The notes beneath the pieces were generated by a model. That model saw only the letters and a program-made list of their open reading frames with translations, was not told where the DNA came from and did no database searches. A program made the translations under genes and the position numbers. Positions 1 through 64,000 of a DNA stretch of 64,000 nt are shown here, piece by piece. Every line of letters starts with the position of its first letter. Positions within the stretch are counted from its first letter, which is position 1. The stretch comes from an uncultured virus (IMG/VR IMGVR_UViG_3300042544_003642) (lineage: Duplodnaviria > Heunggongvirae > Uroviricota > Caudoviricetes), in IMG/VR virus record IMGVR_UViG_3300042544_003642. One strand, written 5' to 3'.

Positions 1-245
1 CACCTTCAAGTGTGGTGAGCTGGTTGTTGTGGCACAAGAAATCACCACCAACTGAAGTGGGTGCACCTTCAAGTGTGGTGAGCTGCTGGTCGCTGCACGA
101 GAAACTACCACCAACTGAAGTGGGTGCACCTTGGAGTGTGGTGAGCTGGTTGTTGTAGCACCAGAAATCACCACCAACTGAAATGGGCCCACCTTCAAGT
201 GTGGTGAGCTGGTTGTTGCCGCACTTGAAACTACCACCAACCTTA
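1..245. repeat. 63-nt tandem repeat encoding the 21-aa LRR-like unit
   Basis: caccttcaagtgtggtgagctg-like units start at 1, 64, 127, 190. Confidence 0.9.
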
Positions 246-391
246 TCAAAAGCAACAGGCAATCTCTTCAACTTCTTTTTAGGAGTTACCATACCTGTAC
301 AACTAACCAATCCCTTATCATCAATGGTTATTGAACCAGTTGTTTTGAAATATTTTTCCAACAAAGCCATTACTTCTTTTTTGTCTACCAT
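1..391 (-). CDS. LRR-like repeat protein, runs off the window; not in ORF track
   Basis: ATG at 391 overlaps the stop of 385..1029 (ATGGTAG). Reads MVDKKEVMALLEKYFKTTG... then LTTLEGAPTSVGGDFxCxNNQ repeats. Confidence 0.85.
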   Translation of the reverse strand, partial: MVDKKEVMALLEKYFKTTGSITIDDKGLVSCTGMVTPKKKLKRLPVAFDKVGGSFKCGNNQLTTLEGGPISVGGDFWCYNNQLTTLQGAPTSVGGSFSCSDQQLTTLEGAPTSVGGDFLCHNNQLTTLEG

Positions 392-1029
392 CTGGCATTT
401 CCTTCAAAGCCTGCATCTTCCAAGTCTTTTTGGCAGTCAAACATTGCTCGTTTGCCTTGCCCTGCGTATTTGTTCAAAATATCATGGCATTGAATTACTT
501 TGTCCCAACTTACCTTGGCTTGGCCTGGTGTGAAATCAACATGAAGTGCTACTAATGTTCGTAGCAGAGGCAAGTCTGGTTCGTAATCCAAACTCATGGT
601 ACCAGCAATGTGGTCAGGACAGCCTTCAAGGCTAGTGAGGGGATTTTTGAACACCATAAATGCACCGCCAACTTTTTTTGGCGCACCAATGAGATTGGTC
701 AGCTTACAACTATAGGCAGTGTAGTCTTCTCCCACCTCAATTGGTCCTCCCTTGAGACTTTCAAGGTTACTGTTGCGTGCCACAGAAAACACCCCAGTAA
801 CGCTTGTGGGCGCCCCTTCAAGACTTTTCAATCCCATACTGCTGACATTGAACATGCCTTTGACCTCGCCAAACCTTACATTGAATCCTGATGATCCCAT
901 AAGGAATTGTATATCTCCAGTGAGATTCAGCTTGTTTTCATCGTCAAAGCGTATTTGCCTAATACGCGAGGAATCATAATAGAGTTTGAATGTGTTCCAA
1001 ATCTCTTTTTGTTCAGTGGTTAAGGCCAT
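385..1029 (-). CDS. LRR-like repeat protein with conserved C-terminal ...DAGFEGNARW motif
   Basis: LxSLEGAP repeats; C-terminus KYAGQGKRAMFDCQKDLEDAGFEGNARW shared with the 32.6-38.6 kb array. Confidence 0.85.
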   Translation of the reverse strand: MALTTEQKEIWNTFKLYYDSSRIRQIRFDDENKLNLTGDIQFLMGSSGFNVRFGEVKGMFNVSSMGLKSLEGAPTSVTGVFSVARNSNLESLKGGPIEVGEDYTAYSCKLTNLIGAPKKVGGAFMVFKNPLTSLEGCPDHIAGTMSLDYEPDLPLLRTLVALHVDFTPGQAKVSWDKVIQCHDILNKYAGQGKRAMFDCQKDLEDAGFEGNARW

Positions 1030-1076
1030 AATGTTCTCAATCTCTAAAAACCTAAATAATATTTAGGAGAAATCAC

Positions 1077-1478
1077 ATGTTCGGATTTTTGTCAAATAAG
1101 TTGCTGCTGGTTGGAGTAGGTGCCTTTGTGCTGTTGTCTGGCACTTTTTACATTTATTTCAAACACACACAAACACAACTGCAAATCATGGCTGCTAATG
1201 TGGCCAAAGCTGAGATAGCTATTGACTTACAGAAACAAGCTATCACTCAACTAGAGAACTTTGCACAAGATCAAAAGATCTCCATGGAGATGATGCAAGG
1301 ACGAATGAGCAAAGCTGAAGCTGATAGAGCCAAACTAGCTAAAGCTATCAAAGACTTGAATATTGTAGGCAATGCCCAGGTTGATAGGAAACAACTTCAA
1401 ATCAACTTGAACAATCAATTGAATGAGTTGTTCAACTCAGCTGTTGAAGGGACAAAAAATGCGCCAACTACCCCTTAA
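1077..1478 (+). CDS. putative inner-membrane spanin (N-terminal TM + coiled coil)
   Basis: N-terminal hydrophobic helix and coiled coil; overlaps a downstream lipoprotein gene and lies next to a holin-like gene. Confidence 0.55.
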   Translation: MFGFLSNKLLLVGVGAFVLLSGTFYIYFKHTQTQLQIMAANVAKAEIAIDLQKQAITQLENFAQDQKISMEMMQGRMSKAEADRAKLAKAIKDLNIVGNAQVDRKQLQINLNNQLNELFNSAVEGTKNAPTTP

Positions 1479-1845
1479 ATTTATTACTGCTAGCTTACTT
1501 TGTTTGTCTCTAGTGTCTTGTGGACCAAATGTAAAAGAACTGGAGATCAAAACCAGCAACACAAAAATAACAGTGAGTGAACCTCCATCACCGCGAGAGT
1601 TGGTTATCAGCAACTTAAATGTGAATGTAGTTACAGCAGAAAATTTCAAAGAACTTGAGGCTCAGTTAAAAGCAGATCCCAAGAGTGTGTTCTTGGTAAT
1701 GACCCCATCTGATTATGAAAACCTAGCATCAAATATTGCAGAGATGCGTCGTTATATGCTGCAACAGGGCGCCATTGTGCAATACTATCGCGATATGGTA
1801 AAAACCATTACACAAGACACACCCACTCCAGAAAAGACAAAATGA
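1459..1845 (+). CDS. lipoprotein, putative outer-membrane spanin
   Basis: Signal peptide ending LVSC (lipobox-like); Pro-rich segment. Confidence 0.55.
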   Translation: MRQLPLKFITASLLCLSLVSCGPNVKELEIKTSNTKITVSEPPSPRELVISNLNVNVVTAENFKELEAQLKADPKSVFLVMTPSDYENLASNIAEMRRYMLQQGAIVQYYRDMVKTITQDTPTPEKTK

Positions 1846-2210
1846 GTAATACGCAAGAAAAGTGGTTTGTGAAGTATTGGCGCCCTGCTGCTGCATGGAT
1901 TTATTTGGCCATATGTGTATTTGATTTTGTAATCATGCCTGTATATGTTGCTAAAACTAATTTGAAATTGGAAGACGTAGTCAAAGTTTCCTCAACATTT
2001 GAAGGCAGTGAAAAACTGGGCGCACTAACACTCTTAATGAAAAAGAACACTTGGGAACCCTTGACTGTTATGGAATCCGGAATGTTCCACCTGAGTTTCG
2101 GCGCAATACTTGGAGTAGCTGCCTATACTAGGGGCAGAGTACAAGAGGCTCAAGTAAATCAACAAAGCACACGCCAGAGCGTTGACAATCCCAATTACTC
2201 TCCATCATAA
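1842..2210 (+). CDS. putative holin (3TM / GTA-holin-like)
   Basis: WRPAAAWIYLAICVFDF...FHLSFGAILGVAAYTRG pattern with hydrophobic helices. Confidence 0.55.
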   Translation: MSNTQEKWFVKYWRPAAAWIYLAICVFDFVIMPVYVAKTNLKLEDVVKVSSTFEGSEKLGALTLLMKKNTWEPLTVMESGMFHLSFGAILGVAAYTRGRVQEAQVNQQSTRQSVDNPNYSPS

Positions 2211-2604
2211 TCACTCAACATAGTGGCAACAAATGATGGTGTTGTGTCCATCCGCAAACGCTCACCGCGAAGGGTGGGAACCTGCGTATCAAGGTCTCTA
2301 GTTCAAAAAGCCTTGGCCACAAAATTGAACAAAAAGGATGAAAAACCTTGAGTTTTTCACCAACTTCTGCCATCAGTTCTGGTGGAGGTTGGGCTTGTTG
2401 GATAGGTATATCCAACATAACCGGGCAAAGGCATGATGTGCCTTGAGTGGTAGATCCTGCGCTGGAAATAGGTGCCCCGCCAGTGCTAGAGGGTCTGAAC
2501 TGAGACTGTGAAACCGGAATGAGGTTTTTTCCAACCATTCTCCCCGCAAGGGGAGAAATATGACCGATCCTCCAGAATGAGATGCGTCTTCCTGTAAATA
2601 CTGA

Positions 2605-3732
2605 ATGATGCAAACTAATGAAGCCCAAGATTGGGAACAGATAAAAGATCCAGCAAAAAGATGGCTTGGAAGATTCACATATATGAATCAAGGAAAGAAT
2701 CCCGAAAAGCACGTATTAGATACTCTCATCAAGAAATATCCCAACAAAGCTGGAGTCATATATCGAGGAATGAATTTCACTCGGGAAGAATCCTATACAG
2801 AGTTCATGGAACTGTTCAACAAGTCAAATGGCAAGTTAACGTTCAATGTGGTCACAAGCTGGAGTGGTGATCCCAGCACTGCTAACCAATTTGCATTGAC
2901 TCAACCCACTTATCAATTGAATCCTGCTGTGTTAGCCGCTCATGACCAACAAATGAAACGTCGAGAAAGGCTTAGTGGTTACAGAGGAGTAATTTTGAAA
3001 ACCACTGTCTCTGCTGGAGTGGGCATTGATGTTGACGCCACTGGGGTTGGACATGAGAGTGAAATTGTGTTACCTCCTGGCACTTATCAAACAGAGATTT
3101 ACCAAGAAGTAAAACAATACAAACACAGTCTTGAGGATGGCGACACCTCAGTTGATGATGTGATTTTGAAAACAACAGCAGAGAGCTTACGCAGCCGATC
3201 TACAGAGCACAGCTTCTTTGACTATGTGATACATCATCATGGCCAGGAATTGAGTCCAAAAGCACAGCAGCATTTGTTGAAATTGTTTGGTCCTCAAACT
3301 GGTATACCTTTGTTCAAGAGTTCTGTTGATCAGCATACAAATTACTTTACCAAAAAACCTGAGGTGACGTTTGACTATCACATACCAAACATACGGCTGT
3401 TTGAGTTGGCAGAAAAAGGAATTTTCACTCCTGAAGTAACAAATAAGATCAGATTGTTGGGTAAAAAAATCATTAGTCAAGCACTGCCTGTAATAGAGAG
3501 TGTTATAGTTGATGCCACTTATTTCAACCCAGCACAGTTGGGTCTGGTGAGTAGGATTAGTCAGGACAACCGAGTGATTGATGCTATAAGAAAAGCCATT
3601 AAGCCAGCAGTAGCCCAATTGAATCAAAAAGTTCAGGACATCAACAAAATACAAGATCCAAAAGAGAAAAGGCAGGCCATTGAGCATTACAAGGATGAGA
3701 TGGTGCGCCTGTTAAGCAGATTGGGCATATAG
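2605..3732 (+). CDS. ADP-ribosyltransferase-like protein (R-S-E type)
   Basis: IYRG, TSWS and ESEIVLP motifs. Confidence 0.6.
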   Translation: MMQTNEAQDWEQIKDPAKRWLGRFTYMNQGKNPEKHVLDTLIKKYPNKAGVIYRGMNFTREESYTEFMELFNKSNGKLTFNVVTSWSGDPSTANQFALTQPTYQLNPAVLAAHDQQMKRRERLSGYRGVILKTTVSAGVGIDVDATGVGHESEIVLPPGTYQTEIYQEVKQYKHSLEDGDTSVDDVILKTTAESLRSRSTEHSFFDYVIHHHGQELSPKAQQHLLKLFGPQTGIPLFKSSVDQHTNYFTKKPEVTFDYHIPNIRLFELAEKGIFTPEVTNKIRLLGKKIISQALPVIESVIVDATYFNPAQLGLVSRISQDNRVIDAIRKAIKPAVAQLNQKVQDINKIQDPKEKRQAIEHYKDEMVRLLSRLGI

Positions 3733-3761
3733 TAAATACGTCTATATAACGAAGATCAAGC

Positions 3762-3917
3762 ATGATTACAGGCACACGCAAACTCATCAGCAAGGAAATC
3801 CAACAGGATGCTGATGTTTATGTTGGATCCACTGGGGAAGTTTGGTTCCAAGAAGGCACCCAAACATTACGCTTTGGTGACGATGAAACCCCTGGTGGCA
3901 TACCACATCACAACTGA
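3762..3917 (+). CDS. 51-aa fibre N-terminal-like fragment (GEVW...LRFGDDETPGG); not in ORF track
   Basis: MITGTRKLISKEIQQDADVYVGSTGEVWFQEGTQTLRFGDDETPGGIPHHN*, preceded by TAAATA. Confidence 0.45.
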   Translation: MITGTRKLISKEIQQDADVYVGSTGEVWFQEGTQTLRFGDDETPGGIPHHN

Positions 3918-4071
3918 CAACAGCACCAACAACTGGATTTTTGCTGTGGTCTACTGGGGAGAAGGGTGGCACAACAATCATCATGCCAATCCTAAAAAAT
4001 GGAATTTTGGTGAACGCTGGTGGGAAATTGATGTGTCGGGGTGTATTATACGCCTTGTACAAAAAAGTTGA
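3900..4071 (+). pseudogene. C-terminal fragment of a fatty-acid desaturase
   Basis: GEGWHNNHHANP...WWEIDV (third His box) without the N-terminal His boxes. Confidence 0.65.
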
Positions 4072-4150
4072 CATAATCCCCATGTCTTGCTATATAAGAG
4101 AATAGCCAAAAGGATAGACCTTGCGGCAGATTGAGCAAAGGATTTTTGCG

Positions 4151-5221
4151 ATGAACAAAGCTGACCTAGGAATCTTTATCGGAAGGTTTTCTCCTTACCA
4201 TTCAGGTCACCACCATGTGGTAACTGAAGCACTCAAGCACGCAGACAATTTGGTGATTTTGGTGGGCAGTGCCCGCAGTCCGCGCAGTTATCGTGTGCCG
4301 TTTACCTTTCAAGAACGGCGGGACATGATTGAAGGCAGCCTGCCTGCCGAGCTGAAAAACAGAGTGCGAGTTCTGCCTCTAGAGGACGCCACCTACAACG
4401 ACAGCAAGTGGATCCACAATGTGCAGACGCTGGCTGCCCAAGGGGCGACGCTTTTTGGGCTTGACCCAGCCAAAGCCAAGATCACACTAGTGGGCCACAG
4501 CCGAGACAACACCAGCTATTACCTGAAACTGTTTCCTCAATGGAGCAATGTGGAGGTCAGCAGCTTCCGCGACATCAGCGGTACCAACATTCGCAACAGC
4601 TACTTCAGCAACATGGGCCACATGTGGGTGAGAGATGCAGATGGCCACCAAGCAGGTGACCTGCCTCAGGATGCAGTGGTGACACCCTATGTGCAGAAGT
4701 TTCTCAGCAGTTTCCTTGATACTCCCAACCACAAGCTGATCCGTGACGAGTATGAGTTTGTGCTGAAGTACAAAAGCAGTTGGGCGGCTGCGCCTTACCC
4801 TGTGAATCTAGTGTGCGTAGACGCTGTGGTGATCAAAAGCGGACATGTGCTAATGGTGGAACGTGGAGCAATGCCAGGGAAAGGCCAGCTTGCACTTCCT
4901 GGTGGATACCTAGATGTAACTGAGCGAGTAGTTGACGGGATGATCCGTGAGCTGCGTGAGGAAACTCGGTTGAAAGTCCCAGCTCCGGTGCTTAAAGGCA
5001 GCATTGTCAAGAAGGAAGTTTTTGACGATCCTAATCGCAGCAGCCGAGGTCGAGTGCTCACAGTAGCTTATCTCATTGATCTTGGCACAGGTCCACTTGA
5101 CACAGTCAAGGGCGGAGATGATGCGGCCTCAGCCAAATGGGTAGCCCTTAAAGATCTTCGGCCAGAAATCTGTTTTGAGGACCACTATCATTTAATCTCT
5201 GTACTAGTCGGGGCAATTTAG
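4151..5221 (+). CDS. nadM: bifunctional NMN adenylyltransferase / Nudix ADP-ribose pyrophosphatase (NadM-Nudix)
   Basis: GRFSPYHSGH, SGTNIR, Nudix box GG...RELREET. Confidence 0.92.
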   Translation: MNKADLGIFIGRFSPYHSGHHHVVTEALKHADNLVILVGSARSPRSYRVPFTFQERRDMIEGSLPAELKNRVRVLPLEDATYNDSKWIHNVQTLAAQGATLFGLDPAKAKITLVGHSRDNTSYYLKLFPQWSNVEVSSFRDISGTNIRNSYFSNMGHMWVRDADGHQAGDLPQDAVVTPYVQKFLSSFLDTPNHKLIRDEYEFVLKYKSSWAAAPYPVNLVCVDAVVIKSGHVLMVERGAMPGKGQLALPGGYLDVTERVVDGMIRELREETRLKVPAPVLKGSIVKKEVFDDPNRSSRGRVLTVAYLIDLGTGPLDTVKGGDDAASAKWVALKDLRPEICFEDHYHLISVLVGAI

Positions 5222-5533
5222 GAAAAAGGTAATGATGACGCGCATCAAGATTGAAACTTGCACCACCATCAGTAATGTGGACCCCAGCAGTCTCGAGCAG
5301 TTGAAACAAACTCTCCGTATCTCACAGAAGCAGGGGTTGATTAGGCCCACAGGTGATCCCAGTATTGATGCGCCCATCACGGAACAAGAAAATGACAAAG
5401 AAAACAAAAAAGAAGATCCCAACAATTGAAGCCGCTCTAGCGGAATGTTTGGTGCAACAGGCTGGCGAGCTGTGGCAACCTGCTGAGCCAAGCCTGTTGG
5501 AACAACTGCTCCGTTACCGCGAAAGGACAGACA

Positions 5534-5854
5534 GTGAGTGACACTCCCCAGTTCACAGAAGTTGATCTCAGCAAAACCACACGGCATGGCAGTGATGAGC
5601 TAACAGTGGGACCAACCTATATCTGCTTGATTCACGGCAGCTATTTCATAGGCACATTCGGCAAGGTATGGTTTGGCTTGAACTTCAATGGTTGGCATGG
5701 CTGCGGCTTGCAATACGATCCACCGGGCACTAACTCTAGCCGTTGGCAGCGGGTGTGGCGGTTTGACAATGCAGAACTCATCAAACAAACTGAATCAGTT
5801 GTTGATGCATTGTTGAAAGGCACACCTAATGGGACACTACGACGAACAACGTGA
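5534..5854 (+). CDS. hypothetical protein
   Basis: ORF with SD in an operon-like arrangement. Confidence 0.5.
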   Translation: MSDTPQFTEVDLSKTTRHGSDELTVGPTYICLIHGSYFIGTFGKVWFGLNFNGWHGCGLQYDPPGTNSSRWQRVWRFDNAELIKQTESVVDALLKGTPNGTLRRTT

Positions 5855-6056
5855 TTTTGACGACTATCAGCAAAGTCTACGGCGAGATAAACAGTTGATT
5901 GAAGATGTGAAAAGTGGCAAATTTGGGGTGCTCTTGCATGCTGCTGACATTGCCAACAGCAATACAGTGATGGTGAACTGTGGCACATTTGCACGCATGA
6001 TCAGCATCATCTCACGACTTGACCCGAAAACCTACACATACCCCTGGGAACGATAA
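5829..6056 (+). CDS. hypothetical protein
   Basis: Overlapping operon ORF. Confidence 0.5.
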   Translation: MGHYDEQRDFDDYQQSLRRDKQLIEDVKSGKFGVLLHAADIANSNTVMVNCGTFARMISIISRLDPKTYTYPWER

Positions 6057-6066
6057 GGAAATTTCA

Positions 6067-6624
6067 ATGGTTATGACTGCACGAGCCTACCGGCATTTAC
6101 GCGATCTCATCTCGGAAAAAAGTTTGATTCAAGATCAAAACTTCACTCTCAGCAGTGGAGCAGCCAGCAACTACTTCTTCAACATGAAGATCTCCATGTT
6201 GGATCCCATGGGCAGCAATCTCATTGCTGATGCTATGCTGGATATTCTCGATACATTGGATTTTGACAGCGTAGGAGGGATGGCTGTGGGCAGCGTTCCG
6301 TTGGTTACCAGCATTGCCACCAAAAGCTACCTACGCAGTCGCCATTATCCAGCTTTCTTTGTGCGAAAAGAAGTGAAAGATCACGGCGTGCAAACAAAGA
6401 TTGATGGCCACTGCACTCCGGGTAGCCGAGTGGTGCTGGTGGAAGATGTGACTACTACTGGAGGCAGCATCATGCGGGCTGTTGAGGCTGTGCGGGAGAT
6501 TGGTTGCCAAGTGGACACAGTGCTCACAGTCGTTGACCGACTGGAAGGTGCGCGAGAGAATCTATCAGCAGAAAAGATTCGCTTGATCCCCCTCTACACA
6601 CGAGTTGATTTTGAGGATTCATAA
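6067..6624 (+). CDS. pyrE: orotate phosphoribosyltransferase
   Basis: FTLSSG, VRKEVKDHG, VEDVTTTGGS PRPP-binding motif. Confidence 0.92.
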   Translation: MVMTARAYRHLRDLISEKSLIQDQNFTLSSGAASNYFFNMKISMLDPMGSNLIADAMLDILDTLDFDSVGGMAVGSVPLVTSIATKSYLRSRHYPAFFVRKEVKDHGVQTKIDGHCTPGSRVVLVEDVTTTGGSIMRAVEAVREIGCQVDTVLTVVDRLEGARENLSAEKIRLIPLYTRVDFEDS

Positions 6625-6627
6625 ATT

Positions 6628-7359
6628 ATGATTATAATTCCTGACTCTCCCATTGCAGTTACACATCTAAAAAGGCCTATTATTCTCCCAGGAACTCCTT
6701 TACCAGATTATGTGGTGGAGAAAATACTCGCAAGTGAACAAGTTATTGACGATGATGACTCCTCCTTTGAAACAATGTTTTCTGGGGCAAAACCAATTGA
6801 TTCGTCCGGCTTTACTGGGGCAGTGACTCAGTGGGTTGAAGGAGAACTTGGAAGTTTAGGGTATCCTATAAATCACAGCAGAGGGATTGACGTACCGCCC
6901 TACAGTATCGAGATCAGAACTCGCAGAAAACACGCTACAGCTCCACAAACTTTTGGGTCTCTCAAACTATCAGATATAATTCAAAACTCATGGCTTACAT
7001 CTGATATCAAAACAAAGTGTCAACTCCACTATCAAGTGATGTGGGATGCGCAACACATGGTTGTTTGTGACGATCAAATCGTGGATTTCCGACATCCTTG
7101 GAGACAAGAGGCGTTACAAAAAGCTTTTGATAATGCTAGGGATGAGCTGATTGCATACTATTCTAGGCCCAATATTACAGTGCCTTTGAAATTCACTTCG
7201 ACTGCTGGCGGAATTTATCTTGAAAGAACTTCAAGGAAGAACAGCAAAAAAAGCTGGTTCTCAGCATTTTACCAGTTTCGAGTACGAAACAATTTGATGG
7301 AAAAATGGCATATAGCGGGCAGGAAAAACTCATACGATGAGCTGTTTTCAAAAATTTAA
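6628..7359 (+). CDS. possible PD-(D/E)xK nuclease-like protein
   Basis: VEGEL...GID...IEIRTR spacing resembles restriction-nuclease cores. Confidence 0.35.
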   Translation: MIIIPDSPIAVTHLKRPIILPGTPLPDYVVEKILASEQVIDDDDSSFETMFSGAKPIDSSGFTGAVTQWVEGELGSLGYPINHSRGIDVPPYSIEIRTRRKHATAPQTFGSLKLSDIIQNSWLTSDIKTKCQLHYQVMWDAQHMVVCDDQIVDFRHPWRQEALQKAFDNARDELIAYYSRPNITVPLKFTSTAGGIYLERTSRKNSKKSWFSAFYQFRVRNNLMEKWHIAGRKNSYDELFSKI

Positions 7360-7449
7360 AAGTTGACGTAATTGGGCATCTAGCCTATAAATATGACACA
7401 GGAAAAGGATAGACCTTTTCCTTCACATACTGAACAAGGGAGACTTGTT

Positions 7450-8859
7450 ATGTTCAATTACGATAGCGTCATTCTTGACGTCGACAGCTACAAATTCAGC
7501 CATCCGTGGCAACTTCCCCCAAACACCACACACATTCACAGCTACGTAGAAAGTCGCGGCGGACGCTTCCCTCGCACACTGTTTTACGGGCTCCAAATGT
7601 GGCTCAAGCGTCGGCTGGTGACTCCAGTGACCATGAGCGACGTGGACGAGGCTGCTGGATTGGCAGCCGCACACATGGTGCCTTTCCATCGGGAAGGCTG
7701 GGAATACATTGTGCGTGAGCACCAGGGCCGGTTGCCAGTAGAGATTCGAGCAGTGCCCGAAGGCATGGTGATCCCCACTCACAACGTGCTAGCCACTGTG
7801 GTGAACACCGATCCCAATGTGCCCTGGCTCACTAGCTTCCTAGAGACAGCTCTACTCCGTGCTGTTTGGTACCCCACCACAGTGGCCACACTCAGCTGGC
7901 ATGCCAAGCAGACCATTCGAGCTGCACTGGGGAAGAGCAGCGACAACCCCGAAGGCGAGCTTCTGTTTCGACTGCACGACTTTGGCGCTCGTGGCGTCAG
8001 CAGCGATGAAAGCGCTCAGCTGGGTGGCAGTGCTCACCTAGTGAACTTCCGAGGCACCGACACTGTTGCAGCCCTCCTTGCAGCCCGACGCTACTACACC
8101 GAGGCCATGGCAGGGTTTAGCATTCCGGCAGCAGAGCACAGCACCATCACCAGTTGGGGTCGCGATGGCGAAGCTGAGGCCTATGGCAACATGCTCAAGC
8201 AGTTTGCCCGGCCAGGCAGCATCCTTGCAGTGGTGAGCGACAGCTACGACATCATGAACGCGGTCAACCACATCTGGGGCGAAACACTGCGAGACCGTGT
8301 GCTAGACAGTGGGGCCACCCTTGTGATTCGTCCCGACAGCGGTGATCCAGTTGTGGTGCCAGTTGATGTGGTTGAGGCACTTGGTGAGCGGTTTGGCTAC
8401 ACCGTCAACAGCAAGGGCTACAAGGTGCTGAACAAGAGTGTGCGTGTGATCCAGGGCGATGGCATGAACATTGACAGCATCAAAACCCTGTATGACAACC
8501 TCACAGCACGCGGCTGGAGTGCAGAAAACGTGGCTGTGGGCATGGGCGGCCAACTCTTGCAAGGTATTACTCGCGACACCAATCGATTTGCGATGAAAGC
8601 TTCAGCTGCCTGTATTGATGGGGAATGGCGCGAGGTATATAAGGATCCTATTACAGACAAAGGAAAAACATCCAAGAAAGGTAAAGTTACCCTTTGGCAG
8701 TCAGGTAACCAATTTCAAACAAGCGTTAACACTCCTCTACGCGGTCTTGAGAATGGTGTGGTGTGGACCGACGTTCTGCAGACAGTCTACCGGAATGGAC
8801 GCCTTCTCATTGATCAATCATTCCAGGACATTAGAGATCGATCTGAGAAAGTCTTTTAA
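7450..8859 (+). CDS. nadV: nicotinamide phosphoribosyltransferase (NAMPT)
   Basis: DSYKFSH, LHDFGARG, SIPAAEHS, VVSDSYD, IRPDSGDP. Confidence 0.95.
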   Translation: MFNYDSVILDVDSYKFSHPWQLPPNTTHIHSYVESRGGRFPRTLFYGLQMWLKRRLVTPVTMSDVDEAAGLAAAHMVPFHREGWEYIVREHQGRLPVEIRAVPEGMVIPTHNVLATVVNTDPNVPWLTSFLETALLRAVWYPTTVATLSWHAKQTIRAALGKSSDNPEGELLFRLHDFGARGVSSDESAQLGGSAHLVNFRGTDTVAALLAARRYYTEAMAGFSIPAAEHSTITSWGRDGEAEAYGNMLKQFARPGSILAVVSDSYDIMNAVNHIWGETLRDRVLDSGATLVIRPDSGDPVVVPVDVVEALGERFGYTVNSKGYKVLNKSVRVIQGDGMNIDSIKTLYDNLTARGWSAENVAVGMGGQLLQGITRDTNRFAMKASAACIDGEWREVYKDPITDKGKTSKKGKVTLWQSGNQFQTSVNTPLRGLENGVVWTDVLQTVYRNGRLLIDQSFQDIRDRSEKVF

Positions 8860-9852
8860 TAAGACTGTCTCGTCATCGATAACAAGATACACGTCGTAGC
8901 CAGCTCTTTGCGCAGCAAAGAGCTTGGCTATATTTTGTTCTAAGAATGAATTTTTGGGACCAAACAATGTGTATTTTGACTTGACCTCAAAGATTTTGTG
9001 TTCAATCCGGAAATCTGCAAAAAAGGTTTTTTCCTTACCGTGAAACGTGTATTTGATCATTGGTCCTCTTGTGACATTCTCTATGATTCCTACAGCTTTT
9101 GCCCGTTCCAAAAAACGCCGTTCATTTGAGTATTGCCAAAATATGCCTTCTATGAAGCCTGAATTTTTAGAGTTGGATTTCCAGTGTGCTCGCTCAAACC
9201 CATTTAAGCCAAGTTCATCAATGTTCTGGGATTTGGTTTCTACCATAATACTGGCACGTCGCATAGCCTCTGTTTCACCGGTGGCTGGATTAATTACAGT
9301 ATTCATAGATTTCTGATTTTTTTCGCTTATCTTTGTGATCCATTTTTGTCCTTCTTCTGATTTAAGCCATTGTTGGTATTTTTTAGCTGTTAGCTTATGG
9401 ACATTTAATCCAGTATCGTTGTCAATTTTATTTCTTTTGATGTTGGCTACTTTTTCAGCATTTCTTTGGTGAGCGTTATTGCCATAGACATCAATATCAG
9501 ATGCTTTTGTTTTGGCTGCTTTCTGTGATGCAAGAGTCCCCAAAGTAACTCCTGGAGCTACCTCAATAAATTTTGACTTTCTGATTTTCTGTCCGGCTTG
9601 TATCCTTATATGTTCACAATTGGCACTGTTGCGATTACAACAATATTTGCTGTTACGGAATTTCCATTTGGCTGTTTTGTTGCACCCGTAATCACATAAA
9701 TGATCACCATCATACTCAATGGGTTGAATTTTCTTTTTTTGAGGCTTTCCTTTTGTAGAACAAGCGGGACATTTTGCTGGATTTTGATGACATAGGTGTT
9801 TGCCATCCTTAGTTGTATATGTAGCAGGCCCCCCGCATCGGTGGCAATTCAT
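8818..9852 (-). CDS. putative free-standing homing endonuclease (Cys/Zn-rich N-terminus, PD-(D/E)xK C-terminus)
   Basis: CxxC and CDYGC motifs; E...ADF...FEVKS; TATAAATA (9873-9880, minus strand) and AAGGAG upstream. Confidence 0.65.
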   Translation of the reverse strand: MNCHRCGGPATYTTKDGKHLCHQNPAKCPACSTKGKPQKKKIQPIEYDGDHLCDYGCNKTAKWKFRNSKYCCNRNSANCEHIRIQAGQKIRKSKFIEVAPGVTLGTLASQKAAKTKASDIDVYGNNAHQRNAEKVANIKRNKIDNDTGLNVHKLTAKKYQQWLKSEEGQKWITKISEKNQKSMNTVINPATGETEAMRRASIMVETKSQNIDELGLNGFERAHWKSNSKNSGFIEGIFWQYSNERRFLERAKAVGIIENVTRGPMIKYTFHGKEKTFFADFRIEHKIFEVKSKYTLFGPKNSFLEQNIAKLFAAQRAGYDVYLVIDDETVLLKDFLRSISNVLE

Positions 9853-9953
9853 ATTTTATTCTCCTTTTGGTTTATTTATACACTTGAAGGGCTTCACCTA
9901 TTCTTACTGCTATATAAGTGTCCGTCTTTTCTGCATGACCTACCATCAGTATA

Positions 9954-10226
9954 GACACACAGAAGTTTGCAATGAAAGCCTCTGCTGCCAAGATCAATGG
10001 TGAGTGGCAGGATGTCTACAAAGACCCTGTGACCGACAAGGGCAAGACCAGCAAGCGTGGCCGACTGATCCTCACTCGGGAACGTGGCAAGTGGGAAACA
10101 CTGCCTGTCAACAGTGGATTTGATTGGGCCAACATGCTCCTGCCAGTCTATCGAAATGGAGAGCTGCTGCGGGACTGGACCTTCCAGGAGGTTCGAGCCA
10201 ACAGTGACAAGGCTGCACTAGATTAA
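9954..10226 (+). pseudogene. second copy of the NAMPT 3' end (orphaned, probably original C-terminus)
   Basis: DTQKFAMKASAAKINGEWQDVYKDPVTDKGKTSKRG vs DTNRFAMKASAACIDGEWREVYKDPITDKGKTSKKG at 8575. Confidence 0.9.
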
Positions 10227-10242
10227 GCCGAACGATTGGGAC

Positions 10243-10269
10243 AAAGAGGGGCATTTTTGCCCCTCTTTT
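10243..10269 (+). terminator. rho-independent terminator
   Basis: aaagaggggc-attttt-gcccctctttt. Confidence 0.8.
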
Positions 10270-10350
10270 CTGTTCTGCTTAACACCAAAAGATTTGTCAA
10301 AAAAGTGCAAACTATGTTGAAACCCACATAAACTACAACTATATAGTTAT

Positions 10351-10878
10351 ATGAGCGATTTAAAAACACTTACTTGGGCAAATCACAAGCTTGCCGAAAG
10401 TACTCCTTTGATGGCTGCTATGCTTTCTGGAGATATAACACCTGAATGCTACTCTGATCTAGTGTACAGCAAACACTTGTTGTATTCTGTTATTGAAAGC
10501 AGACTTGCTTTTGAGTGTGCTGACTTGCCTCGAGCAGGCTGTGCGTTCCAGGACTGGAAAGAGATGGGGTCCCACAGTCCCACTTTACCTGCCAGTTTTT
10601 TTGAATTTCACGAGAGACTGGAAACTGTGTCTGAAAGCCAATTGTGGGCGCATGTGTATGTGCACTACCTTGCCCCGCTCTATGGTGGTCAAATCTTGAA
10701 GAAGATTTTGAGCCCTCGTTTTCCGGTAAACATGCTGAGTTTTGAAACACCCAAAGCAGCTATTGCTGAGATTCGCTACAAAACACATGCTGGTTTGGCT
10801 GAAGAGGCCAATCTCAGCTTTGAGATGACAACAAGGTACTATGACGAACTTCATCAATCTCATCAACCAAACGGCTGA
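10351..10878 (+). CDS. heme oxygenase
   Basis: LKTLTWANHKLAE, AHVYVHYLAPLYGGQIL. Confidence 0.85.
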   Translation: MSDLKTLTWANHKLAESTPLMAAMLSGDITPECYSDLVYSKHLLYSVIESRLAFECADLPRAGCAFQDWKEMGSHSPTLPASFFEFHERLETVSESQLWAHVYVHYLAPLYGGQILKKILSPRFPVNMLSFETPKAAIAEIRYKTHAGLAEEANLSFEMTTRYYDELHQSHQPNG

Positions 10879-11467
10879 TAAATTTGAGCAGCTGATCCAA
10901 AACAACACCACTCTCTTGACGGAGATACCAACAGAGGATTTTGGTTGGACCAATAACCGATGGTATAGCCAACAGTTTCGGCTTGCTCATGTGGAAAGAT
11001 TTCAGCAACCAAAATTCAGTGTGTTGCACACTGTGATCTTTCCTCACCTGACTGATCCCAGCCCTATTTTTGGGTTTGATATCATTGCCAGTGACACCAA
11101 GGCCACAGGTTTGTTTTTTGATTTCAGTCCCACTGTTGAAAGTTATGGAATCATATCTAGTCATCTATGGAGTGAGCCACGTGAAAGACCTGAATGGGGA
11201 ACAATTTTCAGCGAGCATTGGATCGCTTGCAGACCCACATATACGGAAGCTGAAACCATCAGCACATTGGCATGCACACTGTTGGAACAATATCTATCTC
11301 AGTTGGGAACAAAAACCACAACAGATGTACCTATGGTCATAAAGAAGCAAAATCAATACAGTTTGAACCAAAGACAAAACACTCATACTACTAGAGTTCT
11401 CATGAAGATACTGGGAGAAGAGCGTGGCCAGTATTTTGTGGAAAATATTTTATTCCCAACCATATGA
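10841..11467 (+). CDS. ferredoxin-dependent bilin reductase (PcyA/PcyX family)
   Basis: LHTVIFP...PIFGFD...DFSP, RPEWGTIFS, QRQNTHT, LFP; adjacent to heme oxygenase. Confidence 0.85.
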   Translation: MTNFINLINQTADKFEQLIQNNTTLLTEIPTEDFGWTNNRWYSQQFRLAHVERFQQPKFSVLHTVIFPHLTDPSPIFGFDIIASDTKATGLFFDFSPTVESYGIISSHLWSEPRERPEWGTIFSEHWIACRPTYTEAETISTLACTLLEQYLSQLGTKTTTDVPMVIKKQNQYSLNQRQNTHTTRVLMKILGEERGQYFVENILFPTI

Positions 11468-11523
11468 AGAATTGACACACCCTATACTTGTAGTATCTTT
11501 CAGACTGAAGCATGGAGTAGAGT

Positions 11524-12933
11524 ATGACACCCGCTACAACGACAGCCAAAACTATTGAAAAATCCAGTGATATGGATGCAACCAAACTGTATCTCAAGCA
11601 GGTTGCCAAAAACAAGTTGCTTACACATCAGCAGGAAATTCAATTTAGTCAACAAATTGAAAACAGCAAGAAAAACCTGCTCTTGAATCTGTTCTCTATT
11701 CCTATGGCAGTATGGCAGTTTGATACCAAGATTCAAGGTGTAGTAAAAGGGGAAATTGACAGCCACAGCATTTTTGACATTGAAGAAACAGAACTAGCCC
11801 CTCTGCTCACAAATCTAGCAAACATTCAACAGGATATTATGCTGTTAAGCACCAGCCCCAATAGTGAACTCTGTCAACGAGTGGCTGAAACCTGTTCTTC
11901 GCTGAGTTTCAAACTCAGCTTTTACGACAGCATGGTTCAGCCCTTCAACGACATGGTGAAAGACATTATTAGCGCACAAGGAGCTTACCTGCGCTTTGCA
12001 CAAAGCAAAGGAGTCTCTCGTGAGTTGTTCCTAGCCGCATACCAAAGCATGTCACAAGACAAAAATTGGCTGCGGTTCAAAACAGTTCACCAAGCCGAAG
12101 TGGAAAAGCATGAGTCGCAACTAGCAAGTTTTGTTGCCAACACGGGTATGCCACTTGACACACTCCTTGAAAAATGCCGCCAGATTCGGCAAGAGCAAAA
12201 AAACAAGGACGAGGCAGTGGAGATTATGCTCAAGAGCAATCTTCGACTCGTGGTGAGTGTGGCAAAGAAATACACCAACATCAGTCAAACTCCCATTCTT
12301 GATCTCATTCAAGAAGGCAACATTGGTCTCTTGAAAGCTATTGAGAAGTTTGATTGGAAGATGGGATTTCGTTTCAGCACCTACGCCACTTGGTGGATCA
12401 AGCAGTGTGTGCTGAAAGCCTTGAATGAGCATCATCGTATCATTCGTATCCCAGCTCACATGAGCGACCTTGCCAAGAAGGTAACGCGAGCACGAGCTGA
12501 GTTTGTAAATCACAATGGTTTTGAGCCCAGTGTGCAAGAAATTGCAGAGATGCTGGAAATTGATGTGGAAAACGTAGACAAAGTCTACAGTGTTGCGCAG
12601 GGCACAATCTCTCTGGAAACGCCAATTGGCGGTGAAGAAGATCAAACCATTGCACATCTTATTGAAGACACTGAAGGGGTGAATGCGTTTAACCTCTTGG
12701 CTGAGGCTGACAGCGCATATGCAGTGTCAGAGGTCTTGAAACATCTCAGTCCCAAGGAAGAGCGTGTGATCAGGATGCGCTTTGGTATTGGTGTAAACGA
12801 ACAAAGCACACTGGAAGACATTGGCAACAAATTTGGTGTCACTCGTGAGCGTGTGCGCCAGATTGAAAGCAAAGCACTGGAAAAGCTCAAGAGTACGGAA
12901 CTAGCTCAGAAGCTGCAAGAAGCTTTTACCTAA
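11524..12933 (+). CDS. RpoD-like sigma70 factor
   Basis: NLRLVVSVAKKY, DLIQEGNIGL, FSTYATWWI, IRIPAHM, TRERVRQIE. Confidence 0.93.
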   Translation: MTPATTTAKTIEKSSDMDATKLYLKQVAKNKLLTHQQEIQFSQQIENSKKNLLLNLFSIPMAVWQFDTKIQGVVKGEIDSHSIFDIEETELAPLLTNLANIQQDIMLLSTSPNSELCQRVAETCSSLSFKLSFYDSMVQPFNDMVKDIISAQGAYLRFAQSKGVSRELFLAAYQSMSQDKNWLRFKTVHQAEVEKHESQLASFVANTGMPLDTLLEKCRQIRQEQKNKDEAVEIMLKSNLRLVVSVAKKYTNISQTPILDLIQEGNIGLLKAIEKFDWKMGFRFSTYATWWIKQCVLKALNEHHRIIRIPAHMSDLAKKVTRARAEFVNHNGFEPSVQEIAEMLEIDVENVDKVYSVAQGTISLETPIGGEEDQTIAHLIEDTEGVNAFNLLAEADSAYAVSEVLKHLSPKEERVIRMRFGIGVNEQSTLEDIGNKFGVTRERVRQIESKALEKLKSTELAQKLQEAFT

Positions 12934-13180
12934 TCCACTATAAATAATCTTATGAACAAAACAGCACTGAAACCCAAAACCAAGACAAAGCTGTCAGCTT
13001 GCAGGCTCAGTAGAGTCTTGGTTTTGGGTCCGGTGTTTTTCGCACTCGTGGGATCCCCCACCTTTGGTATTGGTCCACTGCTTCTTGCAGAAAGCTGACG
13101 ATATTTCCTTCAAAATATAGAGTTGTTAAGCTTACGCCTGTTGCATACAGGCGCTATAATTTTTAGGAATGGGAAATCAA

Positions 13181-13855
13181 ATGATTCAATACATTGAAAT
13201 ACGCCAAGCTGAGGGCGGAGAAGACAGTCAACTGTTTGTTGATGATTTGGCACGTGCCTATATTCGCATGGCCAGCAAGCTGGGTTGACTCACTACTGTA
13301 GTTAAAACGGTCCCAGGCTTCTGTGTTATCAAACTAGAGGGACAAGATCTTTCACAGTGGGCACAAGAAGCAGGTGGGCATAGGATACAGAGGGTTCCAC
13401 CAACTGAAAGACGTGGAAGAGTCCATACCAGTACAGTCACAGTAGCAGTGCTAGAGTATCCTTCAGAACAAGCCATTGAAATACTTGACAAAGATCTAGT
13501 AATAGAGTGGTTTTCTGGCACTGGTCCCGGTGGTCAAAATCGAAATAAGGTAATGGCCAGTTGTAGATTGCGACACACACCAACTGGGGTAGTCGTTACC
13601 GCCCAAACAAGAAGCAGAACCACTAGCTTTGCACAAGCTAGGCAGGAATTGGAGACACGACTTCAAAACAGGTTCAAGAGCCAAGCAGCCTCTCAAACCA
13701 GCCAAGAAAGAAAACATCAGGTTGGTAGCGGCCAGCGCGGAGATAAAATACGCACTATCCAAATTCAACATGACTCAGCTGTGGACCATCGCACAGGCAA
13801 ACGTTGCACTGCGGAAAGTTATCTCAAAGGCGAAATTTACAAGCTTTGGTTGTGA
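13181..13855 (+). CDS. RF1-like peptide chain release factor with in-frame TGA at 13286-13288
   Basis: EIRQAEGGEDS...KLG*LTT...HRIQRVPPTERRGRVHTSTVTVAV (PxT motif)...GPGGQ; one frame across the TGA. Confidence 0.85.
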
Positions 13856-13917
13856 GTTGCATTGTAAATCTAAGTGTGCAATAATACAACTGCACACCAA
13901 GATTTTTGTACAGGATC

Positions 13918-14142
13918 ATGACAAAAGAAAAAAAGCTTAAGCCAAAAAACAAAACGTATGTGGTATGTACTGATACAAATCAACGAGTCAAGGGCCTAAT
14001 TGTTCAAAAAGATGAACAACAATTGGTCCTTGACTTGCCCAGTGGGTATCAGATGCACATGGTTCGAAAGCCAAAAAGAAAATTATATATCCATCATGTT
14101 GGTATGCTGGAGTTTACTAGCGATGGCTGGGAAGTCAGCTAG
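13918..14142 (+). CDS. hypothetical protein
   Basis: ORF with SD (AGGA). Confidence 0.5.
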   Translation: MTKEKKLKPKNKTYVVCTDTNQRVKGLIVQKDEQQLVLDLPSGYQMHMVRKPKRKLYIHHVGMLEFTSDGWEVS

Positions 14143-14483
14143 ACTTCGTAAAATTTATTGCCTGTGACATTGATGCTGACAAATCCAAGTTGACTACTGC
14201 CAATAATTTGATCCTGTGGGCCCAACCCCACATTTGGCAATATAAAGAATTGGTTAGGCAGCAGTTCAGTGTCATAAGCGACCCAATGTTCATCACCCAG
14301 CGTACGGCCTGCAGGCAAAACTGCTACTCTAGCAAAATCAATAGTTGTACTCGTTACATTTGTAACAATTACATTTACATAATATCCATATTCAGGCCTA
14401 GCAACTACAATGACTAGATTTTGTCCTGGAAGTGGTTGACCACCTCCCAACAATGCTGGATCGTAAACGGTTTCACTGCACAT
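14139..14483 (-). CDS. hypothetical virion-associated protein
   Basis: Co-oriented downstream of the fibre gene. Confidence 0.5.
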   Translation of the reverse strand: MCSETVYDPALLGGGQPLPGQNLVIVVARPEYGYYVNVIVTNVTSTTIDFARVAVLPAGRTLGDEHWVAYDTELLPNQFFILPNVGLGPQDQIIGSSQLGFVSINVTGNKFYEV

Positions 14484-14799
14484 TTGATGTAACGGGGAAA
14501 GTTACCATATAGGTGTCTTGTTGTATTTTGGCCAAAAGTCGTGATTGCATAGATGCGTTAAGTAATTCAACGTCCAAATTGGCTTCCAGCCAACCAATCA
14601 ATACGCTTTCTGTTATTTCATCAAAAGGTATGTAGTTGAGAGGATCAGGTAAAGGTAAAATGCACCGTCCTGTTTCTGACACAGTGTAACCAGCATCTGA
14701 ACAACTGTATCCCCATAACACTGCCACAATCACATTGTGTAGGCTACTGTCCTGTCGTTTCACTTGTAAATTTAAAGACGTCCAATTGTATGTTACCAT
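14473..14799 (-). CDS. small tail-fibre-associated protein
   Basis: YNW...NVIVAVLW...YIPFDEITESVLIGW motif typical of fibre-associated phage proteins. Confidence 0.55.
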   Translation of the reverse strand: MVTYNWTSLNLQVKRQDSSLHNVIVAVLWGYSCSDAGYTVSETGRCILPLPDPLNYIPFDEITESVLIGWLEANLDVELLNASMQSRLLAKIQQDTYMVTFPVTSNVQ

Positions 14800-14814
14800 T
14801 TATATTTCCAATCA

Positions 14815-18906
<4,092 letters not shown>

Positions 18907-18965
18907 TTATAACCAACGTTTTGGATATTTATGCAAGCTACGACTATTGTTAAATAGGATTTATA

Positions 18966-19376
18966 ATGTTTGACAAAAGAAGACAACTCACACTATCTCC
19001 AACAGACTACTATGAAATTGAAGCCAGCGAAACACTTTGGCATCCATTTCAAATCAGCCCCAAAGGCTTTGTGACGTTCACATCTGCTCACACAAAATTT
19101 TACAATAACCAAAATTGGACTATTAGATTGTGGGCAAGTGAAAAGCCATCTGGTATCAGTCTCACAGGAAGCCCGCTGTCAACTCAAAGATTTGTCAGTC
19201 CGTTGAAACTGCCCCAAAAATTTGGATTTTATGATGTAACCAACGGAATTTTCAAAGACAACACCCTGTTGTTTGCCTATGGATTAGCACCTGATACCAC
19301 CTATTACATCAACATTGACAACGTTGAAAACAGGAAAAACGGCTTTTATCTCAAGATAGACTTTGGCGAATTTTAA
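18966..19376 (+). CDS. hypothetical protein
   Basis: TAAATA and SD upstream. Confidence 0.6.
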   Translation: MFDKRRQLTLSPTDYYEIEASETLWHPFQISPKGFVTFTSAHTKFYNNQNWTIRLWASEKPSGISLTGSPLSTQRFVSPLKLPQKFGFYDVTNGIFKDNTLLFAYGLAPDTTYYINIDNVENRKNGFYLKIDFGEF

Positions 19377-19390
19377 AGTTACAGTTGCGC

Positions 19391-20203
19391 ATGAGCAATT
19401 TGAAGACAAGATTCCTAGAGCAAGCCCTTGTTCTTGACACCGAGACAACAGGACTTGATCCCACGACAGCAGAAATTATTGAATTTGCCACTGCCTTATA
19501 CCAAGACAGTCAGTGGAAGATCTCAACAAAATTGTTCAATACACCCAATGGCATTCCTCCTGAAAGCAGCGCCAAAAATCAAATCAGCAATAGGATGGTG
19601 CAAGGGTCTCCCTATTTTGACCAAAGTGTCTTGTTTGATGTTTTAGACATGCTGGGTGCACCAAAATATTTTGTAGCTCATTATGCAGAATATGATAGAT
19701 CAGTTTTGGTCAGCAGTTTTGAAAGAATGAACCAAGGTGATGTGGCAGCCATGTTTGCCAATCAGGATTTGTGGATCTGCACCTGGCGTGTGGCTAGGCA
19801 CATTTATTCCCCCACCTTTCAAGACAAAAGTTATGCTCAAAACTATCTCAGATATCGCTTGGATCTACCAGTGCCTGATACCATTGGTGTGCACCGAGCT
19901 GGCGCTGATGTAGAAGTGTGTGGGGCTTTGATTGAGCGATTGATTGAAGATGGAATCAAGCAAGGAGTGTTGGATCCCAATAGAGAAATTGGACCTCAAC
20001 TTGTGGAGTTGACACAAAAAGCTGTTCCAGTGAAAACCTGGCCTACAGGCAAGCACAAAGGCCAAGTTCTTGAGAGTATTCCAACAGAATATTATCTATG
20101 GAGCATGGAAAACCAGGGTATTCTGCGCGAGAATGACCCTGGTTATGACTTTGATTTGGCAGAAAGTGTAAGAAAGATTTTGGAGGTTAGGCTCTCTTCT
20201 TGA
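19391..20203 (+). CDS. DEDDh 3'-5' exonuclease (DnaQ/ExoX-like)
   Basis: LDTETTG, AHYAEYD, HRAGAD; C-terminal GKHKG. Confidence 0.88.
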   Translation: MSNLKTRFLEQALVLDTETTGLDPTTAEIIEFATALYQDSQWKISTKLFNTPNGIPPESSAKNQISNRMVQGSPYFDQSVLFDVLDMLGAPKYFVAHYAEYDRSVLVSSFERMNQGDVAAMFANQDLWICTWRVARHIYSPTFQDKSYAQNYLRYRLDLPVPDTIGVHRAGADVEVCGALIERLIEDGIKQGVLDPNREIGPQLVELTQKAVPVKTWPTGKHKGQVLESIPTEYYLWSMENQGILRENDPGYDFDLAESVRKILEVRLSS

Positions 20204-20732
20204 GCTTGCGACCTTCTTTCAAATGGCGTTGGTTGGGCTCAAATCCTTGAGCTATCATCTTCTCAGCCATATCACGGGCTTGCCTGCCAGTTACCCCTGC
20301 TTTTGATAATGCCGTTAGCCAACGGGTCATAAGTTCCTTATGCTCAGCTGCATGTTCTTCAGGACTGCCACGCCAAAATTCCTTAGCGCCTTTTTTCAAA
20401 CCCTGTAATACATCGCCTATTCCCTCGTTAGTAGCATTGCTCTCAGCAAGTGTTTGGCTGACCATCTCATACTCGATGTAGTTTTTCACAGCCTCAAGAT
20501 TTTCAGCAGCAATTGTAATCTTAGCTTGCACCCATCCTTCAAGTTCGCTAACAAACTTCAACATCTTGTGCAGTTCGATGCTGTTCTTAGCTGCGCGGTA
20601 GAGCTGAGATTGGCTCATACGCACTTCATCATCCACATGCTCTGGTTCTGGCATAGAGGAAGTTGGGGAAGACATGGAGCCCATATCTGGCATGTGCATA
20701 GCTGGGGTTGGTGTAGCGAACTCGTCGTTCAT
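20187..20732 (-). CDS. hypothetical protein
   Basis: LEGWVQAKITIAAENLEAV segment; start uncertain. Confidence 0.55.
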   Translation of the reverse strand: MNDEFATPTPAMHMPDMGSMSSPTSSMPEPEHVDDEVRMSQSQLYRAAKNSIELHKMLKFVSELEGWVQAKITIAAENLEAVKNYIEYEMVSQTLAESNATNEGIGDVLQGLKKGAKEFWRGSPEEHAAEHKELMTRWLTALSKAGVTGRQARDMAEKMIAQGFEPNQRHLKEGRKLKKRA

Positions 20733-20821
20733 TGGTGTCTCCAAAAGGGGTGCAAATTGTGCATTATTTATATATCTGGGCAATGATGCTATAATGTTTT
20801 GTTGAACAAGGAAAAATCTCC

Positions 20822-21550
20822 ATGCCCACACTAGGCATCACATGTGTTGACACTAAATTTTATTCAAAAACAAAGGTTGCACTAGAGCGAACCTTGGAAA
20901 CCTTAAATCATCTTGATATCAAAAAAATCTATTGGTTCAGTGATCAGCCATTGCAGATAGACACTAGTGTAACAATACAACATATACAAATTCCTCAGAT
21001 TGATAACACTCTTGAAGAGGTTTGTTTTCAGAAAGTCTACTCTGAAGTAATGTTGCGCCAGTGTCCAAAACTGGTGGAAGAAGATTTCAACCTCATAATT
21101 CACGCTGATGGCTATGCGGTGAACAAAGATGCCTGGACAGATGAGTTCTGGAACTATGATTACACTGGCGCGGTTTGGAAAAAATGGACCTGGTGGTGTG
21201 AAAATTTAGTAGGCAATGGCGGTTTTTGCCTTCGCAGTAAAAAATTGTTATCCGCTCTAGACGCTTTGAATTTACCTACAGATGTTGATGATTATCCTGG
21301 CACAGTATTGGAAAAAGACTGGCTGGCCTCACAAGGCTATGCCAAACAACTTCGTTATATTCCAGAAGACAACATCATCTGTAGATGGTATCGACAAAAA
21401 TTGGAAAAAGAGTTTGGTATAAAATTTGCACCCCTTGCGCTGGCTGATCAATTCAGTATCGAAAGAAACTTTGAAAGCCCTTGGCTGGGCAAAAGCTTGG
21501 GGTTTCATGGCAAACATGGGGTACATGAATTTTATGGGGTTGAAATCTAA
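20822..21550 (+). CDS. DUF5672-like glycosyltransferase-family protein
   Basis: HADG, YDYTGA, VGNGGFCLRSKKL, ED, FSIE, GFHG. Confidence 0.7.
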   Translation: MPTLGITCVDTKFYSKTKVALERTLETLNHLDIKKIYWFSDQPLQIDTSVTIQHIQIPQIDNTLEEVCFQKVYSEVMLRQCPKLVEEDFNLIIHADGYAVNKDAWTDEFWNYDYTGAVWKKWTWWCENLVGNGGFCLRSKKLLSALDALNLPTDVDDYPGTVLEKDWLASQGYAKQLRYIPEDNIICRWYRQKLEKEFGIKFAPLALADQFSIERNFESPWLGKSLGFHGKHGVHEFYGVEI

Positions 21551-21566
21551 AAATAATTTTTTTCCG

Positions 21567-21597
21567 TTGACATTTTTTGAACCTTCTCCTATAAATA
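21567..21597 (+). promoter_or_regulatory. sigma70 promoter overlapping a T4-like late motif
   Basis: TTGACA-17 nt-TATAAA(TA). Confidence 0.75.
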
Positions 21598-21655
21598 ACT
21601 TAAGGTAGCAAACAACAGTATGTTGCCCAAACACAAAAGGACTGGAACTATAAAA

Positions 21656-21772
21656 ATGTTTTCAAAACTGATGCATAATATTTGGGAAAGGGATTGCTCA
21701 TTTAGCAATGAGTATCAGCCCGCCGGTATTGTGCGCAAGCCAGTCCCAGCACCTGGAGGTGAAAAGATCTAG
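21656..21772 (+). CDS. putative attenuator leader peptide (38 aa; 50 aa from in-frame ATG 21620); not in ORF track
   Basis: MFSKLMHNIWERDCSFSNEYQPAGIVRKPVPAPGGEKI*; 3' end overlaps the antiterminator arm. Confidence 0.7.
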   Translation: MFSKLMHNIWERDCSFSNEYQPAGIVRKPVPAPGGEKI

Positions 21773-21833
21773 ATCAACTTTGATATAGACTTTTCAGGAC
21801 CCTCCAGAGATCACAAGTCTCGGAGGGTTTTTT
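21753..21833 (+). terminator. attenuator: antiterminator (21753-21807) and rho-independent terminator (21799-21833)
   Basis: Terminator accctcc(a)gagat/gtctcggagggt + T-run; CTGGAGG-TGAAAAG pairs with CTTTTCA-CCTCCAG. Confidence 0.8.
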
Positions 21834-21895
21834 GTTGGTTGGACATTTATGCAAGGAGAGAGGAAAACGAGAAACAAATATGAAAGCACAAACAG

Positions 21896-22019
21896 ATAAT
21901 CGTAGATGAAACAATTGAGCTAAACGCTCCCAAAGGTCAACTGGGTGAAAGTCCCCGGTCTAGAGCTGATAATGGTAGACAAATCCATGCAGCCAGTAAT
22001 ATTATTCATCTACGATTGT
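21896..22019 (+). ncRNA. putative structured RNA closed by a 15-bp helix
   Basis: ataatcgtagatgaa/ttcatctacgattgt; internal hairpins incl. GGG-TGAAAGT-CCC. Confidence 0.45.
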
Positions 22020-22042
22020 TTTAAGACAAAAGGATAGAATTT

Positions 22043-22117
22043 GGTCAGTTGGCAGAGCGATTATGCAACGGACTGCAAATCCGTTACACGGGGGTTTAAA
22101 TCCCTCACTGACCTCCA
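22043..22117 (+). tRNA. tRNA-Cys(GCA)
   Basis: acgga-ctGCAaa-tccgt; CCA end. Confidence 0.9.
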
Positions 22118-22126
22118 AATATTTGT

Positions 22127-22199
22127 GGCGCCATAGTTTAGTGGTCGAGAACACTCCGTTTTCACCGGAGAGACGGGATTTCAATTATCCCTGGCGCTA
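22127..22199 (+). tRNA. tRNA-Glu(TTC)
   Basis: ctccg-ttTTCac-cggag. Confidence 0.75.
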
Positions 22200-22246
22200 T
22201 TCACCTATATTGACACCAAGATACATATCCTGTAGATACAACTGAT

Positions 22247-22336
22247 GGAGCTGTGGCCGAGAGGCTTAAGGCGACGGTTTGCTAAACCGTTGTACATTGT
22301 AAAGGTGTACCGAGGGTTCGAATCCCTCCGGCTCCG
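22247..22336 (+). tRNA. tRNA-Ser(GCT)
   Basis: acggt-ttGCTaa-accgt; long variable arm. Confidence 0.92.
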
Positions 22337-22354
22337 GAAATTTTTGAGAATCAA

Positions 22355-23164
22355 ATGAACAAAGTATATGATTGTTTCAGTTTCAACGGAGAATGGGATT
22401 TACTGGAGTTAAGGCTCAATACTCTTGATCCTGTGGTTGATTATTTCGTAATTGCTGAAAGCAATCACACACATATGGGCATACCCAAAAAATTACAGTT
22501 CAATATTCGTGACAGCAGATTAAGTAAATTCACACGCAAGATACGTTATATCCTGGTTTCAGATATGCCCAATCAAGATGCGTGGGGCAATGATAGATTT
22601 CAGCGGAATGCCGCTATGAGAGGCTTGTGGGACGCACAGCCACAAGATTTGGTCATTATAAGCGACTGTGACGAACTACCAAGGCGAGAGGCAGTAGGGG
22701 TTGCTAGAGATCACAGCTATAACTTGTTTGGTTTTGAACTAGCTTGGTATTACTGTTACATTAACAATGTGAATGTTCACGGGCATCCTCCAGAAATAGC
22801 ATCGGTTGGGGTTCGTTTCCAAGAACTCAAAAACCATACGCCAGATGATTACCGATGGGGTATCCGCGGAGCCAAGTATCAGGGCATTTGGATTTTCACC
22901 AACAGTGGTTGGCATTTCAGTTATCTTATGGACAAAGAAAAAATAATTGAGAAAGTGCAGAATTTTACTCATCAAGAGTTCAACAACCCAAAAGTTTTGA
23001 GCACAATTGATCCAGTTGAAGCTGCATTGGCAGGACGCGACCTTTTGGGCAGAGACTGGATGAGTTGGAAATTGATGGAAAAAAATCAATTGGACCTACC
23101 AGCATATATTTGGAAAAATTGGACCAAATTTGAAAAACACTTTTTGTCACCAGGATTAGAATGA
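22355..23164 (+). CDS. glycosyltransferase family 17 (MGAT3-like)
   Basis: YDCFSFNGEWDLLELRL, SDCDE, GWHFSY. Confidence 0.85.
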   Translation: MNKVYDCFSFNGEWDLLELRLNTLDPVVDYFVIAESNHTHMGIPKKLQFNIRDSRLSKFTRKIRYILVSDMPNQDAWGNDRFQRNAAMRGLWDAQPQDLVIISDCDELPRREAVGVARDHSYNLFGFELAWYYCYINNVNVHGHPPEIASVGVRFQELKNHTPDDYRWGIRGAKYQGIWIFTNSGWHFSYLMDKEKIIEKVQNFTHQEFNNPKVLSTIDPVEAALAGRDLLGRDWMSWKLMEKNQLDLPAYIWKNWTKFEKHFLSPGLE

Positions 23165-23967
23165 AAAAGAAAGTTTATGACTGTTTTTGTTTCAATGGTG
23201 AATGGAGCATACTCGAGCTACGTTTGAACACACACACCCCTGTTGTGGACTATTTTGTGATTGTTGAAAGCATTTTCACACATGTGGGTCGCCCCAAGGA
23301 ATTGAAATTTGATATCTCTGACCCAAGAGTTGCAGATTTTGCCCACAAAATACGATATATTTTAGTAACGGATTTTCCCAATGAAAGCGTTTGGGGTAAC
23401 GAAGTCTTTCAAAGAGATGCCATTACCCGAGGATTGTGGGATGCAGAGCCCAACAGCTTGATCTTGATATCAGATTGTGATGAAATCATTAGACCTGACT
23501 GTATACAAGCCTGTCTTGAAAACCAAGAATACAAGCTTTTTGGATTTCAACAGTTGAGTTATTTCACGTTTTTAAATAACAAAAATGAAGCAGGCAGTGG
23601 TCCTCAAGTTTGGAGTGTGGGGGTATATTTTGAAGAACTCAAAAATGCCACTCCTACAGAATATCGAATGGGCATTAGAGATGGACATTTCTCTCACATG
23701 TGGTGGTGGCACGATGCTGGATGGCATCTCAGCTATATGATGACAAAGGAACAAATAATTGAAAAAGTCCAGAACTTTGCTCATCAAGAGTTCAACACTC
23801 CTGGCGTTTTGAGCAAGATTGATCCCATCAAACGAGCTAGGGCTGGGGAAGATATTTTGGGTAGAGAACATTGTCGATGGCAGCTTTTGCCTTTTGACTC
23901 TGTGGATTTACCCGCTTACGTGAGGCAAAATCCAGATAAGTATCAAAAATACTTTTTAGAGCCTTAA
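23161..23967 (+). CDS. glycosyltransferase family 17, tandem paralog
   Basis: YDCFCFNGE, SDCDE, GWHLSY. Confidence 0.85.
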   Translation: MKKKVYDCFCFNGEWSILELRLNTHTPVVDYFVIVESIFTHVGRPKELKFDISDPRVADFAHKIRYILVTDFPNESVWGNEVFQRDAITRGLWDAEPNSLILISDCDEIIRPDCIQACLENQEYKLFGFQQLSYFTFLNNKNEAGSGPQVWSVGVYFEELKNATPTEYRMGIRDGHFSHMWWWHDAGWHLSYMMTKEQIIEKVQNFAHQEFNTPGVLSKIDPIKRARAGEDILGREHCRWQLLPFDSVDLPAYVRQNPDKYQKYFLEP

Positions 23968-23978
23968 CACTACACTAT

Positions 23979-24054
23979 GGGCCTATAGCTCATTTGGGAG
24001 AGCGCTTGATTTGCATTCAAGAGGCGCCTGGTTCGAACCCAGGTAGGTCCACCA
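23979..24054 (+). tRNA. tRNA-Ala(TGC)
   Basis: cttga-ttTGCat-tcaag; G3:U70; CCA. Confidence 0.92.
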
Positions 24055-24068
24055 ATTTAAATAAATGT

Positions 24069-24144
24069 GCCAGCATAGCACAGCGGTAGTTGCATCTGCT
24101 TTACACGCAGGATGTCGGGAGTTCAAATCTCTCTGCTGGTACCA
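24069..24144 (+). tRNA. tRNA-Val(TAC)
   Basis: ctgc-ttTACac-gcag; CCA. Confidence 0.88.
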
Positions 24145-24148
24145 TTAT

Positions 24149-24224
24149 GCCAACCTAGTGATCGTGGTCGACACAAACCGCTGAAGACGGTAAGAGCCTG
24201 GTTCAATCCCAGGGGTTGGCACCA
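24149..24224 (+). tRNA. tRNA-Phe(GAA)
   Basis: accg-ctGAAga-cggt; CCA. Confidence 0.8.
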
Positions 24225-24386
24225 TTTCAAAGATATACCATGCCTAAAACCCTAATTTCATCATATGCTTAGTCGTAGGGACATGTTGGCAACACAATTG
24301 CATCTCGCCACGCAACGTGTTGGGGTAAATCCTCCTCCCCCAACCATGGGAATAAATAAGTCAAAAGTCTAATACAGAGGACTAGA

Positions 24387-24848
24387 ATGAGCTCATCTGA
24401 ATTTTTGAGAAAGCTTTCTCTTTTGATAGAGAACAGTGGGTATGATACTAGACTGTTGACTCTTCGAGAAAAGGTTGAGAGAGTCATGAAGCAACCTGAC
24501 TTAGATTCGTGGAAAGAGTTAACAGAATTTGTGCTGCACTTAAACACTGACGGCTTGGATGAGCTTGAAAAAATCACTGTTGACAAAATCAAAAATGTGT
24601 GTGCCAAAGTTGAAGCCAAACCTCAATTGGCACAAAACATGAGACTGGTTTTAGATACTCATTATGGGCATTTGGCTTTTTTCACAGGCGGTAAGAAAAG
24701 TAACTTCAAGGAAAATGCGCCAACTATTGTGAGTGCTACCACCAAAAGTGGAGAAATAGATCGTGCTGTGGCGGACCGGATTGAAGACCCTGAAGGTTAT
24801 TTCAAAAAGGCGAGCAGTTACTATAGCAAAAAGCGGAAACGGAAATAA
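24387..24848 (+). CDS. hypothetical protein
   Basis: SD GAGGA; 153 aa. Confidence 0.6.
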   Translation: MSSSEFLRKLSLLIENSGYDTRLLTLREKVERVMKQPDLDSWKELTEFVLHLNTDGLDELEKITVDKIKNVCAKVEAKPQLAQNMRLVLDTHYGHLAFFTGGKKSNFKENAPTIVSATTKSGEIDRAVADRIEDPEGYFKKASSYYSKKRKRK

Positions 24849-24933
24849 CGCTTTTTGGAGTTGACAGTGTAAGTTTGCACTGTAAATTTACGATGTTGAG
24901 GACCGGTAGTAATTGGTCCTCAACAAAAACTAT

Positions 24934-25012
24934 GGATCACATGTACTCACTGGTGTGTACAACGGTCTTTTAAACCGTCCTCTGCGGGGTTCGATTCCCC
25001 GGTGATCCTCCA
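24934..25012 (+). tRNA. tRNA-Lys(TTT)
   Basis: acggt-ctTTTaa-accgt; CCA. Confidence 0.82.
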
Positions 25013-25020
25013 ATACTTTT

Positions 25021-25096
25021 GGACCGTTAACTCAGTGGTAAGAGTGCCATCCTCTTAAGTTGGAAGTCCTGGGTTCAAATCCCAGACGGTCCTCCA
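25021..25096 (+). tRNA. tRNA-Lys(CTT)
   Basis: ccatc-ctCTTaa-gttgg; CCA. Confidence 0.85.
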
Positions 25097-25102
25097 AATT
25101 TT

Positions 25103-25177
25103 GCGCATCTGGCTGAGAAGGGAAGCACACCCTTGATAAGGGTGGAGAGGCAGGGGCAGTACCTGCGGTGCGCACCA
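25103..25177 (+). tRNA. tRNA-Ile(GAT), atypical T-loop
   Basis: caccc-ttGATaa-gggtg; T-loop GGCAGTA; CCA. Confidence 0.8.
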
Positions 25178-25192
25178 AGTTAAGAATATAAT

Positions 25193-25267
25193 GGGGCATG
25201 GGCAAGGTACCCGGAGGATCTTTGCAAGATCCTAGCCTGATCGGCGCGATACCGATATGCTCCACCA
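25193..25267 (+). tRNA. tRNA-Ala(TGC) second copy, atypical T-loop
   Basis: ggatc-ttTGCaa-gatcc; G3:U70; T-loop CGCGATA. Confidence 0.8.
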
Positions 25268-25272
25268 ATTGT

Positions 25273-25346
25273 AGGTCGCTGGTGAATTAGTATCACGTTG
25301 AGCTCCAACCTCAAAGTGCCGGGGGCGGTACCTGGGTGGCCTGCCA
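25273..25346 (+). tRNA. tRNA-Trp(CCA), U11-A24, atypical T-loop
   Basis: ttgag-ctCCAac-ctcaa; G73; CCA. Confidence 0.82.
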
Positions 25347-25366
25347 ACTATTCTCTCAACCAACAA

Positions 25367-25475
25367 TTGCCATCGAGGTTGGAACAGCCTCCCAACACAC
25401 CATGAGAATGGTAACTAGCCGGCAGCAATCACCTAGCTGGTGAAGAAATCCGGAAGTGGCATCCGGCGATGGCGA
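25367..25475 (+). ncRNA. tRNA-like RNA lacking a 7-nt anticodon loop
   Basis: gccatcg/cgatggc acceptor, ccgga-7-tccgg T-arm, accat-GAGA-atggt. Confidence 0.45.
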
Positions 25476-25494
25476 TTTAACGTCAAGACAATAA

Positions 25495-25557
25495 GGGCCT
25501 GTAGCTCAACTGAATAGAGCGTGAGACTTTGGATCTCAAGGTTGAGATGGTTTACTC
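25495..25557 (+). pseudogene. truncated tRNA (Arg-like body, TTG anticodon)
   Basis: D-arm identical to tRNA-Arg at 31741; no intact T-arm or 3' acceptor strand. Confidence 0.5.
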
Positions 25558-25670
25558 CTGTCATACCTGGGGAAATTGTACGCAGATCCTACGGATCAAT
25601 GTCAGGTTGACTCCACACCCTCTTAAAGCCATGTAAATAAATGCAGACAATAAGACAGGAGCAGGGTTAT

Positions 25671-26039
25671 ATGGGAACGCATGACCTTAGAAAATACATC
25701 AATATCTTGCAAGAAAATAGCCAAAAGCCTAACGCTCTGTTAGAATTTGAAGATGACAGAGATGATGGCGACGGAGATGGCGAAGAAGAATATATGGAAG
25801 CTAAATTTCGTTTTGTCCTCCGAGGCGTAAAATATGCAGGTATAGTACGTGTGTTTCCAGGAGGCAACGAAACAACTGTAGAGTATGATCTTAACGGTAG
25901 AAGATATACTAAGACTATGGACTCTAGTTCAGTAGATGACTATGATGAATTTATAAGGAATGCCAAAGGATTCATCCAAGAAATCAACATGTTGAAAGGC
26001 GATGGCCACCATTCAGTGGAAGATATTCCAACTACCTAA
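25671..26039 (+). CDS. hypothetical acidic protein
   Basis: DLRKYINILQE N-terminus; TAAATA upstream. Confidence 0.55.
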   Translation: MGTHDLRKYINILQENSQKPNALLEFEDDRDDGDGDGEEEYMEAKFRFVLRGVKYAGIVRVFPGGNETTVEYDLNGRRYTKTMDSSSVDDYDEFIRNAKGFIQEINMLKGDGHHSVEDIPTT

Positions 26040-26124
26040 TATAAATCATTTTGGGTAAATCGTATAGCAGCTTTTCAACTGTCTTGGCAAGACAAGTAAC
26101 GCCTGCGACGTGTACCAAGTTTAT

Positions 26125-26199
26125 GGTGTCTAGAGTCAGCAAGTGTGGACGCGGGTCTGTGGAACCCGCCAGTCGGGGGCAGTACCCGATAGACACCCA
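26125..26199 (+). tRNA. tRNA-His(GTG)
   Basis: cgggt-ctGTGga-acccg; G-1; T-loop GGCAGTA. Confidence 0.82.
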
Positions 26200-26211
26200 T
26201 TAAATATTACT

Positions 26212-26697
26212 ATGAAAATAAGTGAAATCACCTTACCAAAAACGCGATGGGATGCACATGGTATTCTTGTAAAAGCTGGATATAAGAGATTGGGCAGCGG
26301 AGCATTTGCTTCTGTTTATGAAAAACCTGGCCGCCCATATGTTATAAAGTTGTTCGGTAGTGAAGACAGTGCATATCGTGCATTTATTGATCTAGCAAGA
26401 AAACATCCAAACAAACATTTTCCAAAGTTTTTTGGTAAATTGATTCGCTTTCCTGATTTTTATGGTATAAGAATGGAAAAACTCTCACCATATAAAGGAA
26501 ACTCCAGGTATATCCGAGATTACATCTTGTTTGGAGAAGACGAGACAGAAGAAATCATGCATCGGCCAGAATTAGCAGAAGCATGCGATTTGATCACGAC
26601 TTTGCTGGGAAAATACAATCTCGATATCAAGAATGATAATATTATGCAGAGAGGAAATACCCTTGTGTTTATTGACCCAGTTTGGGGCAAAGAATAA
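26212..26697 (+). CDS. minimal protein-kinase-like protein
   Basis: LGSGAFASVY, VIK, MEKL, DIKNDNIM, IDP. Confidence 0.75.
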   Translation: MKISEITLPKTRWDAHGILVKAGYKRLGSGAFASVYEKPGRPYVIKLFGSEDSAYRAFIDLARKHPNKHFPKFFGKLIRFPDFYGIRMEKLSPYKGNSRYIRDYILFGEDETEEIMHRPELAEACDLITTLLGKYNLDIKNDNIMQRGNTLVFIDPVWGKE

Positions 26698-26721
26698 AAA
26701 GCAGACGCCAAGAGATAATAT

Positions 26722-26794
26722 CCCAGGTTGAACCAGCGTTCCACCGGCCTTCATACGGCTGAGTGAAAAGGTGCAACTCCTTTGCCTGGGACTA
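26722..26794 (+). tRNA. tRNA(CAT), Met-type, atypical D-arm
   Basis: cggcc-ttCATac-ggctg; cccaggt/gcctggg acceptor. Confidence 0.6.
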
Positions 26795-26879
26795 AAAATA
26801 TAAGTTGACTGACCCCTCAACGCACTTATAATCTGTGTATTGATAGAGAGCGGTGAGGTAGAGACAAAAATAGAGATTA

Positions 26880-26956
26880 TCCCGGACGGGCGCAAGGTGT
26901 GCCAGCAGATTGTTAATCTGTTCATCAGGAAAGTTCGATTCTTTCTCCGGGAGCCA
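26880..26956 (+). tRNA. tRNA-Asn(GTT)
   Basis: gcaga-ttGTTaa-tctgt; CCA. Confidence 0.88.
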
Positions 26957-26964
26957 AAAACAAG

Positions 26965-27403
26965 ATAGGACTGACGATGGTCCTCCCTCAAGGGTTCGAG
27001 TACATGGTTGGGTTAGCGTCCAACTTGCAGCAATGTGCGAAATCACAGCGTCCTCTGGAGCTGGGTGTAATGCCCAGATAGGCAGCCGGTTAAGCCGAAC
27101 AAGCCGGTATATCATACGCAGACACGGCGCTGCATGGTTGCTACAAGGAACATTTTGAGAGAATGGTGTGTAGGGATAGACAAGCGCGACGCCCAGGGTT
27201 GGCCAACTTATGAGACGTGAACCGTTTCCGCACCAGCAAATAGGACTGCCCATGGTCCTCCTGAAAAGGTTTGAGAACATGCCTGGAGTTTATCGCCTAG
27301 GTAGTAACAATGTTTGAAATTTACAGAGGTCTCTGGTGCTACGTGTAACTCGTAGATAGTCAGCCGGTTAAGACGAAAAGCCGGAGTATTTGTTGTTACC
27401 TAC
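26965..27403 (+). ncRNA. large structured ncRNA of two homologous units (~165-180 nt) plus linker
   Basis: Units at 26965 and 27240 share ATAGGACTG..ATGGTCC, ACATG, CTCTGG, TGTAA, CAGCCGGTTAAG..AAGCCGG with compensatory stem changes. Confidence 0.7.
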
Positions 27404-27468
27404 TCTTTACTGGGGTGTCATTCAAGTCTAGAGACGTGTGCAGCCAGCGTCAAACTATAAATATCCTT

Positions 27469-27831
27469 ATGTTGATATTTGAAGTTTTGGCGCCAGCGAA
27501 CACAAGACTGGAATTGGGAAAACAACTACAAAGTATTTTAGATGCTGTGCGTGGTCCAGAAAACAGCCGGGTCAAGTTAACCAAACATCTTCTAGATAAA
27601 ATGTTACAATACAATATTCGTGCCAGTAATGTTGCAGCTATGGTAAAAAAAGCTTTTCGATTCCACAATCGCCCGTTGGCTGAACTGGGAACAAACAACA
27701 GAATCATATTGCGGAAAACAGATAAAACTGGCTTGGTGGTAGTCAAAAACACACACGGTGATTATGTGCTGGCTACTATTGACCCCAATTTGTATAACGT
27801 TAAAAATCCCAGTCCAGAACTGCGTGTGTAG
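27469..27831 (+). CDS. hypothetical protein
   Basis: TATAAATA just upstream. Confidence 0.55.
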   Translation: MLIFEVLAPANTRLELGKQLQSILDAVRGPENSRVKLTKHLLDKMLQYNIRASNVAAMVKKAFRFHNRPLAELGTNNRIILRKTDKTGLVVVKNTHGDYVLATIDPNLYNVKNPSPELRV

Positions 27832-27879
27832 TTGACAGTTTCCTTCTCTCATATATAATTGAAAATAGATAGATATTTG

Positions 27880-28000
27880 GCCTGCTTTATATGCAGTCCT
27901 ACAGCAGGTATTGAGTGCTCTGCCCAAAAGCGTTGCACCGTACACAAATTCAAATGAATTTGTGGGTTTTGGGCAGGAAGGGGAGTGTGCAACCTCCCTG
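27880..28000 (+). ncRNA. structured leader/ncRNA with pseudoknot
   Basis: Promoter TTGACA(27832)..TATAAT; ctgcccaaaa/ttttgggcag helix; GTTGCAC/GTGCAAC. Confidence 0.45.
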
Positions 28001-28032
28001 AGAGATTTTTGTTTGAGTGGAAGGAACTCAAA

Positions 28033-28227
28033 ATGACACGACTGTTACCAATTGTTGCTTTGTTGGGCCTATTGATTGGCTGTGCACCCGCACCCTACTA
28101 TTCCGATCACCGATCTGGCTACAGCACATACCCGCGACACTATGGTCCTCCAACACCAGTGTGTCATTACACTAGCTATTATGACAGATATCAGCGTCGC
28201 CACGTCACTGTCCGACGCTGTCACTAG
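28033..28227 (+). CDS. small lipoprotein
   Basis: MTRLLPIVALLGLLIGC lipobox. Confidence 0.6.
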   Translation: MTRLLPIVALLGLLIGCAPAPYYSDHRSGYSTYPRHYGPPTPVCHYTSYYDRYQRRHVTVRRCH

Positions 28228-28330
28228 ATTTAGGGCCATGTTGGACACCCCACTGGAAAACCCACAGTGGACGATGACGGGGTCTGGGATCATCTCCCAG
28301 GTGGTCCACTAAGTTTTCATTTACGAGTTA

Positions 28331-28405
28331 CTGGGTGTAGCTCAGAAGCAGAGCGCTGGTTTTGGGAACCAGAGGCCAGGATTGCGAAATTCCTCACCCG
28401 GACCA
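28331..28405 (+). tRNA. tRNA-Pro(TGG)
   Basis: ctggt-ttTGGga-accag; CCA. Confidence 0.85.
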
Positions 28406-28417
28406 CTTTTTACCTAT

Positions 28418-28506
28418 GAGCAGCTTCCCCCACACCGGTCTGTAAAACCGACGCCTTTCAAAACAGTGGGGAATTGAGGCGAGGGGAGAGTTACCCTGGT
28501 TGCTCA
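28418..28506 (+). tRNA. D-armless tRNA-Tyr(GTA)-like RNA
   Basis: cggt-ctGTAaa-accg; gagcagc/gttgctc acceptor; no D-stem. Confidence 0.55.
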
Positions 28507-28647
28507 AAACTCTAAATAGCCTTGTAGATAAGGTATCTACAAACATTTGAAAAATCAAAGGAAACCTAAAATGCCAAGTGGCAGTATACAGCCGTCAATT
28601 TAGGGTTCTCAAGTCTCCTAAGTTGACGGCAATAGTAGGAGACAGCT

Positions 28648-28965
28648 ATGCGTAAATTTATCAAGAATAGGTTTGAGATTTTGGCTGAGTGGATCAGCGC
28701 CAATTTGGGTCACCCATATGCGTTTTTGAGCGCAGCAGGTTCAGTTGTATTATGGGCCTTGCTGGGGCCAGTGTTTGGATTCAGTGACACATGGCAGCTG
28801 GTAATCAATACCAGCACAACCATTGTTACGTTTTTGATGGTGTTCCTATTGCAGAACACTGGCAATAGAGGCATCAAAGAAATGGACGAGCGTATCAAAA
28901 GTCTGGAGCGGCAAAACAATCAATTGCTGACGGAGATACGTGCAATGGTTCACACCAAAGTTTAA
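28648..28965 (+). CDS. low-affinity iron permease family protein (Fet4-like)
   Basis: FSDTWQLVINTSTTIVTFLMVFLLQNT. Confidence 0.88.
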   Translation: MRKFIKNRFEILAEWISANLGHPYAFLSAAGSVVLWALLGPVFGFSDTWQLVINTSTTIVTFLMVFLLQNTGNRGIKEMDERIKSLERQNNQLLTEIRAMVHTKV

Positions 28966-29055
28966 GGAAGTGTGGCAGAGCGGCTCTAATGCACTGGTCT
29001 TGAAAACCAGCGAAGGCAGGAATGTCTTCCGTGGGTTCGAATCCCACCACTTCCG
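28966..29055 (+). tRNA. tRNA-Ser(TGA)
   Basis: ctggt-ctTGAaa-accag; long variable arm. Confidence 0.92.
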
Positions 29056-29094
29056 TTCGTTGACACAGCCTAGTGGACGCCCATATAATTGAGA

Positions 29095-29349
29095 ATGAAT
29101 ATCACTTCTACTAGAGTGGCTCCCACAAGTGAGGAAATCACTGCTGCAAGAAAATGGGTTCGAAAACAGTTTCCCTATGCACTTGCGCCATCGTATAGTC
29201 CAGGACAAGGCCATTTGATGTTCAGGTTCATGGAAGAAACTTTTGGTCCTTGTGACGTCTGCTGGACCTATCTTGAGCCAGAAGTGTTGTTTAAAACAGA
29301 AGAAGATCGAGCAGCATTTTTACTCAGCTGGGGAAAATGGGACGAATAG
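29095..29349 (+). CDS. small hypothetical protein (F-x-L-x-W C-terminal family)
   Basis: LFKTEEDRAAFLLSW. Confidence 0.55.
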   Translation: MNITSTRVAPTSEEITAARKWVRKQFPYALAPSYSPGQGHLMFRFMEETFGPCDVCWTYLEPEVLFKTEEDRAAFLLSWGKWDE

Positions 29350-29401
29350 CCTGCATGGATCATTTGCAGCTAGCAAGATGCTGCTATATACTATGTACTG
29401 T

Positions 29402-29564
29402 GCCGGATTAGCTCATTTGGTAGAGCAATTGATTTTTCCGTGGCGGGATAATGCCACCAACTGGTGAATAAATTTACCAGTTGTTTGTGGGCAACACTGG
29501 CCTAAAGCCAGTACGCCAAATGGTAATCAATAGGTGGTCAGTTCGAAACTGACATCCGGCACCA
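29402..29564 (+). tRNA. tRNA-Thr (GGT, or TGT depending on junction) with 87-nt anticodon-loop insert
   Basis: Canonical 76-nt cloverleaf after removing 29435-29521. Confidence 0.85.
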
Positions 29565-29583
29565 TAATTGAAAGGCAGCAACA

Positions 29584-30165
29584 ATGCAACAGCTTCAAAC
29601 CTACAGCAATCTCATTTGGAGTTTTGATGGGGCTATGAGCGACAGTCTTTGCAGTCTGTTACAGGACCACATGAGCCTTTTAAAATTCAGTAATCAACCC
29701 AGTATTGATGGTCGCATGCCTTGGGAAGACCAAGACGACTTGCCTTATAACCAAATACAAGACATCACAGTCAAACGTGCTATAGAGGCGTATCGCTTCA
29801 CCTGTAGTCAGTTGGTATATCAAGTCACAAGGCAATTTGCCTACCCCAACTACACTGACTTAGTGCTGTGGCGGCCTGGACGACAAATGCATGAACACAA
29901 AGACAATGGTTACACTGACGACAGCAATCTCCGTCCTCGAGTTTGGTCATCTGTTACCTATCTCAACGACGACTATCAAGGCGGAGTGACGTTTATAAAA
30001 AATGAACGTGGTGAATACTATAGCTCAGCACCTCGTAAGGGGCGGATAGTGATTTTTGCCAGTGATGACCGTTGCACGCATGGTGTCACACCTGTTGAGG
30101 GTGGGAACAGATTTACGTTAAGTATTTGGTTCGCAACTGATCCCTACGCTCTTGAGCGCACTTGA
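29584..30165 (+). CDS. 2OG-Fe(II) oxygenase (prolyl-hydroxylase-like)
   Basis: HxD (HKD), YLNDDYQGG, HGV, R. Confidence 0.88.
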   Translation: MQQLQTYSNLIWSFDGAMSDSLCSLLQDHMSLLKFSNQPSIDGRMPWEDQDDLPYNQIQDITVKRAIEAYRFTCSQLVYQVTRQFAYPNYTDLVLWRPGRQMHEHKDNGYTDDSNLRPRVWSSVTYLNDDYQGGVTFIKNERGEYYSSAPRKGRIVIFASDDRCTHGVTPVEGGNRFTLSIWFATDPYALERT

Positions 30166-30174
30166 CTTCAACTC

Positions 30175-30525
30175 ATGCCACTACGAGACGAGGACAAGAA
30201 GCTGTGGCAACAGGTGATGCAAGGGGTTAAGCCATTAACCACTGCAACTCAAGTCCCCTTGCCTCAGTCTCTCCCAAAAACAAGTTCGTCATACCATAAT
30301 CCCCTTCACACTTGGGATTTACATGGCATGACCTTGAGCGAAGCCTATCAAAGAACTATTGAACAAGTGTCAAACAAACATTTTCCCAGTCTAACCTTCA
30401 TCACTGGCAAAAGTGGATTGATGCAACAGGAATTTTCACATTGGTTGGAGAAGAATCCAGCTGTGCAGCGTGTGGAAAGTTTGCCAGGTGGTGGGGCCTT
30501 CCGGGTGTATCTCAAGAAAAAATAA
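30175..30525 (+). CDS. Smr domain protein
   Basis: DLHGMT...A, ITGKSG, GGGAFRV. Confidence 0.85.
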   Translation: MPLRDEDKKLWQQVMQGVKPLTTATQVPLPQSLPKTSSSYHNPLHTWDLHGMTLSEAYQRTIEQVSNKHFPSLTFITGKSGLMQQEFSHWLEKNPAVQRVESLPGGGAFRVYLKKK

Positions 30526-30599
30526 GCAGGTATGGTGTAATAGGAACTCAGTGCGTTGCCAACGCACAGTCGCCGGAGCGTTACCGGCTACCTGCTCCA
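30526..30599 (+). tRNA. tRNA-Gly(GCC)
   Basis: gtgcg-ttGCCaa-cgcac; U73; CCA. Confidence 0.85.
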
Positions 30600-30647
30600 A
30601 ACTTCCTTCTGTAAATATCCCAAACTGTTTACAGAAAGGACAAAAAA

Positions 30648-31040
30648 ATGGAAATAGTTGTAACGCGTCAACCCTCAGCCAATGGCTGCACAATTGGCAC
30701 CATGAACATTGACGGAGCATTTGAATGCTACACTCTAGAGGATGTGGTTCGTCCCAACGGAGAAAAAGTCTATGGCCAAACTGCTATCCCTGAGGGTCGC
30801 TATCAAATCAAGCTGACCATGAGCAACAGATTCAAGATTGTGTTGCCACTGTTGGAAAACGTACCAAACTTTGAGGGTGTGAGAATACATCCAGGCAACA
30901 CAGCAGCTGACACTGATGGATGCATATTGGTGGGTCAAACCAAAACTAGCAACAGCATTGGATCAAGCCGAGTGGCTTTTGACAAGTTGTTTTCACGATT
31001 GCAGGCCCACAAGGGAGAAATTTGGCTCACTGTAAAATAA
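30648..31040 (+). CDS. DUF5675 family protein
   Basis: TIG, CYTLE, TAIPEGRY, IHPGNT..DTDGCILVG. Confidence 0.8.
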   Translation: MEIVVTRQPSANGCTIGTMNIDGAFECYTLEDVVRPNGEKVYGQTAIPEGRYQIKLTMSNRFKIVLPLLENVPNFEGVRIHPGNTAADTDGCILVGQTKTSNSIGSSRVAFDKLFSRLQAHKGEIWLTVK

Positions 31041-31105
31041 GTTGGTTGCACGACTCCTTTTGTTTGTTTAGACTTCAACTCTGAACTTACAAAAGGAGAA
31101 GTTTT

Positions 31106-31732
31106 TTGTTCAATTTACAAGCTATTGATCGAAGTTTGTTGTGGAAGCTGGTGTGTTTCCACACATTTGTAATTGCTCTCAGCAATTATCTAGTGACAAT
31201 CAAATTTTCAATGTTTGGATTGCCGCTAACCTGGGCTGCATTTACTTTCCCACTTATTGTGGTGGCAACTGACTTAACTGTGCGGTTGGTTAACAAAGAA
31301 AATGCACGAGCTATTGTTAGTGCAGCTTTTGTGCCAGCAATTATTGCCAGCATTGCTGTTGTGTATCTCAGCGGTGCTCCCTCAAGTGTGGCTTGGCGTA
31401 TTGGCCTTGCATCTGGTGTTGCTTACCTCTTCAGTAACCTTATGGACGTGTTTGTGTTTCAAAAGGTGAGAGAGCGACTTCAAATGTGGTTTTGGGCACC
31501 TGCCATCTCAGCTGTGTTTGCCAACATTGTAGACACCTTTGTGTTCTTTGCTGTAGCCTTTTACAACAGTGCTAACGCCTATATGGCAGCCAACTGGCAC
31601 ATTCTTGCATTGAATCAAACTGGAGCCAAGGTGCTGGTATCAGCAGCAGTGATTCTGCCCATTTATGGTGTGCTGTTGGCTTGGTTGCAAACCCGAGTTG
31701 AACGAGACATTATGGGGCCAACAGGCTCATAA
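31106..31732 (+). CDS. yhhQ: queuosine-precursor transporter (VUT/YhhQ family)
   Basis: SNYLV, TWAAFTFP, ATDLTVR, DTFVFF; multi-TM. Confidence 0.85.
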   Translation: MFNLQAIDRSLLWKLVCFHTFVIALSNYLVTIKFSMFGLPLTWAAFTFPLIVVATDLTVRLVNKENARAIVSAAFVPAIIASIAVVYLSGAPSSVAWRIGLASGVAYLFSNLMDVFVFQKVRERLQMWFWAPAISAVFANIVDTFVFFAVAFYNSANAYMAANWHILALNQTGAKVLVSAAVILPIYGVLLAWLQTRVERDIMGPTGS

Positions 31733-31740
31733 AAGGTTTT

Positions 31741-31814
31741 CGTCCTGTAGCTCAACTGAATAGAGCATTTGAATCCTAGTCAAAAGGTTGCGAGTTTGAA
31801 TCTCGCCAGGACGT
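31741..31814 (+). tRNA. tRNA-Arg(CCT)
   Basis: tttga-atCCTag-tcaaa; no encoded CCA. Confidence 0.75.
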
Positions 31815-32094
31815 TGACACAAACGGAAACTGTGTAATAATAGTATAGATATCCATTGCAGGAAGGAATTTAAATACCTTTGATGCACAGACGCCAGTAA
31901 CCTGCGTTTGTGAGGGCAAGCTGGGATTTTGAGCTTGTCCTGTGAGAGTGATCAAATTGTTCTCTCTCCAAAATCAAAATCGAGATTGACAAAAATGTCA
32001 ACTTCGTATTTTGGCGTGAAAGTCTTGTGCTTTCATGCAAAAGTTGTCTCTGTCATTTTGACTGCGGCAATCCAAGAAAAGAAGGAGCATTGCT

Positions 32095-32643
32095 TTGAAA
32101 ACTATCTTATGGCTAGCCTTTGCAGGGCTGCTGTTGATCATCAAGCCAGTAACCGCACAAACATACGGTTTCAACAGTTATACAGCACAACTTACAAGTG
32201 TTCAGCCTTTGACAGCTGATCCCAATAGTGTCAAGGAAATCATTTGCATGAGCCTCAACATTTACCATGAGGCCCGGGGCACAAGCCTTGCCAATCAAAT
32301 TGGCGTTGCACATGTAACCAGAAACCGGCACAAACAAAAGAAAATGAGCATTTGTGACGTAGTGTTTGAAAGAAAAGGGGCGTCAGCTCAATTTTCCTGG
32401 AGCAACAAACCAGGTGCCAAACAAAAGCGTCTTGAGATTGAAAGTTGGGACCGGGCACAAGAAATTGCCTACAGCGTTCTCTACACCAAAACTCACGACA
32501 TCACAAAAGGTGCAACGTATTTTCACGAAAAAACCATACGTCCTGTTTGGGCTTCACGAGCTCGGGAAAAAACAGCCATTGGTGCACATGTTTTTATTCG
32601 ACTGGAAGAAGTTGCTGAGGCTCGGCCAGTAACGTTGCCGTAA
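32095..32643 (+). CDS. cell wall hydrolase (SleB/Hydrolase_2)
   Basis: NIYHEARG, VTRNR, QFSW, GATYFH, IGAHVF. Confidence 0.88.
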   Translation: MKTILWLAFAGLLLIIKPVTAQTYGFNSYTAQLTSVQPLTADPNSVKEIICMSLNIYHEARGTSLANQIGVAHVTRNRHKQKKMSICDVVFERKGASAQFSWSNKPGAKQKRLEIESWDRAQEIAYSVLYTKTHDITKGATYFHEKTIRPVWASRAREKTAIGAHVFIRLEEVAEARPVTLP

Positions 32644-32658
32644 GCAACGCTACTGGTC

Positions 32659-33264
32659 TTACCATCTTGCATTATCCTCAAATCCAGCATCTTCTAGTTC
32701 TTTTTGACAATCAAACATGGCACGTTTGCCTTGTCCTGCGTATTTGTTCAAGATTGTTTCAACAGTCGTGTGATTCATTGCTGACCGCAACGAGATACTT
32801 TTGGCTGCCAAACAACGGAGCAGTGGAAGAGTAGGCGTGTAAGGTATAGCCAAGTAATTGAGCTCTGAAGGCATACCTTGGAGTGAGGTTAATGGGTTGA
32901 GGTGACAACTAAAAAGATCACCAACACTGCTGGGAGCACCTTCCAGTGAAGTCAGTTGGTTGTTGAAGCATACGAAACTTCCAACCACATTCTTGGGTGC
33001 AGCTTTAAGTGAAATAAGTTGGTTACTTGAGCCTAAGAAACTTCCACCAACACTCTCTGGCGCCCCGTCCAGTGTGGTTAGTTGGTTGTAATCGCACTGG
33101 AAGTGTCCAAGAACACTCTTGAAACGCACAGGGAACTGGGGTAATTGTCTTTTAAGTATAACATTACCCTGGCAAGTGATCAACCCCTCAGGATCTATTG
33201 TGACTTGGCCTGTTGTTTTGAAATTAGCTTTCAACAAAGCCATTACTTCTTTTTTGTCTACCAT
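32659..33264 (-). CDS. LRR-like array protein 9
   Basis: LRR-like units and conserved ...DAGFEDNARW C-terminus. Confidence 0.85.
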   Translation of the reverse strand: MVDKKEVMALLKANFKTTGQVTIDPEGLITCQGNVILKRQLPQFPVRFKSVLGHFQCDYNQLTTLDGAPESVGGSFLGSSNQLISLKAAPKNVVGSFVCFNNQLTSLEGAPSSVGDLFSCHLNPLTSLQGMPSELNYLAIPYTPTLPLLRCLAAKSISLRSAMNHTTVETILNKYAGQGKRAMFDCQKELEDAGFEDNARW

Positions 33265-34010
33265 CTTGCATTCCCTTCAAATCCAGCATCTTCCAGTTCT
33301 TTTTGGCAGTCAAACATGGCACGTTTGCCTTGACCCATATACTTTTGCAGAATAGCCCGCACCTCGTGTGGCCATCCCATACCCGACCACAGTTTTTTAG
33401 CATTTAAACAACGCAAGAGCGGCAGAGTGGGGCTGTAGTCAATCCATAAAACCCTTACTTCAGTAGGCATTCCTTCAAGTGACTCTAGCTGATTACCCCA
33501 TGCTCTCAACTCGCCAGTGATGGTTTTTGGTGCACCGTGTAGTGAGACTAGTTTGTTTTCCATGCAAAACAAATCATGCACTTTCTCAGGAACATGTTCC
33601 AGTGATGAGAGTTGATTTGTCATACAAGAGAAATTGGCACCAACTGATTTGGGACAGTGTTCAAGGCTTTCTATGTTGTTATTATCGCATTTGAAATCTC
33701 CGCCCACATGTTGAGGCGAACCCAACAAACTGGTGAGTTGGTTGTGGCCACACTTGAAATCTCTACCTACCCAAGAGGGTGCGCCTTCTAGACTCACCAG
33801 ATCGGTATGCTGTACAGCAAAATCGTAGCGTATTTTTCCAAACCTTACCCGCAAGGTTTTTATACCTGGCTTACCATCAAGGTAAGATTTCTCCTTGCTC
33901 TTGACACTGCCTGTGCAGGATATCAATCCTGTGTTGGGATCAACAGAGAGTTTACCTGTGTGAGAGTAATATTTGTCAAAAGTTTTTTTGATCCCGGCTA
34001 GATCTACCAT
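33258..34010 (-). CDS. LRR-like array protein 8
   Basis: Same family; 7-nt overlap with neighbours. Confidence 0.85.
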   Translation of the reverse strand: MVDLAGIKKTFDKYYSHTGKLSVDPNTGLISCTGSVKSKEKSYLDGKPGIKTLRVRFGKIRYDFAVQHTDLVSLEGAPSWVGRDFKCGHNQLTSLLGSPQHVGGDFKCDNNNIESLEHCPKSVGANFSCMTNQLSSLEHVPEKVHDLFCMENKLVSLHGAPKTITGELRAWGNQLESLEGMPTEVRVLWIDYSPTLPLLRCLNAKKLWSGMGWPHEVRAILQKYMGQGKRAMFDCQKELEDAGFEGNARW

Positions 34011-34621
34011 CGTGCATTTCCTTCAAATCCAGAGTCTTCCAAATCTTTTTGGCAGTCAAACATGGCAGCTTTGCCTTGACCTGCATATTTGTTCATGATT
34101 TCTTGAACCTTCTGGGGTGGCTCCGATTCATCAACCCTATGCATGAATACAATTTTTTTGGCAACCAATGCACGTAGCAAAGGCAAAGTGGGCGAATATT
34201 GTAACACTAGTCGCCCTAAACCTTCTTGCGGTATGCCTTCAAGACTTTCAAGTGGATTGCCCACACAACTCAAAGATCCAAGAACTTTTTTGGGTGCACC
34301 TTGCAAGCTCTTGAGCTGGTTGAACCCACATAAGTAGTGTTCGCCAACAGCATCAGGACCGCCTTCAAGAGTTTGTAAATTGTTCTCAGTACAACGAAAT
34401 TCATTGTAGACATATTTGGGAGATCCTTGAAGGCTTGTGAGCCCCATGCCCCCCACATCAAATCCTTCCACTTCATAAAAGCCAACTGGCAACTTCTTAA
34501 CATGCAACATAAGCGTTACGTAACCTTTTGTGCTTATTGTTCCATCAGAATTGATTACAATGCTTTCATTACATTGAAAATAATCATCAAAAGTTTTTTT
34601 GATGTTATCAACGTCTACCAT
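34004..34621 (-). CDS. LRR-like array protein 7
   Basis: Same family. Confidence 0.85.
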   Translation of the reverse strand: MVDVDNIKKTFDDYFQCNESIVINSDGTISTKGYVTLMLHVKKLPVGFYEVEGFDVGGMGLTSLQGSPKYVYNEFRCTENNLQTLEGGPDAVGEHYLCGFNQLKSLQGAPKKVLGSLSCVGNPLESLEGIPQEGLGRLVLQYSPTLPLLRALVAKKIVFMHRVDESEPPQKVQEIMNKYAGQGKAAMFDCQKDLEDSGFEGNARW

Positions 34622-35253
34622 TTTGCATGATCCTCAAATCCAGCGTCTTCCAAATCTTTTTGGCAATCAAACATGGCACGTTTGCCTTGGCCAGCATATT
34701 TGTTCAAAATTGTCTGCACTTTTCCCTTCTCCACAGTGTGAGTGTCGTCAGCAGGCTCTAAAAATATATGCCTTGCTGCCAAGGTACGTAAGAGAGGCAA
34801 ATGTGGTAGATACGGTAACCAAGCTGCATTTTCCACTTTCAACGGAAATCCATCCAAGCTTTTCAACGGATTACCAATGCAATTGAAATTATTGGGTATC
34901 TGGACAGGTGCCCCCTTCAAATCAACAAGTTGATTATGGTCACAGTAGTAGTTCCAACCTACAATTTCTGGCCCCCCACTAAGGCTTTTGAGCATGTTAC
35001 GTGAACAGTCAAAACTCACGCCCACTTCAGGGGGACAGCCTTCCAAGGTTACTAGTGCGTTCTCATCTAACGATAGATTTTCAGTTACAGCTTTGAAGGC
35101 AACTGGCAGTTTTTCAAAACGTGTATAGTGGAGATTCAACAATTGAATATCGCCATTTACTGTTACCAGTCCATCTGATGAAACTTTTGCACTGTTGTAG
35201 TCAAAGCTGAAATGGTCTTTCAATAACTGCAAGATTTCTCGTTTGTTTACCAT
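34615..35253 (-). CDS. LRR-like array protein 6
   Basis: Same family. Confidence 0.85.
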   Translation of the reverse strand: MVNKREILQLLKDHFSFDYNSAKVSSDGLVTVNGDIQLLNLHYTRFEKLPVAFKAVTENLSLDENALVTLEGCPPEVGVSFDCSRNMLKSLSGGPEIVGWNYYCDHNQLVDLKGAPVQIPNNFNCIGNPLKSLDGFPLKVENAAWLPYLPHLPLLRTLAARHIFLEPADDTHTVEKGKVQTILNKYAGQGKRAMFDCQKDLEDAGFEDHAKW

Positions 35254-35906
35254 CTGGCGTTGTCCTCAAATCCGGCATCTTCCAATTCTTTTTGACAATC
35301 AAACATAACACGTTTTCCTTGCCCCAAATATTTTTCCAAAATGTATAACACCTTCCAGGCATCGCTGCCCTCGCTTTGATACGGCCAAAAAATAATCTCT
35401 GGTGCCACCAATGTGCGCAACAAAGGCAGCTGAGTATCATAAGTGATATACAAACTATCTCCAATTTTTTGAGGAAAGCCCTGCAAGCTCTCTAGAGGAT
35501 TGGCTGAACAATTGAACACACTGGGGATTTCTCTAGGTGCCCCTTCCAAATCCTTCAATTGATTTTTACTGCAATTATAACTGCCGCCAAATGTGGGTGT
35601 TTGTGTCGTGCCTATTGTTTTGGGTCCAAACTTCAAACTTTTGAGTTCATTATTGTCACACTCAAAATTCTTACCAACAGTTTCTGGACAACCCTCTAGT
35701 GTCTTGAGTTGGTTGATGCTGAGCATCATACTGCCTTCAATGTGAGAAAATTTCACCGGTAGTTCTTGAAAAGAACTGTGAAATTTGTTGTATAACACAA
35801 CGTCTCCCATGACACTGACTTTGCCAGCTGGATCAACAATGGGGTCCCCATCTACCATGAAATGTTGAGTTAGCGTGTTCAACACATGCTGTTTGACGTC
35901 TACCAT
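35247..35906 (-). CDS. LRR-like array protein 5
   Basis: Same family. Confidence 0.85.
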   Translation of the reverse strand: MVDVKQHVLNTLTQHFMVDGDPIVDPAGKVSVMGDVVLYNKFHSSFQELPVKFSHIEGSMMLSINQLKTLEGCPETVGKNFECDNNELKSLKFGPKTIGTTQTPTFGGSYNCSKNQLKDLEGAPREIPSVFNCSANPLESLQGFPQKIGDSLYITYDTQLPLLRTLVAPEIIFWPYQSEGSDAWKVLYILEKYLGQGKRVMFDCQKELEDAGFEDNARW

Positions 35907-36505
35907 CTTGCATTTCCTTCAAAGCCCGCATCTTCCAGTTCTTTTTGGCAATCAAACAGGGCACGTTTGCCTTGTCCTGCGTATTTGTAAAATATTCCTT
36001 CAATTGTTAGAAGTTTGCTTTGCATAACATTGTGGGCATACAGCATTAGGCCCTGTTGGCAGTTCAAAGCTCGAAGCAAGGGCAATTTATTGTGATAATT
36101 TATGCTCAAGTGTTGGCCTACTCGTTGGGGAAACCCAGCAAGACTCAACACTGGAACCTCTTGTCTAAATCCCACACGACCTGAAACCTCAAGGGGCCCA
36201 CCTGTCATGTCTTTCAAAGGATTTTTGTTGGCAGTGAATCTGCCTCCCACAATCTGCGGACAACCTTCAAGACTGGAGAGTCCACATCTGTCTAAAATCA
36301 AACTGGCATGGCAAACGCCAAATTTTACAGGCAGTTTTCCATTGGGAAACGGTCCTTGTATGGCCAAGAGCACACCATATCCTGGTGTGATCTCCTGCAC
36401 ATTTACTATACCACTATCTTCAATTTGAAAGCGCACCCGGTTGTCTGCCTCACCATTACGAAAATAAGTGTTCAACATGTGCTGAACTTCTTGTTTGTCT
36501 ACCAT
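35900..36505 (-). CDS. LRR-like array protein 4
   Basis: Same family. Confidence 0.85.
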   Translation of the reverse strand: MVDKQEVQHMLNTYFRNGEADNRVRFQIEDSGIVNVQEITPGYGVLLAIQGPFPNGKLPVKFGVCHASLILDRCGLSSLEGCPQIVGGRFTANKNPLKDMTGGPLEVSGRVGFRQEVPVLSLAGFPQRVGQHLSINYHNKLPLLRALNCQQGLMLYAHNVMQSKLLTIEGIFYKYAGQGKRALFDCQKELEDAGFEGNARW

Positions 36506-37098
36506 CTTGCATTTCCTTCAAATCCAGCATCCTCTAGATCTTTTTGACATTCAAACAGGGCACGCTTGCCCTGTCCTTTGTATTTTTCAATTATTTCTTC
36601 AATGGGATTAGTGTTAAAGGATGATGAGCTCAATATTACACCATCTTGGCAAGCTAACGTGCGCAGCAGCGGCAACTTGTCATGGTAAGGCAGTTTAGCA
36701 TAGTCACCCACCCTATCAGGAAAACCATCCAAACTCTCTAATAGGTTTTTCTGCATCCCAAGCCAAAACCTACCTGTGACTTCTTTGGGCCCACCCTTGA
36801 AATTTTTCAATTGATTGCCAAGTGCAACAAAATTGCCTTGGATTACAGGGGGACAACCAACCAAGTCCACGATTTGATTCCGGTCCAATTTTAAGCTGGC
36901 TTTGAACAAGCCAAATCTCACAGGCAACTGACCTCCAGGGAAGGGTTTGTCCTTAATAGTGCGGAGATGGCCGCGACCAGGAGTCAGCTCAAGCACATTA
37001 ACCAAGCCCTCAGGACCTATGTCAAATTTCACAGCGTCATTTGGCTCAAAGAAAAAATACTCTGCCAACAGTTCCAAAATTTCCCTTTTGTCTACCAT
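36499..37098 (-). CDS. LRR-like array protein 3
   Basis: Same family. Confidence 0.85.
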   Translation of the reverse strand: MVDKREILELLAEYFFFEPNDAVKFDIGPEGLVNVLELTPGRGHLRTIKDKPFPGGQLPVRFGLFKASLKLDRNQIVDLVGCPPVIQGNFVALGNQLKNFKGGPKEVTGRFWLGMQKNLLESLDGFPDRVGDYAKLPYHDKLPLLRTLACQDGVILSSSSFNTNPIEEIIEKYKGQGKRALFECQKDLEDAGFEGNARW

Positions 37099-37913
37099 TT
37101 GGCGTTCCTTTCAAATCCTGCGTCTTCCAATTCTTTTTGACAGTCAAACAGGGCTCGTTTGCCCTGGCCTGCGTATTTTTTCAAGATGGTTTCCACTTGA
37201 ATATACTTGCCCCACAGCACAGGCCAAAAATTGACCTTCTGGGCTACCAAAAGCCGTAACAAGGGCAAATCGGATTTGTAACTGACTTCAATCAAATCAG
37301 GAGTTTGGGAGCCTAACCCCTCAAGATTTTCCAAGGGATTGTGATCAAAAATAAACTGCTTGGAAATATTCAAAGAGGCACCTTTGAGTGTTGTGAGCTT
37401 GTTGTTGGTTGCCCAAAAATATTCCACGGTCTGTGGTGCGTCTTGAAGATCAGTCAAGAGATTTTTACTGACATCAAACATACCACCTATTTGCAGGGGA
37501 GCACCTCGCAAACTCACTAAATTGTTGTTGTATGCAATGTATTCTTGTGTAAAGTCTCGTGGACTTCCCAACAAATCTGAGAGTTTATTATTCTGGCAAG
37601 AATATTGTCCTTTTACTGTTTTTGGGCCACCAACCAAGCTGATCAACTGGTTTTCACTGCAATCAAATGTGTCCAAGACAGTGTGAGGACAGCCTTCAAG
37701 TGTTTCCAACTTGTTCCTGTGACAGAGAAAATTGCCTTCCACCACTCCAAATCTCACAGGCAATCGAGAGGTCTCTTTGCTCAACAAAATTGATCCATGA
37801 GCATCTACAACACCTGTATCATGTATAGTGAAAAGGGTACTTTCCCAACCAAAGTATTCATTCAGTAACTGACGAACAGTTGTTTTGTCTTGTGGGAATT
37901 CCTGGTTTACCAT
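37092..37913 (-). CDS. LRR-like array protein 2
   Basis: Same family, more repeats. Confidence 0.85.
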   Translation of the reverse strand: MVNQEFPQDKTTVRQLLNEYFGWESTLFTIHDTGVVDAHGSILLSKETSRLPVRFGVVEGNFLCHRNKLETLEGCPHTVLDTFDCSENQLISLVGGPKTVKGQYSCQNNKLSDLLGSPRDFTQEYIAYNNNLVSLRGAPLQIGGMFDVSKNLLTDLQDAPQTVEYFWATNNKLTTLKGASLNISKQFIFDHNPLENLEGLGSQTPDLIEVSYKSDLPLLRLLVAQKVNFWPVLWGKYIQVETILKKYAGQGKRALFDCQKELEDAGFERNAKW

Positions 37914-38563
37914 CGTGCATTTTCCTCAAAACCCGCATCTTCCAATTCTTTTTGGCAGTCAAACAAAGCACGTTTGCCTTTGCCTGCATAACTGTTCAAA
38001 ATTTTATGTAACTGCTGGAATTTTCCTTCGTTTCCTCGCTTATATTGCATAGGCACAATAAGGTCCACATGCAAGGCTCCTAATGTTCTCAACAGTGGTA
38101 TTGTGGGACTATACGTCAATGTTACCCAAGCAATGCTCTTGGGCAAGTGGTCAAGTGACTCCAGTGGGTTGTCTTGAATCTCCAGATTGTCAGATACTGT
38201 GTCCGGCAAACCTTGTAGAGAAGTCAACTTGTTGCTATTGAGAAGGATACTGCCACTGACCCAATGCGGAAAACTGGTTAACTTTGATAGCAAGTTGAAG
38301 CTGGCGTCGAAATCTCCTTCAATCTCAAATGGGCATCCTTCCAAGGTTCTTAGATTCTTGTTGTTGCAGGTGAAGGTACCATGCACCTTACTGAAACGCA
38401 AAGGTAACTGAGATTGAGGCCGCGTTAGGTGTAAGTCACCAGCCACAACAATCTTACCATCTTGATCAAACATCCAACCAGCTGGATATAAGGCATTGCT
38501 CTCTATCTTGAAGTTCTGGCTCAAGATGGTTTTGGTTTGTTCATATTCCACATCACTTACCAT
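37907..38563 (-). CDS. LRR-like array protein 1
   Basis: Same family. Confidence 0.85.
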   Translation of the reverse strand: MVSDVEYEQTKTILSQNFKIESNALYPAGWMFDQDGKIVVAGDLHLTRPQSQLPLRFSKVHGTFTCNNKNLRTLEGCPFEIEGDFDASFNLLSKLTSFPHWVSGSILLNSNKLTSLQGLPDTVSDNLEIQDNPLESLDHLPKSIAWVTLTYSPTIPLLRTLGALHVDLIVPMQYKRGNEGKFQQLHKILNSYAGKGKRALFDCQKELEDAGFEENARW

Positions 38564-38700
38564 CTTGCATGCAGTCCTACGCCAGAGTCTTCCAACTCTT
38601 TTTGGCAGGCAAACAAAGCACGTTTGCCACTCTCTGAATCAACATTGTAGGTGCCAAAAACATTGAACCAGCTCTCAAAATCTTCAATGGGCTGAGGCAT
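38557..38700 (-). CDS. 47-aa internally deleted array member; not in ORF track
   Basis: MPQPIEDFESWFNVFGTYNVDSESGKRALFACQKELEDSGVGLHARW*. Confidence 0.7.
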   Translation of the reverse strand: MPQPIEDFESWFNVFGTYNVDSESGKRALFACQKELEDSGVGLHARW

Positions 38701-39020
38701 TATTTGCCCAACTCATTCAAGGTGTCCACATCCACAAAAGTTTTGTCTGTGCCTGAGGTCATTATACAAGTGAGGCTCTCACTTTGTCCAGGCACGCTGA
38801 GAGTATTTGTTACTAAGATTTCTTTTTGAGGGTTGATCCATACTGACACCATCTGGGTTTGAAACTGACTTACAATAACAGGCTGGTAATTTTCCTTCTT
38901 AAACATAGCAAAAGCTTGGCTTGTGGTTGTGCAAAGTTTTTTGCTGTCAACAGGGGTCCAAGCTTGGGCACATGATATGGTTAGCAGAGAAAAAGCTAGA
39001 GACAAAATGGGGAGACGCAT
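38700..39020 (-). CDS. secreted hypothetical protein
   Basis: Signal peptide MRLPILSLAFSLLTISCAQA. Confidence 0.6.
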   Translation of the reverse strand: MRLPILSLAFSLLTISCAQAWTPVDSKKLCTTTSQAFAMFKKENYQPVIVSQFQTQMVSVWINPQKEILVTNTLSVPGQSESLTCIMTSGTDKTFVDVDTLNELGK

Positions 39021-39147
39021 CAGAAAGTCCTTGAGGTTTTTCCTATTTATCAAAGGTTGACGGTGGCGAAAAAACCGCGTATAACAATGATGTTGAAGCG
39101 CACTACACGGTGTGTGGCAAACAAAAGGAGACTATATACTACTGGAT

Positions 39148-39233
39148 GCCCTGGTGGCGGAACGGTCTACGCGGATGACTCAAAATCATCTCCTCTTACG
39201 AGGTTGGGAGTTCGAATCTCCCCTAGGGCACCA
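39148..39233 (+). tRNA. tRNA-Leu(CAA)
   Basis: gatga-ctCAAaa-tcatc; variable arm; CCA. Confidence 0.9.
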
Positions 39234-39254
39234 AAATTTTGGAAGTGACTTTGA

Positions 39255-39330
39255 TGGGGAGTAGCTCAATTGGTGGAGCATCCGACTTTGAATCGGAAGG
39301 CCGTGGGATCGTACCCCACCTCCCCTACCA
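39255..39330 (+). tRNA. tRNA-Gln(TTG)
   Basis: tccga-ctTTGaa-tcgga; CCA. Confidence 0.85.
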
Positions 39331-39352
39331 ACTTTTAAGACTTGTACCATGT

Positions 39353-39426
39353 GGCCCTGTATCCCAATTGGCAGAGGAGACAGACTTAAAATCTGTTAGT
39401 TGAGGGTTCGAATCCCTCTGGGGCCA
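39353..39426 (+). tRNA. tRNA-Leu(TAA) with short variable loop
   Basis: acaga-ctTAAaa-tctgt. Confidence 0.85.
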
Positions 39427-39525
39427 TATTCCCTTATAGGATAGGTTCTCCGGTTCGGAGATTATATTTTTCAATTATTTTCCCTGTTATTGTGTATGTC
39501 TTGGAACACCAGCTATAATTCCTAT

Positions 39526-40215
39526 ATGACATACCTAGATATACAACAACATCACAAGCCAAATCATAAACATCCTTTCAAGAATCTGCTGTTCACCTGG
39601 TTCAATGAAGTCTACTCCCGGGAGCTCACAGCTAAGGAATATTATCTCCAAATCCCAGGCATGAGTGGAAAAAAGTATCGCTATCTCATGAACAAAATTT
39701 CCAGCAGCTTGGAGGAAGCTCGCTACTTGGAAATAGGCAGTTGGAAAGGCAGCACACTTTGCAGCGTGTTGAGCAACAATAGGGTGCAAGCCACAGCCAT
39801 TGACAATTGGAGTCAGTTTGATGGCCCCAGGGATGAATTTTTTGCCAATGTAGACAAGACAATCCAGCTGGGAACCCAACTCACAGTGTTGGAAAAGGAT
39901 TTTCGTTCAATTGACTATAGCACTCTAGGCAAGTTCAACATGTATTTGTTTGATGGTCCACACACTGCACAAGATCAATATGATGGCTTGATGATGGCCC
40001 AACCCGCTCTAGATCCTGATTATCTTCTTGTGGTAGATGATTGGAACTGGCCGCCTGCTAGAGAAGGAACACATCGAGCCTTGAGAGAATTGGGGGCTGA
40101 GGTCAGCTATATCACAATTATGACCACACCAGATGGCAGTCATCCCAACAATCATAGTGAAAACAGTGATTGGCACAATGGGTATTTTCTTGCTGCGGTT
40201 TCCAAGAAAGCTTGA
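39526..40215 (+). CDS. class I SAM-dependent methyltransferase
   Basis: YLEIGSWKGST, FDGPH, VVDDWNW. Confidence 0.8.
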   Translation: MTYLDIQQHHKPNHKHPFKNLLFTWFNEVYSRELTAKEYYLQIPGMSGKKYRYLMNKISSSLEEARYLEIGSWKGSTLCSVLSNNRVQATAIDNWSQFDGPRDEFFANVDKTIQLGTQLTVLEKDFRSIDYSTLGKFNMYLFDGPHTAQDQYDGLMMAQPALDPDYLLVVDDWNWPPAREGTHRALRELGAEVSYITIMTTPDGSHPNNHSENSDWHNGYFLAAVSKKA

Positions 40216-40250
40216 CAGTGTTGATATGATAGTGTAATATAGATGTGTAA

Positions 40251-40336
40251 GCGGCGTTAGCTCAGGGGTTAGAGCACAAGTCTTCCAAACTTGAGGCGAA
40301 TAGGTTCCATCGGTTCGAATCCGATACGCCGCTCCA
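40251..40336 (+). tRNA. tRNA-Gly(TCC) with enlarged variable region
   Basis: caagt-ctTCCaa-acttg; 15-nt variable region; TCCA end. Confidence 0.85.
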
Positions 40337-40466
40337 TTTAAACTTACTAACAGTTTTTGAGACGCATACTATCGTGTTTGTTTTTGATTGTGTTAAACTT
40401 AAAATTACTACAAACATTCGTAGTTGACGTTGCAGAAAAGATCAATATAGTAAAACTACAAGTTAA

Positions 40467-40590
40467 GGATCCGTGGTCTAATTGGATAAGGCAAGAGCCT
40501 TCCGGTCCCGCAGGTAGCATTCAAGGTTCGAATCCTTGGGGACCGCTCCTAAGCTCTTCGATGGGGGTTCGAATCCCTCCGGGTCCGCCA
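40467..40590 (+). tRNA. tRNA-Arg(CCT) with 47-nt anticodon-loop insert
   Basis: Canonical 77-nt cloverleaf after removing 40501-40547. Confidence 0.85.
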
Positions 40591-40622
40591 CTTACTACAC
40601 TCTTATAAAAGAACCCAACCTA

Positions 40623-41414
40623 ATGCAACCACTCACCCCCGATCAAACCCAACGCATAAAAGAATTATGGCATCAAGCCGAAGGAATTGTGATCTTGGCT
40701 GGTGCCGGCATGAGTGTAGACAGTGGCTTGCCAGATTTTCGAGGCGCCACAGGCTTGTGGACCGAGGCCAAAGAAAACTTTCTCAAGAAAGCTACAGCCA
40801 AAAGTTTTGACACCAATCCCCTTGAGGCTTGGAACTTTTACGTTGGCCGCATGATTAAATATCAAGACACTGTCCCACATGAGGGTTACAAGATCCTCCT
40901 GGATCTCCTACAATCACACAACAAAAAAAGTTTTGTAGTAACCAGTAATGTTGATGGCCATTTTTTGAAAGCTGGTTATGACCCACAATATCTCTATGAG
41001 ATACATGGCAATCTGCGAAAAATTCAGTGCACTCAACCCTGTTGCCGAAACTTACCCTCTATGCCAAAATTTTCTTCCCTGCTCACCTCAGAACAGGAAA
41101 TCCCCAAATGCCCCTACTGCAACAAGAATGCTCGACCAAATGTGCTGATGTTCAACGACCCAGGGATTGTTTGGACACAAATTGATCAAGGTCAAGAAAA
41201 TTTTCGGAATTGGGCAGCATCAAAGATGGAGGTTTTGGGTATTGAAATTGGTGCAGGAACTGGAATCCCCAGCATTAGGATCTTTGGTCAAGAACGCACC
41301 ACTAACTTGATTCGCATCAATCCACATGAGTTTGAAACTTCACGTACAAGTGATTTAGGAATCTCTGCCGGTGGGTTAGAAGGGATACGGGCCCTAGAGA
41401 GGGCTGTGGGCTAG
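40623..41414 (+). CDS. Sir2-family NAD-dependent deacylase
   Basis: GAGMSVDSGLPDFRG, TSNVDG, EIHG, Zn cysteines, RPNVLMF. Confidence 0.92.
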   Translation: MQPLTPDQTQRIKELWHQAEGIVILAGAGMSVDSGLPDFRGATGLWTEAKENFLKKATAKSFDTNPLEAWNFYVGRMIKYQDTVPHEGYKILLDLLQSHNKKSFVVTSNVDGHFLKAGYDPQYLYEIHGNLRKIQCTQPCCRNLPSMPKFSSLLTSEQEIPKCPYCNKNARPNVLMFNDPGIVWTQIDQGQENFRNWAASKMEVLGIEIGAGTGIPSIRIFGQERTTNLIRINPHEFETSRTSDLGISAGGLEGIRALERAVG

Positions 41415-41508
41415 CCTTACGCCCTCGCTATCTCTTGCTGATGTTGCATATGGTTATTTAAAGAATCTCCTAGAGATATAAATAATTTAAAATCTTAAGG
41501 AATACTCT

Positions 41509-41754
41509 ATGAGCGACGACATCAAAAAATACAGAGCCATTGTGGAACAATCACACGCTAATGTATCAGGCAAAAAGAGGTTGACAGAAAATACCCAATC
41601 AACAGCACAAATGATTCTAGAGAGCCTACAAGGACAAAAGGTCAGCAAGGACCAATTGTTTGGCGCGCTAATCAACAATCCTCGCATTCGCTCTAGTTCT
41701 GCTGCTGTGCGTGTGTTGCAGGAAATGAAGGCTGGTCTCAAAAAGTCTGTGTGA
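41509..41754 (+). CDS. hypothetical protein
   Basis: TATAAATA and SD upstream; terminator downstream. Confidence 0.6.
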   Translation: MSDDIKKYRAIVEQSHANVSGKKRLTENTQSTAQMILESLQGQKVSKDQLFGALINNPRIRSSSAAVRVLQEMKAGLKKSV

Positions 41755-41781
41755 AACACAACTGATTATAGTCAATAATTT

Positions 41782-41818
41782 AGTCCTGACCTGGAAACTC
41801 TGGGTCAGGACTTTCTTT
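41782..41818 (+). terminator. rho-independent terminator
   Basis: agtcctgacctgg...ctgggtcaggact-ttcttt. Confidence 0.7.
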
Positions 41819-41849
41819 GGTTAAATACTCGACCTAGGAGACGTAGAGA

Positions 41850-42806
41850 ATGCAACTGGATCAAGTATTAGCACAAGAAAATCAAAACCTTACAGAGGCA
41901 TTGGGCAAGTGGGGCACGCTGGGGGCACTGGGCTTGAGTGCAGCTTTGGGTGCCTATGGTGGCTCTGCTCAAGGAAGTGCATTAGCCAAAAGCCTTTTGG
42001 GCAAAAGTGCACCTGGCCAAGAGCGAGTGGTTTCTCCATCAATTCCTCCACTGGCTGTGCCACCAACAGCATCCACACCACAAACCGTTGCGCCCAAGCC
42101 CGCAACCGACCTTCCCCTGCCCCCAATTCCGCCAAAAGCTGTGCCAACAGTGAAACCCAGTGGCAAAGATGTGCATCCCAATTTTCCGCCAGCCCTACAA
42201 TCTCAGCCTACAGCAGCTCCTGGCGACAAAATCAACAGCTTTGTACAAAACTTGTTGCCTAGTATTCGTGAGATAAATCAAGAAATATTACGTGACAGGA
42301 CGACGTTGAAATCTATTATGCAGAGGCAAAGTCTCACACCAGCACAACAAACATGGCTGGAAGACAAGATGACCCGTTACAGAGCTAGTAATGTTCGTGA
42401 GCTGTTGCAAAAGATGGATGTGATTCCTCCCAGCTTGGTATTGAGCCAAGCAGGCTTGGAAAGCGGCTGGGGAACATCAGACATTGCCCGCCAATTCAAT
42501 GCCTTTTTTGGTCAAAAAACTTGGGGAGACAAAAATGCTGTTATTGCACCTGGTGGTGAACGCTATCAAACCTTTGACAATCCCGCCCAAAGCATACGAA
42601 GTTACATTCAAAATTTGAACAGTCATCCTGCTTATCAAAGTTTGCGACAAACTCGAGCACAGCTTAGGAAAGCCAACAAGCCCTTGACAGGCGATGTATT
42701 GGCTACTGGGTTGGAAAAATACAGCACCAAGGGCAAGGATTATGTACGCCAAGTTCAAGGCATGATCCGGGGCAGACAGTGGACAGATTTGGATAAAAAT
42801 CACTAG
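41850..42806 (+). CDS. glucosaminidase (GH73/Bax-like) peptidoglycan hydrolase
   Basis: QAGLESGWGTS, NAFFG, Y..NLNSHPAY, YS. Confidence 0.85.
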   Translation: MQLDQVLAQENQNLTEALGKWGTLGALGLSAALGAYGGSAQGSALAKSLLGKSAPGQERVVSPSIPPLAVPPTASTPQTVAPKPATDLPLPPIPPKAVPTVKPSGKDVHPNFPPALQSQPTAAPGDKINSFVQNLLPSIREINQEILRDRTTLKSIMQRQSLTPAQQTWLEDKMTRYRASNVRELLQKMDVIPPSLVLSQAGLESGWGTSDIARQFNAFFGQKTWGDKNAVIAPGGERYQTFDNPAQSIRSYIQNLNSHPAYQSLRQTRAQLRKANKPLTGDVLATGLEKYSTKGKDYVRQVQGMIRGRQWTDLDKNH

Positions 42807-42843
42807 TATTGTATACTCCAACTAAAAATTTGGAGAACTAGAG

Positions 42844-44223
42844 TTGAGTTACAAAGGTAAAATTGTTATTTTGGGATTTGGCAGCATTGGCAGTGGACTT
42901 TTACCATTGTTGCTCAAACATTTTCAGCCGGAAAAGATTTTAGTTATTGGTGCTGATGACCGAAACATCAACATCTCCGCCAAATACAGTGTGGCTCACA
43001 TTATTGAGCCAGTGCTTCCTGGTAATTATCAAAGTGTGCTGGCTCGCTATACTCAACCGGGTGATTTTTTGGTCAATCTCAGTGTAAATGTGAGTAGCAA
43101 GGCCCTAGTTGAGTGGTGCCAACTGAACCAAGTTCTCTACCAAGACACTTGTATTGAGCCCTGGGAAGGTTTTTATACTGACACAAGCCTTCCAGTAGAG
43201 CGTAGGAGCAATTATGCACTACGCCAAGAGATGTTGGACTACAGAGCCAACCTGCCCAACGGAAACAAAGGCCCTACAGCCATTATGGCACACGGTGCCA
43301 ATCCAGGCCTAGTGAATCATTTTGTGAAGCGTGCGCTTTTGAACATTGCATACAAACTGGGAAGCAACCTAAACCCAAAAACACGAGCTGATTGGACCAC
43401 TCTCTCCCAAACACTGGGCTTGAAAGTGATCCACATTGCTGAACGCGATACTCAAACTCCCAAGAGTCCAAAAGCTCGCGGCGAGTTTGTGAACACCTGG
43501 AGTGTGGATGGCTTTGTGAGTGAGGGCTTGCAACCCAGTGAGTTGGGCTGGGGAACTCATGAGAAAAGTTTACCCCAGGATGCCCAACGTTTCAGCTTTG
43601 GTTGTCAGTCTGCGATCTACTTGAACCGACCAGGTTGTGTTACCAAGGTACGGAGTTGGACACCTGGCGAAGGGGCGTATCAAGGTTGGTTGGTAACACA
43701 CAATGAAAGCATCAGCATCTCTGACTACTTCAGCAACAGTGAGTATCGTCCCACAGTGCATTACGCATATCATCCCTGTGACTCAGCAGTAATGAGCATG
43801 CACGAGCTGGCTGGCAAAAACTACACTCAACAAACCTCTCAAAGACTCATTGTGGATGAAGTAGAAAGTGGGGTAGATGAGCTGGGGGTGTTGCTCATGG
43901 GAACATTTGGGGCCTATTGGTATGGCAGCCATCTCAGCATTCAAGAGGCAAGGAAACTGGCTCCCCACAACAATGCCACAAGCTTGCAAGTGGTGGCACC
44001 AGTGCTGGCAGGAATTTTGTGGGCCATTGAGCATCCCAATGAGGGCATCCTGGAAGCTGATGAGCTGCCTTTCCAAGAGATTACCAAGGTCACTGATCCC
44101 TATATGGGAAATTTGGTTGGCGCCTACACAAACTGGACTCCACTGGAGGATCGCGGACTTTTGTTTCCGGAAGAGGTTGACTCAAGTGATCCTTGGCAGT
44201 TCCTAAACTTTAGAGTCAGTTGA
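42844..44223 (+). CDS. hss: homospermidine synthase
   Basis: GFGSIG, HGANPGLV, NTWSVDGF, HNESISI, NATSLQV, DPWQF. Confidence 0.93.
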   Translation: MSYKGKIVILGFGSIGSGLLPLLLKHFQPEKILVIGADDRNINISAKYSVAHIIEPVLPGNYQSVLARYTQPGDFLVNLSVNVSSKALVEWCQLNQVLYQDTCIEPWEGFYTDTSLPVERRSNYALRQEMLDYRANLPNGNKGPTAIMAHGANPGLVNHFVKRALLNIAYKLGSNLNPKTRADWTTLSQTLGLKVIHIAERDTQTPKSPKARGEFVNTWSVDGFVSEGLQPSELGWGTHEKSLPQDAQRFSFGCQSAIYLNRPGCVTKVRSWTPGEGAYQGWLVTHNESISISDYFSNSEYRPTVHYAYHPCDSAVMSMHELAGKNYTQQTSQRLIVDEVESGVDELGVLLMGTFGAYWYGSHLSIQEARKLAPHNNATSLQVVAPVLAGILWAIEHPNEGILEADELPFQEITKVTDPYMGNLVGAYTNWTPLEDRGLLFPEEVDSSDPWQFLNFRVS

Positions 44224-44268
44224 CAGACAGCCAATGCATGTTATGCTCTATTATTAGAGGAGTAGCAG

Positions 44269-45069
44269 ATGCATTGGATTATTCAGGACAACCTGCTCAA
44301 TGAGCGCAACTATAGCAGCCTTCTGGAAGCTCTAGTTCGTCTTCAAATCCCTCATGACATTGTCAAGGTGATTCCGTTCACAAGTGGGTTGCCATGGGAA
44401 GAGCGAATTACTCCCCTGGTAGACCCTCAAGGACACGTGATGGTGAGTGGGAGCATCAGCCTGGCTACACTGGCTACTGATCGTGGTTGGACCCCAGGCA
44501 GCTTTCACAATGAGAACCATGACTTTCAAGTGTGGCGTGAACACATGAAAGGTCATCTCCTCAATGAGGAGGCAGTGGTGTGCAAGTTTGGTGATGTGCC
44601 CCATTTGTGGGATCGCTTTTTTATCCGACCCACAGAAGACACCAAGAGCTTCAACGGGCAGATAATAGACTGGCAGGCGTTCCTATCTTGGCAACGTAAG
44701 GTGATTGGATTGCGTGAGACCTATACTACTCTTGATGAGAACACTCCAGTTGTGGTGAGTGAACTCAAACAGATATATCGGGAGGCCCGATTTTTTGTAG
44801 TAGATGGAGAAGTCATCACAGGCAGCACCTACAAGATTGGAAGCCGCGTTTGTCCAACAGCAGAAGTGCCACCCACAATGTGGGAATATGCTCAACGCAT
44901 GGCTGGAAAGTGGGGACCAGCTCGAGCCTATGTGATTGACCTGGCTCTTACTGACGATGCTGATGATGGATACAACAAGATTATTGAATACAACTGCTGC
45001 AATTGTGCAGGGTTTTATGAGATTGATGTGCAGAAATGGATTATGGCCATTGAAAACATGGAGTTTTAG
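44269..45069 (+). CDS. ATP-grasp domain protein (DUF4343-like)
   Basis: FIRPTEDTKSFNG, EARFFVV, VIDLA, IIEYN. Confidence 0.75.
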   Translation: MHWIIQDNLLNERNYSSLLEALVRLQIPHDIVKVIPFTSGLPWEERITPLVDPQGHVMVSGSISLATLATDRGWTPGSFHNENHDFQVWREHMKGHLLNEEAVVCKFGDVPHLWDRFFIRPTEDTKSFNGQIIDWQAFLSWQRKVIGLRETYTTLDENTPVVVSELKQIYREARFFVVDGEVITGSTYKIGSRVCPTAEVPPTMWEYAQRMAGKWGPARAYVIDLALTDDADDGYNKIIEYNCCNCAGFYEIDVQKWIMAIENMEF

Positions 45070-45678
45070 GTGTTCAAGTTGCTGGCCAAGTTGCCTCGAG
45101 AACTGGGGGTAGCGTGTAGCGGTGGTGTAGACAGCATGGCGGTGCTGGATTTTTTGCGCCTCCGGCACAACGTCACTGTGTGTTTTTTTCATCATGACAC
45201 CGAAACAAGTTCAAAAGCGTTGAGCTTTCTCAGCACATACTGTTATGAGAACTCCATTCCCATGCGAGTGGATTTTTTGGTTGATGCGTGCCCCAAAGGG
45301 GTTTCAATGGAAGAACATTGGCGCAACAGTCGATATGAGTTTTTGCACAGCATCGAAGGAGTTGTGGTAACAGGGCATCATCTAGATGATTGTGTGGAGA
45401 CCTATCTCTTCAACTGTTTGCATGGGAAAACACACACCATTCCCATGTGGCGGAACAATGTGGTGCGACCCTTTCTCACCACACCCAAGAGTGTGTTTGA
45501 AAGTTGGTGTGTGAGACATGAGGTGCCTTGGGTTGAGGATGAGAGCAATAAAGATTTGAAGTATATGCGGAATCACATTCGTCATAAGATTGTACCGGAG
45601 GCACTCAAGGTCAATCCAGGCTTGAGGAAGGTGGTCAAGCGGCTGGTTCTTCAAAGCATGCAAACAGAAAATAGTTGA
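45070..45678 (+). CDS. tilS: tRNA(Ile)-lysidine synthetase (minimal PP-loop)
   Basis: SGGVDS, TGHHLDD, RP, DESN...RNHIRH. Confidence 0.88.
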   Translation: MFKLLAKLPRELGVACSGGVDSMAVLDFLRLRHNVTVCFFHHDTETSSKALSFLSTYCYENSIPMRVDFLVDACPKGVSMEEHWRNSRYEFLHSIEGVVVTGHHLDDCVETYLFNCLHGKTHTIPMWRNNVVRPFLTTPKSVFESWCVRHEVPWVEDESNKDLKYMRNHIRHKIVPEALKVNPGLRKVVKRLVLQSMQTENS

Positions 45679-45718
45679 CAGACTGCGATTTAGCGCATAT
45701 TATATGAGCAGTTGATAA

Positions 45719-45792
45719 GGACGCATAGCTCAATTGGTTAGAGTCGGCCGCTCATAACGGTCTTGTTCCAGGTTCGAGCCCTGGTGTGTCCA
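45719..45792 (+). tRNA. tRNA(CAT), probably Ile2
   Basis: ggccg-ctCATaa-cggtc; directly downstream of tilS. Confidence 0.82.
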
Positions 45793-45843
45793 GTAACCCC
45801 CTAACATTTTGACCTCCGTCTCCTGCACCATTATAATCAGCCT

Positions 45844-46431
45844 ATGCAGCCTCCATTTGAATTCAAGGTGACTGATGTAGTCACCGCACAAACACTTATT
45901 AAAAACCAATGGCCAACAAAAATCATCACTCTCTTGGGGCAAGAATATCCCAATGGTGTGCCCAGCGAGGGAAGTCATCATCTCACTGTCTCTGTTGATG
46001 ACATCACCTATCCTGCTCCTGGCTGGAACACACCTTCAACATTCCATGTTGATACTATTTTGAAATTCTCAAAAGGTTTTGAGCCAACTGATCGAGTGTT
46101 GTTTCATTGTTTCGCCGGAATAAGCAGAAGCACTGCAACAGCAATTGGGGTATTATGCCAACATCAAATCTCTCCAACTGATGCAGTTGTGTTGGTTGAA
46201 CAAGCTACCGCAGGGTTAGATCCAAATGAACTGATTCTATTTCACTTTGACAGCCTGTTGGGATTGAAGTTGGGTTTGATGGACAGTTATCGGAGCTGGA
46301 GTGTGACTCAAAACGGAAGGCTGGTGAATCGCATGCCACGAAACTTCTCAGCTGAGCTTGAGCGCAATGCTCGAGAGTATTACTCTCAAATGAGTCAGCG
46401 CAAGAGCATCAAAAATATGGATCTGTTATAA
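45844..46431 (+). CDS. protein tyrosine/dual-specificity phosphatase-like
   Basis: HCFAGISRS (CX5R) motif. Confidence 0.85.
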   Translation: MQPPFEFKVTDVVTAQTLIKNQWPTKIITLLGQEYPNGVPSEGSHHLTVSVDDITYPAPGWNTPSTFHVDTILKFSKGFEPTDRVLFHCFAGISRSTATAIGVLCQHQISPTDAVVLVEQATAGLDPNELILFHFDSLLGLKLGLMDSYRSWSVTQNGRLVNRMPRNFSAELERNAREYYSQMSQRKSIKNMDLL

Positions 46432-46987
46432 CCCAAACCGTTCCGCGTCGCATGATGTTGAGGGGATGCAGGTCCAGTCTAGGACCAATCTTTTTCAATT
46501 GGCGTGTCATCAGCTGAACCACTTCCTCTGCATCTCTGCTGAGAGATGAACACTCAATAACGTCTTTGTCTATGTTTGTCCAATATAATGTTTGGCCAAG
46601 ATTAGCATACAGTTGTTTGGCCACACAAAATGCCTCAGGCATTTCAATTTTTATATCAAATTCAGTCACTCGGGCTAGTTTTTCCATTCTCACATAACTG
46701 AAAAGCGTGCCAGGAATCTTTCTCTGCTCTCTACTGAATTTGGGAAAATGTGGGTTTTGAGGCACTCTTTGCGCCAAATCCACAAACTTGGTGTAGAGGC
46801 TCCCTGTGGGGTAGATTTTCAGCACATAAAGCTTGCTGGGATGCTCGGCCACAGCCGCCTCACTTCCTCTACCCAACACAGTCCAGCCACGCTCTCGCAA
46901 CAGGTTTGACAGTTCTGTTCCAAACCCATAATTCAATTTGCCAATGGCTTTGAGCTCACGCTTCAGTTGTAGTTCAGCTAATTGCAT
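46409..46987 (-). CDS. minimal protein-kinase-like protein, paralog of 26212
   Basis: LGRGSEAAV, VLK, NPHFPKF, MEKL, DLHPLNIM, TDP. Confidence 0.75.
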   Translation of the reverse strand: MQLAELQLKRELKAIGKLNYGFGTELSNLLRERGWTVLGRGSEAAVAEHPSKLYVLKIYPTGSLYTKFVDLAQRVPQNPHFPKFSREQRKIPGTLFSYVRMEKLARVTEFDIKIEMPEAFCVAKQLYANLGQTLYWTNIDKDVIECSSLSRDAEEVVQLMTRQLKKIGPRLDLHPLNIMRRGTVWVITDPYF

Positions 46988-47057
46988 ATGATATTTACTG
47001 ATTTGTGATGAAAATTCTGTTTAAATAAACTAGCTGCTTTATTTTGGGAGACAGAGT

Positions 47058-47498
47058 TTGATCGTTGTGCTCAACACGCCACACAGTCCATTAGCCGAGC
47101 TCATCCTGGGAGATCCTGTTCGACCTCATATTCCAATTGAAACTCGATTCACCAATGGCGAAGTTTGGATGCTGTGCAATGAGCAAGATGATGTTGCGGC
47201 TGTGTTGTGTGTAAGTTGGCAGGATTTTGTGCCCGAGAGTGAAAGTGAGTTGTTCCAATGCAGTGGAGTGAGCCCAAGTGTGGCTGTGTTTTACACGGTG
47301 TGGAGTCTCTCACCAGGCGCCGGGCAAAAGATGATCCAGGAAGCGCAAAAACGTTTGAAACACGCTTATCCACATATTCAGCGTGCAGTAACACTCAGTC
47401 CGCCCACAGCTATGGCACGCAAGTTTCATCTCCGGAATGGGGCATTTGAATTGCAAGTAAATTCCACAACTGTGAATTTTGAATACGCCCTCTCTTGA
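47058..47498 (+). CDS. hypothetical GNAT-like phage protein
   Basis: DPVRPHIP, AVFYTVWS..PGAG, TLSP.TAMARKFHLRNGA. Confidence 0.55.
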   Translation: MIVVLNTPHSPLAELILGDPVRPHIPIETRFTNGEVWMLCNEQDDVAAVLCVSWQDFVPESESELFQCSGVSPSVAVFYTVWSLSPGAGQKMIQEAQKRLKHAYPHIQRAVTLSPPTAMARKFHLRNGAFELQVNSTTVNFEYALS

Positions 47499-47534
47499 CG
47501 TTGTGTTTCGAGTCTGCTATACAATGTCTAGTAC

Positions 47535-47608
47535 GGCCCCATAAGACAAAGGTAGTCAGCTGGACTCTAAATCCAGTGGTGTGAGTTCAAATCTCACTGG
47601 TGCCACCA
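47535..47608 (+). tRNA. amber suppressor tRNA (CTA anticodon)
   Basis: gctgga-ctCTAaa-tccagt; TTCAAAT T-loop; CCA; own promoter upstream. Confidence 0.85.
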
Positions 47609-47742
47609 AAAGTTTACAAAAAGGTTTTCAAACAAAATAATGACCTAGGTTTCACACAAGTTTGAACTTTTCTTTGACCCGCAAGCGGCCTCTGTGCCCT
47701 TGCGGGTTTCTTCATATCAACTCAACAAGAAGGAACAAAAAC

Positions 47743-48291
47743 ATGACTGAGATTTTCTGCGAAGAAATTGTCTTCCATTTTAACAAAAAGAACTTGGAAG
47801 ATCCCGCTGTACCAATGTGGACCTTGAAAACCAAGGGCCAGTCACTATATGTGAGCCACGTTAGTTGCGAGTGTCCTTGGACCACCAAGGAAACACCTGA
47901 TAACCAATCTACTAAAGGATCAATAAAAGTTAAGAACGCACTACTAATCATCAATGATTTCAATGAGGCAACCTTGCGACCAGCGACCTCAGCGGACAAG
48001 GCACGTTTGAAAGGAGAATGCCTGGTTAGAGTGGGCTGGTTGGGATTGGACCACAATGTGATGAAGGAGTTTTTGCAGAAGAATGAAATTGCTACCACCG
48101 AATGGAAAAATCTCCTTGGAGGATGTGGCAGCAGCTATTGGATAACTGATGTGTTGAGCAATAGTGATGTAGTGCAGATGGAATTGGCACTTTGGGGAAA
48201 ATTCAGAAGGCTACAGCCCAACGAGCCATTGTATAGAGGTTATGATAGCGCAGGGAATGAATGGATTGACGATGATGACGAGGGCGGTTAA
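47743..48291 (+). CDS. hypothetical protein
   Basis: FHFNKK..DP..PMW, WTTKETPDN..TKGSIK; SD AAGGA. Confidence 0.65.
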   Translation: MTEIFCEEIVFHFNKKNLEDPAVPMWTLKTKGQSLYVSHVSCECPWTTKETPDNQSTKGSIKVKNALLIINDFNEATLRPATSADKARLKGECLVRVGWLGLDHNVMKEFLQKNEIATTEWKNLLGGCGSSYWITDVLSNSDVVQMELALWGKFRRLQPNEPLYRGYDSAGNEWIDDDDEGG

Positions 48292-48494
48292 CTCATCCAA
48301 GCCAGCATGAACGCTGTTTTCAACTCATTGTTAGGAAAGTATATCAAAAAGTTGCCAGTGGGGGTTTTGATAGCCTTAGCCTCATAGAGGTCAAACAACC
48401 AATCGTGTGCGTCGTTCCAACTGACAAATCCCTGCGAGCGCCAGAGAAGGGGCCACCAAAGGCTGTTGCGAGTCACTAATACTGAGTCTGTCAT
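48288..48494 (-). CDS. small hypothetical (F-x-L-x-W family)
   Basis: YFPNNELKTAFMLAW. Confidence 0.55.
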   Translation of the reverse strand: MTDSVLVTRNSLWWPLLWRSQGFVSWNDAHDWLFDLYEAKAIKTPTGNFLIYFPNNELKTAFMLAWMS

Positions 48495-48721
48495 TCACTT
48501 GCCCACGAGAGTTGAAATTGAACTTTGGTATCAGCATCAGGAAAACACAAGATCAACACATCCGAATGCTCTACCATAGCCACACCGTATTTTTCCTGCA
48601 GAAAATTTCTCAAGCCTTCATACGTGCTGGCGTCAACAGTGGCAATAAAGTCTCGCCACCAATTGCTGCGCGGCACAACAAAAAGACAACACGCATGAGT
48701 CATAGGTAGGCTAGCACTCAT
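48491..48721 (-). CDS. small hypothetical (F-x-L-x-W family)
   Basis: CFPDADTKVQFQLSW. Confidence 0.55.
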   Translation of the reverse strand: MSASLPMTHACCLFVVPRSNWWRDFIATVDASTYEGLRNFLQEKYGVAMVEHSDVLILCFPDADTKVQFQLSWASE

Positions 48722-48785
48722 AGAGTGTGCGATTCTTGGAGAGTGATGGGTTCAAAAGATTCACATTCTGTTGCTTAAATAGAGT

Positions 48786-49751
48786 ATGCTAATACGTGAA
48801 CTTTTGAGTGAAGTCAAGCGGCCTCTAACCGTAGTTGACCTTCGATATGAAGAACCCGCTGACCCCAAGAAAGTGCTAAAGCACTGGGGGAGTGAGCCCA
48901 AAGAGTATATTCATCCTCAAGATGGATATTTTTGGCACTGGAGTGAAGGCAAACTTTTGCTACACAGTGAGAGAAATGAGCACTACAGTTGGAAAATGAC
49001 CCAATTGTTGGGCTTGCGCGACTCAACGGAAACAAAGCAGCCTTTGGGAGAACTTTGGAACACCTTAAATGGCAAGGTGGATTTCAATAATCGTACAGTT
49101 ACCATACTCAAGGAATATACAAATAACACGTCACGCCAAAGAGCCATCAGCAATCTTAAAGAATTACAAGATGCATTCATAGTTTTGATGCGTTATGGTT
49201 TAGGTGAAGATTTCAAGGTAGCTGGAGTTCCATCACATGTTGCTAAAACTGTAGGCAAAGTATTGGCCCAAACAGATCCCACTAGTATTGTGCTCAGAGG
49301 AGACTCTCCTGTCATGTATCACGGCACAAGTAGTGACAGGTGGGAACAAATACAACAAAAGGGGTTGCAGCCAGGACACACTGGAGAAGCTTATGCGGAT
49401 CTGCGTCCTGGATATAGTGAACACAATGTTTATTTGGCAACTAATCCCAAAGTAGCAGAGTTTTATGCCAAAAGACAGGCCAAGAAAGATGGCAGTTCGT
49501 CAGGTGTAATACTTAAAGTAACAGTGCCTGATCCTGCTAGGTTACTGAGCGATGATGAGTGGATCCCTTCTGGCCAATGGAGCGAGAAAGAACAAAGAGT
49601 GATACCGCCTAGCCCCAGTGCTCAATTGCGGCGAGGAGGCAGTCAACAAGCCTTACGCAGCAGTGGGAGGCAGTTGGGCAGTTTTGCATACCGCGGGCGT
49701 ATTCCCAGTTCAAGAATTGAACTTGTGCGGAATGTGGCTGTGAAAAGTTAG
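48786..49751 (+). CDS. ADP-ribosyltransferase-fold protein (H-Y type; Tpt1/PARP-like)
   Basis: YHGTS...GLQPG...VYLAT...AEFYA. Confidence 0.6.
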   Translation: MLIRELLSEVKRPLTVVDLRYEEPADPKKVLKHWGSEPKEYIHPQDGYFWHWSEGKLLLHSERNEHYSWKMTQLLGLRDSTETKQPLGELWNTLNGKVDFNNRTVTILKEYTNNTSRQRAISNLKELQDAFIVLMRYGLGEDFKVAGVPSHVAKTVGKVLAQTDPTSIVLRGDSPVMYHGTSSDRWEQIQQKGLQPGHTGEAYADLRPGYSEHNVYLATNPKVAEFYAKRQAKKDGSSSGVILKVTVPDPARLLSDDEWIPSGQWSEKEQRVIPPSPSAQLRRGGSQQALRSSGRQLGSFAYRGRIPSSRIELVRNVAVKS

Positions 49752-49755
49752 CTGG

Positions 49756-49947
49756 TTATAGATAAGTCAAAACAAACTGGGTTTTTTCTTCCAAAGAAGG
49801 GAATGAGATGGTGATAGACCCGTTCCCAAAATACACTCCTGCTGCATGATCATTCTCCAATTTCAAAAGCAGCATTGATGGCACAATTTTAGCATCACGT
49901 GACATTTCATACCATTTGCTCCATGGAATGGAAATAGAGCAGTTCAT
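49756..49947 (-). CDS. small hypothetical (F-x-L-x-W family)
   Basis: SFPSLEEKTQFVLTYL. Confidence 0.5.
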   Translation of the reverse strand: MNCSISIPWSKWYEMSRDAKIVPSMLLLKLENDHAAGVYFGNGSITISFPSLEEKTQFVLTYL

Positions 49948-50099
49948 AGCCAAGTCAGTACAAATTCTGAGTAGTGTTCACTATTCTCAAACTCAATCAA
50001 AAATGTGCGCTCGTTAGTGTACTCGAACCTATTAAGTGGTATGCTCATCAACCAGGTATAGACCTTCCCTGAGATCTGCAACCAACGCTGTTCGCTCAT
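49944..50099 (-). CDS. small hypothetical (F-x-L-x-W family); not in ORF track
   Basis: MSEQRWLQ...EFENSEHYSEFVLTWL*. Confidence 0.5.
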   Translation of the reverse strand: MSEQRWLQISGKVYTWLMSIPLNRFEYTNERTFLIEFENSEHYSEFVLTWL

Positions 50100-50100
50100 C

Positions 50101-50316
50101 TCAATAGTGTTGCTCATTGTCAACCCAAACTAGGCGAAAGGCTATAGCATCTGATTGATGTTTGAAATAGAAGTTGGCACCAGCACTTCTCCATAGATGC
50201 CTAGTGGGGCCAGGATCGCCCAGCGTGCGTAGGCACCACCAATAGGCTCCGTAGACGTCTCTAGTGACTCTTACTAAATGAGGCCTGTGAGGATCAGCTG
50301 CTGGCGTGCTCATCAC
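50101..50316 (-). CDS. small hypothetical (F-x-L-x-W family)
   Basis: YFKHQSDAIAFRLVW. Confidence 0.55.
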   Translation of the reverse strand: MMSTPAADPHRPHLVRVTRDVYGAYWWCLRTLGDPGPTRHLWRSAGANFYFKHQSDAIAFRLVWVDNEQHY

Positions 50317-50555
50317 TTTTGTTCCAACACATGTTGCTCATCAAGGCAAGTCTCCCAGAATTGGAGACAGCAAACGTTTCACATCAGCACGTAGGAGTAG
50401 CCTTCATCGTTTTTCATACTTCACATATAGCATGCCTTCCGAATTGACGCAAGGTAAATTACCCAGTTGCAGCCCTAGAAAAAATTGTTGACACCAATTT
50501 TTTTGGTGCTATATTGCACACATAGCTGAAACAGAAAACGGGAGTTTATTCTCAA

Positions 50556-50819
50556 ATGACTGAAAAGACTTTCACCTATGTGGGCATTGCCACAATGAAA
50601 AATCGCACCAAGTTCAAATATGCCAACGGCAGCATTGATGCGCGGGTCAAGAGCATGCAGCGGCTGGGTTTCACAAACATTGAGTTTGTGGGGCTTCCAG
50701 GTCCCATGACCAAAGCTGATGCCAAGAATTCAATTGCGGCACAGGAAATGGCTCAACGCCATAACTTTTCCTTGCCCAAGGCACCTGTGAGTCAAGAGGC
50801 TGAGGAAACTGAGGCTTAA
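50556..50819 (+). CDS. hypothetical protein
   Basis: sigma70-type promoter and GGAG SD upstream. Confidence 0.65.
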   Translation: MTEKTFTYVGIATMKNRTKFKYANGSIDARVKSMQRLGFTNIEFVGLPGPMTKADAKNSIAAQEMAQRHNFSLPKAPVSQEAEETEA

Positions 50820-50883
50820 AAGCCTTTGACATACGTCTCCCTGTGTATAGACTTTGAACTAGCATATACACAGGGAGACACTT

Positions 50884-51111
50884 ATGCTGACGCAAACTGA
50901 AAAGGTTTTTAACTATCTTGAGGCTGGTCGCACGCTAACTGCTCCAGAAGCTCGAGCTCGCTTTGGTATTCAAAATCTTCGTGCTCGAGTACATGAGCTG
51001 CGTGAAGATGGGGCTAATATTACCACTGTTCCTTATATTCGAAAGAATGGTCAGCGAGCAGTAAAATATCAACTCATTACCCGCGCCACAAAGCGTGTTT
51101 CTCGAGCTTGA
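50884..51111 (+). CDS. winged helix-turn-helix protein
   Basis: LTAPEARARFGIQNLRARVHELREDG. Confidence 0.75.
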   Translation: MLTQTEKVFNYLEAGRTLTAPEARARFGIQNLRARVHELREDGANITTVPYIRKNGQRAVKYQLITRATKRVSRA

Positions 51112-51202
51112 TAGCTAAATAGGCAGTTGCACAAATAGACTGTCTAATTAAATTACAGCTGGTGTCACTTACACTGAACACTGGTTTTTTAAAAATAACT
51201 GG

Positions 51203-51236
51203 GTGGGTTGAGAGTTTTTCTCAACCCACTTTTTTG
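51203..51236 (+). terminator. rho-independent terminator
   Basis: gtgggttgaga-gtttt-tctcaacccac-tttttt. Confidence 0.75.
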
Positions 51237-51271
51237 TTTGACGGGTGGGAAGGATAGTGTATAGTTGATTT

Positions 51272-51694
51272 ATGACAATGCATCTTCTCCCTGCCTTCAT
51301 CAACACAAATGGCAACACCAAGCGGAAGAAAACACCGCAGCAGGTGAAAGCTCAACAGGAACATGAAAAGTGGCTGAAAAAGAATGGCGTTCACCCTGAA
51401 CAATTGGCCAGCAAGACTCAAACTAAAAGCCGCAAGCTGAAGCTAGATCTTGTCAAGGACAAGAGCAGTGCTAAATGCAGCAATGGTTTTGCCCCAGGTG
51501 GCGCCAAGCGGTCAGTGTTTGATAACGAATGGCAAAATCGTTATGATAATGATCCTGCTATGGCTGAACGCGAGAAGGCGGCACTTCGTGCTGCTCAAGA
51601 AAAGAAGAATCGTGTGATGCCCCTTTTCAACAAAGGCGGTCTTCAATATTCAGGCAATCTCAAGATGACAGAGCTGGGTAAGCGTCGTCCATGA
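51272..51694 (+). CDS. hypothetical basic protein
   Basis: C-terminal PLFNKGGLQY motif. Confidence 0.6.
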   Translation: MTMHLLPAFINTNGNTKRKKTPQQVKAQQEHEKWLKKNGVHPEQLASKTQTKSRKLKLDLVKDKSSAKCSNGFAPGGAKRSVFDNEWQNRYDNDPAMAEREKAALRAAQEKKNRVMPLFNKGGLQYSGNLKMTELGKRRP

Positions 51695-51698
51695 CGCT

Positions 51699-53366
<1,668 letters not shown>

Positions 53367-53387
53367 CTACAACCACTTGGGCCCACA

Positions 53388-53591
53388 ATGCATTTACTAC
53401 ACGAACTCAAAGAGACTTTCTCTCAACAAAATTGGATCAAAAAGGTCTATGATTGTTGGCTTGTTGTTTGTTTTGTTTTGGCAATTCTTGCATTGTTTGG
53501 AGAAATCTCTCTACAAGCAATGAGTGTCTTGATGTTGCCTATGGTTGTAGTAGGCTACTTTGTAAGGCTAGTAGTTTATTTGAAGGGTTAA
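53388..53591 (+). CDS. small membrane protein
   Basis: Two hydrophobic segments. Confidence 0.45.
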   Translation: MHLLHELKETFSQQNWIKKVYDCWLVVCFVLAILALFGEISLQAMSVLMLPMVVVGYFVRLVVYLKG

Positions 53592-53701
53592 CTATCCAAA
53601 AGGCAAGGATAGTGAACTGGTAGTGTAGGAATAGTCAAAAAAAGTTGGCTTGGAATCTAGTTCTCCAAGCCAACATATCCTGGTCTTGAGTCCTAGCTGG
53701 G

Positions 53702-54166
53702 TTATTCTCTGTTTTGTTTTGTTGTCGCACGTAACATCCAACCGTGCTTGGCATGCCTCTCTAGACGTCCTCCTAGGAAGTTGATAAGACCTTCATCATT
53801 GGAGATTTTGGCTTGCTCAACAGCTTTTTTCAGGCTGTCAATTACACGATCGTTGGTTTCCAGCAACTTGCTGACCATAGCACTGCTGGTGGGAATCTTG
53901 CTGTCATCTTCAACTGTAGCCAATTCTCCCAAACGACCAAAATTGAATGGCACATATTCATCTAGTGCACGGATCTTTTCAGCAATATCATCCACTGATG
54001 CCCAAAGCTCTTCGTAGATTTTTTGAAACAACTTGTGGTATTCATAAAAATCTCTGCCTTCCACATTGAAATGATACTTGTGTGCTATCATATACATGGT
54101 GAAAGTGTCGGCCAATACAACTTTCATTGCGTTGCCTAAATCGCTCATTTGGTTTTCCTCAGTCAT
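53702..54166 (-). CDS. dps: Dps / ferritin-like protein
   Basis: HKYHFNVEG..F...H..F...Y....D.IAEKIR, KHGWML. Confidence 0.92.
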   Translation of the reverse strand: MTEENQMSDLGNAMKVVLADTFTMYMIAHKYHFNVEGRDFYEYHKLFQKIYEELWASVDDIAEKIRALDEYVPFNFGRLGELATVEDDSKIPTSSAMVSKLLETNDRVIDSLKKAVEQAKISNDEGLINFLGGRLERHAKHGWMLRATTKQNRE

Positions 54167-54632
54167 CGTTTTCCCTATTTATAAGGGTTGTTTCATAGTT
54201 CACACCCGCAGCCTTGAGCATGCTTTGACTGACTTGAATTTGTTCACTCCATTTGGTAAAGAATATTCCTGTGGAGTCTAAACAAGCTTGGTCCACAATC
54301 AAGTGTGTTATGCCGCTTTGGATGATTGCTCGAGTGCAATCACAACAGGGCCAGTGTGTTACAACCAATGTACAATCGTCACAACTGATGCCGTTGCGTG
54401 CACACGCATAAACTACATTCCTCTCCGCATGCTCAAACAGCCAGTTCTTTTGAGGTTTTTGCCACACATGGGGGTCACTGTCATCAATGTTGCGTGGTGG
54501 GCCATTGTAACCAAAGCCACGAGGATTGCGATTCTTGTCAAAAATTACAGCGCCAACTTTGATCTCATCTTTGCTCCAGCTGGCTACCTCATGTGCCAAC
54601 CTTAACCATCTTTGATTCCATTTATGTGACAT
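54159..54632 (-). CDS. dCMP deaminase
   Basis: HAERN, PCCDC, GYNG. Confidence 0.9.
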   Translation of the reverse strand: MSHKWNQRWLRLAHEVASWSKDEIKVGAVIFDKNRNPRGFGYNGPPRNIDDSDPHVWQKPQKNWLFEHAERNVVYACARNGISCDDCTLVVTHWPCCDCTRAIIQSGITHLIVDQACLDSTGIFFTKWSEQIQVSQSMLKAAGVNYETTLINRENDD

Positions 54633-54697
54633 AACGCAAATATCCCTATATCATATGAGCTTAACTTAAATACGTCCCTAGTGCAAGGCCCTTTGAG

Positions 54698-55189
54698 ATG
54701 ACCAAGATAGTGTTTTTAGACTTTGACGGCGTGTTATTACCTGATCCTGATGCTAGAGAGCAAGCAGAGCAGGGACTGACTACCAATAACTATCTCTCTA
54801 AAGTTGTATTCAATCCCAGTTGTGTGAAAAATTTGAATGCCTTGCTCAAGGCAACTCATGCTGAAATAGTTCTCAGCACAAGTTGGGCTGAGGGACACAG
54901 TGTTAGTGAAGTCAGCAATTGTCTCATGCGCAATGGTATTGATCCTTCCTGTATATTTGAATACGATGATCCCAGTGAAGGCAATTACATGACTCCTAGA
55001 CAGCAAGGGTCAAATCGGGGTCAAGAAGTTTTGAACTGGATTGCTGATCATCCTGAGATTGACACTTGGGTAGCAATAGATGACAACCCAGCCATCTTGT
55101 ATTTGAAAACCAATTATGTGAGAACACATCCTGATCATGGTTTTGACAAAGCCAGCTTAGCAAAAGCCTTGAGCATTTTGAACAAATAA
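54698..55189 (+). CDS. HAD-family phosphatase (Swiss-Army-knife RNA-repair-like)
   Basis: FLDFDGVL, IVLSTSW, RGQEV..W, AIDD. Confidence 0.78.
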   Translation: MTKIVFLDFDGVLLPDPDAREQAEQGLTTNNYLSKVVFNPSCVKNLNALLKATHAEIVLSTSWAEGHSVSEVSNCLMRNGIDPSCIFEYDDPSEGNYMTPRQQGSNRGQEVLNWIADHPEIDTWVAIDDNPAILYLKTNYVRTHPDHGFDKASLAKALSILNK

Positions 55190-55235
55190 TCTACTTAAAT
55201 AATAACTGTAAATTATCCTAGGGAAAGCAGGCATT

Positions 55236-55649
55236 ATGGTAGGGTTTGTAACAAACAATGGTATTTCATATGCAGGACAGCATCTTTTGATTGACTTGTA
55301 TGACTGTCAACAGCATGGTACCCTTAACGAAATTCAAGAAGTTATGGAAGACAGTTGTAAGGCTACAGGCGCAACTGTGCTGTTTTCATATCTGCACCCC
55401 TTTGATGGAGGAGGGGTAAGTGGTGCTGTGATATTAGCTGAATCCCATGAATCCATCCATACCTGGCCTGAATCAAAATTCGTTAGCTTGGATATTTTTG
55501 TGTGCGGCAATTGTGATCCGCATCAGGCAGTACCTATACTACAGAAATGGTTCAAGCCAGCATATTCTTCAATCAAGATGGAATTGCGGGGCATTGTGAA
55601 GCCAAATAAACTGCCTGTTGACATAAAGCAGTTTTGTCCTCATACATAA
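55236..55649 (+). CDS. speD: S-adenosylmethionine decarboxylase proenzyme
   Basis: GQHLLID, LAESHESIHTWPE, DIFVCG. Confidence 0.92.
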   Translation: MVGFVTNNGISYAGQHLLIDLYDCQQHGTLNEIQEVMEDSCKATGATVLFSYLHPFDGGGVSGAVILAESHESIHTWPESKFVSLDIFVCGNCDPHQAVPILQKWFKPAYSSIKMELRGIVKPNKLPVDIKQFCPHT

Positions 55650-55651
55650 TT

Positions 55652-55963
55652 ATGTTTGAATCAATAACGTTTTTGGAAGTATTGCAGTTCAGAGAGGAAC
55701 GAAGTGACAAACTGTGGGGTCGTTTTCAACTTGACGATGATACTTGGCATGTATTCTGGTGTGCCTGGAAAGGCAGCAGCAGTTTCAAAACACATGGTGT
55801 TGGCTGGGAAGGTATGATTGGCTCACAGCGATCCAAAAACACTAAGTTGAAAAAAGGTTACAAAACAATTGACTACCAGGAAGTTGTCAAAGACTGGCCT
55901 GAATTTCCCACTATGATGTTGGAAAGATTCACTTGGCACAAATTGCTGAGCTCTGCAATTTAA
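55652..55963 (+). CDS. WGR-like domain protein
   Basis: SDKLWG...W...KLKKGY. Confidence 0.45.
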   Translation: MFESITFLEVLQFREERSDKLWGRFQLDDDTWHVFWCAWKGSSSFKTHGVGWEGMIGSQRSKNTKLKKGYKTIDYQEVVKDWPEFPTMMLERFTWHKLLSSAI

Positions 55964-55983
55964 ATACAAGAAAAGGATACCCC

Positions 55984-56529
55984 ATGAGCTTACGAAATCA
56001 TATTTGTTTAGTAGAGGCTGCATCTCTCATAGAGCCTATCAAGATCACTAAGCTGCCTTATGGATTGAAAGATCTTGAACCAGCAATGAGTGAGCACAGC
56101 GTAGATGTGCATTACAATATTTTAACAAAAAACTACTTCAAGAAGTACAAAGCCACTGGTGACTTGTTTCAAAAAGCAGGTGCCCTATTACACAATGACT
56201 TCTTTTGGCCACTAATGCAACCTTATTCAAAAAACAACCAACCCGGTAATGCATTGGAAAAAAAGATCTCATCAACGCACGGAACCTTAGATGCGTTCAA
56301 GAAAGCTGTGGTAGATGCAGCGTTGACTATCCAAGGCAATGGTTGGGTATTGATAATGGAAGATTTACAAATACAAACCATCCAGAACCATGTTTTGAAA
56401 CCTGGAATTGCCATGGCAATAGACCTTTGGGAACACACTACAGTTGATTACGATTTCAATCGGGAAAAGTTTTTCACGGAGTTTTGGAATGTAGTGAACT
56501 GGGATCACTTGGAACTCAAAATCAAATGA
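55984..56529 (+). CDS. Fe/Mn superoxide dismutase
   Basis: LPYGLKDLEP, H, QGNGW, DLWEH. Confidence 0.85.
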   Translation: MSLRNHICLVEAASLIEPIKITKLPYGLKDLEPAMSEHSVDVHYNILTKNYFKKYKATGDLFQKAGALLHNDFFWPLMQPYSKNNQPGNALEKKISSTHGTLDAFKKAVVDAALTIQGNGWVLIMEDLQIQTIQNHVLKPGIAMAIDLWEHTTVDYDFNREKFFTEFWNVVNWDHLELKIK

Positions 56530-56858
56530 AATCTGTAATAAACTTAACACCATCAGCTGAGCAGCACATAGATCTCATATTGTCTGAGGCAGTCCAAACA
56601 GTGTTCGTAATAGGCCTTGACAACAAAGGCTGTTCCGGACATAGTTACGTTTATGAACTGTGTAATAATGATCAACTATCTAAATTTGATGAAACTATTG
56701 AAATTACAAATGGCACTATTGCCATCAAAGCTGATAGTGTAATGAAATTATTGGGCAGCACATTGGGCTTGGAAAGCGATTTATTTGGCAAAAAGTTTGT
56801 TTGGACCAATCCTCATGTATCTAACACCTGTGGCTGTGGCAAAAGTGTGAGTTTTTAA
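56526..56858 (+). CDS. HesB/IscA Fe-S cluster carrier
   Basis: GCSGHSY, NP...CGCGKS. Confidence 0.88.
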   Translation: MKSVINLTPSAEQHIDLILSEAVQTVFVIGLDNKGCSGHSYVYELCNNDQLSKFDETIEITNGTIAIKADSVMKLLGSTLGLESDLFGKKFVWTNPHVSNTCGCGKSVSF

Positions 56859-56863
56859 CTTAG

Positions 56864-57469
56864 ATGATCAAAACAAACTATTCCAGTAAACTGTTTTTTG
56901 GAAAGTATAGCACCAAAATTACGGTGTCAACTGTTGTACCCAGCAAAAAAAGATATAATTATGGATATCCAAAACCACCTGAGGTTTTTGTTATACACGA
57001 CTGGTGCAAAGATAACTTTGAAGAAAGCTATCTAATAAAAGATCATTTCATCAAGACCACCAATGATCTTCAATATCATCAAATGGTTTATACGTCTAGC
57101 CTTGTGGACAAAAACAAATTAATTTTGGAATTTGGAACCAGGATACTTGAAATAACACAACCGTTGAACTTGGATCACGAAAAATCTCTCGATGTAAGAA
57201 ATCTTGTGGTAGTCAGAAAAAATCTCCTGTTCAACAAATACAAATATAGTGTCTACTTCAAATATGACCCAACTCATGAAACTTGGGACTGGCTCAAAAA
57301 CTTTTTCCAAGATGAAACTGATTACAAGCTTGTGCCTAGCTCTAATGATATAACCTCATACCCAGTTTGGCCCCGAATTTATTTGACTGATGACACTCAC
57401 CTCATGAGTTTGAAACTCATGTGGCAGGAACGCATTGATTACATCAAATCTGTAGAGTTACTGCCCTAA
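56864..57469 (+). CDS. hypothetical protein (internally duplicated LF.KY..K domain)
   Basis: KLFFGKYSTKI and NLLFNKYKYSV. Confidence 0.6.
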   Translation: MIKTNYSSKLFFGKYSTKITVSTVVPSKKRYNYGYPKPPEVFVIHDWCKDNFEESYLIKDHFIKTTNDLQYHQMVYTSSLVDKNKLILEFGTRILEITQPLNLDHEKSLDVRNLVVVRKNLLFNKYKYSVYFKYDPTHETWDWLKNFFQDETDYKLVPSSNDITSYPVWPRIYLTDDTHLMSLKLMWQERIDYIKSVELLP

Positions 57470-57522
57470 ACCTGTTTTCACAATAGCCTTAAATATTGGT
57501 AATCAAAAATAATGGATTACCA

Positions 57523-60500
57523 ATGACGTCTTATCCTTTTTGGGTTACAGAAGGTCTGCTACCAAGCAGAAGTGAGGGCTATAGCTACAGCAGTAACCCA
57601 GAAATACTGTCTTATGGAGAAACTCTAGATCTTCCCTGCAATGTAAGCATTCCTCCAATAAATGGAAGTTTGCCTCCTGGCACACGTTTGGAATTTATCA
57701 ACAGTCAAATTGAGATTTTAGGACAGATTTCAGGAGTTGTGGGCACACAAACTTTTAGTTTTACACTCCGACTAAACAACGGCACATTTTCAACTGATCG
57801 CACATTTTACATAACTGCTACAAATAGTGTTGACATTCTGGAATGGCAGACCACCAATACAAGTGTTTTGGGCTACTATTATCAATCTGAACCACAAGAA
57901 TTCGTAGTGGCTGCCCAAAATACACCTTTGAAATCCATTACCTACAGCTTTCCTCCTGTTATTACCTGGAGCCAAGGAGTTTCTATTGAAGCGCAAACAG
58001 GCTTGGTCACTGTTGACCTGTCTTGGAAACCCACTTCGTTGTATTCAATAATTGATTATGTTTTTAACAATGGCTATTTGTATAAGTGTACAGTGCCTGG
58101 AAAGAGCGGGATAGCCAATGGTCCTTATGTTTCTGGACTGAATATAGTAGACAGCATTGACCCGCCTTGGCAGCCCAATACTTATTATGTAATAAACCAA
58201 ATTGTGTCAAATGACACTGGAAAACTCTACGTGTGTTTGGCAAGTGGGTTCAGTGCACCTGCTGGTGGTCCCACAGGCACAGGAGGATATATTCCTGACG
58301 GATACCCTACTGCCTGGCAATACATTGCCCAAGCTGCTGTGTGGGACCAAGTAACACCTGGCACAATTGACTCGCTTGATTTCACAATTATTGCATCAAC
58401 CAACACTAAAACCATTTCTCAGGTGTTTTCAGTAGGGTTGATAAGTCCCCCACATGCGCCTATTTGGATTACTCCCTCAGGAAGCTTAGGCACTATTGCG
58501 CCTGGCACTAATTTTAATTTTCCTTTGATAGTATTTGAACCAGACTTGCAGAGCGTAGCTTTCTCTAGCGTAAACCTGCCTCCTTGGTTAAATCTCAGCA
58601 TTCTTGGAGAGCTCTGGGGGCAGGCGCCTAATGTCTCTATTACCACTGTGTATTCGTTTACAGTGATTGCAAGTGATGGTACAAATGCAATACCGCAAAA
58701 CTTTTTTGTTACAGTGGCACAAGATGCCAAACAAATCACTTGGATAACACCAAATGATTTGGGCTCCGTAAATGACGGTGAATTCAGTAGCATACAATTT
58801 CAAGCCATTACAACTAGGCCTGGAGCTAGCATACAATACGGTCTCAGGGGTGGCAATATACCTCCCTACACTATAGTAGTGAGTGAAACCGGCATGCTAA
58901 GTGGTTTTGTGGAGTATCATGCTGTTTCCAAAACATATTATTTTGAAGTAAGTGCTGGAGACGGTGTAGATGTAGCTATTCAATGGTTCCGTCTAACAGT
59001 CCAAAGTCAGAATCTTGAACATTATATGAGCATACAGATTCCCATAACAGGCACAAACAAACTGGACTTTATTATCAATAACAGCACCAGCCTAATGCCA
59101 CCTGAATATCTGTTTAGAGAGGCTGATAAAAATTGGAGTCGAAATGACAGTCCAGCAGTCTCTATTATAAATGGTTTAAATTATCAAAATGTTTCAACTG
59201 TTAGAGATGCTATTAGCAATTATTTGACAGAGTTTAAGCTGGGTTATGGCAACGTTTATGTAAGTGAAGGCAATCAACTGCCGTATCAAACATTATTTGT
59301 TGCTGTAAAAGATGCGAACAGTAATAGGACTTGGACTCCCTTTTCATTTTATCATAGTAATGAAAGAGTAAGCACTAGCACCGGACTGCAACTTGTAGCT
59401 AGTGTTAGTGGAAAGAGTGGAGATTTTCCTGAACCCACCACACCTGGTGCTGATGGATCAGTAGTTTGGCAGCTGGTTGCCTTCCCTAACATCGCTACTA
59501 GCCGTTTGTTACCATTGCCTTGGTATCCCCAGCACAGATATCAAACACAACAAACAATTGTAAATCAAGACCTACTTTTGACTGCACAAACCACTGGTTG
59601 GTCAGCAGGTGGGCTAGGACCTTCAGGAACAGCCATTCCCATAATAGATAATCAAGTTGTTTGGCTCAAACAAAACAAACAAGGTCCTAATCAAGCTTTT
59701 CCAGCCAGTGTCTATAATATCCGGCAAACAACAGAAAGATTGTTTGGGTTTTCCAACGCCAAAGGCTCTGGGGCACAAGCAACTGCATCAGTGAACTTGA
59801 GCAGTGGTGCATTGACAAACATAGCAGTAAATTCCTCTGGAACAGGATATTATAGTCAACCCAAAATCTCTGTTATTGGACAAGGCTCGGGCGCACAAGT
59901 AGTGGGATATCTAGGTTTGCAGAGCGGTACTATTGAAAGCTCAACACCTGGATTCTTAGCTGACCAAGAGTTTGAAGTGAAAGTCGGCTCAGCAGTAAAT
60001 CAACAATTTGGCAAAATAAAAATAGTCAGCGTAAACAACATAGGTGTAGTAACCAGTATTCAAGTAACAGTTCCTGGACTTTTTTCGCATTTTCCCAAAG
60101 GGAACATTACATTTTTCAATGGTACAAAAAACTTTGCAGTATTATTTGATTTAGGGGTATCAACAGTCTCTATATTGAGCCCTGGGCAAGGATATCAGTC
60201 AGGAGCATTTATTGATTTTTCAGGAACAGAATTACTGCCTTCTTGGCAAGAAGTTTGGGCAGACAATTTTGTATTATCAGTTCCGTTGGCGGAAGTCTCA
60301 GATTCTGGAGCAGAGTGGTTTAAAAACAATCCTTTTCCTGTAAATCCTTACGATGGTAACTTGATTGAAGTCAAACAAGTGGAGTTGACTGTTCAAGGCA
60401 TTGTTTGGACTGGATCTACAACTTTTGATGAGGATACTATGACTTGGGATGTTGGCCAAACAGCCTTGGTAGAGTATGAACCCGCTAGCGAGACAGTGTT

Positions 60501-60705
60501 TGATAACAATACAACTTATTTTGACGAGTTTACAACTGAGTTTGACTTTGTGAACAACACTAATATTCCCTTTAGCCAGGTAATATTTGATGAAAACAAG
60601 ACTATTTTTGATTATTATAGCACTGTGTTCAATCAAAGGGCCTCAGTGACAGCAAGCAGGTTCTCTAGGACATGGGTTTTGAATTTTGGGAAACCTTGGC
60701 AATAA
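57523..60705 (+). CDS. large structural protein (Ig-like/cadherin-like repeats; baseplate/tail candidate)
   Basis: W.TP.GSLG repeats, W..N..Y carbohydrate-binding-like units, C-terminal T.FD repeats. Confidence 0.65.
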   Translation: MTSYPFWVTEGLLPSRSEGYSYSSNPEILSYGETLDLPCNVSIPPINGSLPPGTRLEFINSQIEILGQISGVVGTQTFSFTLRLNNGTFSTDRTFYITATNSVDILEWQTTNTSVLGYYYQSEPQEFVVAAQNTPLKSITYSFPPVITWSQGVSIEAQTGLVTVDLSWKPTSLYSIIDYVFNNGYLYKCTVPGKSGIANGPYVSGLNIVDSIDPPWQPNTYYVINQIVSNDTGKLYVCLASGFSAPAGGPTGTGGYIPDGYPTAWQYIAQAAVWDQVTPGTIDSLDFTIIASTNTKTISQVFSVGLISPPHAPIWITPSGSLGTIAPGTNFNFPLIVFEPDLQSVAFSSVNLPPWLNLSILGELWGQAPNVSITTVYSFTVIASDGTNAIPQNFFVTVAQDAKQITWITPNDLGSVNDGEFSSIQFQAITTRPGASIQYGLRGGNIPPYTIVVSETGMLSGFVEYHAVSKTYYFEVSAGDGVDVAIQWFRLTVQSQNLEHYMSIQIPITGTNKLDFIINNSTSLMPPEYLFREADKNWSRNDSPAVSIINGLNYQNVSTVRDAISNYLTEFKLGYGNVYVSEGNQLPYQTLFVAVKDANSNRTWTPFSFYHSNERVSTSTGLQLVASVSGKSGDFPEPTTPGADGSVVWQLVAFPNIATSRLLPLPWYPQHRYQTQQTIVNQDLLLTAQTTGWSAGGLGPSGTAIPIIDNQVVWLKQNKQGPNQAFPASVYNIRQTTERLFGFSNAKGSGAQATASVNLSSGALTNIAVNSSGTGYYSQPKISVIGQGSGAQVVGYLGLQSGTIESSTPGFLADQEFEVKVGSAVNQQFGKIKIVSVNNIGVVTSIQVTVPGLFSHFPKGNITFFNGTKNFAVLFDLGVSTVSILSPGQGYQSGAFIDFSGTELLPSWQEVWADNFVLSVPLAEVSDSGAEWFKNNPFPVNPYDGNLIEVKQVELTVQGIVWTGSTTFDEDTMTWDVGQTALVEYEPASETVFDNNTTYFDEFTTEFDFVNNTNIPFSQVIFDENKTIFDYYSTVFNQRASVTASRFSRTWVLNFGKPWQ

Positions 60706-60737
60706 TGATCCGTTAAATAGCGCAGATATTTTTGTGA

Positions 60738-62980
<2,243 letters not shown>

Positions 62981-62981
<1 letters not shown>

Positions 62982-63406
62982 TGGCAGTAATCAGCAGAGT
63001 AAATCCCAATTTTCCAGTTCCTGGTATTGATCAAAGCTCAAAAGGCTTTCGAGACAATTTCTCCACTATCAAAACAGAGATTGAAAATCTTCAAGGCAAA
63101 ACAATCTTGATTACTGGCGATGTAGTATCTGGACCAGTGCTTATTGATTCAGGCACAAGTCCAGTAATTATCTCCACAGTGGGTTTGGTGTTTCGTCAAA
63201 GTTTTGTAGCTGCGGACTTAGTGGGAGGTGTGCTCCCAGTAGCTCATAACCTGGGACAGAAAATAGTTTTGGTGCAGGTAAGCAACAATTTGAGCCAAGT
63301 AATAACACCTGATAGCATTACGCTCACAAGTACCAGCGCATGTTCAATTGATTTAACAAGTTTTCTGCCACTTGTGGGTAATTGGAACTTGATAGTGAGG
63401 GCTTAG
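62981..63406 (+). CDS. structural protein sharing the SxGFRDNF N-terminal motif
   Basis: FPVPGIDQSSKGFRDNFSTIK. Confidence 0.65.
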
Positions 63407-64000
63407 CCCTCATTTGCCACACTGCTGAGTTCAATCAAACATGCTGAAAAATTGATCTCAGGATCAGCACACATGGCATGGTCTCTCAGCCGGTTAGCAA
63501 TGATAACAATCGCTGCATTCTGTTGTTTATCACTTGGACCCCACCAGTTGAGATTTTGATACAAAAGTCGATAAGCTTCTTCAAATTCAGCACCTTGCAG
63601 CTTGGGTGCCAACAGCTTTCTGGCTTCTTGAATCTTGCCTTCGCGGAACAGTCCAACAGCTTGCACGATGTAGTCGCTTGTGGCGCTAGCAGTGCCTTCA
63701 CCTGGTCGTTGTAGTGTTTTGTTGATGCAGTTTTGTTGCAGCATGTTGATACACTTGCGTAGATCAGGATAGCATGCTGATACGTAATCATCCAGAATCT
63801 CAAAATTATGTTCAGTGAGATCAATGCCTTCGCTCATAAGAACTGTAGCAATGCGCTCTACAAACTGATCGCGTTCAAGGCTTTGGATTTCAAATGTTTG
63901 GCACCTGCTCTTGAGTGCTGGAATGATTTTGTGACCATAATTAGCAGTGAGAATGAAACGTGCCCCATCACTGTAGGTCTCAACCATGTTGCGCAATCCT
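63403..64000 (-). CDS. clamp loader / RFC small subunit (5' end outside window)
   Basis: RFILTANY..KII.ALKSRC, DLRKCIN, DPEIN. Confidence 0.88.
   Translation of the reverse strand, partial: GLRNMVETYSDGARFILTANYGHKIIPALKSRCQTFEIQSLERDQFVERIATVLMSEGIDLTEHNFEILDDYVSACYPDLRKCINMLQQNCINKTLQRPGEGTASATSDYIVQAVGLFREGKIQEARKLLAPKLQGAEFEEAYRLLYQNLNWWGPSDKQQNAAIVIIANRLRDHAMCADPEINFSACLIELSSVANEG

Follow-up and report, generated by a model that had tools for sequence, protein, structure and literature searches.

Conserved in-frame UGA in an RF1-like phage release factor gene, and its exchange for other candidate recoding gates across a family

How can a release factor be made from a gene that is itself interrupted by a stop codon, and what might the interruption be for? 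The question is raised by a gene on the plus strand of the window, by which is meant the whole 64,000-nucleotide stretch of phage DNA that was analysed. Its reading frame starts at an ATG at 13181, runs for 35 codons to a TGA at 13286-13288 and continues in the same frame, through HRIQRVPPTERRGRVHTS and then GGQ, to a terminal TGA at 13853-13855. There is a single internal stop, and the product read through it would be 224 aa long. The list of open reading frames covers only the last 135 aa, from a GTG (13448-13855). An in-frame TAA lies seven codons before the ATG, so the window gene has no domain 1. The start is preceded by an SD-like sequence (13165-13174, with AGGA at 13165-13168 and GGGA at 13171-13174), and an SD-like word stands ahead of the ATG in 120 of 132 scored relatives. 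Exact reading of the letters agrees with the sequence-only reading, which had reported an in-frame TGA inside an RF1-like gene of 224 aa without domain 1.

The window is part of a jumbo phage whose DNA is present in lake metagenomes; no RNA data set is among the listed carriers. Identical copies of the gene are found in four IMG/VR records of 119-310 kb, and alignment to the gene gave no other letter at 13286-13288 in the contigs of four out of four lake runs, two of which are near-identical and may be source samples. This agreement between records and runs excludes a sequencing error at the TGA.

The short factor gene has no fixed neighbours across its family. The window copy sits after a sigma-70 gene, with a 48-aa ORF (12952-13098) between the sigma gene and a terminator-like hairpin (13135-13163, plus strand), which is followed by TATAAT and a T run just 5' of the release factor start. 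A search for sigma-70 promoters upstream of the gene found no match, and neither did PADLOC nor a GTDB search with the single protein alone. Elsewhere on this part of the window are a heme oxygenase gene followed by one for a ferredoxin-dependent bilin reductase (10351-11467, plus strand), and a nicotinamide phosphoribosyltransferase gene whose 3' end is repeated at 9972-10226 with a 344-aa reverse-strand ORF between (7393-10226 in all), an arrangement suggestive of a mobile insertion with duplication of the gene's 3' end.

First searches gave 170 loci and the window; 167 cover codon 36 and 141 are distinct. Among these 141 (window included), codon 36 is TGA in 137, TGG in two, TAC in one and ATA in one, and both TGG carriers have a TGA four codons downstream. 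Such a prevalence of TGA is not due to chance. The query carried W at this position and would have biased the search, if at all, toward TGG carriers. Neither of the gene's other two Trp columns ever has TGA; each is TGG in 133 of 141 sequences. Bacterial RF1 proteins of full length, 78 in number, have W (74) or F (four) at the residue aligned to codon 36. The gene is under purifying selection on both sides of the stop, with dN/dS of 0.144 before it and 0.161 after it (26 independent pairs). The terminal stop is most often TAA (126 of the 138 complete genes; TGA in nine, including the window, TAG in three, and cut off in the remaining three of the 141). The proposal that the UGA is programmed, gene-specific and placed at the Trp position of RF1 is thus upheld by alignment of the homologues as well as by selection on either side, and the TGA at 13286-13288 is confirmed to be real, selected and specific to this gene. 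Among 120 protein database matches listed, 99 are full length with W at codon 36 and 21 start after the stop; all 99 come from contigs of at most 5.8 kb and are probably code-4 gene calls.

The genome as a whole uses the standard code, and recoding is limited to the release factor gene, as had been supposed. ORF cover in this phage rises from 0.865 with code 11 to 0.882 with code 4, and TGA is the stop of 101 of 301 ORFs. Homologs are available for 90 genes; 27 of these end in TGA, 19 of them at the point where the homolog stops. Across six phage records (216-364 kb), 30-53% of ORFs close with TGA, and the gain in cover under code 4 is only 2-4 points. Cross-genome tblastn with 19-107 shared genes per pair returned ten candidate internal stops, none convincing: eight come from one query with mixed stop types and two lie at about 30% identity. 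Genome-wide code 4 is ruled out in this phage and five relatives by ORF cover, TGA ends and tblastn together. Selenocysteine insertion was rejected as well, the codon 36 column being W or F rather than Cys and the window holding no SECIS match at Rfam cut-offs.

The read-through product has the fold and, in large part, the decoding residues of RF1. It best matches RF1 models, below their cut-off (185 against 423 bits), with prfB (105 against 370) and PrfH (52 against 167) behind; identity to bacterial RF1 is about 40%. The AlphaFold model, built from 56 sequences, has a pLDDT of 88 and aligns to ribosome-bound RF1 with a TM score of 0.86. Codons 1-35 (13181-13285) cover the first beta strand and a helix that reads U1 of the stop codon with its tip. 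Residues 4-35 align with 112-139 of Escherichia coli RF1 and 109-139 of Thermus thermophilus RF1, and G12 and D15 fall on E. coli G120 and E123, which contact U1 according to the available text of PMC5776981. The part after the stop lacks the core strand and half of the decoding site, because residues 4-35 supply them. The gate, codon 36 (13286-13288), occupies the RF1 Trp column, and codons 37-224 (13289-13852) encode the rest of domains 2-4, with a PPT recognition loop (73-75) and GGQ (117-119; G117-G118-Q119 in 136 of 137). Codon-reading motifs are of the RF1 type: Q70, P73, T75 and T83 are present, with L18 as in RF1 and QRVPPT...HTS, and PPT stands in place of the SPF motif of RF2. Other decoding-face residues are fixed in the family and depart from RF1. 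Asp occupies the E123 position in 287 of 289 members, against Glu in 78 of 78 bacterial RF1; E11 is found in 288 of 289, the middle proline of PxT (P74) in 279 and K17 in 252.

Wider searches extended the family to 549 loci, 419 of them distinct: 109 full-length RF1, 302 without a domain-1 match (20 of which have too little upstream DNA to tell) and eight unclassed, with no N-terminal match. A gate is carried by 289 of the 302 short genes, against none of the 109 full-length RF1 genes; 13 short genes are open. The gates comprise 212 in-frame stops, 76 CUU-stop cassettes of the prfB +1 frameshift type and one ambiguous case. Most in-frame gates are a single TGA (199), the others being two TGA (eight), TGA plus TAG (two) or TAG (three), and they occupy several positions in the gene, including in GenBank phages of 634-735 kb. 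At the 76 CTT-stop sites the stop is TGA in 63, TAG in 11 and TAA in two, with an SD-like word upstream in 56. In total, UGA is part of the gate in 273 of 289 gated genes and UAG in 16 relatives. The sequence-only reading had suggested a readthrough counterpart of the prfB frameshift, a comparison that proves apt in that 76 of the 302 relatives carry the prfB-type cassette itself.

A tree of 95 rows was built with the gate columns omitted. Two loci were left out, L592, whose frame breaks after an in-frame TGA, and L247, which is of the full-length type and truncated at the end of its contig. The short factors lie on one side of a branch (100/99) from eight bacterial RF1. The gate mechanism changes 14 times on this tree, and opal and amber are swapped 11 times, at least nine of these being forced by well-supported branches. 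Judged by these sequences, what the family conserves is apparently an early gate dependent on termination, and not one codon or one mechanism. Code 15 was rejected as an explanation for the UAG gates. Samples of 29-100 kb were taken from each of nine UAG-gated records; all nine have ORFs ending in TAG, and code 15 gains 0.2-5.3 points of ORF cover. There is no clear amber recoding in these records, of which G014 and G015 may be partly recoded. Frameshift-gated short factors also occur on contigs of Myxococcota and other bacterial bins (L593-L609, L619 and L642); these are perhaps prophages or mis-binned phage, and a lead to hosts.

What might help ribosomes past the UGA? The UGA-C context, put forward as the leaky signal, did not hold up: of 137 sequences, 104 have A at +4, 18 have C and 15 have G, and the context is ruled out as the readthrough signal. 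What is conserved in cis is a stem-loop 3' of the stop. Codons 37-44 and 52-60 have diverged little at synonymous sites (0.07-0.10, where the median for the gene is 0.345), and these two stretches pair with each other in a covarying family stem-loop that begins about 7 nt 3' of the UGA. In 81 non-redundant sequences, the mean fold z of the 87 nt from the stop is -2.0; five other segments give -0.3 to -0.8, and 78 bacterial RF1 genes in the same test -0.6. The helix was named from single folds and then tested by pair counts and by an unbiased diagonal scan. Among all 60,883 candidate 10-bp helices in the gene, the top 15 lie on one diagonal, +11 with +72 (U = 1), which has an excess of 0.131 (mean 0.004, sd 0.011; best elsewhere 0.071). 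In the pair counts, made on 60 of the 81 sequences picked mostly for absence of indels, 142 cells are changed on both sides, against 67+/-10 after shuffling, a count reached in 0 of 500 shuffles; 62% of cells pair in the named register, against 34-48% in slid controls. RNAalifold predicted no consensus pair from the 60-row alignment, and divergent members often retain four or fewer of the 11 outer pairs. In the window the predicted stem-loop spans 13293-13360 (plus strand) in the family's conserved register, with an outer helix of 7 bp (13293-13299/13354-13360) and an inner helix of 5 bp (13310-13314/13339-13343). This single hairpin (z -1.46, 17 of 200 shuffles folding as well) is not significant alone. 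An artefact of a protein beta-hairpin was considered and rejected on the bacterial RF1 genes, whose best excess is 0.067 and whose fold z is given above.

Readthrough is the only reading that fits the window gene, because the frame continues past the stop, both sides are under selection and RF1 has W or F at this column. On this comparative evidence, it is very probable that a fraction of ribosomes would read the conserved UGA through to give the full factor. Tryptophan would be inserted, as seems likely, by the near-cognate tRNA-Trp of the host, the tRNA expected at UGA in the part of PMC7026636 drawn on here. That the hairpin just 3' of the UGA aids readthrough is a somewhat less secure step, favoured on balance. 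The finished factor would then terminate at its own UGA gate and so limit its own synthesis; for this loop to close it would have to read UGA besides UAA and UAG, and here the odds are about even. The available text of PMC1586002 has RF1 without domain 1 staying active and losing its link to RF3, and the phage factor, likewise without domain 1, would act independently of RF3. It would supplement termination when host factors run short in infection and turn itself off when they suffice. The whole of this explanation, Trp readthrough with negative feedback, is given a probability of about 0.5.

The argument for the loop comes from the family. One factor reading all three stops would explain both the opal/amber swaps and the TAG and TAA frameshift gates, and gates that are mostly UGA and flip to UAG or UAA without other change would, by the logic used for prfB, be best accounted for by a self-repressing reader of all three. 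The family-fixed changes on the decoding face fit such reading, and an indirect change of charge, E167K, makes RF2 read all three stops (cited in PMC5776981, available text). Comparison of UAG-gated with UGA-gated members revealed no distinguishing residues, a result that also fits a gate indifferent to the specificity of the factor. Against feedback, the direct codon contacts are those of RF1, and canonical RF1 does not read UGA. It may be, and this is put forward tentatively from the sequence comparisons, that bacterial class I factors come in a third kind, carried by jumbo phages: minimal, independent of RF3, with an RF1 fold and a reach over all three stops, and autoregulated via interchangeable recoding gates, of which hairpin-stimulated UGA readthrough would be the form used by this clade.

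The strongest alternative, unlikely though less so than the others, keeps the readthrough gate and makes the product a plain UAA/UAG factor. The UGA would then sense host RF2, or total host termination capacity, and synthesis of the factor would follow when RF2 runs low, is occupied or comes under attack. This was the original proposal for the locus. In its favour, Q70, PxT, T83 and L18 are of RF1 type, as are the best family and fold matches. UGA in 273 of the 289 gates also suits it, as does TAA being the commonest phage stop in five of six genomes, TAA being common to RF1 and RF2. That the factor reads only UAA/UAG, and so merely senses RF2, is in doubt: an amber gate cannot sense RF2, 16 gates contain UAG, and at least nine independent opal/amber swaps are not explained by this reading itself. 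Moreover, an RF1-type product would not cure the UGA defect that induced it, and the fixed substitutions at stop-reading residues are left without explanation.

A second alternative, improbable in our view, is that the stop is a fixed attenuator that holds a potentially toxic factor at a low constant level with no release-factor feedback. That gate type, position and codon are interchangeable, and that ten genes have two stops in series, would suit an attenuator, and excess RF2 is toxic in Bacillus subtilis (PMC12421855, available text). Against it, a weak start would be the simpler device, yet strong SD-like sites are kept, and both mechanisms in use are in competition with release factors.

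Slightly less probable still is that a phage tRNA, either an opal suppressor or a tRNA-Trp with a Hirsh-like D arm, opens the gate as a timing switch in infection. A phage tRNA-Trp had been suggested for the window, and none was found: no CCA or UCA tRNA is among the 18 ARAGORN calls in this phage's 310-kb, 76% complete record, which does hold a CUA tRNA, and three further records of this phage have no tRNA-Trp, the one extra Rfam match having a GCC anticodon. Five of six whole records have both tmRNA and tRNA-Trp, and neither is in the sequenced 76% of this phage; in three of the five, the tRNA-Trp has U11-A24 as read from the sequences. One relative, G005, has two 77-nt UCA tRNAs, and the UAG-gated phages G014 and G020 carry CUA tRNAs, so that suppressor control is possible in those two. 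Flanks of 76 loci contain tRNA genes in 57 and tmRNA in five, with UCA tRNA in none; UCA tRNA occurs in one of six whole records; no other convincing in-frame stop was seen among the 19-107 genes shared per genome pair; and the frameshift gates require no suppressor.

A pseudogene, a sequencing error, genome-wide UGA=Trp or selenocysteine is highly improbable, since the W-bearing database proteins that could suggest TGG or code 4 come from the short contigs noted above, whereas the DNA itself has TGA in 137 of 141, TGA closes 27 of the 90 genes for which there are homologs, and the W/F column and the lack of a SECIS family in the window do not fit selenocysteine.

Several RNA features were noted alongside. 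A 74-nt CUA tRNA of amber-suppressor type (47535-47608, plus strand; ARAGORN label Pyl) is present in the window, of a phage that ends genes with TAG, and CUA tRNAs also occur in G003, G004, G014 and G020. The tRNA with the GCC anticodon (about 30526-30598, plus strand) was missed by ARAGORN and overlaps the end of the ORF 30175-30525 region. Also missed was a tRNA at 40467-40590 (plus strand; Rfam 43.8 bits) with an insert, about 47 nt long, in its anticodon loop. The insert resembles a tRNA top half, with an acceptor-like stem and T arm, and its removal leaves a CCT anticodon; the minimum-energy fold does not show the top-half arrangement. At 25368-25474 (plus strand) a skipping-rope RNA scores above the Rfam cut-off and, beyond it, about 25495-25570 resembles the 5' half of a tRNA. 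The UCA tRNAs of G005 are adjacent to each other and beside a tmRNA (G005:C1 199793-200005), and TGA is the commonest stop there (191 of 358 ORFs). In G004 a two-piece tmRNA (G004:C1 160426-161592, minus strand) starts directly at the end of the release factor gene. No alpha-type tmRNA was found on a 72-kb contig.

To our knowledge, RF2 is the only bacterial release factor under recoding control, and here is an RF1-like phage family gated in 289 of 302 short genes, with repeated switching between readthrough and prfB-type frameshifting and between UGA and UAG. If the factor does read all three stops, it would provide nature's own answer to the question why two release factors are needed in bacteria, and would allow what determines RF1/RF2 specificity to be tested directly, on a short list of named residues. 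The hairpin would add a readthrough signal of the structure-stimulated type acting on bacterial ribosomes. Standard gene calling cuts these genes short, and the family is therefore under-annotated in phage genomes. A literature search, covering few subscription papers and no supplements, brought up no account of the gated short family. Some of these genes may appear in the phage gene tables of PMC7162821 and of the Borges preprint (10.1101/2021.08.26.457843); the available parts of both, and of PMC10746230, name phage RF1/RF2 genes without internal stops, and those of PMC6514570, PMC7918605 and PMC12636597 add nothing further on the family.

Among known factors, canonical RF1 (prfA) shares the fold, PxT loop, GGQ and Q70/T83, and the phage factor differs in having no domain 1 or last helix, in its internal gate, and in E123D, the fixed E11, K17 and PPT, and a basic loop. 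PrfH/RFH, another class I factor, likewise consists of domains 2-4 and lacks domain 1 (PMC1586002 and PMC6514570, in the parts available), but the phage factor has no SXY motif and has GG in place of GP at the helix tip (motifs per PMC1586002, available text), and no rtcB neighbour lies beside it in the window, where the upstream gene is sigma-70. Readthrough at UGA in alphaviruses, furoviruses and kelch is accompanied by similar paired peaks of synonymous conservation 7-12 nt behind the stop. Those stimulators are eukaryotic and tested, whereas the phage hairpin would act on bacterial ribosomes and is predicted only (both points set against the available text of PMC3159437). Readthrough in Qbeta extends a coat protein, not a termination factor.

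The closest known systems are prfB and, as the nearest viral parallel, R726 of Mimivirus. Like prfB, the phage genes encode a class I factor and have near their start an in-frame stop in competition with termination; the CUU-stop cassette is shared by 76 relatives, and 56 of these have an SD-like word ahead of it. The CUU-UGA-C site of prfB is absent from the window gene, which reads GGT TGA CTC with the frame kept; the product here is RF1-like and without domain 1, and this clade would use in-frame readthrough with a 3' hairpin. In the available text of PMC12421855 the gate of autoregulated prfB is TGA in 98.6%, TAA in 1.4% and TAG in 0 of 8,164, a bias its authors take as a mark of RF2 autoregulation, and programmed frameshifting was not found in prfA; the phage gates, by contrast, include UAG. 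R726 of Mimivirus and Megavirus is likewise a viral class I factor with readthrough of an internal UGA, for which Trp has been proposed (PMC3521657, available text), and its serial gates are matched by ten phage genes (eight UGA+UGA, two UGA+UAG). It is an eRF1/aRF1-type factor of a eukaryotic virus, has UGA-C and needs both readthrough and a frameshift (same source, same part), whereas the phage factor has a bacterial fold and its +4 C is not conserved.

Follow-up and report, generated by a model that had tools for sequence, protein, structure and literature searches.

The DNA analysed here (the window, 64,000 nucleotides, presented as one strand) belongs to an IMG/VR virus record of 119,063 bases, for which a completeness of 34% was estimated. 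A near-identical record of 309,756 bases is rated 76% complete, and the virus is therefore a jumbo phage; the sequencing runs that contain it are lake-water metagenomes. Using ARAGORN, 18 tRNA genes were found, all on the + strand from 22043 to 47608, spread over 25 kb and interspersed with protein genes including two GT17 glycosyltransferase paralogues. No tRNA gene was detected upstream of 22043, so the tRNA region opens with the leader unit described below. A gene for a DUF5672 protein lies immediately 5' of the leader promoter, and the first tRNA genes 3' of the leader are tRNA-Cys(GCA), starting at 22043, tRNA-Glu(UUC) and tRNA-Ser(GCU) (together 22043-22337, + strand). The two GT17-family paralogues are arranged in tandem immediately after tRNA-Ser (22355-23967).

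The leader unit begins with a sigma-70-like promoter on the + strand (21567-21595), consisting of TTGACA (21567-21572), a 17-nt spacer and TATAAA (21590-21595), with 11 of 12 positions matching in consensus scoring. The standard consensus scan did not list this promoter because its -10 hexamer is without T at position 6. In three related loci (L013-15, see below) both hexamers are identical and the spacer carries two changes. At the predicted transcript start, the alignment fold gives a 5'-terminal stem-loop (21604-21628, + strand), in which, by comparison with relatives, both bases of one pair are changed (G-C to A-U) and one base of another (U-G to C-G). The ATG at 21620, which had been put forward in the first-pass annotation as an alternative start supplying a missing Thr, sits inside this hairpin in the window and is not conserved; relatives have GAG, followed by a 1-nt indel, and the proposal was dropped. 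The heptamer GGACUGG (21639-21645, + strand) is conserved within the otherwise diverged 5'UTR, and its partner in the predicted folds is CCAGUCC (21740-21746), all pairs being invariant in relatives.

Between the promoter and an intrinsic terminator (21800-21833) lies an ORF of 38 codons (21656-21772, + strand), which ends with TAG in the window and with TAA in relatives. Its AU-rich start region is unpaired in the predicted fold, and a long interrupted hairpin of 23 pairs is predicted within it (21673-21734, + strand; z = -2.6 for 21636-21752). A Shine-Dalgarno (SD) sequence at the usual spacing is absent, the sole SD-like motif being AGGA, 15 nt 5' of the ATG; in the record, 33 of 91 long ORFs have an SD core, with a spacing peak at 8 nt. 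Codon usage of the ORF is neutral (25.7% of spurious short ORFs equal or exceed its score, and 7.5% of real in-frame windows are at or below it), and codon-usage scoring failed to separate coding from non-coding sequence. The peptide occurs once in the near-identical record of 309,756 nt. Searches of Pfam, PHROGs and NCBIfam gave no family for it, and its best score in the protein atlas (0.76) is at the noise level. AlphaFold predictions on six peptide sequences were uninformative (pLDDT 63, pTM 0.24).

The first 26 codons of the ORF encode 19 different amino acids, Thr being absent, as had been annotated. Such windows (19 kinds in 26 codons, a window length chosen post hoc) account for 4 of the 41,037 windows in the record's 197 ORFs with 100 aa or more. 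Of the 89,117 windows without a stop in the six frames of the 119-kb record, 13 are of this kind, falling at seven places, with five windows in the leader ORF. Among short ATG ORFs, 1 of 363 reaches 19 kinds. The diversity is rare for the 26-codon window, whereas over all 38 residues 19 kinds lie only in the top 2.1% of long-ORF windows and are matched by 6 of 77 random ORFs of 36-40 aa. Over the first 26 codons, the count of different amino acids is 19 in the window, 18, 18, 17 and 18 in four close variants (P0001-P0004) and 16 in a distant one (P0005); homologues thus retain the ORF itself but not an all-amino-acid composition.

The codons of the leader ORF that are readable by the window's tRNAs number 23 of 38, against a background of 48.6% (p=0.095), and under strict wobble GGT and CTG are unreadable by the phage tRNA-Gly(UCC) and tRNA-Leu species, respectively. 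The suggestion that synonymous codons vary in step with the downstream tRNAs was accordingly not borne out. No runs of regulatory codons occur in the leader ORF, each amino acid being represented by one to three codons, for which a low sensitivity to the shortage of a single amino acid is expected according to PMC1183508.

The terminator (21800-21833, + strand) consists of CCCTCC-A-GAGA, a 7-nt loop and TCTC-GGAGGG (21800-21827), followed by T6 (21828-21833), and forms 10 bp (6 + 4) with a bulged A and a stability of -15.8 kcal/mol alone. It starts 27 nt after the stop codon and is identical in sequence in L013-15; the standard consensus scan did not list it because of the bulged A. The promoter, the ORF, the terminator and the tRNA genes about 200 nt further on are thus all present as first described.

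Two upstream segments compete with this terminator or adjoin it. The segment CUGGAGG (21753-21759, + strand) is the 5' strand of a competing (antiterminator) helix whose partner is CCTCCAG (21801-21807), and TGAAAAG (21760-21766) pairs with CTTTTCA (21790-21796) to give a hairpin across the stop codon (hairpin A, 21760-21796, + strand). Both had been listed among the competing pairings and are retained here; the additional pairing ATCAA:TTGAT was reduced to 4 bp with a 4-nt loop, 5 bp being impossible because a 2-nt loop would remain.

Co-transcriptional folding was calculated for successive polymerase positions. With the polymerase at 21808-21818, the minimum-energy fold contains the helix 21753-21807, by which the 5' arm of the terminator is sequestered; once the 3' arm of the terminator is out, hairpin A together with the terminator is favoured. 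The masked state has -24.4 kcal/mol, compared with -27.5 kcal/mol for hairpin A plus terminator, and the barrier between them was estimated by findpath at about 9.6 kcal/mol, from which we infer a refolding slow enough to bear on whether termination occurs. Upstream pairing of the 5' arm gains -10.8 kcal/mol, compared with -1.9 +/- 2.0 kcal/mol in dinucleotide shuffles, in which 4 of 1000 reach this value; when only 21700-21759 was shuffled, 1 of 1000 did so. Among the 25 definable terminator-like hairpins of the record this masking gain ranks first, the next being -7.7 kcal/mol, and the sequestration of the 5' arm, as annotated, is thereby upheld. The whole unit also folds far better than its shuffles (z = -4.4, 0 of 200). 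The last seven codons of the ORF and its stop form the 5' half of the helix 21753-21807, and because the stop codon is in the 5' strand of the masking helix, a ribosome at the stop would open it. Terminator and antiterminator are thus mutually exclusive helices that share a strand, with pairs that are invariant in the available relatives and hence without covariation. This competition is the strongest result of the analysis and is beyond chance.

Relatives of the unit were obtained by a protein search, which gave a cluster of four 38-aa variants (P0001-P0004, 84-92% identity), and by a metagenome scan, which gave three loci (L013-15) carrying one variant of that cluster. In their flanks, L013-15 share 77.4% identity with the window across 5,536 nt on the upstream side and 75.8% across 1,910 nt on the downstream side. 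Along the unit, identity is about 92% in the promoter, 74% in the 5'UTR and 96-100% from about 21670 (codon 6) to 22042, and no comparable run of bins occurs in the approximately 6.5 kb of alignable flank. In ORF codons 6-38, none of the 33 codons differs synonymously from L013, compared with 66 of the 208 codons for an unchanged amino acid in the flanking DUF5672 gene (P=3.4e-6, the synonymous rate being drawn from that gene only). Codons 2, 3 and 5 differ in L013-15, all with a change of amino acid, and the change of the stop from TAG to TAA leaves it a stop. Four changes fall in 21753-21833 (21772, 21777, 21778 and 21797), all outside the pairs of hairpin A and the masking helix: the first three positions are unpaired, 21777-21778 being in the loop of hairpin A, and 21797 is in the linker, where G-U becomes A-U in the consensus fold. 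The spacer between terminator and tRNA-Cys (21834-22042) is identical to L013 at 202 of 209 positions. Conservation down to the nucleotide, without synonymous change, points to the RNA sequence and structure, and not only the peptide, as the probable object of selection; the conserved block could alternatively be a recent recombination tract.

A profile search against 1.84 billion representatives gave the distant homologue cluster P0005 (E=1.5e-6), whose 38 C-terminal residues gave a gap-free alignment of 55% identity in which the start Met and the stop coincide and 20 positions are invariant, the last five residues among them; as it was found via a called ORF, it is a biased sample with respect to the kept frame. 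Its substitutions are often radical, and Asp, Gly and Leu occur at codons 31-35 only. Projected from the protein sequence onto the fold of the window, F16I together with N18I could represent a compensatory change of U-A to A-U, and, on the assumption of minimal nucleotide changes, D13N and C14R would disrupt pairing. Under the same assumption and likewise from protein sequence, the substitutions C14Y, S17C, Q21M and A23V in P0001-P0004 would be compatible with the structure (G-U to A-U, loop, internal loop, and G-C to G-U, respectively).

No DNA match for P0005, P0001, P0003 or P0004 was found in the viral scan. When the sequence 20800-22400 was compared with 50,697 GenBank phages, 48 records matched, in tRNA-Ser-like stretches only and none over more than 6% of the query. 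Three IMG/VR contigs that match 6,000 nt with 100% identity are uninformative. The remaining candidates were set aside, namely L008-L012 (matches of 11 residues), L016-L017 (short or 39%-identical matches), L021-23 (without a start and with different ends), L024 (a chance 18-mer match in high-GC DNA), L028 (a frame antisense to a gene for 321 aa in a MAG) and P0006-P0008 (repeat proteins with only 12-18 residues matching).

Downstream of the terminator, a conserved structured domain of 133 nt (21892-22024, + strand) was predicted by folding, with a 17-bp closing stem and three hairpins. Its minimum free energy is -40.5 kcal/mol, compared with -23.5 +/- 3.4 kcal/mol in shuffles (z = -5.0, 0 of 200). 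The domain is about 97% conserved versus about 77% in the flanks, and its changes are unpaired or convert A-U to G-U. It ends about 20 nt before tRNA-Cys, is without an Rfam match, and may be a stable RNA that is processed together with the tRNAs. Comparison of 4227 Rfam models with 21560-22050 gave nothing near a gathering threshold, the best score being 22.2 bits against 64.5.

A promoter-like site (21976-22005, + strand; TAGACA, 18 nt, TATTAT) was found by consensus scans 38 nt 5' of tRNA-Cys, and its hexamers are identical in L013. Sigma-70-like sites end 5-70 nt upstream of 7 of the 11 tRNA clusters (those at 22043, 24934, 26880, 39148, 40251, 45719 and 47535), which none of 20,000 random placements matched; the observed distances are 11-63 nt. 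From these sites the tRNA clusters look like separate transcription units of the host RNA polymerase. Given this arrangement and the dispersal of the tRNA genes over 25 kb, the claim that the leader gates the whole tRNA array is not supported.

In four freshwater metatranscriptome runs, contigs of the L013-type haplotype extend from 21652 or 21674 to 22140, and a 440-nt RNA-library contig crosses the terminator (21674-22057). The summed contig depth before and after the terminator is 23.2/37.6, 13.3/8.2 and 4.3/3.4, which is a poor measure and could include DNA carry-over. The region 21300-21650 is without a contig in the four RNA runs, a gap that carries no evidential weight. Contig ends at 21674, 21833 and 21840 were rejected as RNA ends, as they coincide with k-1 overlaps at variant sites.

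Like the leader-peptide attenuators trpL, hisL, thrL and ilvL, the unit has a short ORF in a promoter-proximal leader, and as in amino-acid-operon attenuators the stop codon adjoins or falls within alternative helices, sequestration of the terminator 5' arm is possible and the position of the leading ribosome would set the outcome. Unlike those attenuators, it is without runs of cognate regulatory codons and has three competing segments only (mask, shared arm and 3' arm). No clear 1:2 anti-antiterminator is present, and without translation the leader is therefore expected to give read-through, not super-attenuation. It is, moreover, phage-borne and followed by a structured RNA and tRNA genes, not by genes for biosynthetic enzymes. 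In the tRNA region of T4, the species 1 and 2 RNAs are structured non-tRNA RNAs co-transcribed with tRNAs, a setting similar to that of the leader; an ORF or conditional terminator is not known from them. Phage tRNA genes are now regarded as counter-measures to host tRNA-cleaving defences, and little is known of how their expression is controlled. Among the matches listed in full-text literature searches, no paper on control of phage tRNA genes by a leader ORF and conditional terminator appeared. The PyrR-binding attenuator (RF00515) shares the common layout of hairpin and terminator; a match below the gathering threshold in L013 only (5093-5181, 31.5 bits, E=0.075, gathering 54), absent from the window at E<=10, was judged to be due to chance. 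As with attenuator-derived or dual-function small RNAs such as rnTrpL of Sinorhizobium (PMC6614838), the terminated leader would be a discrete structured RNA with a small ORF and could have a role of its own; a difference is that the leader RNA here has no known trans target or activity.

We read the locus as a self-contained leader-type RNA unit, whose architecture is real and conserved and which looks like a conditional terminator tied to the mini-ORF. The reading that we tentatively prefer, with somewhat less than even confidence, is a translation-dependent terminator that feeds read-through into the structured RNA 21892-22024 and tRNA-Cys/Glu/Ser. A host-type promoter would give a transcript with a 5' stem-loop followed by the ORF within strongly folded RNA, and the masking helix would form first during transcription. 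A ribosome that reached the stop close behind the polymerase would unwind the mask and allow the terminator to form. If the leading ribosome lagged for any cause, or never started, the mask would last through the decision window, and transcription would proceed into the conserved structured RNA and tRNA-Cys/Glu/Ser. The leader would thus report on the pace of translation in general instead of counting twenty amino acids, and would supplement at most the first tRNA cluster and not the array as a whole. The further proposal of a phage-encoded sensor of translation capacity, in which lag of the leading ribosome through tRNA cleavage by host defence, starvation or ribosome attack leads to transcription into the structured RNA and tRNA genes, is more doubtful. 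A conditional terminator coupled to a leader ORF ahead of tRNA genes would extend ribosome-mediated attenuation from amino-acid operons to the decoding machinery itself, with direct feedback from translation pace to the phage tRNA supply. Should the regulatory reading fail, the locus of this uncultured lake jumbo phage would still provide two structured RNAs that are strongly conserved and have no Rfam family.

The translation-dependent terminator was weighed against an autonomous sRNA gene, trans-acting or dual-function, with a stable RNA of about 230 nt, in which the ORF would have an incidental or secondary role and the competing helix would belong to the mature fold or arise as an intermediate of folding. 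The masking gain (-10.8 kcal/mol, 4 of 1000 shuffles, rank 1 of 25) argues for the former, and an sRNA gene leaves unexplained why the 5' arm is masked more strongly here than in the other 24 terminator-like hairpins. The same applies to the ORF, whose start, length and stop are preserved in P0005 at 55% identity; its lack of an SD at the usual spacing and its neutral codon usage, on the other hand, are points against dependence on translation and suit an sRNA gene. The identity of 96-100% over 21670-22042 and the 0 of 33 synonymous changes are consistent with both, being conservation at the nucleotide and not the protein level, and would lose their weight if the block were a recombination tract. 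An sRNA gene would further agree with the strong and conserved structure, the dedicated promoter and intrinsic terminator, the one compensatory pair in the 5' hairpin, the structure-compatible C14Y, S17C, Q21M and A23V (minimal nucleotide changes being assumed), and the other RNA genes nearby (the domain 21892-22024 and a skipping-rope RNA); it finds no family match in Rfam at E<=10, and we consider it rather unlikely. Returning to the translation-dependent terminator, the RNA-library contigs that bridge the terminator are in its favour, and it is weakened by the terminator state being the more stable of the two, by the absence of regulatory-codon runs, by the invariance of the masking pairs, which deprives them of covariation support, and by the conserved promoter-like site that tRNA-Cys has of its own, as have 7 of 11 clusters.

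An ordinary gene for a 38-aa small protein with its own promoter and terminator, the hairpins merely stabilising the 3' end of the mRNA, would account for the retention of the ORF in five other variants, one of which has the same ends and 20 invariant positions at an identity of 55%, and for the replacement of TAG by another stop, TAA. An unpaired start region and the ordinary distance of 27 nt from stop to terminator also fit such a gene. It is nevertheless unlikely in view of the 0 of 33 synonymous changes where about 10 would be expected, the many radical substitutions in P0005, the lack of a Pfam, PHROGs or NCBIfam family with atlas hits of at most 0.76, and the extension of conservation for 209 nt past the gene. 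The idea of the first-pass annotation, a universal sensor of trp/his type with codons matched to the phage tRNAs and switching the whole array, is a sub-case of the translation-dependent terminator and shares with it a terminator/antiterminator alternative that is real; the rarity of 19 amino acids in 26 codons (4 of 41,037 windows, 1 of 363 short ORFs) and the above-average diversity of the family (16-19) also speak for it. It is very improbable all the same, as none of the relatives supplies Thr and four of them lack Leu, and as Asp, Gly and Leu of P0005 are confined to codons 31-35, at which a stalled ribosome would lie over the masking strand. The codon-tRNA match (p=0.095) and the promoter-like sites of the tRNA clusters themselves likewise stand against it, as does the low sensitivity to single shortages that one to three codons per amino acid would confer (PMC1183508).

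Several further features of the region were recorded. The skipping-rope RNA (RF02924) was matched by Rfam at 25368-25474, just past two tRNA-Lys genes (44.5 bits against a gathering threshold of 36.7), and is adjoined by a tRNA-like match at 25495-25569 that is slightly below its threshold (27.6 against 29). The tRNA at 47535-47608 has the anticodon CUA, is labelled Pyl by ARAGORN and is an amber suppressor. Recoding of TAG, considered on account of this tRNA, was rejected, as TAG is the end of 36 of 120 long frames and the coverage gained by reading through TAG is no greater than that by reading through TAA or TGA. In L013, tRNA-Cys and tRNA-Glu were missed by ARAGORN and found by Rfam at 34-40 bits, and tRNA-Glu and tRNA-Ser are separated by a 1.27-kb insertion (5545-6850) with two minus-strand ORFs (231 and 166 aa), which is absent in the window and may have entered the tRNA cluster as a mobile insertion. 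Within the window, 16300-18900 is a highly repetitive coding region (GC 0.52, GC skew -0.29) with many internal BLAST self-matches to L013.

What the first reader, a model, noticed from the sequence alone, without database searches (positions are those of the whole stretch)
26965..27403. Two-unit ncRNA with reciprocal (hand-in-hand) complementarity
Seen: two homologous units follow tRNA-Asn. Stems covary (CTGGG/CCCAG vs CTACG/CGTAG around a TGTAA loop; GTTGG/CCAAC vs CCTGG/CTAGG; TTGCAGCAA/TTGCTACAA vs GGTAGTAACAA/TTGTTGTTACC) while the linkers are conserved. Unit 1 CTGAC (26971-75) is complementary to unit 2 GTCAG (27359-63), and unit 2 CTGCC (27246-50) to unit 1 GGCAG (27081-85). Pairing within a unit would mismatch in both cases. 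The linker is closed by tggtgtg/cgcacca. Established: phage tRNA regions host large multimerising ncRNAs (GOLLD, ROOL), and phi29 pRNA oligomerises by loop-loop pairing. I do not recognise this as either. Inference: an obligate pseudo-dimeric or oligomeric RNA of unknown function.
Basis: partly seen in the sequence, partly recalled or inferred. Interest (0 to 1): 0.8.

Follow-up and report, generated by a model that had tools for sequence, protein, structure and literature searches.

The report
Tandem double-pseudoknot RNA beside phage tRNAs
Two neighbouring copies of an uncatalogued, intricately folded small RNA lie in the tRNA gene cluster of a giant lake phage, and each copy seems to fold on its own rather than the two clasping each other as first proposed.

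Summary
Two homologous ~141-143-nt units (26967-27107 and 27242-27384, + strand) follow tRNA-Asn, and Rfam has no match for them. Eight phage lineages carry homologues, always inside tRNA arrays. Five carry one unit, one a truncated plus a full unit, one three.

Covariation over 10 distinct rows supports a shared fold: P1, P2, P3/P3a, P5 and P6, plus two pseudoknots within each unit. 95.3% of cells are paired, 19 pairs change on both sides, and 0 of 500 shuffles reach this.

It rests on two bases, and both have partners inside their own unit. A26974 pairs with U27051 (PK1; that column is paired in 11 of 11 units). U27360 pairs with A27373 (PK2; 33 of 33 cells paired, and U-A is the one double change). 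Three of those are lone units, where a homodimer fails too.

Best reading: two old paralogues of a new, independently folding double-pseudoknot RNA. It is co-transcribed with tRNA-Asn, probably freed by tRNA processing, and acts in trans. Its function is inferred only, and no RNA data were available.

The parts
26805..26832 (+). sigma-70-like promoter site (TTGACT, 16 nt, TATAAT; 11 of 12) 48 nt before tRNA-Asn; candidate start of the tRNA-Asn/unit 1/unit 2 transcript
   Evidence: consensus scan only; 20 sites found against 9.8 expected in the 5.5-kb region
26880..26956 (+). tRNA-Asn (GTT), ends 10 nt before P1 of unit 1
   Evidence: not listed among one search's Rfam tRNA matches (ARAGORN call only)
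26967..27107 (+). Unit 1 (PK1 type 'GRCG:CGUC'). P1 26967-71/26980-84. Loop L1 26972-79. P2 26985-87/26992-94. P3 27000-05/27033-38. P3a 27007-11/27020-24. Conserved internal loop 27025-32. PK1 3' strand 27046-52. P5 27061-65/27073-77. J5/6 27078-85. P6 27086-91/27102-07. PK2 27081-83 with 27094-96.
   Evidence: R1 covariance model 149.7 bits; pair counts; P3 read directly
27108..27163 (+). 3' extension of unit 1. It holds a 17-mer (27123-39) identical to L234 348-364, two candidate complements to the P3 internal loop (GCTGCA 27129-34; TTGCTACAA 27139-47), and a T-run at 27155-58.
   Evidence: role unexplained
27164..27235 (+). Linker closed by TGGTGTG (27164-70) / CGCACCA (27229-35). Only short similarities to elements in other loci (AGCGCGACGC; GAACCGTTTCCG).
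   Evidence: sequence read; alignment; the motif B profile does not match it; seen in one lineage only, so no covariation test was possible
27242..27384 (+). Unit 2 (PK1 type 'GCC:GGY'). P1 27242-46/27255-59. L1 27247-54. P2 27260-62/27267-69. P3 27275-80/27310-15. P3a 27282-86/27297-301. Internal loop 27302-09. PK1 3' strand 27324-30. P5 27339-43/27351-55. J5/6 27356-63. P6 27364-69/27379-84. PK2 27359-61 with 27372-74 (U27360-A27373).
   Evidence: R1 138.2 bits
27390..27400 (+). Tail TTGTTGTTACC, complementary over 11 bp (2 G.U) to 27300-27310 (end of P3a plus the internal loop of unit 2)
   Evidence: 0.010 of 1000 shuffled tails pair as well; absent in 6 of 9 units tested; role unexplained

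Best explanation
The region holds two old paralogous copies of a new family of compact small RNA, about 141-150 nt per unit, that lives in the tRNA islands of large lake phages.

Shown by covariation: each unit folds on its own.
- A 5' H-type pseudoknot: P1 (AGGAC/GUCCU) plus PK1, in which 7 of the 8 loop nucleotides face the stretch CAG-NNNN about 75 nt downstream. P2 (GNRA-type loop) and the bipartite P3/P3a, with a conserved 1x8 internal loop (U-N-G-Y-A-R-C-A), sit in the long connecting loop.
- A hairpin P5 with a GNRA-like loop.
- A 3' H-type pseudoknot: the GGC of the conserved junction UAGGYAR pairs with the GCC in the loop of P6 (PK2).

Inferred.
- The units are transcribed with tRNA-Asn from the promoter-like site at 26805-32.
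- They are cut free by the enzymes that trim tRNA ends.
- They then act in trans as stable, tightly folded binding modules for a conserved partner linked to tRNA or translation biology, either a protein or a small ligand, possibly as a decoy. Tandem copies would raise the dose or offer two variants.

The two PK1 'flavours' in the window keep each unit pairing with itself, not with its neighbour.
For: Family and context.
- The pattern scans gave true homologues in 1 further viral lineage (L127), besides 3 records with the region identical to the window's, and 6 metagenome lineages (one search returned 11 loci: 10 true, falling into 7 lineages of which one is L127's own, and 1 chance hit, L224).
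- All lie on the tRNA strand inside tRNA arrays. A tRNA is within 13 nt in 5 of 8 lineages: window, L225, L232, L233, L234.
- None was found in 185,579 prokaryote species genomes with two patterns.

Fold (alignment A5, 10 distinct rows).
- 95.3% of 342 cells are paired, against 78.8% in shuffles.
- 19 pairs change on both sides (shuffles 10.5), with 0 of 500 shuffles reaching any of the five measures.
- Slid controls give 29-51% paired.
- G.U pairs occur in several helices, which fixes the + strand.

PK1.
- Pair 15-102 reads CG:5, GU:3, AU:1, so 9 of 9 paired, and 11 of 11 once all three L127 units are read.
- The truncated unit L228a carries a third flavour with 7 contiguous pairs, GCCCGUG:UACGGGC.
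- Window unit 2 sits on a unit-1-like backbone (75% identical to unit 1, 60-62% to L127/L233) but has the other PK1 flavour. Loop and partner therefore changed together.

PK2.
- 27 of 27 cells are paired in A5 and 33 of 33 over 11 units.
- The only middle-pair change is U-A in window unit 2.

Independence of units.
- One unit in 5 of 8 lineages within +/-1.5 kb, or to the contig end where that is nearer.
- Window unit 1 is closer to the lone units L232 and L234 (82-84%) than to unit 2 (75%).

Transcription. An 11-of-12 promoter match lies 48 nt before tRNA-Asn, and no terminator-like site lies between 26832 and 27468 on the + strand.
Against: - No RNA data: no expression, ends or partner are known.
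- P1 and P2 sequences look invariant partly because every homologue was fished with a pattern that contains them.
- There are only 8 lineages, and PK2 rests on one double change.
- Covariation cannot tell pairing within a molecule from pairing between identical molecules.
- Minimum-free-energy z-scores are unremarkable (-1.8 to +0.7 for seven + strand units; +0.89 for the whole region).
- The computed trans duplexes L1:J5/6 (-6.5 and -8.2 kcal/mol) are not weaker than the cis PK1 (-5.9, -4.7) or PK2 (-5.5, -3.4) duplexes.
- The window-specific tails complementary to the P3 internal loop are not explained.
- Flanks of +/-1.5 kb cannot show that lone units lack a partner elsewhere in their genomes.
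Confidence: 0.6

Rival explanations
Loop L1 of unit 1 (CUGAC) pairs with J5/6 of unit 2 (GUCAG), and L1 of unit 2 (CUGCC) pairs with J5/6 of unit 1 (GGCAG). This would lock the two units of one transcript together.
For: Both duplexes are 5 of 5 Watson-Crick in trans and 4 of 5 in cis. They compute at -6.5 and -8.2 kcal/mol. A26974 and U27360 are both unique to this lineage among the 11 units.
Against: - The same loop bases have cis partners that covary across the family: pair 15-102 is paired in 11 of 11 units.
- U27360 is matched by the equally unique A27373 in its own P6 loop (pair 136-152). The trans model leaves that base unexplained.
- Three lone class-1 units (L227, L232, L234) have a G.G mismatch at this pair, both in cis and as homodimers.
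- The duplex would need C26971/C27246, which close P1.
- Given the cis partners, the cross-unit match comes down to one A:U coincidence, which by my estimate has roughly a 1 in 4 chance.
Confidence: 0.1
2. RNA-only homo-oligomer. PK1 (and perhaps PK2) forms between identical units of different molecules, as in the quaternary kissing loops of ROOL and GOLLD. The two PK1 flavours in the window would keep two assemblies apart.
For: Covariation cannot separate intra- from intermolecular pairing. In ROOL, a kissing loop first read as tertiary proved to be quaternary (PMC12286853, passages seen). The context, phage tRNA islands, is the same. Two orthogonal PK1 sequences sit in one transcript.
Against: PK1 has textbook H-type geometry, with a 1-nt first loop and coaxial stacking on P1, so it needs no partner. 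The unit is small (141-150 nt). L127 carries three units with the same PK1 flavour, so orthogonality is not general. No experimental data.
Confidence: 0.1
3. A new self-cleaving or processing ribozyme that frees itself and the neighbouring tRNA from the tRNA-operon transcript.
For: The fold is a compact double pseudoknot with about 40 invariant positions. A tRNA lies within 13 nt in 5 of 8 lineages. Unit-length tandem arrays exist. A hammerhead-like core lies upstream of the L127 array. HDV-like theta ribozymes are reported next to phage tRNAs (PMC10879173; title and abstract only).
Against: No match to any Rfam ribozyme. The distance to the tRNA varies from 5 to 144 nt. Only one tRNA per array has the element. 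No cleavage data.
Confidence: 0.08
4. A cis-acting leader (riboswitch-like) that controls the downstream ORF (ATG 27468 to 27831).
For: No terminator-like site or strong promoter lies between unit 2 and the ORF. Tandem aptamers are known in riboswitches (recalled).
Against: In L233 and L234 the unit is followed by a tRNA after 12-13 nt, and in L227 by another RNA motif and then a tRNA. No conserved downstream gene and no expression platform. Pfam finds no family for this ORF.
Confidence: 0.05

Closest known systems
ROOL and GOLLD RNAs (large ornate RNAs of phages and prophages)
   Same: Orphan, highly structured, pseudoknotted RNAs encoded near tRNA islands of phages; GOLLD env-38 lies downstream of a Met-tRNA (PMC12286853, passages). 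The window's element is likewise inside a phage tRNA array.
   Different: No match to either Rfam model. The unit is 141-150 nt, against more than 800 nt for many GOLLD members and roughly 580 nt for ROOL (recalled). It occurs as 1-3 tandem units. Multimerisation was not shown here.
skipping-rope RNA (Rfam)
   Same: A small orphan RNA present in the same tRNA region of this phage (25368-25474, 44.5 bits).
   Different: A different model and fold. It does not match the units.
HDV-like theta ribozymes beside phage tRNAs
   Same: Small double-pseudoknot RNAs placed next to tRNA genes of phages that carry suppressor tRNAs (PMC10879173, title and abstract). The window and L234 also carry a CTA-anticodon tRNA.
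   Different: No HDV-family Rfam match. The two pseudoknots here are side by side, not nested. Spacing to the tRNA varies. No evidence of cleavage. TAG looks like an ordinary stop in the window.
ToxI-type antitoxin RNAs (type III toxin-antitoxin) and phage pseudo-ToxI
   Same: Tandem repeats of a pseudoknotted RNA unit processed to monomers. Phages can carry mimics as counter-defence (recalled; abstracts listed).
   Different: ToxI units are about 36 nt (recalled) against 141-150 nt here. No ToxN-like gene among the 12 neighbouring ORFs scanned. Homologues are mostly single units.
phi29 pRNA and tandem glycine riboswitch
   Same: Homologous RNA modules that contact each other through loop pairing or inter-domain contacts (recalled).
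   Different: No Rfam match. The loop bases proposed for inter-unit pairing covary with partners inside the same unit.

Membership tests
GOLLD / ROOL | Match to the family's Rfam covariance model | tested here: not met
   No match at gathering score, nor at E<=10 on 26600-27700
GOLLD / ROOL | Encoded in phages or prophages near tRNA islands | tested here: met
   18 tRNAs in the window, unit 1 lies 10 nt after tRNA-Asn; homologues lie in tRNA arrays; the feature is as stated in PMC12286853
GOLLD / ROOL | Homo-oligomeric RNA-only assembly | not testable with these tools
   Needs native gels or cryo-EM
phi29 pRNA-like intermolecular loop-loop oligomer | Loop bases covary with a loop of another unit, not with a partner in the same unit | tested here: not met
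   Loop column 15 pairs in cis with column 102 in 11 of 11 units. With the proposed J5/6 partner it pairs in 6 of 11 in cis, and it fails as a homodimer in 3 lone units
Tandem riboswitch aptamers (e.g. glycine) | Rfam match; position upstream of a regulated gene with an expression platform | tested here: not met
   No Rfam match. Followed by tRNAs in L233, L234 and L227
HDV-like / theta ribozyme | Nested double pseudoknot with P1 formed by the 5' end; Rfam HDV-type match | tested here: not met
   No match. PK1 and PK2 lie side by side and P1 is a local hairpin
HDV-like / theta ribozyme | Self-cleavage | not testable with these tools
   Needs an in-vitro cleavage assay
H-type pseudoknot (structural class) | Strand order S1a-S2a-S1b-S2b with both helices supported | tested here: met
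   PK1: P1 cols 8-12/21-25, with loop cols 14-20 pairing cols 97-103. PK2: cols 135-137 pairing cols 151-153 inside P6 143-146/164-167. Each has a pair with a double change
Type III TA antitoxin RNA (ToxI-like) | Short (~36 nt, recalled) tandem repeats next to a ToxN-type endoribonuclease gene | tested here: not met
   Units are 141-150 nt. Pfam on 12 neighbouring ORFs shows no such toxin
New family proposed here (tRNA-island double-pseudoknot RNA) | Match to model R1 with P1-P6, PK1 and PK2, on the tRNA strand of a phage tRNA array | tested here: met
   Both window units score 149.7 and 138.2 bits, but they were among the 11 sequences R1 was built from, so this match is by construction. The independent support is the pair counts

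The most novel reading that the evidence does not exclude
The unit is a new class of compact double-pseudoknot RNA with an activity of its own. One option is a self-cleaving or processing ribozyme that shapes phage tRNA-operon transcripts. The other is a module that self-assembles through its PK1 'kissing' sequence into RNA-only oligomers, as ROOL and GOLLD do. In that case the two orthogonal PK1 flavours in this phage would specify two separate assemblies.
Probability: 0.15. Interest if true: 0.85.

Novelty: new variant of a known kind. Interest (0 to 1): 0.5.

Why it matters
Phage tRNA islands keep yielding elaborate RNAs whose functions are unknown, such as GOLLD, ROOL and skipping-rope. 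This element adds a small, tractable one.
- It is about 145 nt, with six helices, two covariation-supported pseudoknots and two GNRA-type loops.
- It occurs in one to three copies and in at least three PK1 'flavours'.
- It is small enough for crystallography, NMR, SHAPE and pull-downs, so a partner or activity could be found quickly. That might throw light on why large phages place structured RNAs among their tRNAs.

For the scan, it is also a worked example. An attractive 'reciprocal complementarity' seen in a single genome dissolved once homologues showed partners for both bases within each unit.

Tried and rejected
- blastn (distant mode) of 26880-27480 against 50,697 phage records: no match.
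- Viral-contig pattern scans that gave only chance hits or the window's own species; 119+ stretches, too unspecific, and only the two-match loci of the window's own species recognised; the rest not inspected; 77 stretches, not inspected; the pattern was mis-specified and excluded the L127 type; 6 other loci, all chance; own species only; 6 other loci, all coding or chance. In one search, 7 of 8 non-window contigs were chance.
- Genome contigs: 0 hits with two patterns.
- The search of earlier findings by sequence and by genome: nothing.
- Sequencing runs: no RNA holder listed. The four lake DNA runs laid were contigs only, showed no variant letters in the stretch, and cannot show expression.
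- Thermodynamic folding: z-scores are not significant on either strand, so stability alone neither supports nor refutes the RNA.
- RNAalifold on raw MAFFT alignments misplaced P3. The CM alignment A5 still leaves both window rows gapped in 4 P3 columns, so their P3 was read by eye.
- A P4 hairpin (CAG/CUG) was considered and dropped in favour of a 7-position PK1. The truncated unit L228a keeps PK1 as 7 contiguous pairs but not CAG/CUG.
- T-box-like codon display in the P3 internal loop: no relation between loop sequence and the neighbouring tRNA's anticodon in 5 lineages (read), so rejected.
- Linker as a member of 'motif B' (found after the unit in L227, L228, L232): the nhmmer profile does not hit it.
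- TAG recoding: TAG ends 20 of 63 long ORFs, and opening TAG lengthens frames less than opening TGA, so no sign of it.
- Prior description. The four IMG/VR contig ids were not found in the searchable supplements of PMC10690425; files 1, 2 and 4 were not searched and may bear on novelty. Four 16-18-nt strings of the motif are absent from the paper library. Keyword searches found nothing.
- (fold of linker pieces) failed on a length limit and was not repeated.

Full report
**What the window is.** The window is part of an IMG/VR virus record of 119 kb that CheckV rates 34% complete. A record with this region identical is 310 kb at 76% complete, so this is a very large phage. DNA runs that hold the stretch are all labelled lake water metagenome. 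The window carries 18 tRNA genes, all on the + strand, and an Rfam skipping-rope RNA at 25368-25474. Small accessory genes lie among the tRNAs: two family-17 glycosyltransferases, a 2OG-Fe(II) oxygenase, a Vut_1 transporter and a Sir2 protein.

**The observation.** tRNA-Asn ends at 26956. Two homologous stretches follow. They align at 79% mean column identity, and BLAST of the first against its own genome finds the second at E 2.1e-18. Rfam has no match in 26600-27700, either at gathering score or at E<=10. The only weak hits there are a Tymo tRNA-like hit upstream (23.4 bits against 40), an antisense fragment inside tRNA-Asn, and a 15-nt fragment.

**Homologues.**
- blastn against 50,697 phage records found nothing.
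- Exact-pattern scans found three viral contigs with the region identical to the window's.
- A P1-loop pattern found one further viral lineage, L127, with three tandem units. The other 7 non-window contigs were chance.
- A P1-P2 pattern in the metagenome collection gave 11 loci: 10 true, in 7 lineages of which one is L127's own, and 1 chance. L225, L227, L232, L233 and L234 have one unit each. L228/229/230 are one phage with a truncated unit followed by a full one. L226/L231 are the L127 phage.
- Two patterns found nothing in 185,579 prokaryote species genomes.
- A covariance model (R1) finds only the two units in the 119-kb and 310-kb records.
- All homologues lie on the tRNA strand inside tRNA arrays. 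A tRNA is within 13 nt after the unit (L233, L234) or before it (window, L225, L232).
- Caveat: every homologue was fished with a pattern that contains P1 or P1-P2, so the invariance of those parts is partly by construction.

**The fold.** On the model-based alignment A5 (10 distinct rows), the structure P1, P2, P3, P3a, P5 and P6 plus two pseudoknots has these counts:
- 95.3% of 342 cells paired, against 78.8% in shuffles.
- 19 pairs with changes on both sides, against 10.5.
- 0 of 500 shuffles reaching any of the five measures.
- Sliding the partners by 1-3 columns drops pairing to 29-51%.

P3 has 5 of 6 pairs with double changes, P3a 4 of 5, P5 4 of 4, P6 3 of 4 and P2 1 of 3. G.U pairs in several helices fix the + strand. 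Both window rows are gapped in four P3 columns of A5. Read directly, their P3 helices are GUACAU/AUGUGC (27000-05/27033-38) and GAACAU/AUGUUU (27275-80/27310-15). Loops L2 (GAAA, GCAA, UCAA) and L5 (UGUAAY or CGAAAN) keep GNRA-like sequences while their stems covary. Thermodynamic z-scores are not significant, so the case rests on covariation.

**Two pseudoknots within each unit.** The units fall into two loop types.
- Window unit 1, L227, L232 and L234 have L1 = UG(A/G)CGAUG and, about 75 nt downstream, CAG-CGUC.
- Window unit 2, L225, L228b, L233 and the three L127 units have L1 = UGCCCAUG and CAG-AGG(C/U).

Pairing L1 with that stretch (PK1) gives CG:5, GU:3, AU:1 at column pair 15-102. That is 9 of 9 paired, with 4 cells changed on both sides, and 11 of 11 when all L127 units are read. 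Two invariant pairs (U-A, G-C) extend PK1 to seven positions, with one or two internal mismatches. The truncated unit L228a carries a third version with seven contiguous pairs, GCCCGUG with UACGGGC. This also argues against the alternative small hairpin CAG/CUG. Window unit 2 is on a unit-1-like backbone (75% to unit 1, 74% to L232, 60-62% to L127/L233) yet has the other PK1 type. Loop and partner therefore switched together.

The second pseudoknot (PK2) pairs the GGC of the conserved junction UAGGYAR with the GCC in the loop of P6. Here 27 of 27 cells are paired in A5 and 33 of 33 over 11 units. The only middle-pair change is U-A, in window unit 2 (U27360 with A27373). Both pseudoknots have H-type strand order.

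**The hand-in-hand claim.** The claim depends on two bases: A26974 in the loop of unit 1 and U27360 in J5/6 of unit 2.
- Both are unique to this lineage among 11 units, and they are complementary.
- A26974 pairs in cis with U27051. Its relatives have G.U there, so G-to-A simply improves the pair.
- U27360 pairs in cis with A27373, a third unique substitution at a position that is C in the other 10 units. The trans model leaves that substitution unexplained.
The three lone class-1 units have G.G there, so neither cis pairing nor a homodimer works.
- In the window, PK1 and PK2 are each broken if formed across units.

Against my reading, the computed trans duplexes (-6.5 and -8.2 kcal/mol) are as strong as the cis ones (-5.9, -4.7, -5.5, -3.4). 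A lineage-specific contact therefore cannot be excluded, and I give it 0.1.

**The 'third stem' and the linker.**
- They are absent in the other 6 of 9 units tested (0.39-0.99).
- They may mask the loop in this lineage. This is unexplained.

The 3' extension of unit 1 holds a 17-mer identical to L234 348-364. In other lake contigs it is joined to different sequence (loose ends). The linker stem 27164-70/27229-35 is there, but it occurs in one lineage only. A ~150-nt covarying 'motif B' that follows the unit in L227, L228 and L232 does not match the linker.

**Mechanism.**
- Shown: the fold and its cis pairings, the tRNA-array context, and the copy numbers.
- Inferred: transcription from the 11-of-12 promoter match at 26805-32 through tRNA-Asn and both units, with no terminator-like site before the ORF that starts at 27468. 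Release by tRNA-end processing, given the 5-13-nt spacing to tRNAs. Action in trans as a stable, tightly folded binding module.
- A leader role is unlikely because tRNAs, not genes, follow the unit in three lineages.
- Ribozyme and RNA-only-assembly readings stay open. The ROOL/GOLLD cryo-EM paper shows that covariation once read as tertiary can be quaternary.
- No RNA holder is listed among the runs, so expression is untested.

**Comparison and novelty.** The element works like the orphan ornate RNAs of phage tRNA islands (ROOL, GOLLD, skipping-rope) but is not a member of any Rfam family. It differs in size, fold and tandem copy number. I found no description of it.
- The contig ids are absent from the searchable supplements of the 10,006-candidate IMG/VR survey (PMC10690425). 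Three of its files could not be searched and may bear on this.
- Motif strings are absent from the paper library.
- Keyword searches gave nothing.

I rate it a new variant of a known kind, with interest 0.5.

Noticed in passing
window 25368-25474 (+): Rfam skipping-rope RNA (44.5 bits, gathering score 36.7), 270 nt after tRNA-Lys. It is a second orphan RNA in the same tRNA region.
   Followed up: no
window 47535-47608 (+); L234 1435-1510: tRNA with a CTA anticodon (ARAGORN labels it 'tRNA-Pyl'), which could read amber codons. It is present in two lineages that carry the RNA. TAG still ends 20 of 63 long ORFs in the window, so there is no sign of general TAG recoding.
   Followed up: partly
window 40467-40587 (+); L127 230-349 (-); L234 6-162 (+): Rfam tRNA matches that span 120-157 nt and that ARAGORN did not call. 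They may be intron-containing or otherwise interrupted tRNAs.
   Followed up: no
L227 1650-1806 (+); L228 530-690 (-); L232 2055-2215 (+): 'Motif B': a second conserved RNA of about 150 nt with several covarying hairpins. It lies 10-400 nt after the unit in three lineages and ends in a T-arm-like hairpin. No Rfam match, and not found in the window by nhmmer.
   Followed up: partly
L127 about 1189-1235 (-); L226/L231 equivalents: A hammerhead-like core (CUGAUGAG, hairpin, CGAAAC, hairpin, GUC) with an open stem I lies about 150 nt upstream of the three-unit array. Rfam Hammerhead_3 scores only 19.7 bits. The L226 variant has CUGAAGAG.
   Followed up: partly
window 27123-27139; L234 348-364: An identical 17-mer (CACGGCGCTGCATGGTT) inside a ~45-nt similar stretch. 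It lies 3' of unit 1 in the window but about 375 nt 5' of the unit in L234. Lake contigs join it to yet other sequence. It may be a mobile RNA module.
   Followed up: partly
L228 845-964 (-): A truncated unit (P1, P2, P3 and a perfect 7-bp PK1, then a different 3' end) sits directly 5' of a full unit. It may be a minimal form of the 5' domain.
   Followed up: partly
window 32659-38563 (-): Nine consecutive ORFs of about 200-270 aa, each overlapping the next by 7 nt. This looks like a tandem array of paralogous genes.
   Followed up: no
window 27832-27859 and 29060-29089 (+): Perfect 12-of-12 sigma-70 consensus promoters (TTGACA, 16-18 nt, TATAAT). Together with the 11-of-12 site at 26805-32, they suggest host-polymerase transcription of short tRNA/accessory-gene units.
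   Followed up: no
window 26725-26815 (+): Weak Tymovirus tRNA-like hit (23.4 bits, gathering score 40, E 0.021) with a T-arm-like GGUGCAACUCC hairpin, just upstream of the promoter-like site.
   Followed up: no
window 27240-27289 versus lake contigs (records 6 and 10): Lake metagenome contigs hold a further diverged copy of the unit: 8 differences over 50 nt, then a different P3. The family is therefore larger than the 8 lineages collected.
   Followed up: no

Follow-up and report, generated by a model that had tools for sequence, protein, structure and literature searches.

The anticodon loop of a tRNA-Thr gene in a jumbo phage is interrupted by an 87-nt folded insert that recurs, at the same site and with the same fold, in tRNA-Thr genes of other phages, and this insert points to an unexplained form of tRNA splicing in bacterial viruses. 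The gene lies in the window, by which we mean the whole 64-kb stretch of DNA analysed here, itself part of a 119-kb virus record. With introns allowed and at its default threshold, ARAGORN calls a tRNA-Thr at 29402-29564, i(34,87). Both exons of the gene are intact, and the insert between them is folded and conserved (Table 1). The ARAGORN call bears out the exons, the CCA end and the 87-nt length given in an earlier note on this DNA, which had removed 29435-29521; the junction chosen there is likely one base off. The three hairpins that the note had described are present in the insert, and the tttg/caaa closure of the third arm holds in the form of a 3-bp helix. The insert has a folding energy of -35.9 kcal/mol (z = -4.1 to -4.6), which none of 200 shuffles equals, and it is not an assembly error, because the identical sequence is shared with 3 other IMG/VR contigs and the locus is bridged by contigs from two lake runs (X19, X20) that are not flagged as its sources. 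No insert-free allele in the contigs of 4 DNA runs could be assigned to the window's phage; the joints across the insert in these runs have 26-nt sides or different stems and are probably those of other organisms. Promoter-like sites in the region number 4, against 2.6 +/- 1.5 expected.

Table 1. Coordinates of the interrupted tRNA genes, of the parts of the Thr insert, of its homologs and of a candidate repair enzyme (positions are those of the window unless a contig is named)
Feature	Position	Strand	Remarks
Sigma-70-like promoter candidate	29363..29392	+	upstream of gene; 9/12 matches, not above chance
5' exon of tRNA-Thr	29402..29435	+	5' strands of acceptor and anticodon stem, D arm, 32-34 (34/35 junction)
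Insert, 87 nt	29436..29522	+	preferred boundaries; 33/34 alternative 29435-29521
Leader, 4 nt	29436..29439	+	TCC invariant in 5/5 members
P1 hairpin	29440..29457	+	near-invariant; D-loop-like GG(A)UAA in loop
P2 hairpin	29458..29483	+	sequence and length variable
P3 arm	29484..29520	+	3-bp closing helix 29484-29486/29518-29520, 3-nt bulge, ~12 bp
P3 cap	29500-29508	+	invariant GCCUAAAGC; loop end of upper P3 helix
3' exon of tRNA-Thr	29523..29564	+	G35-U36-A37-A38 to CCA: 3' strands of anticodon stem and acceptor, variable loop, T arm, A73
Interrupted tRNA-Arg	40467..40590	+	47-nt mini-tRNA insert, 40503-40549 if 35/36
HAD phosphatase, Swiss-Army-Knife RNA repair type	54698..55189	+	PF18143, E 1.9e-27
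Insert version L226	contigs G002/G003		also metagenome locus L215
Insert version L229	contig G006		
Insert version L233	contig G008		
Insert version L235	contigs G009/G010/G052		
Insert version L230	contig G007		divergent 73-nt insert, ends similar

The phage itself comes from sequencing runs of lake water. A near-identical contig of 310 kb (G001, ~76% complete) extends the view of its genome, and by sequence comparison it is a Rak2/Atu_ph07-like jumbo phage, an assignment made because its T4-like portal protein is closest to those of PA5oct-like phages (50%) and then Atu_ph07 (48%). A search for relatives with the sigma factor matched only the same phage.

As judged from its homologs, the insert is an RNA family with a new structure, so far Thr-specific, and the family is undescribed as such; in a literature search covering few subscription papers, neither the three-arm fold nor the way in which phage tRNA introns are removed is described. 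Pattern scans of phage contigs yielded five distinct versions at the same tRNA-Thr site, the window's included, which are 60-75% identical, and a divergent sixth, with lengths of 73-87 nt across the family. Conservation of position and fold in relatives had been set beforehand as a test of the earlier note's reading, and both proved to be conserved in the tRNA-Thr genes of other phages, with compensatory changes. Two-sided changes occur in 15 of 32 pairs among five members (the 32 include 5 anticodon-stem pairs), and 93% of cells are paired, where shuffles reach 80% and slid controls 31-38%. The contrast with the slid controls is inflated because the structure was derived from the same five sequences, a small sample for covariation. 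Every insert arm contributes: P1 is paired in 30/30 cells with 1 two-sided change, P2 has two-sided changes in 5/8 pairs at an identity of 33-71%, the P3 closing helix is paired in 14/15 cells with 1 two-sided change, and the upper P3 helix shows such changes in 5/10 pairs. The unpaired motifs TCC, GGUAA, a UG bulge and CUAAA are invariant, and 2 free bases follow the P3 arm in the consensus. Removing the insert from each of the six members gives a tRNA that default ARAGORN accepts, with U33, G35-U36-A37-A38 and CCA.

The yield of the searches varied. In the first pattern scan, 5 of 10 loci were members, the remainder being 1 nested tRNA and 4 tandem tRNAs; further scans gave 5/56, 10/22 and, counting divergent L230, 8/10 member loci, a metagenome scan 1/15 and a prokaryote genome scan 0/1. 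A structure-model search with the insert, which the earlier note had proposed, was run with model R1 over 28 sources and matched only these Thr loci. The same model found no new member in 41 + 48 + 30 further viral records and 5 cultured jumbo phages (124 in total), and it should be regarded as narrow because divergent L230 was also missed. When cultured phages were searched by BLAST with the window locus and with the inserts of two homologs, only exon or chance matches came up.

Additional structure within the insert can be considered. The GGG of L1 is able to pair with the CCU of L3 in 5/5 members, and this loop-loop pairing is compatible with the data rather than proven because it does not vary among the five. 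A 6-bp alternative helix, 29437-29442/29486-29491, fits all five members and is longer than in 300/300 structure-preserving shuffles; it shows no two-sided change, and in the ensemble of the window's own insert its probability is close to zero. Resemblances to the HDV, twister and pistol ribozymes were considered, as were an 11-nt tetraloop receptor and an internal BHB, and all were dropped as not conserved or lacking Rfam support.

Where the insert would be excised can be narrowed by comparison. All eight anticodon-loop sites were scored across the 6 members, and only the 33/34 and 34/35 junctions give U33 together with a Thr anticodon in every one. In the window, both removals leave a valid tRNA, 29435-29521 giving GGU and 29436-29522 giving UGU. 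Across the 6 members, the 34/35 junction yields UGU, UGU, AGU, AGU, AGU and UGU, and the 33/34 junction yields GGU, CGU, GGU, AGU, GGU and GGU. If the RNA is spliced, the junction quite probably falls at 34/35, which is preferred because of synteny with an insert-free relative and because of the spacing from loop to junction described below. Contig G006 is collinear with the insert-free G056 and G055 (G056 segments are 80-99% identical); the insert-free order is Val(UAC), Thr(UGU), Thr(AGU), and that of G006 is Val(UAC), Thr(UGU) and an interrupted Thr with A after U33. The match between G006 and G056 is one of slot orthology rather than strict orthology because tRNA bodies differ between phages. 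The window's spliced product would then be tRNA-Thr(UGU). The intact tRNA-Thr genes of G055 and G056 that stand beside Thr(UGU) (L271, L272) carry an AGU anticodon that is rare.

A second type of insert, shaped like a mini-tRNA, occurs together with the Thr type both in the window and in G006. The window's tRNA-Arg insert has a 7-bp acceptor-like stem, a GGUA loop and a perfect T arm; excising it at either 34/35 or 35/36 would leave Arg(UCU), which complements Arg(CCU) at 31741. In G006, a tRNA-Lys(UUU) (L257:3299-3424) holds a 50-nt mini-tRNA insert, and because G056 has the empty site, the insertion site can only be 34/35. Over all loci studied, ARAGORN made 91 distinct interrupted calls, 30 of which passed a tRNA-frame filter: by our reading, 6 belong to the Thr family, 12 have an inner T arm and 12, which were set aside, are tandem-gene artefacts or unclear. 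In 9 of the 12 inner-T-arm inserts, a junction compatible with the tRNA body is possible 16 nt past the inner T-loop, and in 3 it falls 14-15 nt past it; the set is selected because many were found with the T-loop pattern. Sixteen nucleotides past the T-loop is the position of a tRNA 3' end, and several of these inserts end in CCA. The isotype of the G006 Lys gene was taken from its empty site and that of a Lys gene of cultured phage Atu_ph07 from a homologous intact gene in phage Phosso; the other isotypes were judged by eye from identity elements. When CCUAAAG of the Thr insert is read as a T-loop, the 34/35 junction lies at 16 nt in 4/5 Thr members and at 15 in the window.

Mini-tRNA inserts extend to other phages. 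For example, contig G005 (L207, 22000-42000) has at least 5 tRNAs with tRNA-like inserts, mostly ending in CCA and at differing loop positions. Atu_ph07, examined over ~113 kb of its 490 kb, carries two unannotated interrupted tRNAs with mini-tRNA inserts, Lys(UUU) (L279, MF403008 ~68.2 kb) and Asn(GUU) (L287, ~323.9 kb), as well as a Met-like gene with a 35-nt hairpin (L289:30106-30214, ~335.1 kb); model R1 did not find the Thr family in that ~113 kb. As in the window's Arg insert, the 3' junction of these mini-tRNA inserts falls about 16 nt past a T-loop. The available text of the Atu_ph07 paper reports tRNAs for all amino acids save Asn and Thr and does not contain the word intron (PMC6102473), and the interrupted tRNA-Asn fills a gap in this published set. 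The idea that Atu_ph07 is without an intact tRNA-Thr was dropped, as ARAGORN at a relaxed threshold finds one. In phage Phosso, a tRNA-like gene has a long insert in the anticodon region (L291:1781-1951).

These comparisons suggest a mechanism that we find plausible, though we would stop just short of calling it probable: the insert would be a tRNA intron whose tRNA-mimic fold is read by protein nucleases and whose removal is completed by Pnkp/Rnl1 sealing. Lying between positions 34 and 35 of a precursor for tRNA-Thr(UGU), it may mimic the tRNA elbow, with P1 presenting a D-loop-like GGUAA and P3 a T-loop-like G-CCUAAAG-C. The 3' junction would lie 15-16 nt past the latter loop, where the 3' end of a tRNA would be. 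Both junctions could then be cut by host tRNA end-processing enzymes or by an unrecognised phage nuclease, and the halves could be healed and sealed by the phage's Pnkp-like and Rnl1 enzymes, by analogy with T4 tRNA repair. A speculative benefit is that the mature anticodon loop would appear only under phage control. The proposed T-loop is without the UUC of real T-loops, and no acceptor-like stem joins the two ends of the insert, so that an RNase P cut at the 5' junction is not obvious. A broader version can also be entertained more tentatively, in which jumbo phages would splice tRNAs independently of group I/II introns and EndA, the intron would mimic a tRNA and perhaps be part ribozyme, and Pnkp/Rnl1 would close the break; mimicry would be canonical in the mini-tRNA inserts and rearranged into a three-arm fold in the Thr family.

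Enzymes suited to the sealing step are present. In T4, Pnkp and Rnl1 rejoin tRNA cut at the anticodon (PMC3400036). G001 encodes Rnl1 (E 7e-26), a second RNA ligase, RlaP, a kinase/metallophosphoesterase and Thg1, and Rnl1 occurs in 4/5 cultured relatives; the HAD phosphatase of the window is a possible end-healing partner. The earlier note had asked after a ligase and an endonuclease, and of these the ligases are there; RtcB was not found in the ~76% complete G001, and EndA (PF01974), the tRNA splicing endonuclease, was found in 0/5 records, which are incomplete, with positive controls in 4 archaea. As jumbo phages often encode such ligases (PMC7824862), those of G001 would allow sealing but do not count as specific evidence for it.

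The alternative that survives best is that the unspliced RNA works as it is, as a tRNA-shaped decoy or scaffold with a four-way junction in place of the anticodon loop, which might soak up or resist a host anticodon nuclease or bind threonyl-tRNA synthetase. The strongly conserved structure with no identifiable excision signal would suit such a role, as would the intact Thr(UGU) that G006, G007 and G008 carry beside the interrupted gene, the variation of both insert-flanking bases and the status of Thr(UGU) as a known defence target, that of P2-OLD (PMC12445682). A decoy accounts poorly, however, for the exact retention of U33 and G35-U36-A37-A38, for the 7-nt loop that is restored in 6/6 members and for the base after U33, which matches the wobble base of the insert-free orthologue, and we consider it unlikely.

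A new small ribozyme, which would cut itself at one or both ends before Pnkp/Rnl1 sealing or would self-splice, is distinctly unlikely. Its attractions are the invariant unpaired motifs, the three abutting arms and the alternative helix that fits 5/5 members, as a two-state RNA might have. Against these stand the failure of any Rfam ribozyme or intron model to match at E up to 10, junction bases that are not conserved and the presence of unrelated mini-tRNA inserts at the same kind of site, which suggests shared external machinery.

More improbable still is a selfish or passenger element that has inactivated the tRNA gene and is propagated by homing with nearby HNH endonucleases. Insert-free relatives do exist, and HNH genes occur close by in some members: in G002-type contigs the distance downstream is 20 nt, in G008 it is ~325 nt, and G009 also has one near the gene. 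None, however, is near the window's gene, neither a target duplication nor a terminal inverted repeat is present, no record searched holds a free-standing or second copy, and the exons have kept compensatory pairing and CCA while the inserts diverged by 25-40%. Splicing elsewhere in the loop is very improbable: 33/34 (Thr GGU) would give common bacterial anticodons in 5/6 members but disagrees, for G006, with the Thr(AGU) found in synteny and reduces the spacing to 14-15, and 35/36 (Lys UUU, with group I-like ends and perhaps a helper intron in trans) has a terminal G in 6/6, a preceding U in 5/6 and the 16-nt spacing in the window, but would equip Thr bodies with an Asn(AUU) or Ile(AAU) anticodon in 3/6, the G being Thr G35.

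The wider gene content of the phage can be set beside these readings. Default ARAGORN makes 18 tRNA calls in the window, to which allowing introns adds 2 (Thr and Arg). No further Thr gene was found in G000 or the remainder of G001, which is weak evidence of need because the confident calls are also without Asp, His, Tyr and Ile(GAU) tRNAs; the intact Thr(UGU) of G006, G007 and G008 likewise counts against assuming a need for the predicted spliced product. Other RNA features include a skipping-rope RNA (RF02924, 44.5 bits) directly after tRNA-Trp at 25368-25474, tRNA-Ala, -Trp and -Gly with aberrant T-loops that require a relaxed threshold (25193-25346, 30526-30599), an amber (CUA) suppressor-type tRNA (47535-47608) and a tRNA-Gly(UCC) whose variable arm is unusually long (40251-40336). 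Nine tandem ORFs of ~200-270 aa with overlapping ends and no Pfam match occupy 32659-38563 on the minus strand, and the many joints among them in contigs suggest a recombining paralog array. The window also encodes a heme oxygenase and bilin reductase, a sigma-70 factor and an NAD salvage cluster (NadM/NUDIX, NAMPT) at 10351-12933 and 4121-8859, and in one G001 protein (L202:15942-18158) DUF6267 and a nucleotidyltransferase-like domain are joined to an Acb1 anti-CBASS domain.

Set against known systems, the insert follows the rules of neither group I nor group II introns nor of BHB introns, as the earlier note had held. Group II introns start with GUGYG, end with AY and contain a domain V; none of the 6 members has GUGYG ends, an AY end occurs in 2/6 and at 33/34 only, and no Rfam model matched. 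Group I introns share the anticodon-loop location, and the cyanobacterial Leu(UAA) intron likewise lies at 34/35 (Williams 2020, the source of the group I criteria). The insert differs in being far too short and without a catalytic core (at E up to 10, RF00028 matched neither the window locus nor any of five homolog loci), and U(-1) and the terminal G are not jointly conserved at the Thr junction: both occur in 2/6 members at 34/35 and in 5/6 at 35/36, but there with non-Thr anticodons, and a terminal G occurs in 0/6 at 33/34. The archaeal and eukaryotic BHB introns processed by EndA/TSEN (PMC3400036) are likewise short and, as is probable here, cut and ligated by proteins, whereas the insert, in a bacterial virus in which EndA was not found, has no BHB joining its junctions: of the 4 helix pairs that would separate two junction-bearing 3-nt bulges, the 6 members have 0-1 at 34/35, 0-3 at 33/34 and 1-3 at 35/36, and although a helix and bulge flank the 3' junction, the partner bulge lies inside the insert. 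No Rfam family model of small self-cleaving ribozymes matched, and the marks of mobile elements (target duplication, terminal repeats, multiple copies) are absent from the insert. T4 repair by Pnkp and Rnl1 uses enzyme families that G001 also encodes and that could seal anticodon-loop breaks (PMC3400036, PMC7824862), but it reseals a single nuclease nick, and the insert would need two programmed cuts and the loss of 87 nt.

The closest precedent lies in the Lak megaphages, whose short tRNA introns have been called 'enigmatic' (Devoto et al. 2019, PMC6784885, Table S6) and have left intron removal from phage tRNAs an open question since 2019; the claim of a new class of small phage tRNA intron must be tempered accordingly. 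What is gained is a covarying RNA family, exact predicted junctions and a spacing rule that links it to the mini-tRNA inserts, and Atu_ph07, a cultured phage with interrupted tRNAs, offers a direct test system for splicing. If the splicing reading is true, the bacterial domain would have an added tRNA splicing route, Rnl1/Pnkp would gain a constitutive job beyond repair, and jumbo-phage tRNA sets would be under-annotated. As far as the available text describes them, Lak introns are ~80-115 nt long, interrupt the anticodon loops of jumbo-phage tRNAs, Thr(UGU) among them, are present or absent among relatives and occur in a genome with a T4-type RNA ligase (PMC6784885). The Thr insert is likewise a short anticodon-loop insert between intact exons of a jumbo-phage tRNA, with insert-free alleles in G056 and G055 against homolog G006. 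Lak introns differ, in that text, in being AT-rich, in having a canonical T arm and in being without the Thr-family motifs; the Thr family has no canonical T-loop (a degenerate candidate loop only), a three-arm fold, invariant motifs of its own and the 34/35 site, and none of its members comes from Lak records. The window's own Arg insert does have the inner canonical T arm, and the best explanation of the Thr insert is that it belongs with these unexplained short anticodon-loop introns of jumbo phages.

What the first reader, a model, noticed from the sequence alone, without database searches (positions are those of the whole stretch)
40467..40590. tRNA-Arg(CCT) with a tRNA minihelix nested in its anticodon loop
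Seen: a 47-nt insert (40501-40547) at the same position as in tRNA-Thr (after U33); both 5' junctions contain TTCCG. The insert is itself an acceptor-like stem cggtccc/gggaccg stacked on a perfect T-arm (caagg-TTCGAAT-ccttg). Removing it gives a canonical 77-nt tRNA. Established: RNase P and RNase Z recognise acceptor/T-arm minihelices. Inference: host tRNA-end-processing nucleases could excise the insert and an RNA ligase could join the halves, i.e. splicing by tRNA mimicry.
Basis: partly seen in the sequence, partly recalled or inferred. Interest (0 to 1): 0.8.

Follow-up and report, generated by a model that had tools for sequence, protein, structure and literature searches.

The report
Mini-tRNA intron inside phage tRNA-Arg
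A giant lake-water phage has an arginine tRNA gene split in its anticodon loop by a 47-base insert shaped like the top half of a tRNA; such inserts recur in a few giant phages and nobody yet knows how they are cut out.

Summary
40467-40590 is a full-length tRNA (Rfam 43.8 bits) interrupted in the anticodon loop by 47 nt. The insert folds as a 7-bp closing stem stacked on a 5-bp T-arm with a TTCGAAT loop (3 of 200,000 shuffles do as well). It is no assembly artefact: the window is identical to a second 309-kb assembly, the stretch is held by 20 lake-water DNA runs, and a homologous insert sits in the tRNA-Arg of a 75%-related phage.

It belongs to a recurring class. Four more anticodon-loop inserts with a closing stem plus T-arm occur in that relative and, unannotated, in the cultured Agrobacterium phage Atu_ph07.

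Across the six cases only a junction between nt 35 and 36 gives sensible, non-redundant anticodons. The gene is therefore probably tRNA-Arg(UCU), not CCU, and the intron is 40503-40549. That is a mini-tRNA from its first paired base to 4 nt past its stem. The 5' cut then falls on the RNase P site; the 3' cut is not RNase Z's canonical site.

The phage encodes Rnl1-like and Rnl2-like ligases and a kinase-phosphoesterase, but such genes are common in jumbo phages. No RNA data exist. Lak megaphage 'enigmatic' introns (2019) are the precedent, and this scan noted them before (e1-5959538).

The parts
40424..40451 (+). sigma-70-like promoter TTGACG-16 nt-TATAGT, 15 nt upstream of the tRNA
   Evidence: 10 of 12 consensus positions. 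The L007-type relatives carry TTGACG-16-TATAAT at the same place (by eye).
40467..40590 (+). Interrupted tRNA-Arg gene with encoded CCA (40588-40590)
   Evidence: Rfam RF00005 43.8 bits, full model; ARAGORN -i. The discriminator is G and A20 is present in the D-loop, which I recall as Arg identity elements.
40467..40502 (+). 5' exon under the favoured 35/36 junction (nt 1-35; loop part CTTC = 40499-40502).
40503..40549 (+). 47-nt intron under the favoured junction (40502-40548 gives the same product): a mini-tRNA from its first paired base to 4 nt past its stem
   Evidence: Family rule from six inserts
40503..40509 (+). Closing (acceptor-like) stem, 5' strand CGGTCCC
   Evidence: identical in L007
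40510..40521 (+). 12-nt linker replacing the D and anticodon arms; contains D-loop-like GGTAG (40513-40517)
   Evidence: AGGTA is shared by window, L007 and the Atu_ph07 Asn insert; the elbow-mimic reading is inference
40522..40538 (+). T-arm CAAGG / TTCGAAT / CCTTG
40539..40545 (+). Closing stem, 3' strand GGGACCG, directly stacked on the T-stem
40546..40549 (+). 4-nt single-stranded tail CTCC of the intron, at the positions equivalent to tRNA 73-76
   Evidence: inference from the family rule
40550..40590 (+). 3' exon under the favoured junction (starts TAA, then anticodon-stem strand GCTCT 40553-40557)
31741..31814 (+). Second, uninterrupted tRNA-Arg(CCT). It makes a CCT reading of the interrupted gene redundant.

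Best explanation
The insert is a genuine, protein-dependent tRNA intron that does not splice itself. It belongs to a small class found in jumbo phages with T4-like portals. Each member is a miniature tRNA (acceptor-like stem, D-loop remnant, T-arm) sitting in the anticodon loop behind a uniform 4x7 or 5x8 internal loop.

It is most likely removed between nt 35 and 36. The excised piece then runs from the first base of its acceptor-like stem to 4 nt past that stem, which is the end geometry of a mature tRNA. The product would be tRNA-Arg(UCU), which complements the phage's intact tRNA-Arg(CCU).

Inferred steps, none shown:
- The host's RNase P cuts at 40502/40503, leaving a 3'-OH on the 5' exon.
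- A second nuclease cuts at 40549/40550. Its identity is unknown.
- The phage's Rnl1-like ligase seals the anticodon loop, after the kinase-phosphoesterase if the ends need healing.
For: The gene is real and stable.
- The window is identical to the 309-kb assembly G001 over 63,658 of 63,658 compared bases.
- 20 lake-water DNA runs from 20 studies hold the stretch; 15 are flagged as possible sources.
- No intron-less DNA joint appears in the 4 runs laid.

A homologous insert occurs in a diverged lineage: L007 plus two metagenome contigs.
- The exons match at 42 of 77 positions, the insert at 39 of 48 columns.
- All 21 exon stem pairs are kept in both genes. 12 of them changed on both sides.
- All 12 insert pairs are unchanged.

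The structure covaries. Against the Atu_ph07 Asn insert, 8 of 11 comparable minihelix pairs changed on both sides and still pair.

The junction rule rests. Of k=2 to 5, only k=4 gives acceptable anticodons in 6 of 6 cases.
- L007's UAA tRNA matches the window's intron-less orthologue.
- The Atu_ph07 gene that ARAGORN calls Tyr has a class I body, and its exons best match annotated tRNA-Asn.
- The 5' exon of the Atu_ph07 Lys gene matches phage Phosso's tRNA-Lys through position 36.
- The 28 intact Atu_ph07 tRNAs include no Asn, no Thr and no Lys-UUU. They do include class II Tyr-GUA and Ser-UGA.
- In this phage AGA (913) outnumbers AGG (504) among 94,758 codons.

Candidate enzymes lie in the same phage.
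- Rnl1 with T4_Rnl1_C and an Rnl2-like ligase.
- An AAA_33 kinase fused to Metallophos, RlaP, HAD_SAK_2 and a Thg1-like protein.

A promoter-like site lies upstream.
Against: No RNA evidence of any kind exists: no spliced junction, no excised intron, no expression.

The rule rests on six inserts from three phage lineages, and the two Arg cases cannot test it, because CCU and UCU are both Arg. Exon similarity to Arg-UCU or Arg-CCU references is indecisive (44-55 identities in 78-83 aligned columns).

In 4 of 6 cases the closing stem has only 4-6 pairs. The 5' cut is flush with the stem only if an unpaired C.A, A.A or G.A apposition is counted as the end pair. For the Atu_ph07 Lys insert an alternative closing stem that uses exon bases scores as well.

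I know of no bacterial endonuclease that cuts 4 nt past an acceptor stem (recall).

RNA ligases are general anti-defence equipment of jumbo phages (PMC7824862, passages). Rnl1 is present in 4 of 5 related isolates, and only 2 of those 4 have tRNA matches over 100 nt.

The Lak introns appear to use another junction.
Confidence: 0.45

Rival explanations
1. One reading: the intron lies after U33 (40501-40547), the product is tRNA-Arg(CCU), and canonical RNase P and RNase Z cuts are followed by ligation.
For: Removal gives a canonical 7-nt loop. In L007's Arg gene the 33/34 placement is the only one that yields CCU. Both cuts would lie 2 nt outside the stem, a symmetric geometry. Ligases are present.
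Against: Canonical P and Z sites give a 10-nt loop. The same junction (k=2) gives AGA for L007's UAA tRNA and AGU for both Atu_ph07 genes. That contradicts the orthologue, the class I bodies and the exon matches. The phage already has an intact Arg-CCU at 31741.
Confidence: 0.12
2. Ruler-type splicing. An anticodon-loop endonuclease of phage or host measures from the anticodon stem and cuts 4 nt after its 5' strand and 3 nt before its 3' strand. It leaves 2',3'-cyclic phosphate and 5'-OH ends, which the phage kinase-phosphoesterase heals and Rnl1 seals. The minihelix only holds the ends together, or is a selfish passenger.
For: The junction is constant relative to the anticodon stem in 6 of 6 cases. 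The phage has a complete heal-and-seal set. I recall that T4 Pnkp and Rnl1 can replace yeast tRNA ligase in tRNA splicing.
Against: No candidate endonuclease was found. No EndA or RtcB family appeared among the 351 of 364 ORFs scanned at E thresholds of 1e-3 to 1e-6. The model does not explain why the closing stem always starts at the cut (offsets 0/4 or 1/5), nor why a T-arm and a GG linker are kept.
Confidence: 0.2
3. The insert is not spliced. The RNA is a disabled tRNA gene or a decoy, or the useful product is the released minihelix, for example bait for host enzymes that recognise the tRNA elbow or acceptor end.
For: No RNA evidence for splicing exists. An intact Arg-CCU makes this gene dispensable if it is CCU. 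This scan has noted other phage tRNA look-alikes without a usable anticodon (e1-5857470, unchecked).
Against: Both Arg genes keep perfect cloverleaves, an encoded CCA and a promoter-like site despite 45% exon divergence. In Atu_ph07 the interrupted genes would be the phage's only Asn, Thr and Lys-UUU tRNAs.
Confidence: 0.12
4. The insert is a self-cleaving or self-splicing ribozyme.
For: Bacterial and phage tRNA anticodon-loop introns known so far are group I (recall; scan notes e1-5778944 and e1-5829724).
Against: 47 nt is far below any group I core. No Rfam intron or ribozyme family matches the insert, even at E up to 10.
Confidence: 0.03
5. The insert is an assembly chimera or a one-off recombination scar.
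For: The T-arm 11-mer GGTTCGAATCC occurs twice in the gene. That could mislead an assembler.
Against: An identical sequence stands in an independent 309-kb assembly, in 3 further IMG/VR contigs and in contigs of 4 other runs. A homologous insert occurs in a diverged lineage.
Confidence: 0.01

Closest known systems
'Enigmatic' tRNA introns of Lak megaphages (Devoto et al. 2019, PMC6784885; I read the passages on introns and supplementary Table S6)
   Same: Short, ORF-less inserts in the anticodon loops of giant-phage tRNAs, with no Rfam match. Their 3' part is a nested mini-tRNA (7-8-bp acceptor-like stem plus T-arm). One was said to 'itself encode a tRNA'. They vary in presence between close relatives.
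   Different: Lak inserts are 79-141 nt. They start with a small hairpin and an A-rich spacer, so the 5' splice site lies about 30 nt from the mini-tRNA. Only 2-3 nt separate the mini-tRNA stem from the predicted 3' intron end. The junction is near 36/37-37/38. Their phages have about 26% GC and infect Prevotella in the gut. Here the intron is nothing but the minihelix, with a 4-nt tail and a 35/36 junction, in a lake phage with 38-52% G+C in 2-kb windows related to PA5oct and Atu_ph07.
Group I introns in bacterial tRNA anticodon loops (tRNA-Leu UAA of cyanobacteria, tRNA-Arg CCU of Agrobacterium, tRNA-Ile of Azoarcus; recalled)
   Same: Anticodon-loop position in bacterial-type tRNA genes, including an Arg tRNA.
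   Different: They are self-splicing RNAs of roughly 200 nt or more with a P1-P9 core. This insert is 47 nt and has no Rfam hit.
Archaeal and eukaryal tRNA introns cut by EndA/Sen and joined by RtcB or Trl1
   Same: Short, protein-spliced anticodon-loop introns. Trl1's sealing domain is related to T4 Rnl1 (recalled).
   Different: Those need a bulge-helix-bulge motif or a ruler at 37/38. Here there is a 4x7 internal loop with no 4-bp central helix. No EndA or RtcB gene was found in the phage.
mascRNA/MALAT1-type tRNA-like elements released by RNase P and RNase Z (Rfam RF01684)
   Same: An acceptor/T-arm tRNA-like module embedded in a longer RNA. It is the insert's best, though sub-threshold, Rfam match.
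   Different: These are eukaryotic and do not lie inside a tRNA, and their flanks are not re-joined. The score is 18 bits against a gathering score of 42.5.
T4 anticodon-loop break repair (host PrrC nuclease, phage Pnkp and Rnl1; recalled, and PMC7824862 passages for jumbo phages)
   Same: Sealing of a broken tRNA anticodon loop by an Rnl1-type ligase with a tRNA-specific C-terminal domain. This phage has the homologues.
   Different: That pathway repairs damage at 33/34. It does not remove an encoded insert.

Membership tests
tRNA (Rfam RF00005) | Full-length cloverleaf match at or above the gathering score | tested here: met
   43.8 bits against 29, model positions 1-71
tRNA (Rfam RF00005) | 7-nt anticodon loop with U33 and a purine at 37 once the insert is removed | tested here: met
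   Met for both candidate junctions, CU|CCUAA and CUUC|UAA
Group I intron | Catalytic core (P3-P9) detectable by Rfam, with a length of about 200 nt or more | tested here: not met
   The insert is 47 nt. No intron family appears.
BHB intron (EndA/Sen substrates) | Two 3-nt bulges separated by a 4-bp helix at the splice sites | tested here: not met
   The local fold gives a 4x7 internal loop between the anticodon stem and a 7-bp stem
BHB intron (EndA/Sen substrates) | Splicing endonuclease and RtcB-type ligase available | tested here: inconclusive
   Neither family was found in the 351 of 364 phage ORFs scanned. The host is unknown.
Lak-type mini-tRNA introns | Anticodon-loop insert whose 3' part is an acceptor-like stem stacked on a T-arm | tested here: met
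   compared with Table S6
Lak-type mini-tRNA introns | 5' small hairpin and A-rich spacer ahead of the mini-tRNA | tested here: not met
   The closing stem starts 0-2 nt after the 5' splice site
Minihelix class defined here (window, L007 x3, Atu_ph07 x2) | 4x7 or 5x8 internal loop; closing stem; T-arm with T[TG]CRANY loop next to the 3' strand of the closing stem; a sensible anticodon at junction 35/36 | tested here: met
   6 of 6 cases. The class is my own grouping, not a curated family.
RNase P / RNase Z substrates (tRNA-like elements) | 12-bp acceptor/T-stem stack with a T-loop | tested here: met
   7 + 5 bp and a TTCGAAT loop
RNase P / RNase Z substrates (tRNA-like elements) | Actual cleavage at the predicted bonds | not testable with these tools
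   No RNA run holds the stretch
T4-type heal-and-seal tRNA repair | Rnl1 ligase with a tRNA-specific C-terminal domain, plus a polynucleotide kinase/phosphoesterase, in the same phage | tested here: met
   PF09511 with PF20819; AAA_33 with Metallophos in one 410-aa ORF. These lie in G001, which is identical to the window over 63,658 bases.

The most novel reading that the evidence does not exclude
This would be a third route of tRNA splicing, native to bacteria and their phages. The intron is itself a miniature tRNA. The cell's own tRNA end-maturation machinery (RNase P at its 5' end, a 3'-end nuclease at its position 76) releases it as if it were a tRNA in a polycistronic precursor. The phage's anticodon-loop ligase Rnl1 then joins the two halves of the host tRNA.

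Such introns could have begun as RNA-repair scars: a small tRNA-like RNA with mature ends ligated by mistake into an anticodon loop broken by a host nuclease, and then copied back into DNA.
Probability: 0.2. Interest if true: 0.9.

Novelty: new variant of a known kind. Interest (0 to 1): 0.7.

Why it matters
Bacteria and phages are thought to remove tRNA introns only by self-splicing. Protein-dependent tRNA splicing is regarded as an archaeal and eukaryal trait.

Short, structured inserts without a ribozyme, in functional-looking phage tRNA genes, imply an undescribed excision route. The minimal 47-nt form, with its fixed geometry, turns the 'enigmatic' Lak observation into exact, testable cut sites.

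Three unannotated examples in a cultured phage (Atu_ph07) make the question answerable at the bench.

There is also a practical point. tRNA finders run with bacterial settings miss these genes or name the wrong anticodon, so phage tRNA repertoires and codon-usage arguments built on them are incomplete.

Tried and rejected
RNA evidence: no RNA holder is listed for window:40200-41400. The four DNA runs laid are contigs only and show no joint.

More relatives:
- Four IMG/VR scans returned the same four contigs each time: Sir2 neighbour, minihelix pattern, 37-nt tRNA-Gln anchor and methyltransferase alignment.
- The single metagenome scan gave only two L007-type contigs.
- No species-representative cellular genome holds the T-arm plus 3'-stem pattern. 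The minihelix is therefore not a copy of a known cellular tRNA end, at exact match.
- The phage collection has no match to the Arg gene; 16 records match only the neighbouring tRNA-Gly.

Whole-gene folding is uninformative. The MFE z-score is -0.66, and 46 of 200 shuffles fold as well, because the two T-arms can pair with each other. The local fold recovers the minihelix.

TTCCG as a shared splice signal: rejected, as it is absent from the other four inserts.

'Same position as tRNA-Thr': not supported.

Exon similarity to Arg-UCU or Arg-CCU references is indecisive.

Other long tRNA matches were set aside.
- Two from Vibrio phage 2.275.O do not fit the class by my reading.
- Five from Pectobacterium phage CBB and two from Serratia phage BF carry a different conserved insert, a hairpin followed by ACAGCAAC. 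I left them out of the rule.
- The third Atu_ph07 insert (33 nt, plain hairpin) also gives a sensible anticodon at 35/36 (Thr-UGU). It lacks a T-arm, so it is not counted among the six.

Literature: five searches found no paper on how such inserts are removed. Only Devoto 2019 describes them. bioRxiv supplements could not be seen.

Scan notes by place and by sequence gave nothing on this genome.

Full report
**What the window is**

The window is part of a 119-kb IMG/VR virus record that is about 34% complete. From base 343 on it is identical, with 0 mismatches in 63,658 bases, to the start of a 309-kb contig from another sample, G001. I therefore treat G001 as the same phage.

It is a jumbo phage from lake water. 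Its T4-like portal is 48-50% identical to those of Pseudomonas phage PA5oct and its relatives and of Agrobacterium phage Atu_ph07. It carries about 22 tRNA genes.

**The observation**

Rfam's tRNA model matches 40467-40587 end to end at 43.8 bits, against a gathering score of 29. ARAGORN finds the gene only when introns are allowed: a 77-nt tRNA with encoded CCA and a 47-nt insert in the anticodon loop.

The insert reads as follows:
- CGGTCCC (40503-09);
- a 12-nt linker (40510-21);
- CAAGG-TTCGAAT-CCTTG (40522-38);
- GGGACCG (40539-45).

This is a 7-bp stem stacked without a gap on a 5-bp T-arm. Of 200,000 shuffles of the insert, 47 contain a T-arm with a TTCRANY loop, and 3 also have a stacked stem of 6 bp or more.

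Searched alone, the insert's best Rfam match is the mascRNA/menRNA tRNA-like family, at 18 bits and E = 0.057, far below the gathering score of 42.5. No intron or ribozyme family matches.

Folding the whole 124 nt is uninformative (z = -0.66), because the two T-arms can pair with each other.

**It is not an artefact**

The same sequence is in G001 and in two further IMG/VR contigs. The stretch is held by 20 DNA runs from 20 studies, 15 of them flagged as possible sources. Contigs of four other runs cover it without any intron-less joint. One low-depth variant contig carries C40507T, which keeps a G.U pair, plus two linker changes.

**A second lineage**

A 35-kb contig (L007) has a Sir2 neighbour gene 75% identical to the window's. 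It carries a tRNA-Arg at the same place with a 48-nt insert. Two metagenome contigs carry the same gene.

The two Arg genes differ strongly in their exons, with 42 of 77 positions identical. All 21 exon stem pairs are kept in both, and 12 of them changed on both sides. The insert is far better conserved: 39 of 48 columns are identical and all 12 of its base pairs are unchanged.

Either the insert is under tighter sequence constraint than the tRNA, or it has moved between Arg genes. A GIY-YIG/NUMOD3 homing-endonuclease-like ORF lies 126 nt upstream of the L007 copy. Both genes have a sigma-70-like promoter directly upstream.

**A class, not a one-off**

L007 has two more interrupted tRNAs: Leu-CAA with a 62-nt insert and a UAA tRNA with a 51-nt insert. 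Their orthologues in the window are uninterrupted. The tRNA-Gln between them is 76 of 76 identical in the two phages.

I then ran the Rfam tRNA model over ten cultured relatives. tRNA matches longer than 100 nt turned up in Atu_ph07 (3), Vibrio phage 2.275.O (2), Pectobacterium phage CBB (5) and Serratia phage BF (2). None turned up in PA5oct, XaC1, Phosso, RsoM2USA, DSL-LC03 or fENko-Kae01.

The three Atu_ph07 genes have no annotated feature in the record as held. Two of them are of the same build as the window's insert.
- One has closing stem AGAGGC/GCCTCT, a linker containing AGGTA, and T-arm TTCAG-TTCGATT-CTGAA.
- The other has a 4-bp closing stem, a small middle hairpin and a T-like arm.

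Against the window's minihelix, 8 of 11 comparable pairs of the first have changed on both sides and still pair. The linker motif AGGTA is shared by the window, L007 and Atu_ph07. It resembles the G18-G19 part of a D-loop, so the insert plausibly mimics the whole tRNA 'elbow'. That last step is inference.

The CBB and BF inserts share a different motif and are set aside.

**Where the intron is cut**

In all six minihelix-type inserts the anticodon stem and the closing stem are separated by a 4x7 or 5x8 internal loop. In the 5x8 cases the extra bases face each other as C.A, C.A, A.A and G.A (the G.A case is my manual reading, because the script also found an alternative stem there).

I asked which split of the 7-nt loop gives a sensible tRNA, writing k for the number of bases kept on the 5' side.

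It gives:
- CCU for both Arg genes and CAA for L007's Leu;
- AGA for L007's UAA tRNA, whose intron-less orthologue reads UAA;
- AGU for both Atu_ph07 genes.

k=4 gives UCU, UCU, CAA, UAA, GUU and UUU, and independent checks agree.
- The Atu_ph07 gene that ARAGORN calls Tyr-GUA has a class I body. Its exons best match annotated tRNA-Asn (5 records at the top of the listing, and no tRNA-Tyr among the 25 records listed).
- The 5' exon of the Lys gene matches phage Phosso's tRNA-Lys at 94% through position 36. Its 3' exon, however, matches tRNA-Thr T-arms.
- The plain-hairpin Atu_ph07 insert gives Thr-UGU at k=4. Its 5' exon matches mostly tRNA-Thr, and no tRNA-Ser appears among the records listed.
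- Among the 31 Atu_ph07 tRNA genes found around the Rfam matches, the 28 intact ones include class II Tyr-GUA and Ser-UGA. They include no Asn, no Thr and no Lys-UUU.

By this rule the window's gene is tRNA-Arg(UCU). That fits the presence of an intact Arg-CCU at 31741-31814. It also fits AGA being used 1.8 times as often as AGG, 913 against 504 in 94,758 codons.

The Arg genes cannot test the rule themselves, because both readings are Arg. Exon similarity to reference Arg tRNAs is indecisive.

**What the rule implies**

With k=4 the intron is 40503-40549. It starts at the first base of the acceptor-like stem and ends 4 nt after that stem. If the facing unpaired bases are counted as an end pair, the same holds for all six cases, with tails CTCC, TCCC, AAAG, AACA, ACAG and ACAG.

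That is the end geometry of a mature tRNA: a flush 5' end and a 4-nt 3' tail. The 5' splice site therefore coincides with the bond that RNase P would cut in a minihelix substrate (established knowledge, recalled).

The 3' splice site does not coincide with the canonical RNase Z site after the discriminator. Canonical RNase P plus RNase Z cuts would leave a 10-nt loop. The nuclease for the 3' site is unknown.

**Enzymes in the phage**

I scanned 351 of 364 ORFs of 70 aa or more from G001 against Pfam. The 13 ORFs that cross the borders of the fetched pieces were not scanned. The thresholds were 1e-3, 1e-5 and 1e-6.

The scan found:
- an Rnl1-type ligase with the T4_Rnl1_C domain;
- an Rnl2-like ligase;
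- a 410-aa AAA_33 kinase fused to a Metallophos phosphoesterase;
- RlaP, HAD_SAK_2, an R2K ATP-grasp protein, a Thg1-like protein and an RNase_T-type exonuclease.

No EndA and no RtcB was found.

These enzymes could heal and seal tRNA halves. They are, however, the usual anti-defence RNA-repair set of jumbo phages (PMC7824862, passages). Rnl1 occurs in 4 of 5 related isolates, of which only 2 have long tRNA matches. In Atu_ph07 an RNA-ligase-family gene lies about 1.1 kb downstream of the interrupted tRNA-Lys on the same strand. That is an anecdote, not a test.

**Comparison with what is known**

Devoto et al. 2019 reported 'enigmatic' introns in Lak megaphage tRNAs and noted that one may itself encode a tRNA (passages). 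Their Table S6 shows four insert types of 79-114 nt. Each has a small hairpin, an A-rich spacer and a mini-tRNA (7-8-bp stem plus T-arm), followed by 2-3 nt before the exon.

The present class shares the nested mini-tRNA. It lacks the 5' hairpin, has a 4-nt tail, and uses a different junction. This scan had already described the Lak type (note e1-5959538).

Five literature searches found no account of how such inserts are removed.

Group I introns, BHB introns and small ribozymes are excluded by size, by the local fold and by Rfam.

**Verdict**

The structure is real, conserved and recurrent. Its status as a spliced intron rests on comparative evidence only. RNase P fits the 5' site once the junction is moved by two bases, which also changes the anticodon to UCU. 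RNase Z does not fit the 3' site. The ligation step has good candidates but no specific support.

Noticed in passing
window 29402-29564 (+): tRNA with an 87-nt anticodon-loop insert of another build: a closing stem TGGCG/CGCCA and two hairpins, with no T-arm. Its 5' exon matches tRNA-Thr of Cronobacter phage CR9. The anticodon is GGT or TGT depending on the junction; junction 35/36 would give TTT.
   Followed up: partly
Agrobacterium phage Atu_ph07, MF403008.1 68159-68280, 323905-324023, 335108-335213 (all minus strand; L049-L051): Three strong tRNA matches (54.7-57.2 bits) with 33-48-nt anticodon-loop inserts. None has an annotated feature in the record as held. They would be the phage's only Lys-UUU, Asn and Thr tRNAs.
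   Followed up: yes
Pectobacterium phage CBB (L070-L074) and Serratia phage BF (L075, L076; also L012:8217-8333 and 8663-8789): A separate conserved family of roughly 50-nt inserts in tRNA-like genes: a GATTC...GAATC hairpin followed by ACAGCAAC (or ACGGCA). One is annotated 'tRNA-Pseudo' in BF.
   Followed up: partly
window 25368-25474 (+): Rfam skipping-rope RNA match (44.5 bits, gathering 36.7) inside the tRNA cluster.
   Followed up: no
window 40251-40336 (+): tRNA-Gly(TCC) of 86 nt with a long extra arm. It is 83-85% identical to annotated tRNA-Gly of Serratia BF, Erwinia and Yersinia jumbo phages.
   Followed up: no
window 39352-39427 (+) and L007:3135-3262: A tRNA with anticodon TAA, a short variable loop (class I body) and discriminator A. 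This is unusual for a bacterial-type Leu tRNA.
   Followed up: partly
window 47535-47608 (+): Amber-suppressor-type tRNA (anticodon CTA). TAG ends 85 of 364 called ORFs in G001, so any TAG recoding is at most partial.
   Followed up: no
window 30526-30596 (+): tRNA-Gly(GCC) with an odd T-loop. Rfam finds it (46.2 bits) but ARAGORN does not.
   Followed up: partly
L007:4180-5040 (-): NUMOD3 (47.1 bits) plus a weak GIY-YIG match (20.5 bits): a homing-endonuclease-like ORF between tRNA-Gly and the interrupted tRNA-Arg. The window has no counterpart at that place.
   Followed up: partly
window about 44269-45675 and 54698-55186 (from G001 coordinates + 342): An R2K ATP-grasp gene, a PP-loop (TilS-like) gene and a HAD_SAK_2 'Swiss Army Knife RNA repair' gene lie close to the tRNA cluster.
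   Followed up: no
window about 10351-11464 (from G001 coordinates + 342): Heme oxygenase and ferredoxin-dependent bilin reductase genes. These are cyanophage-type auxiliary genes, a hint at the host.
   Followed up: no
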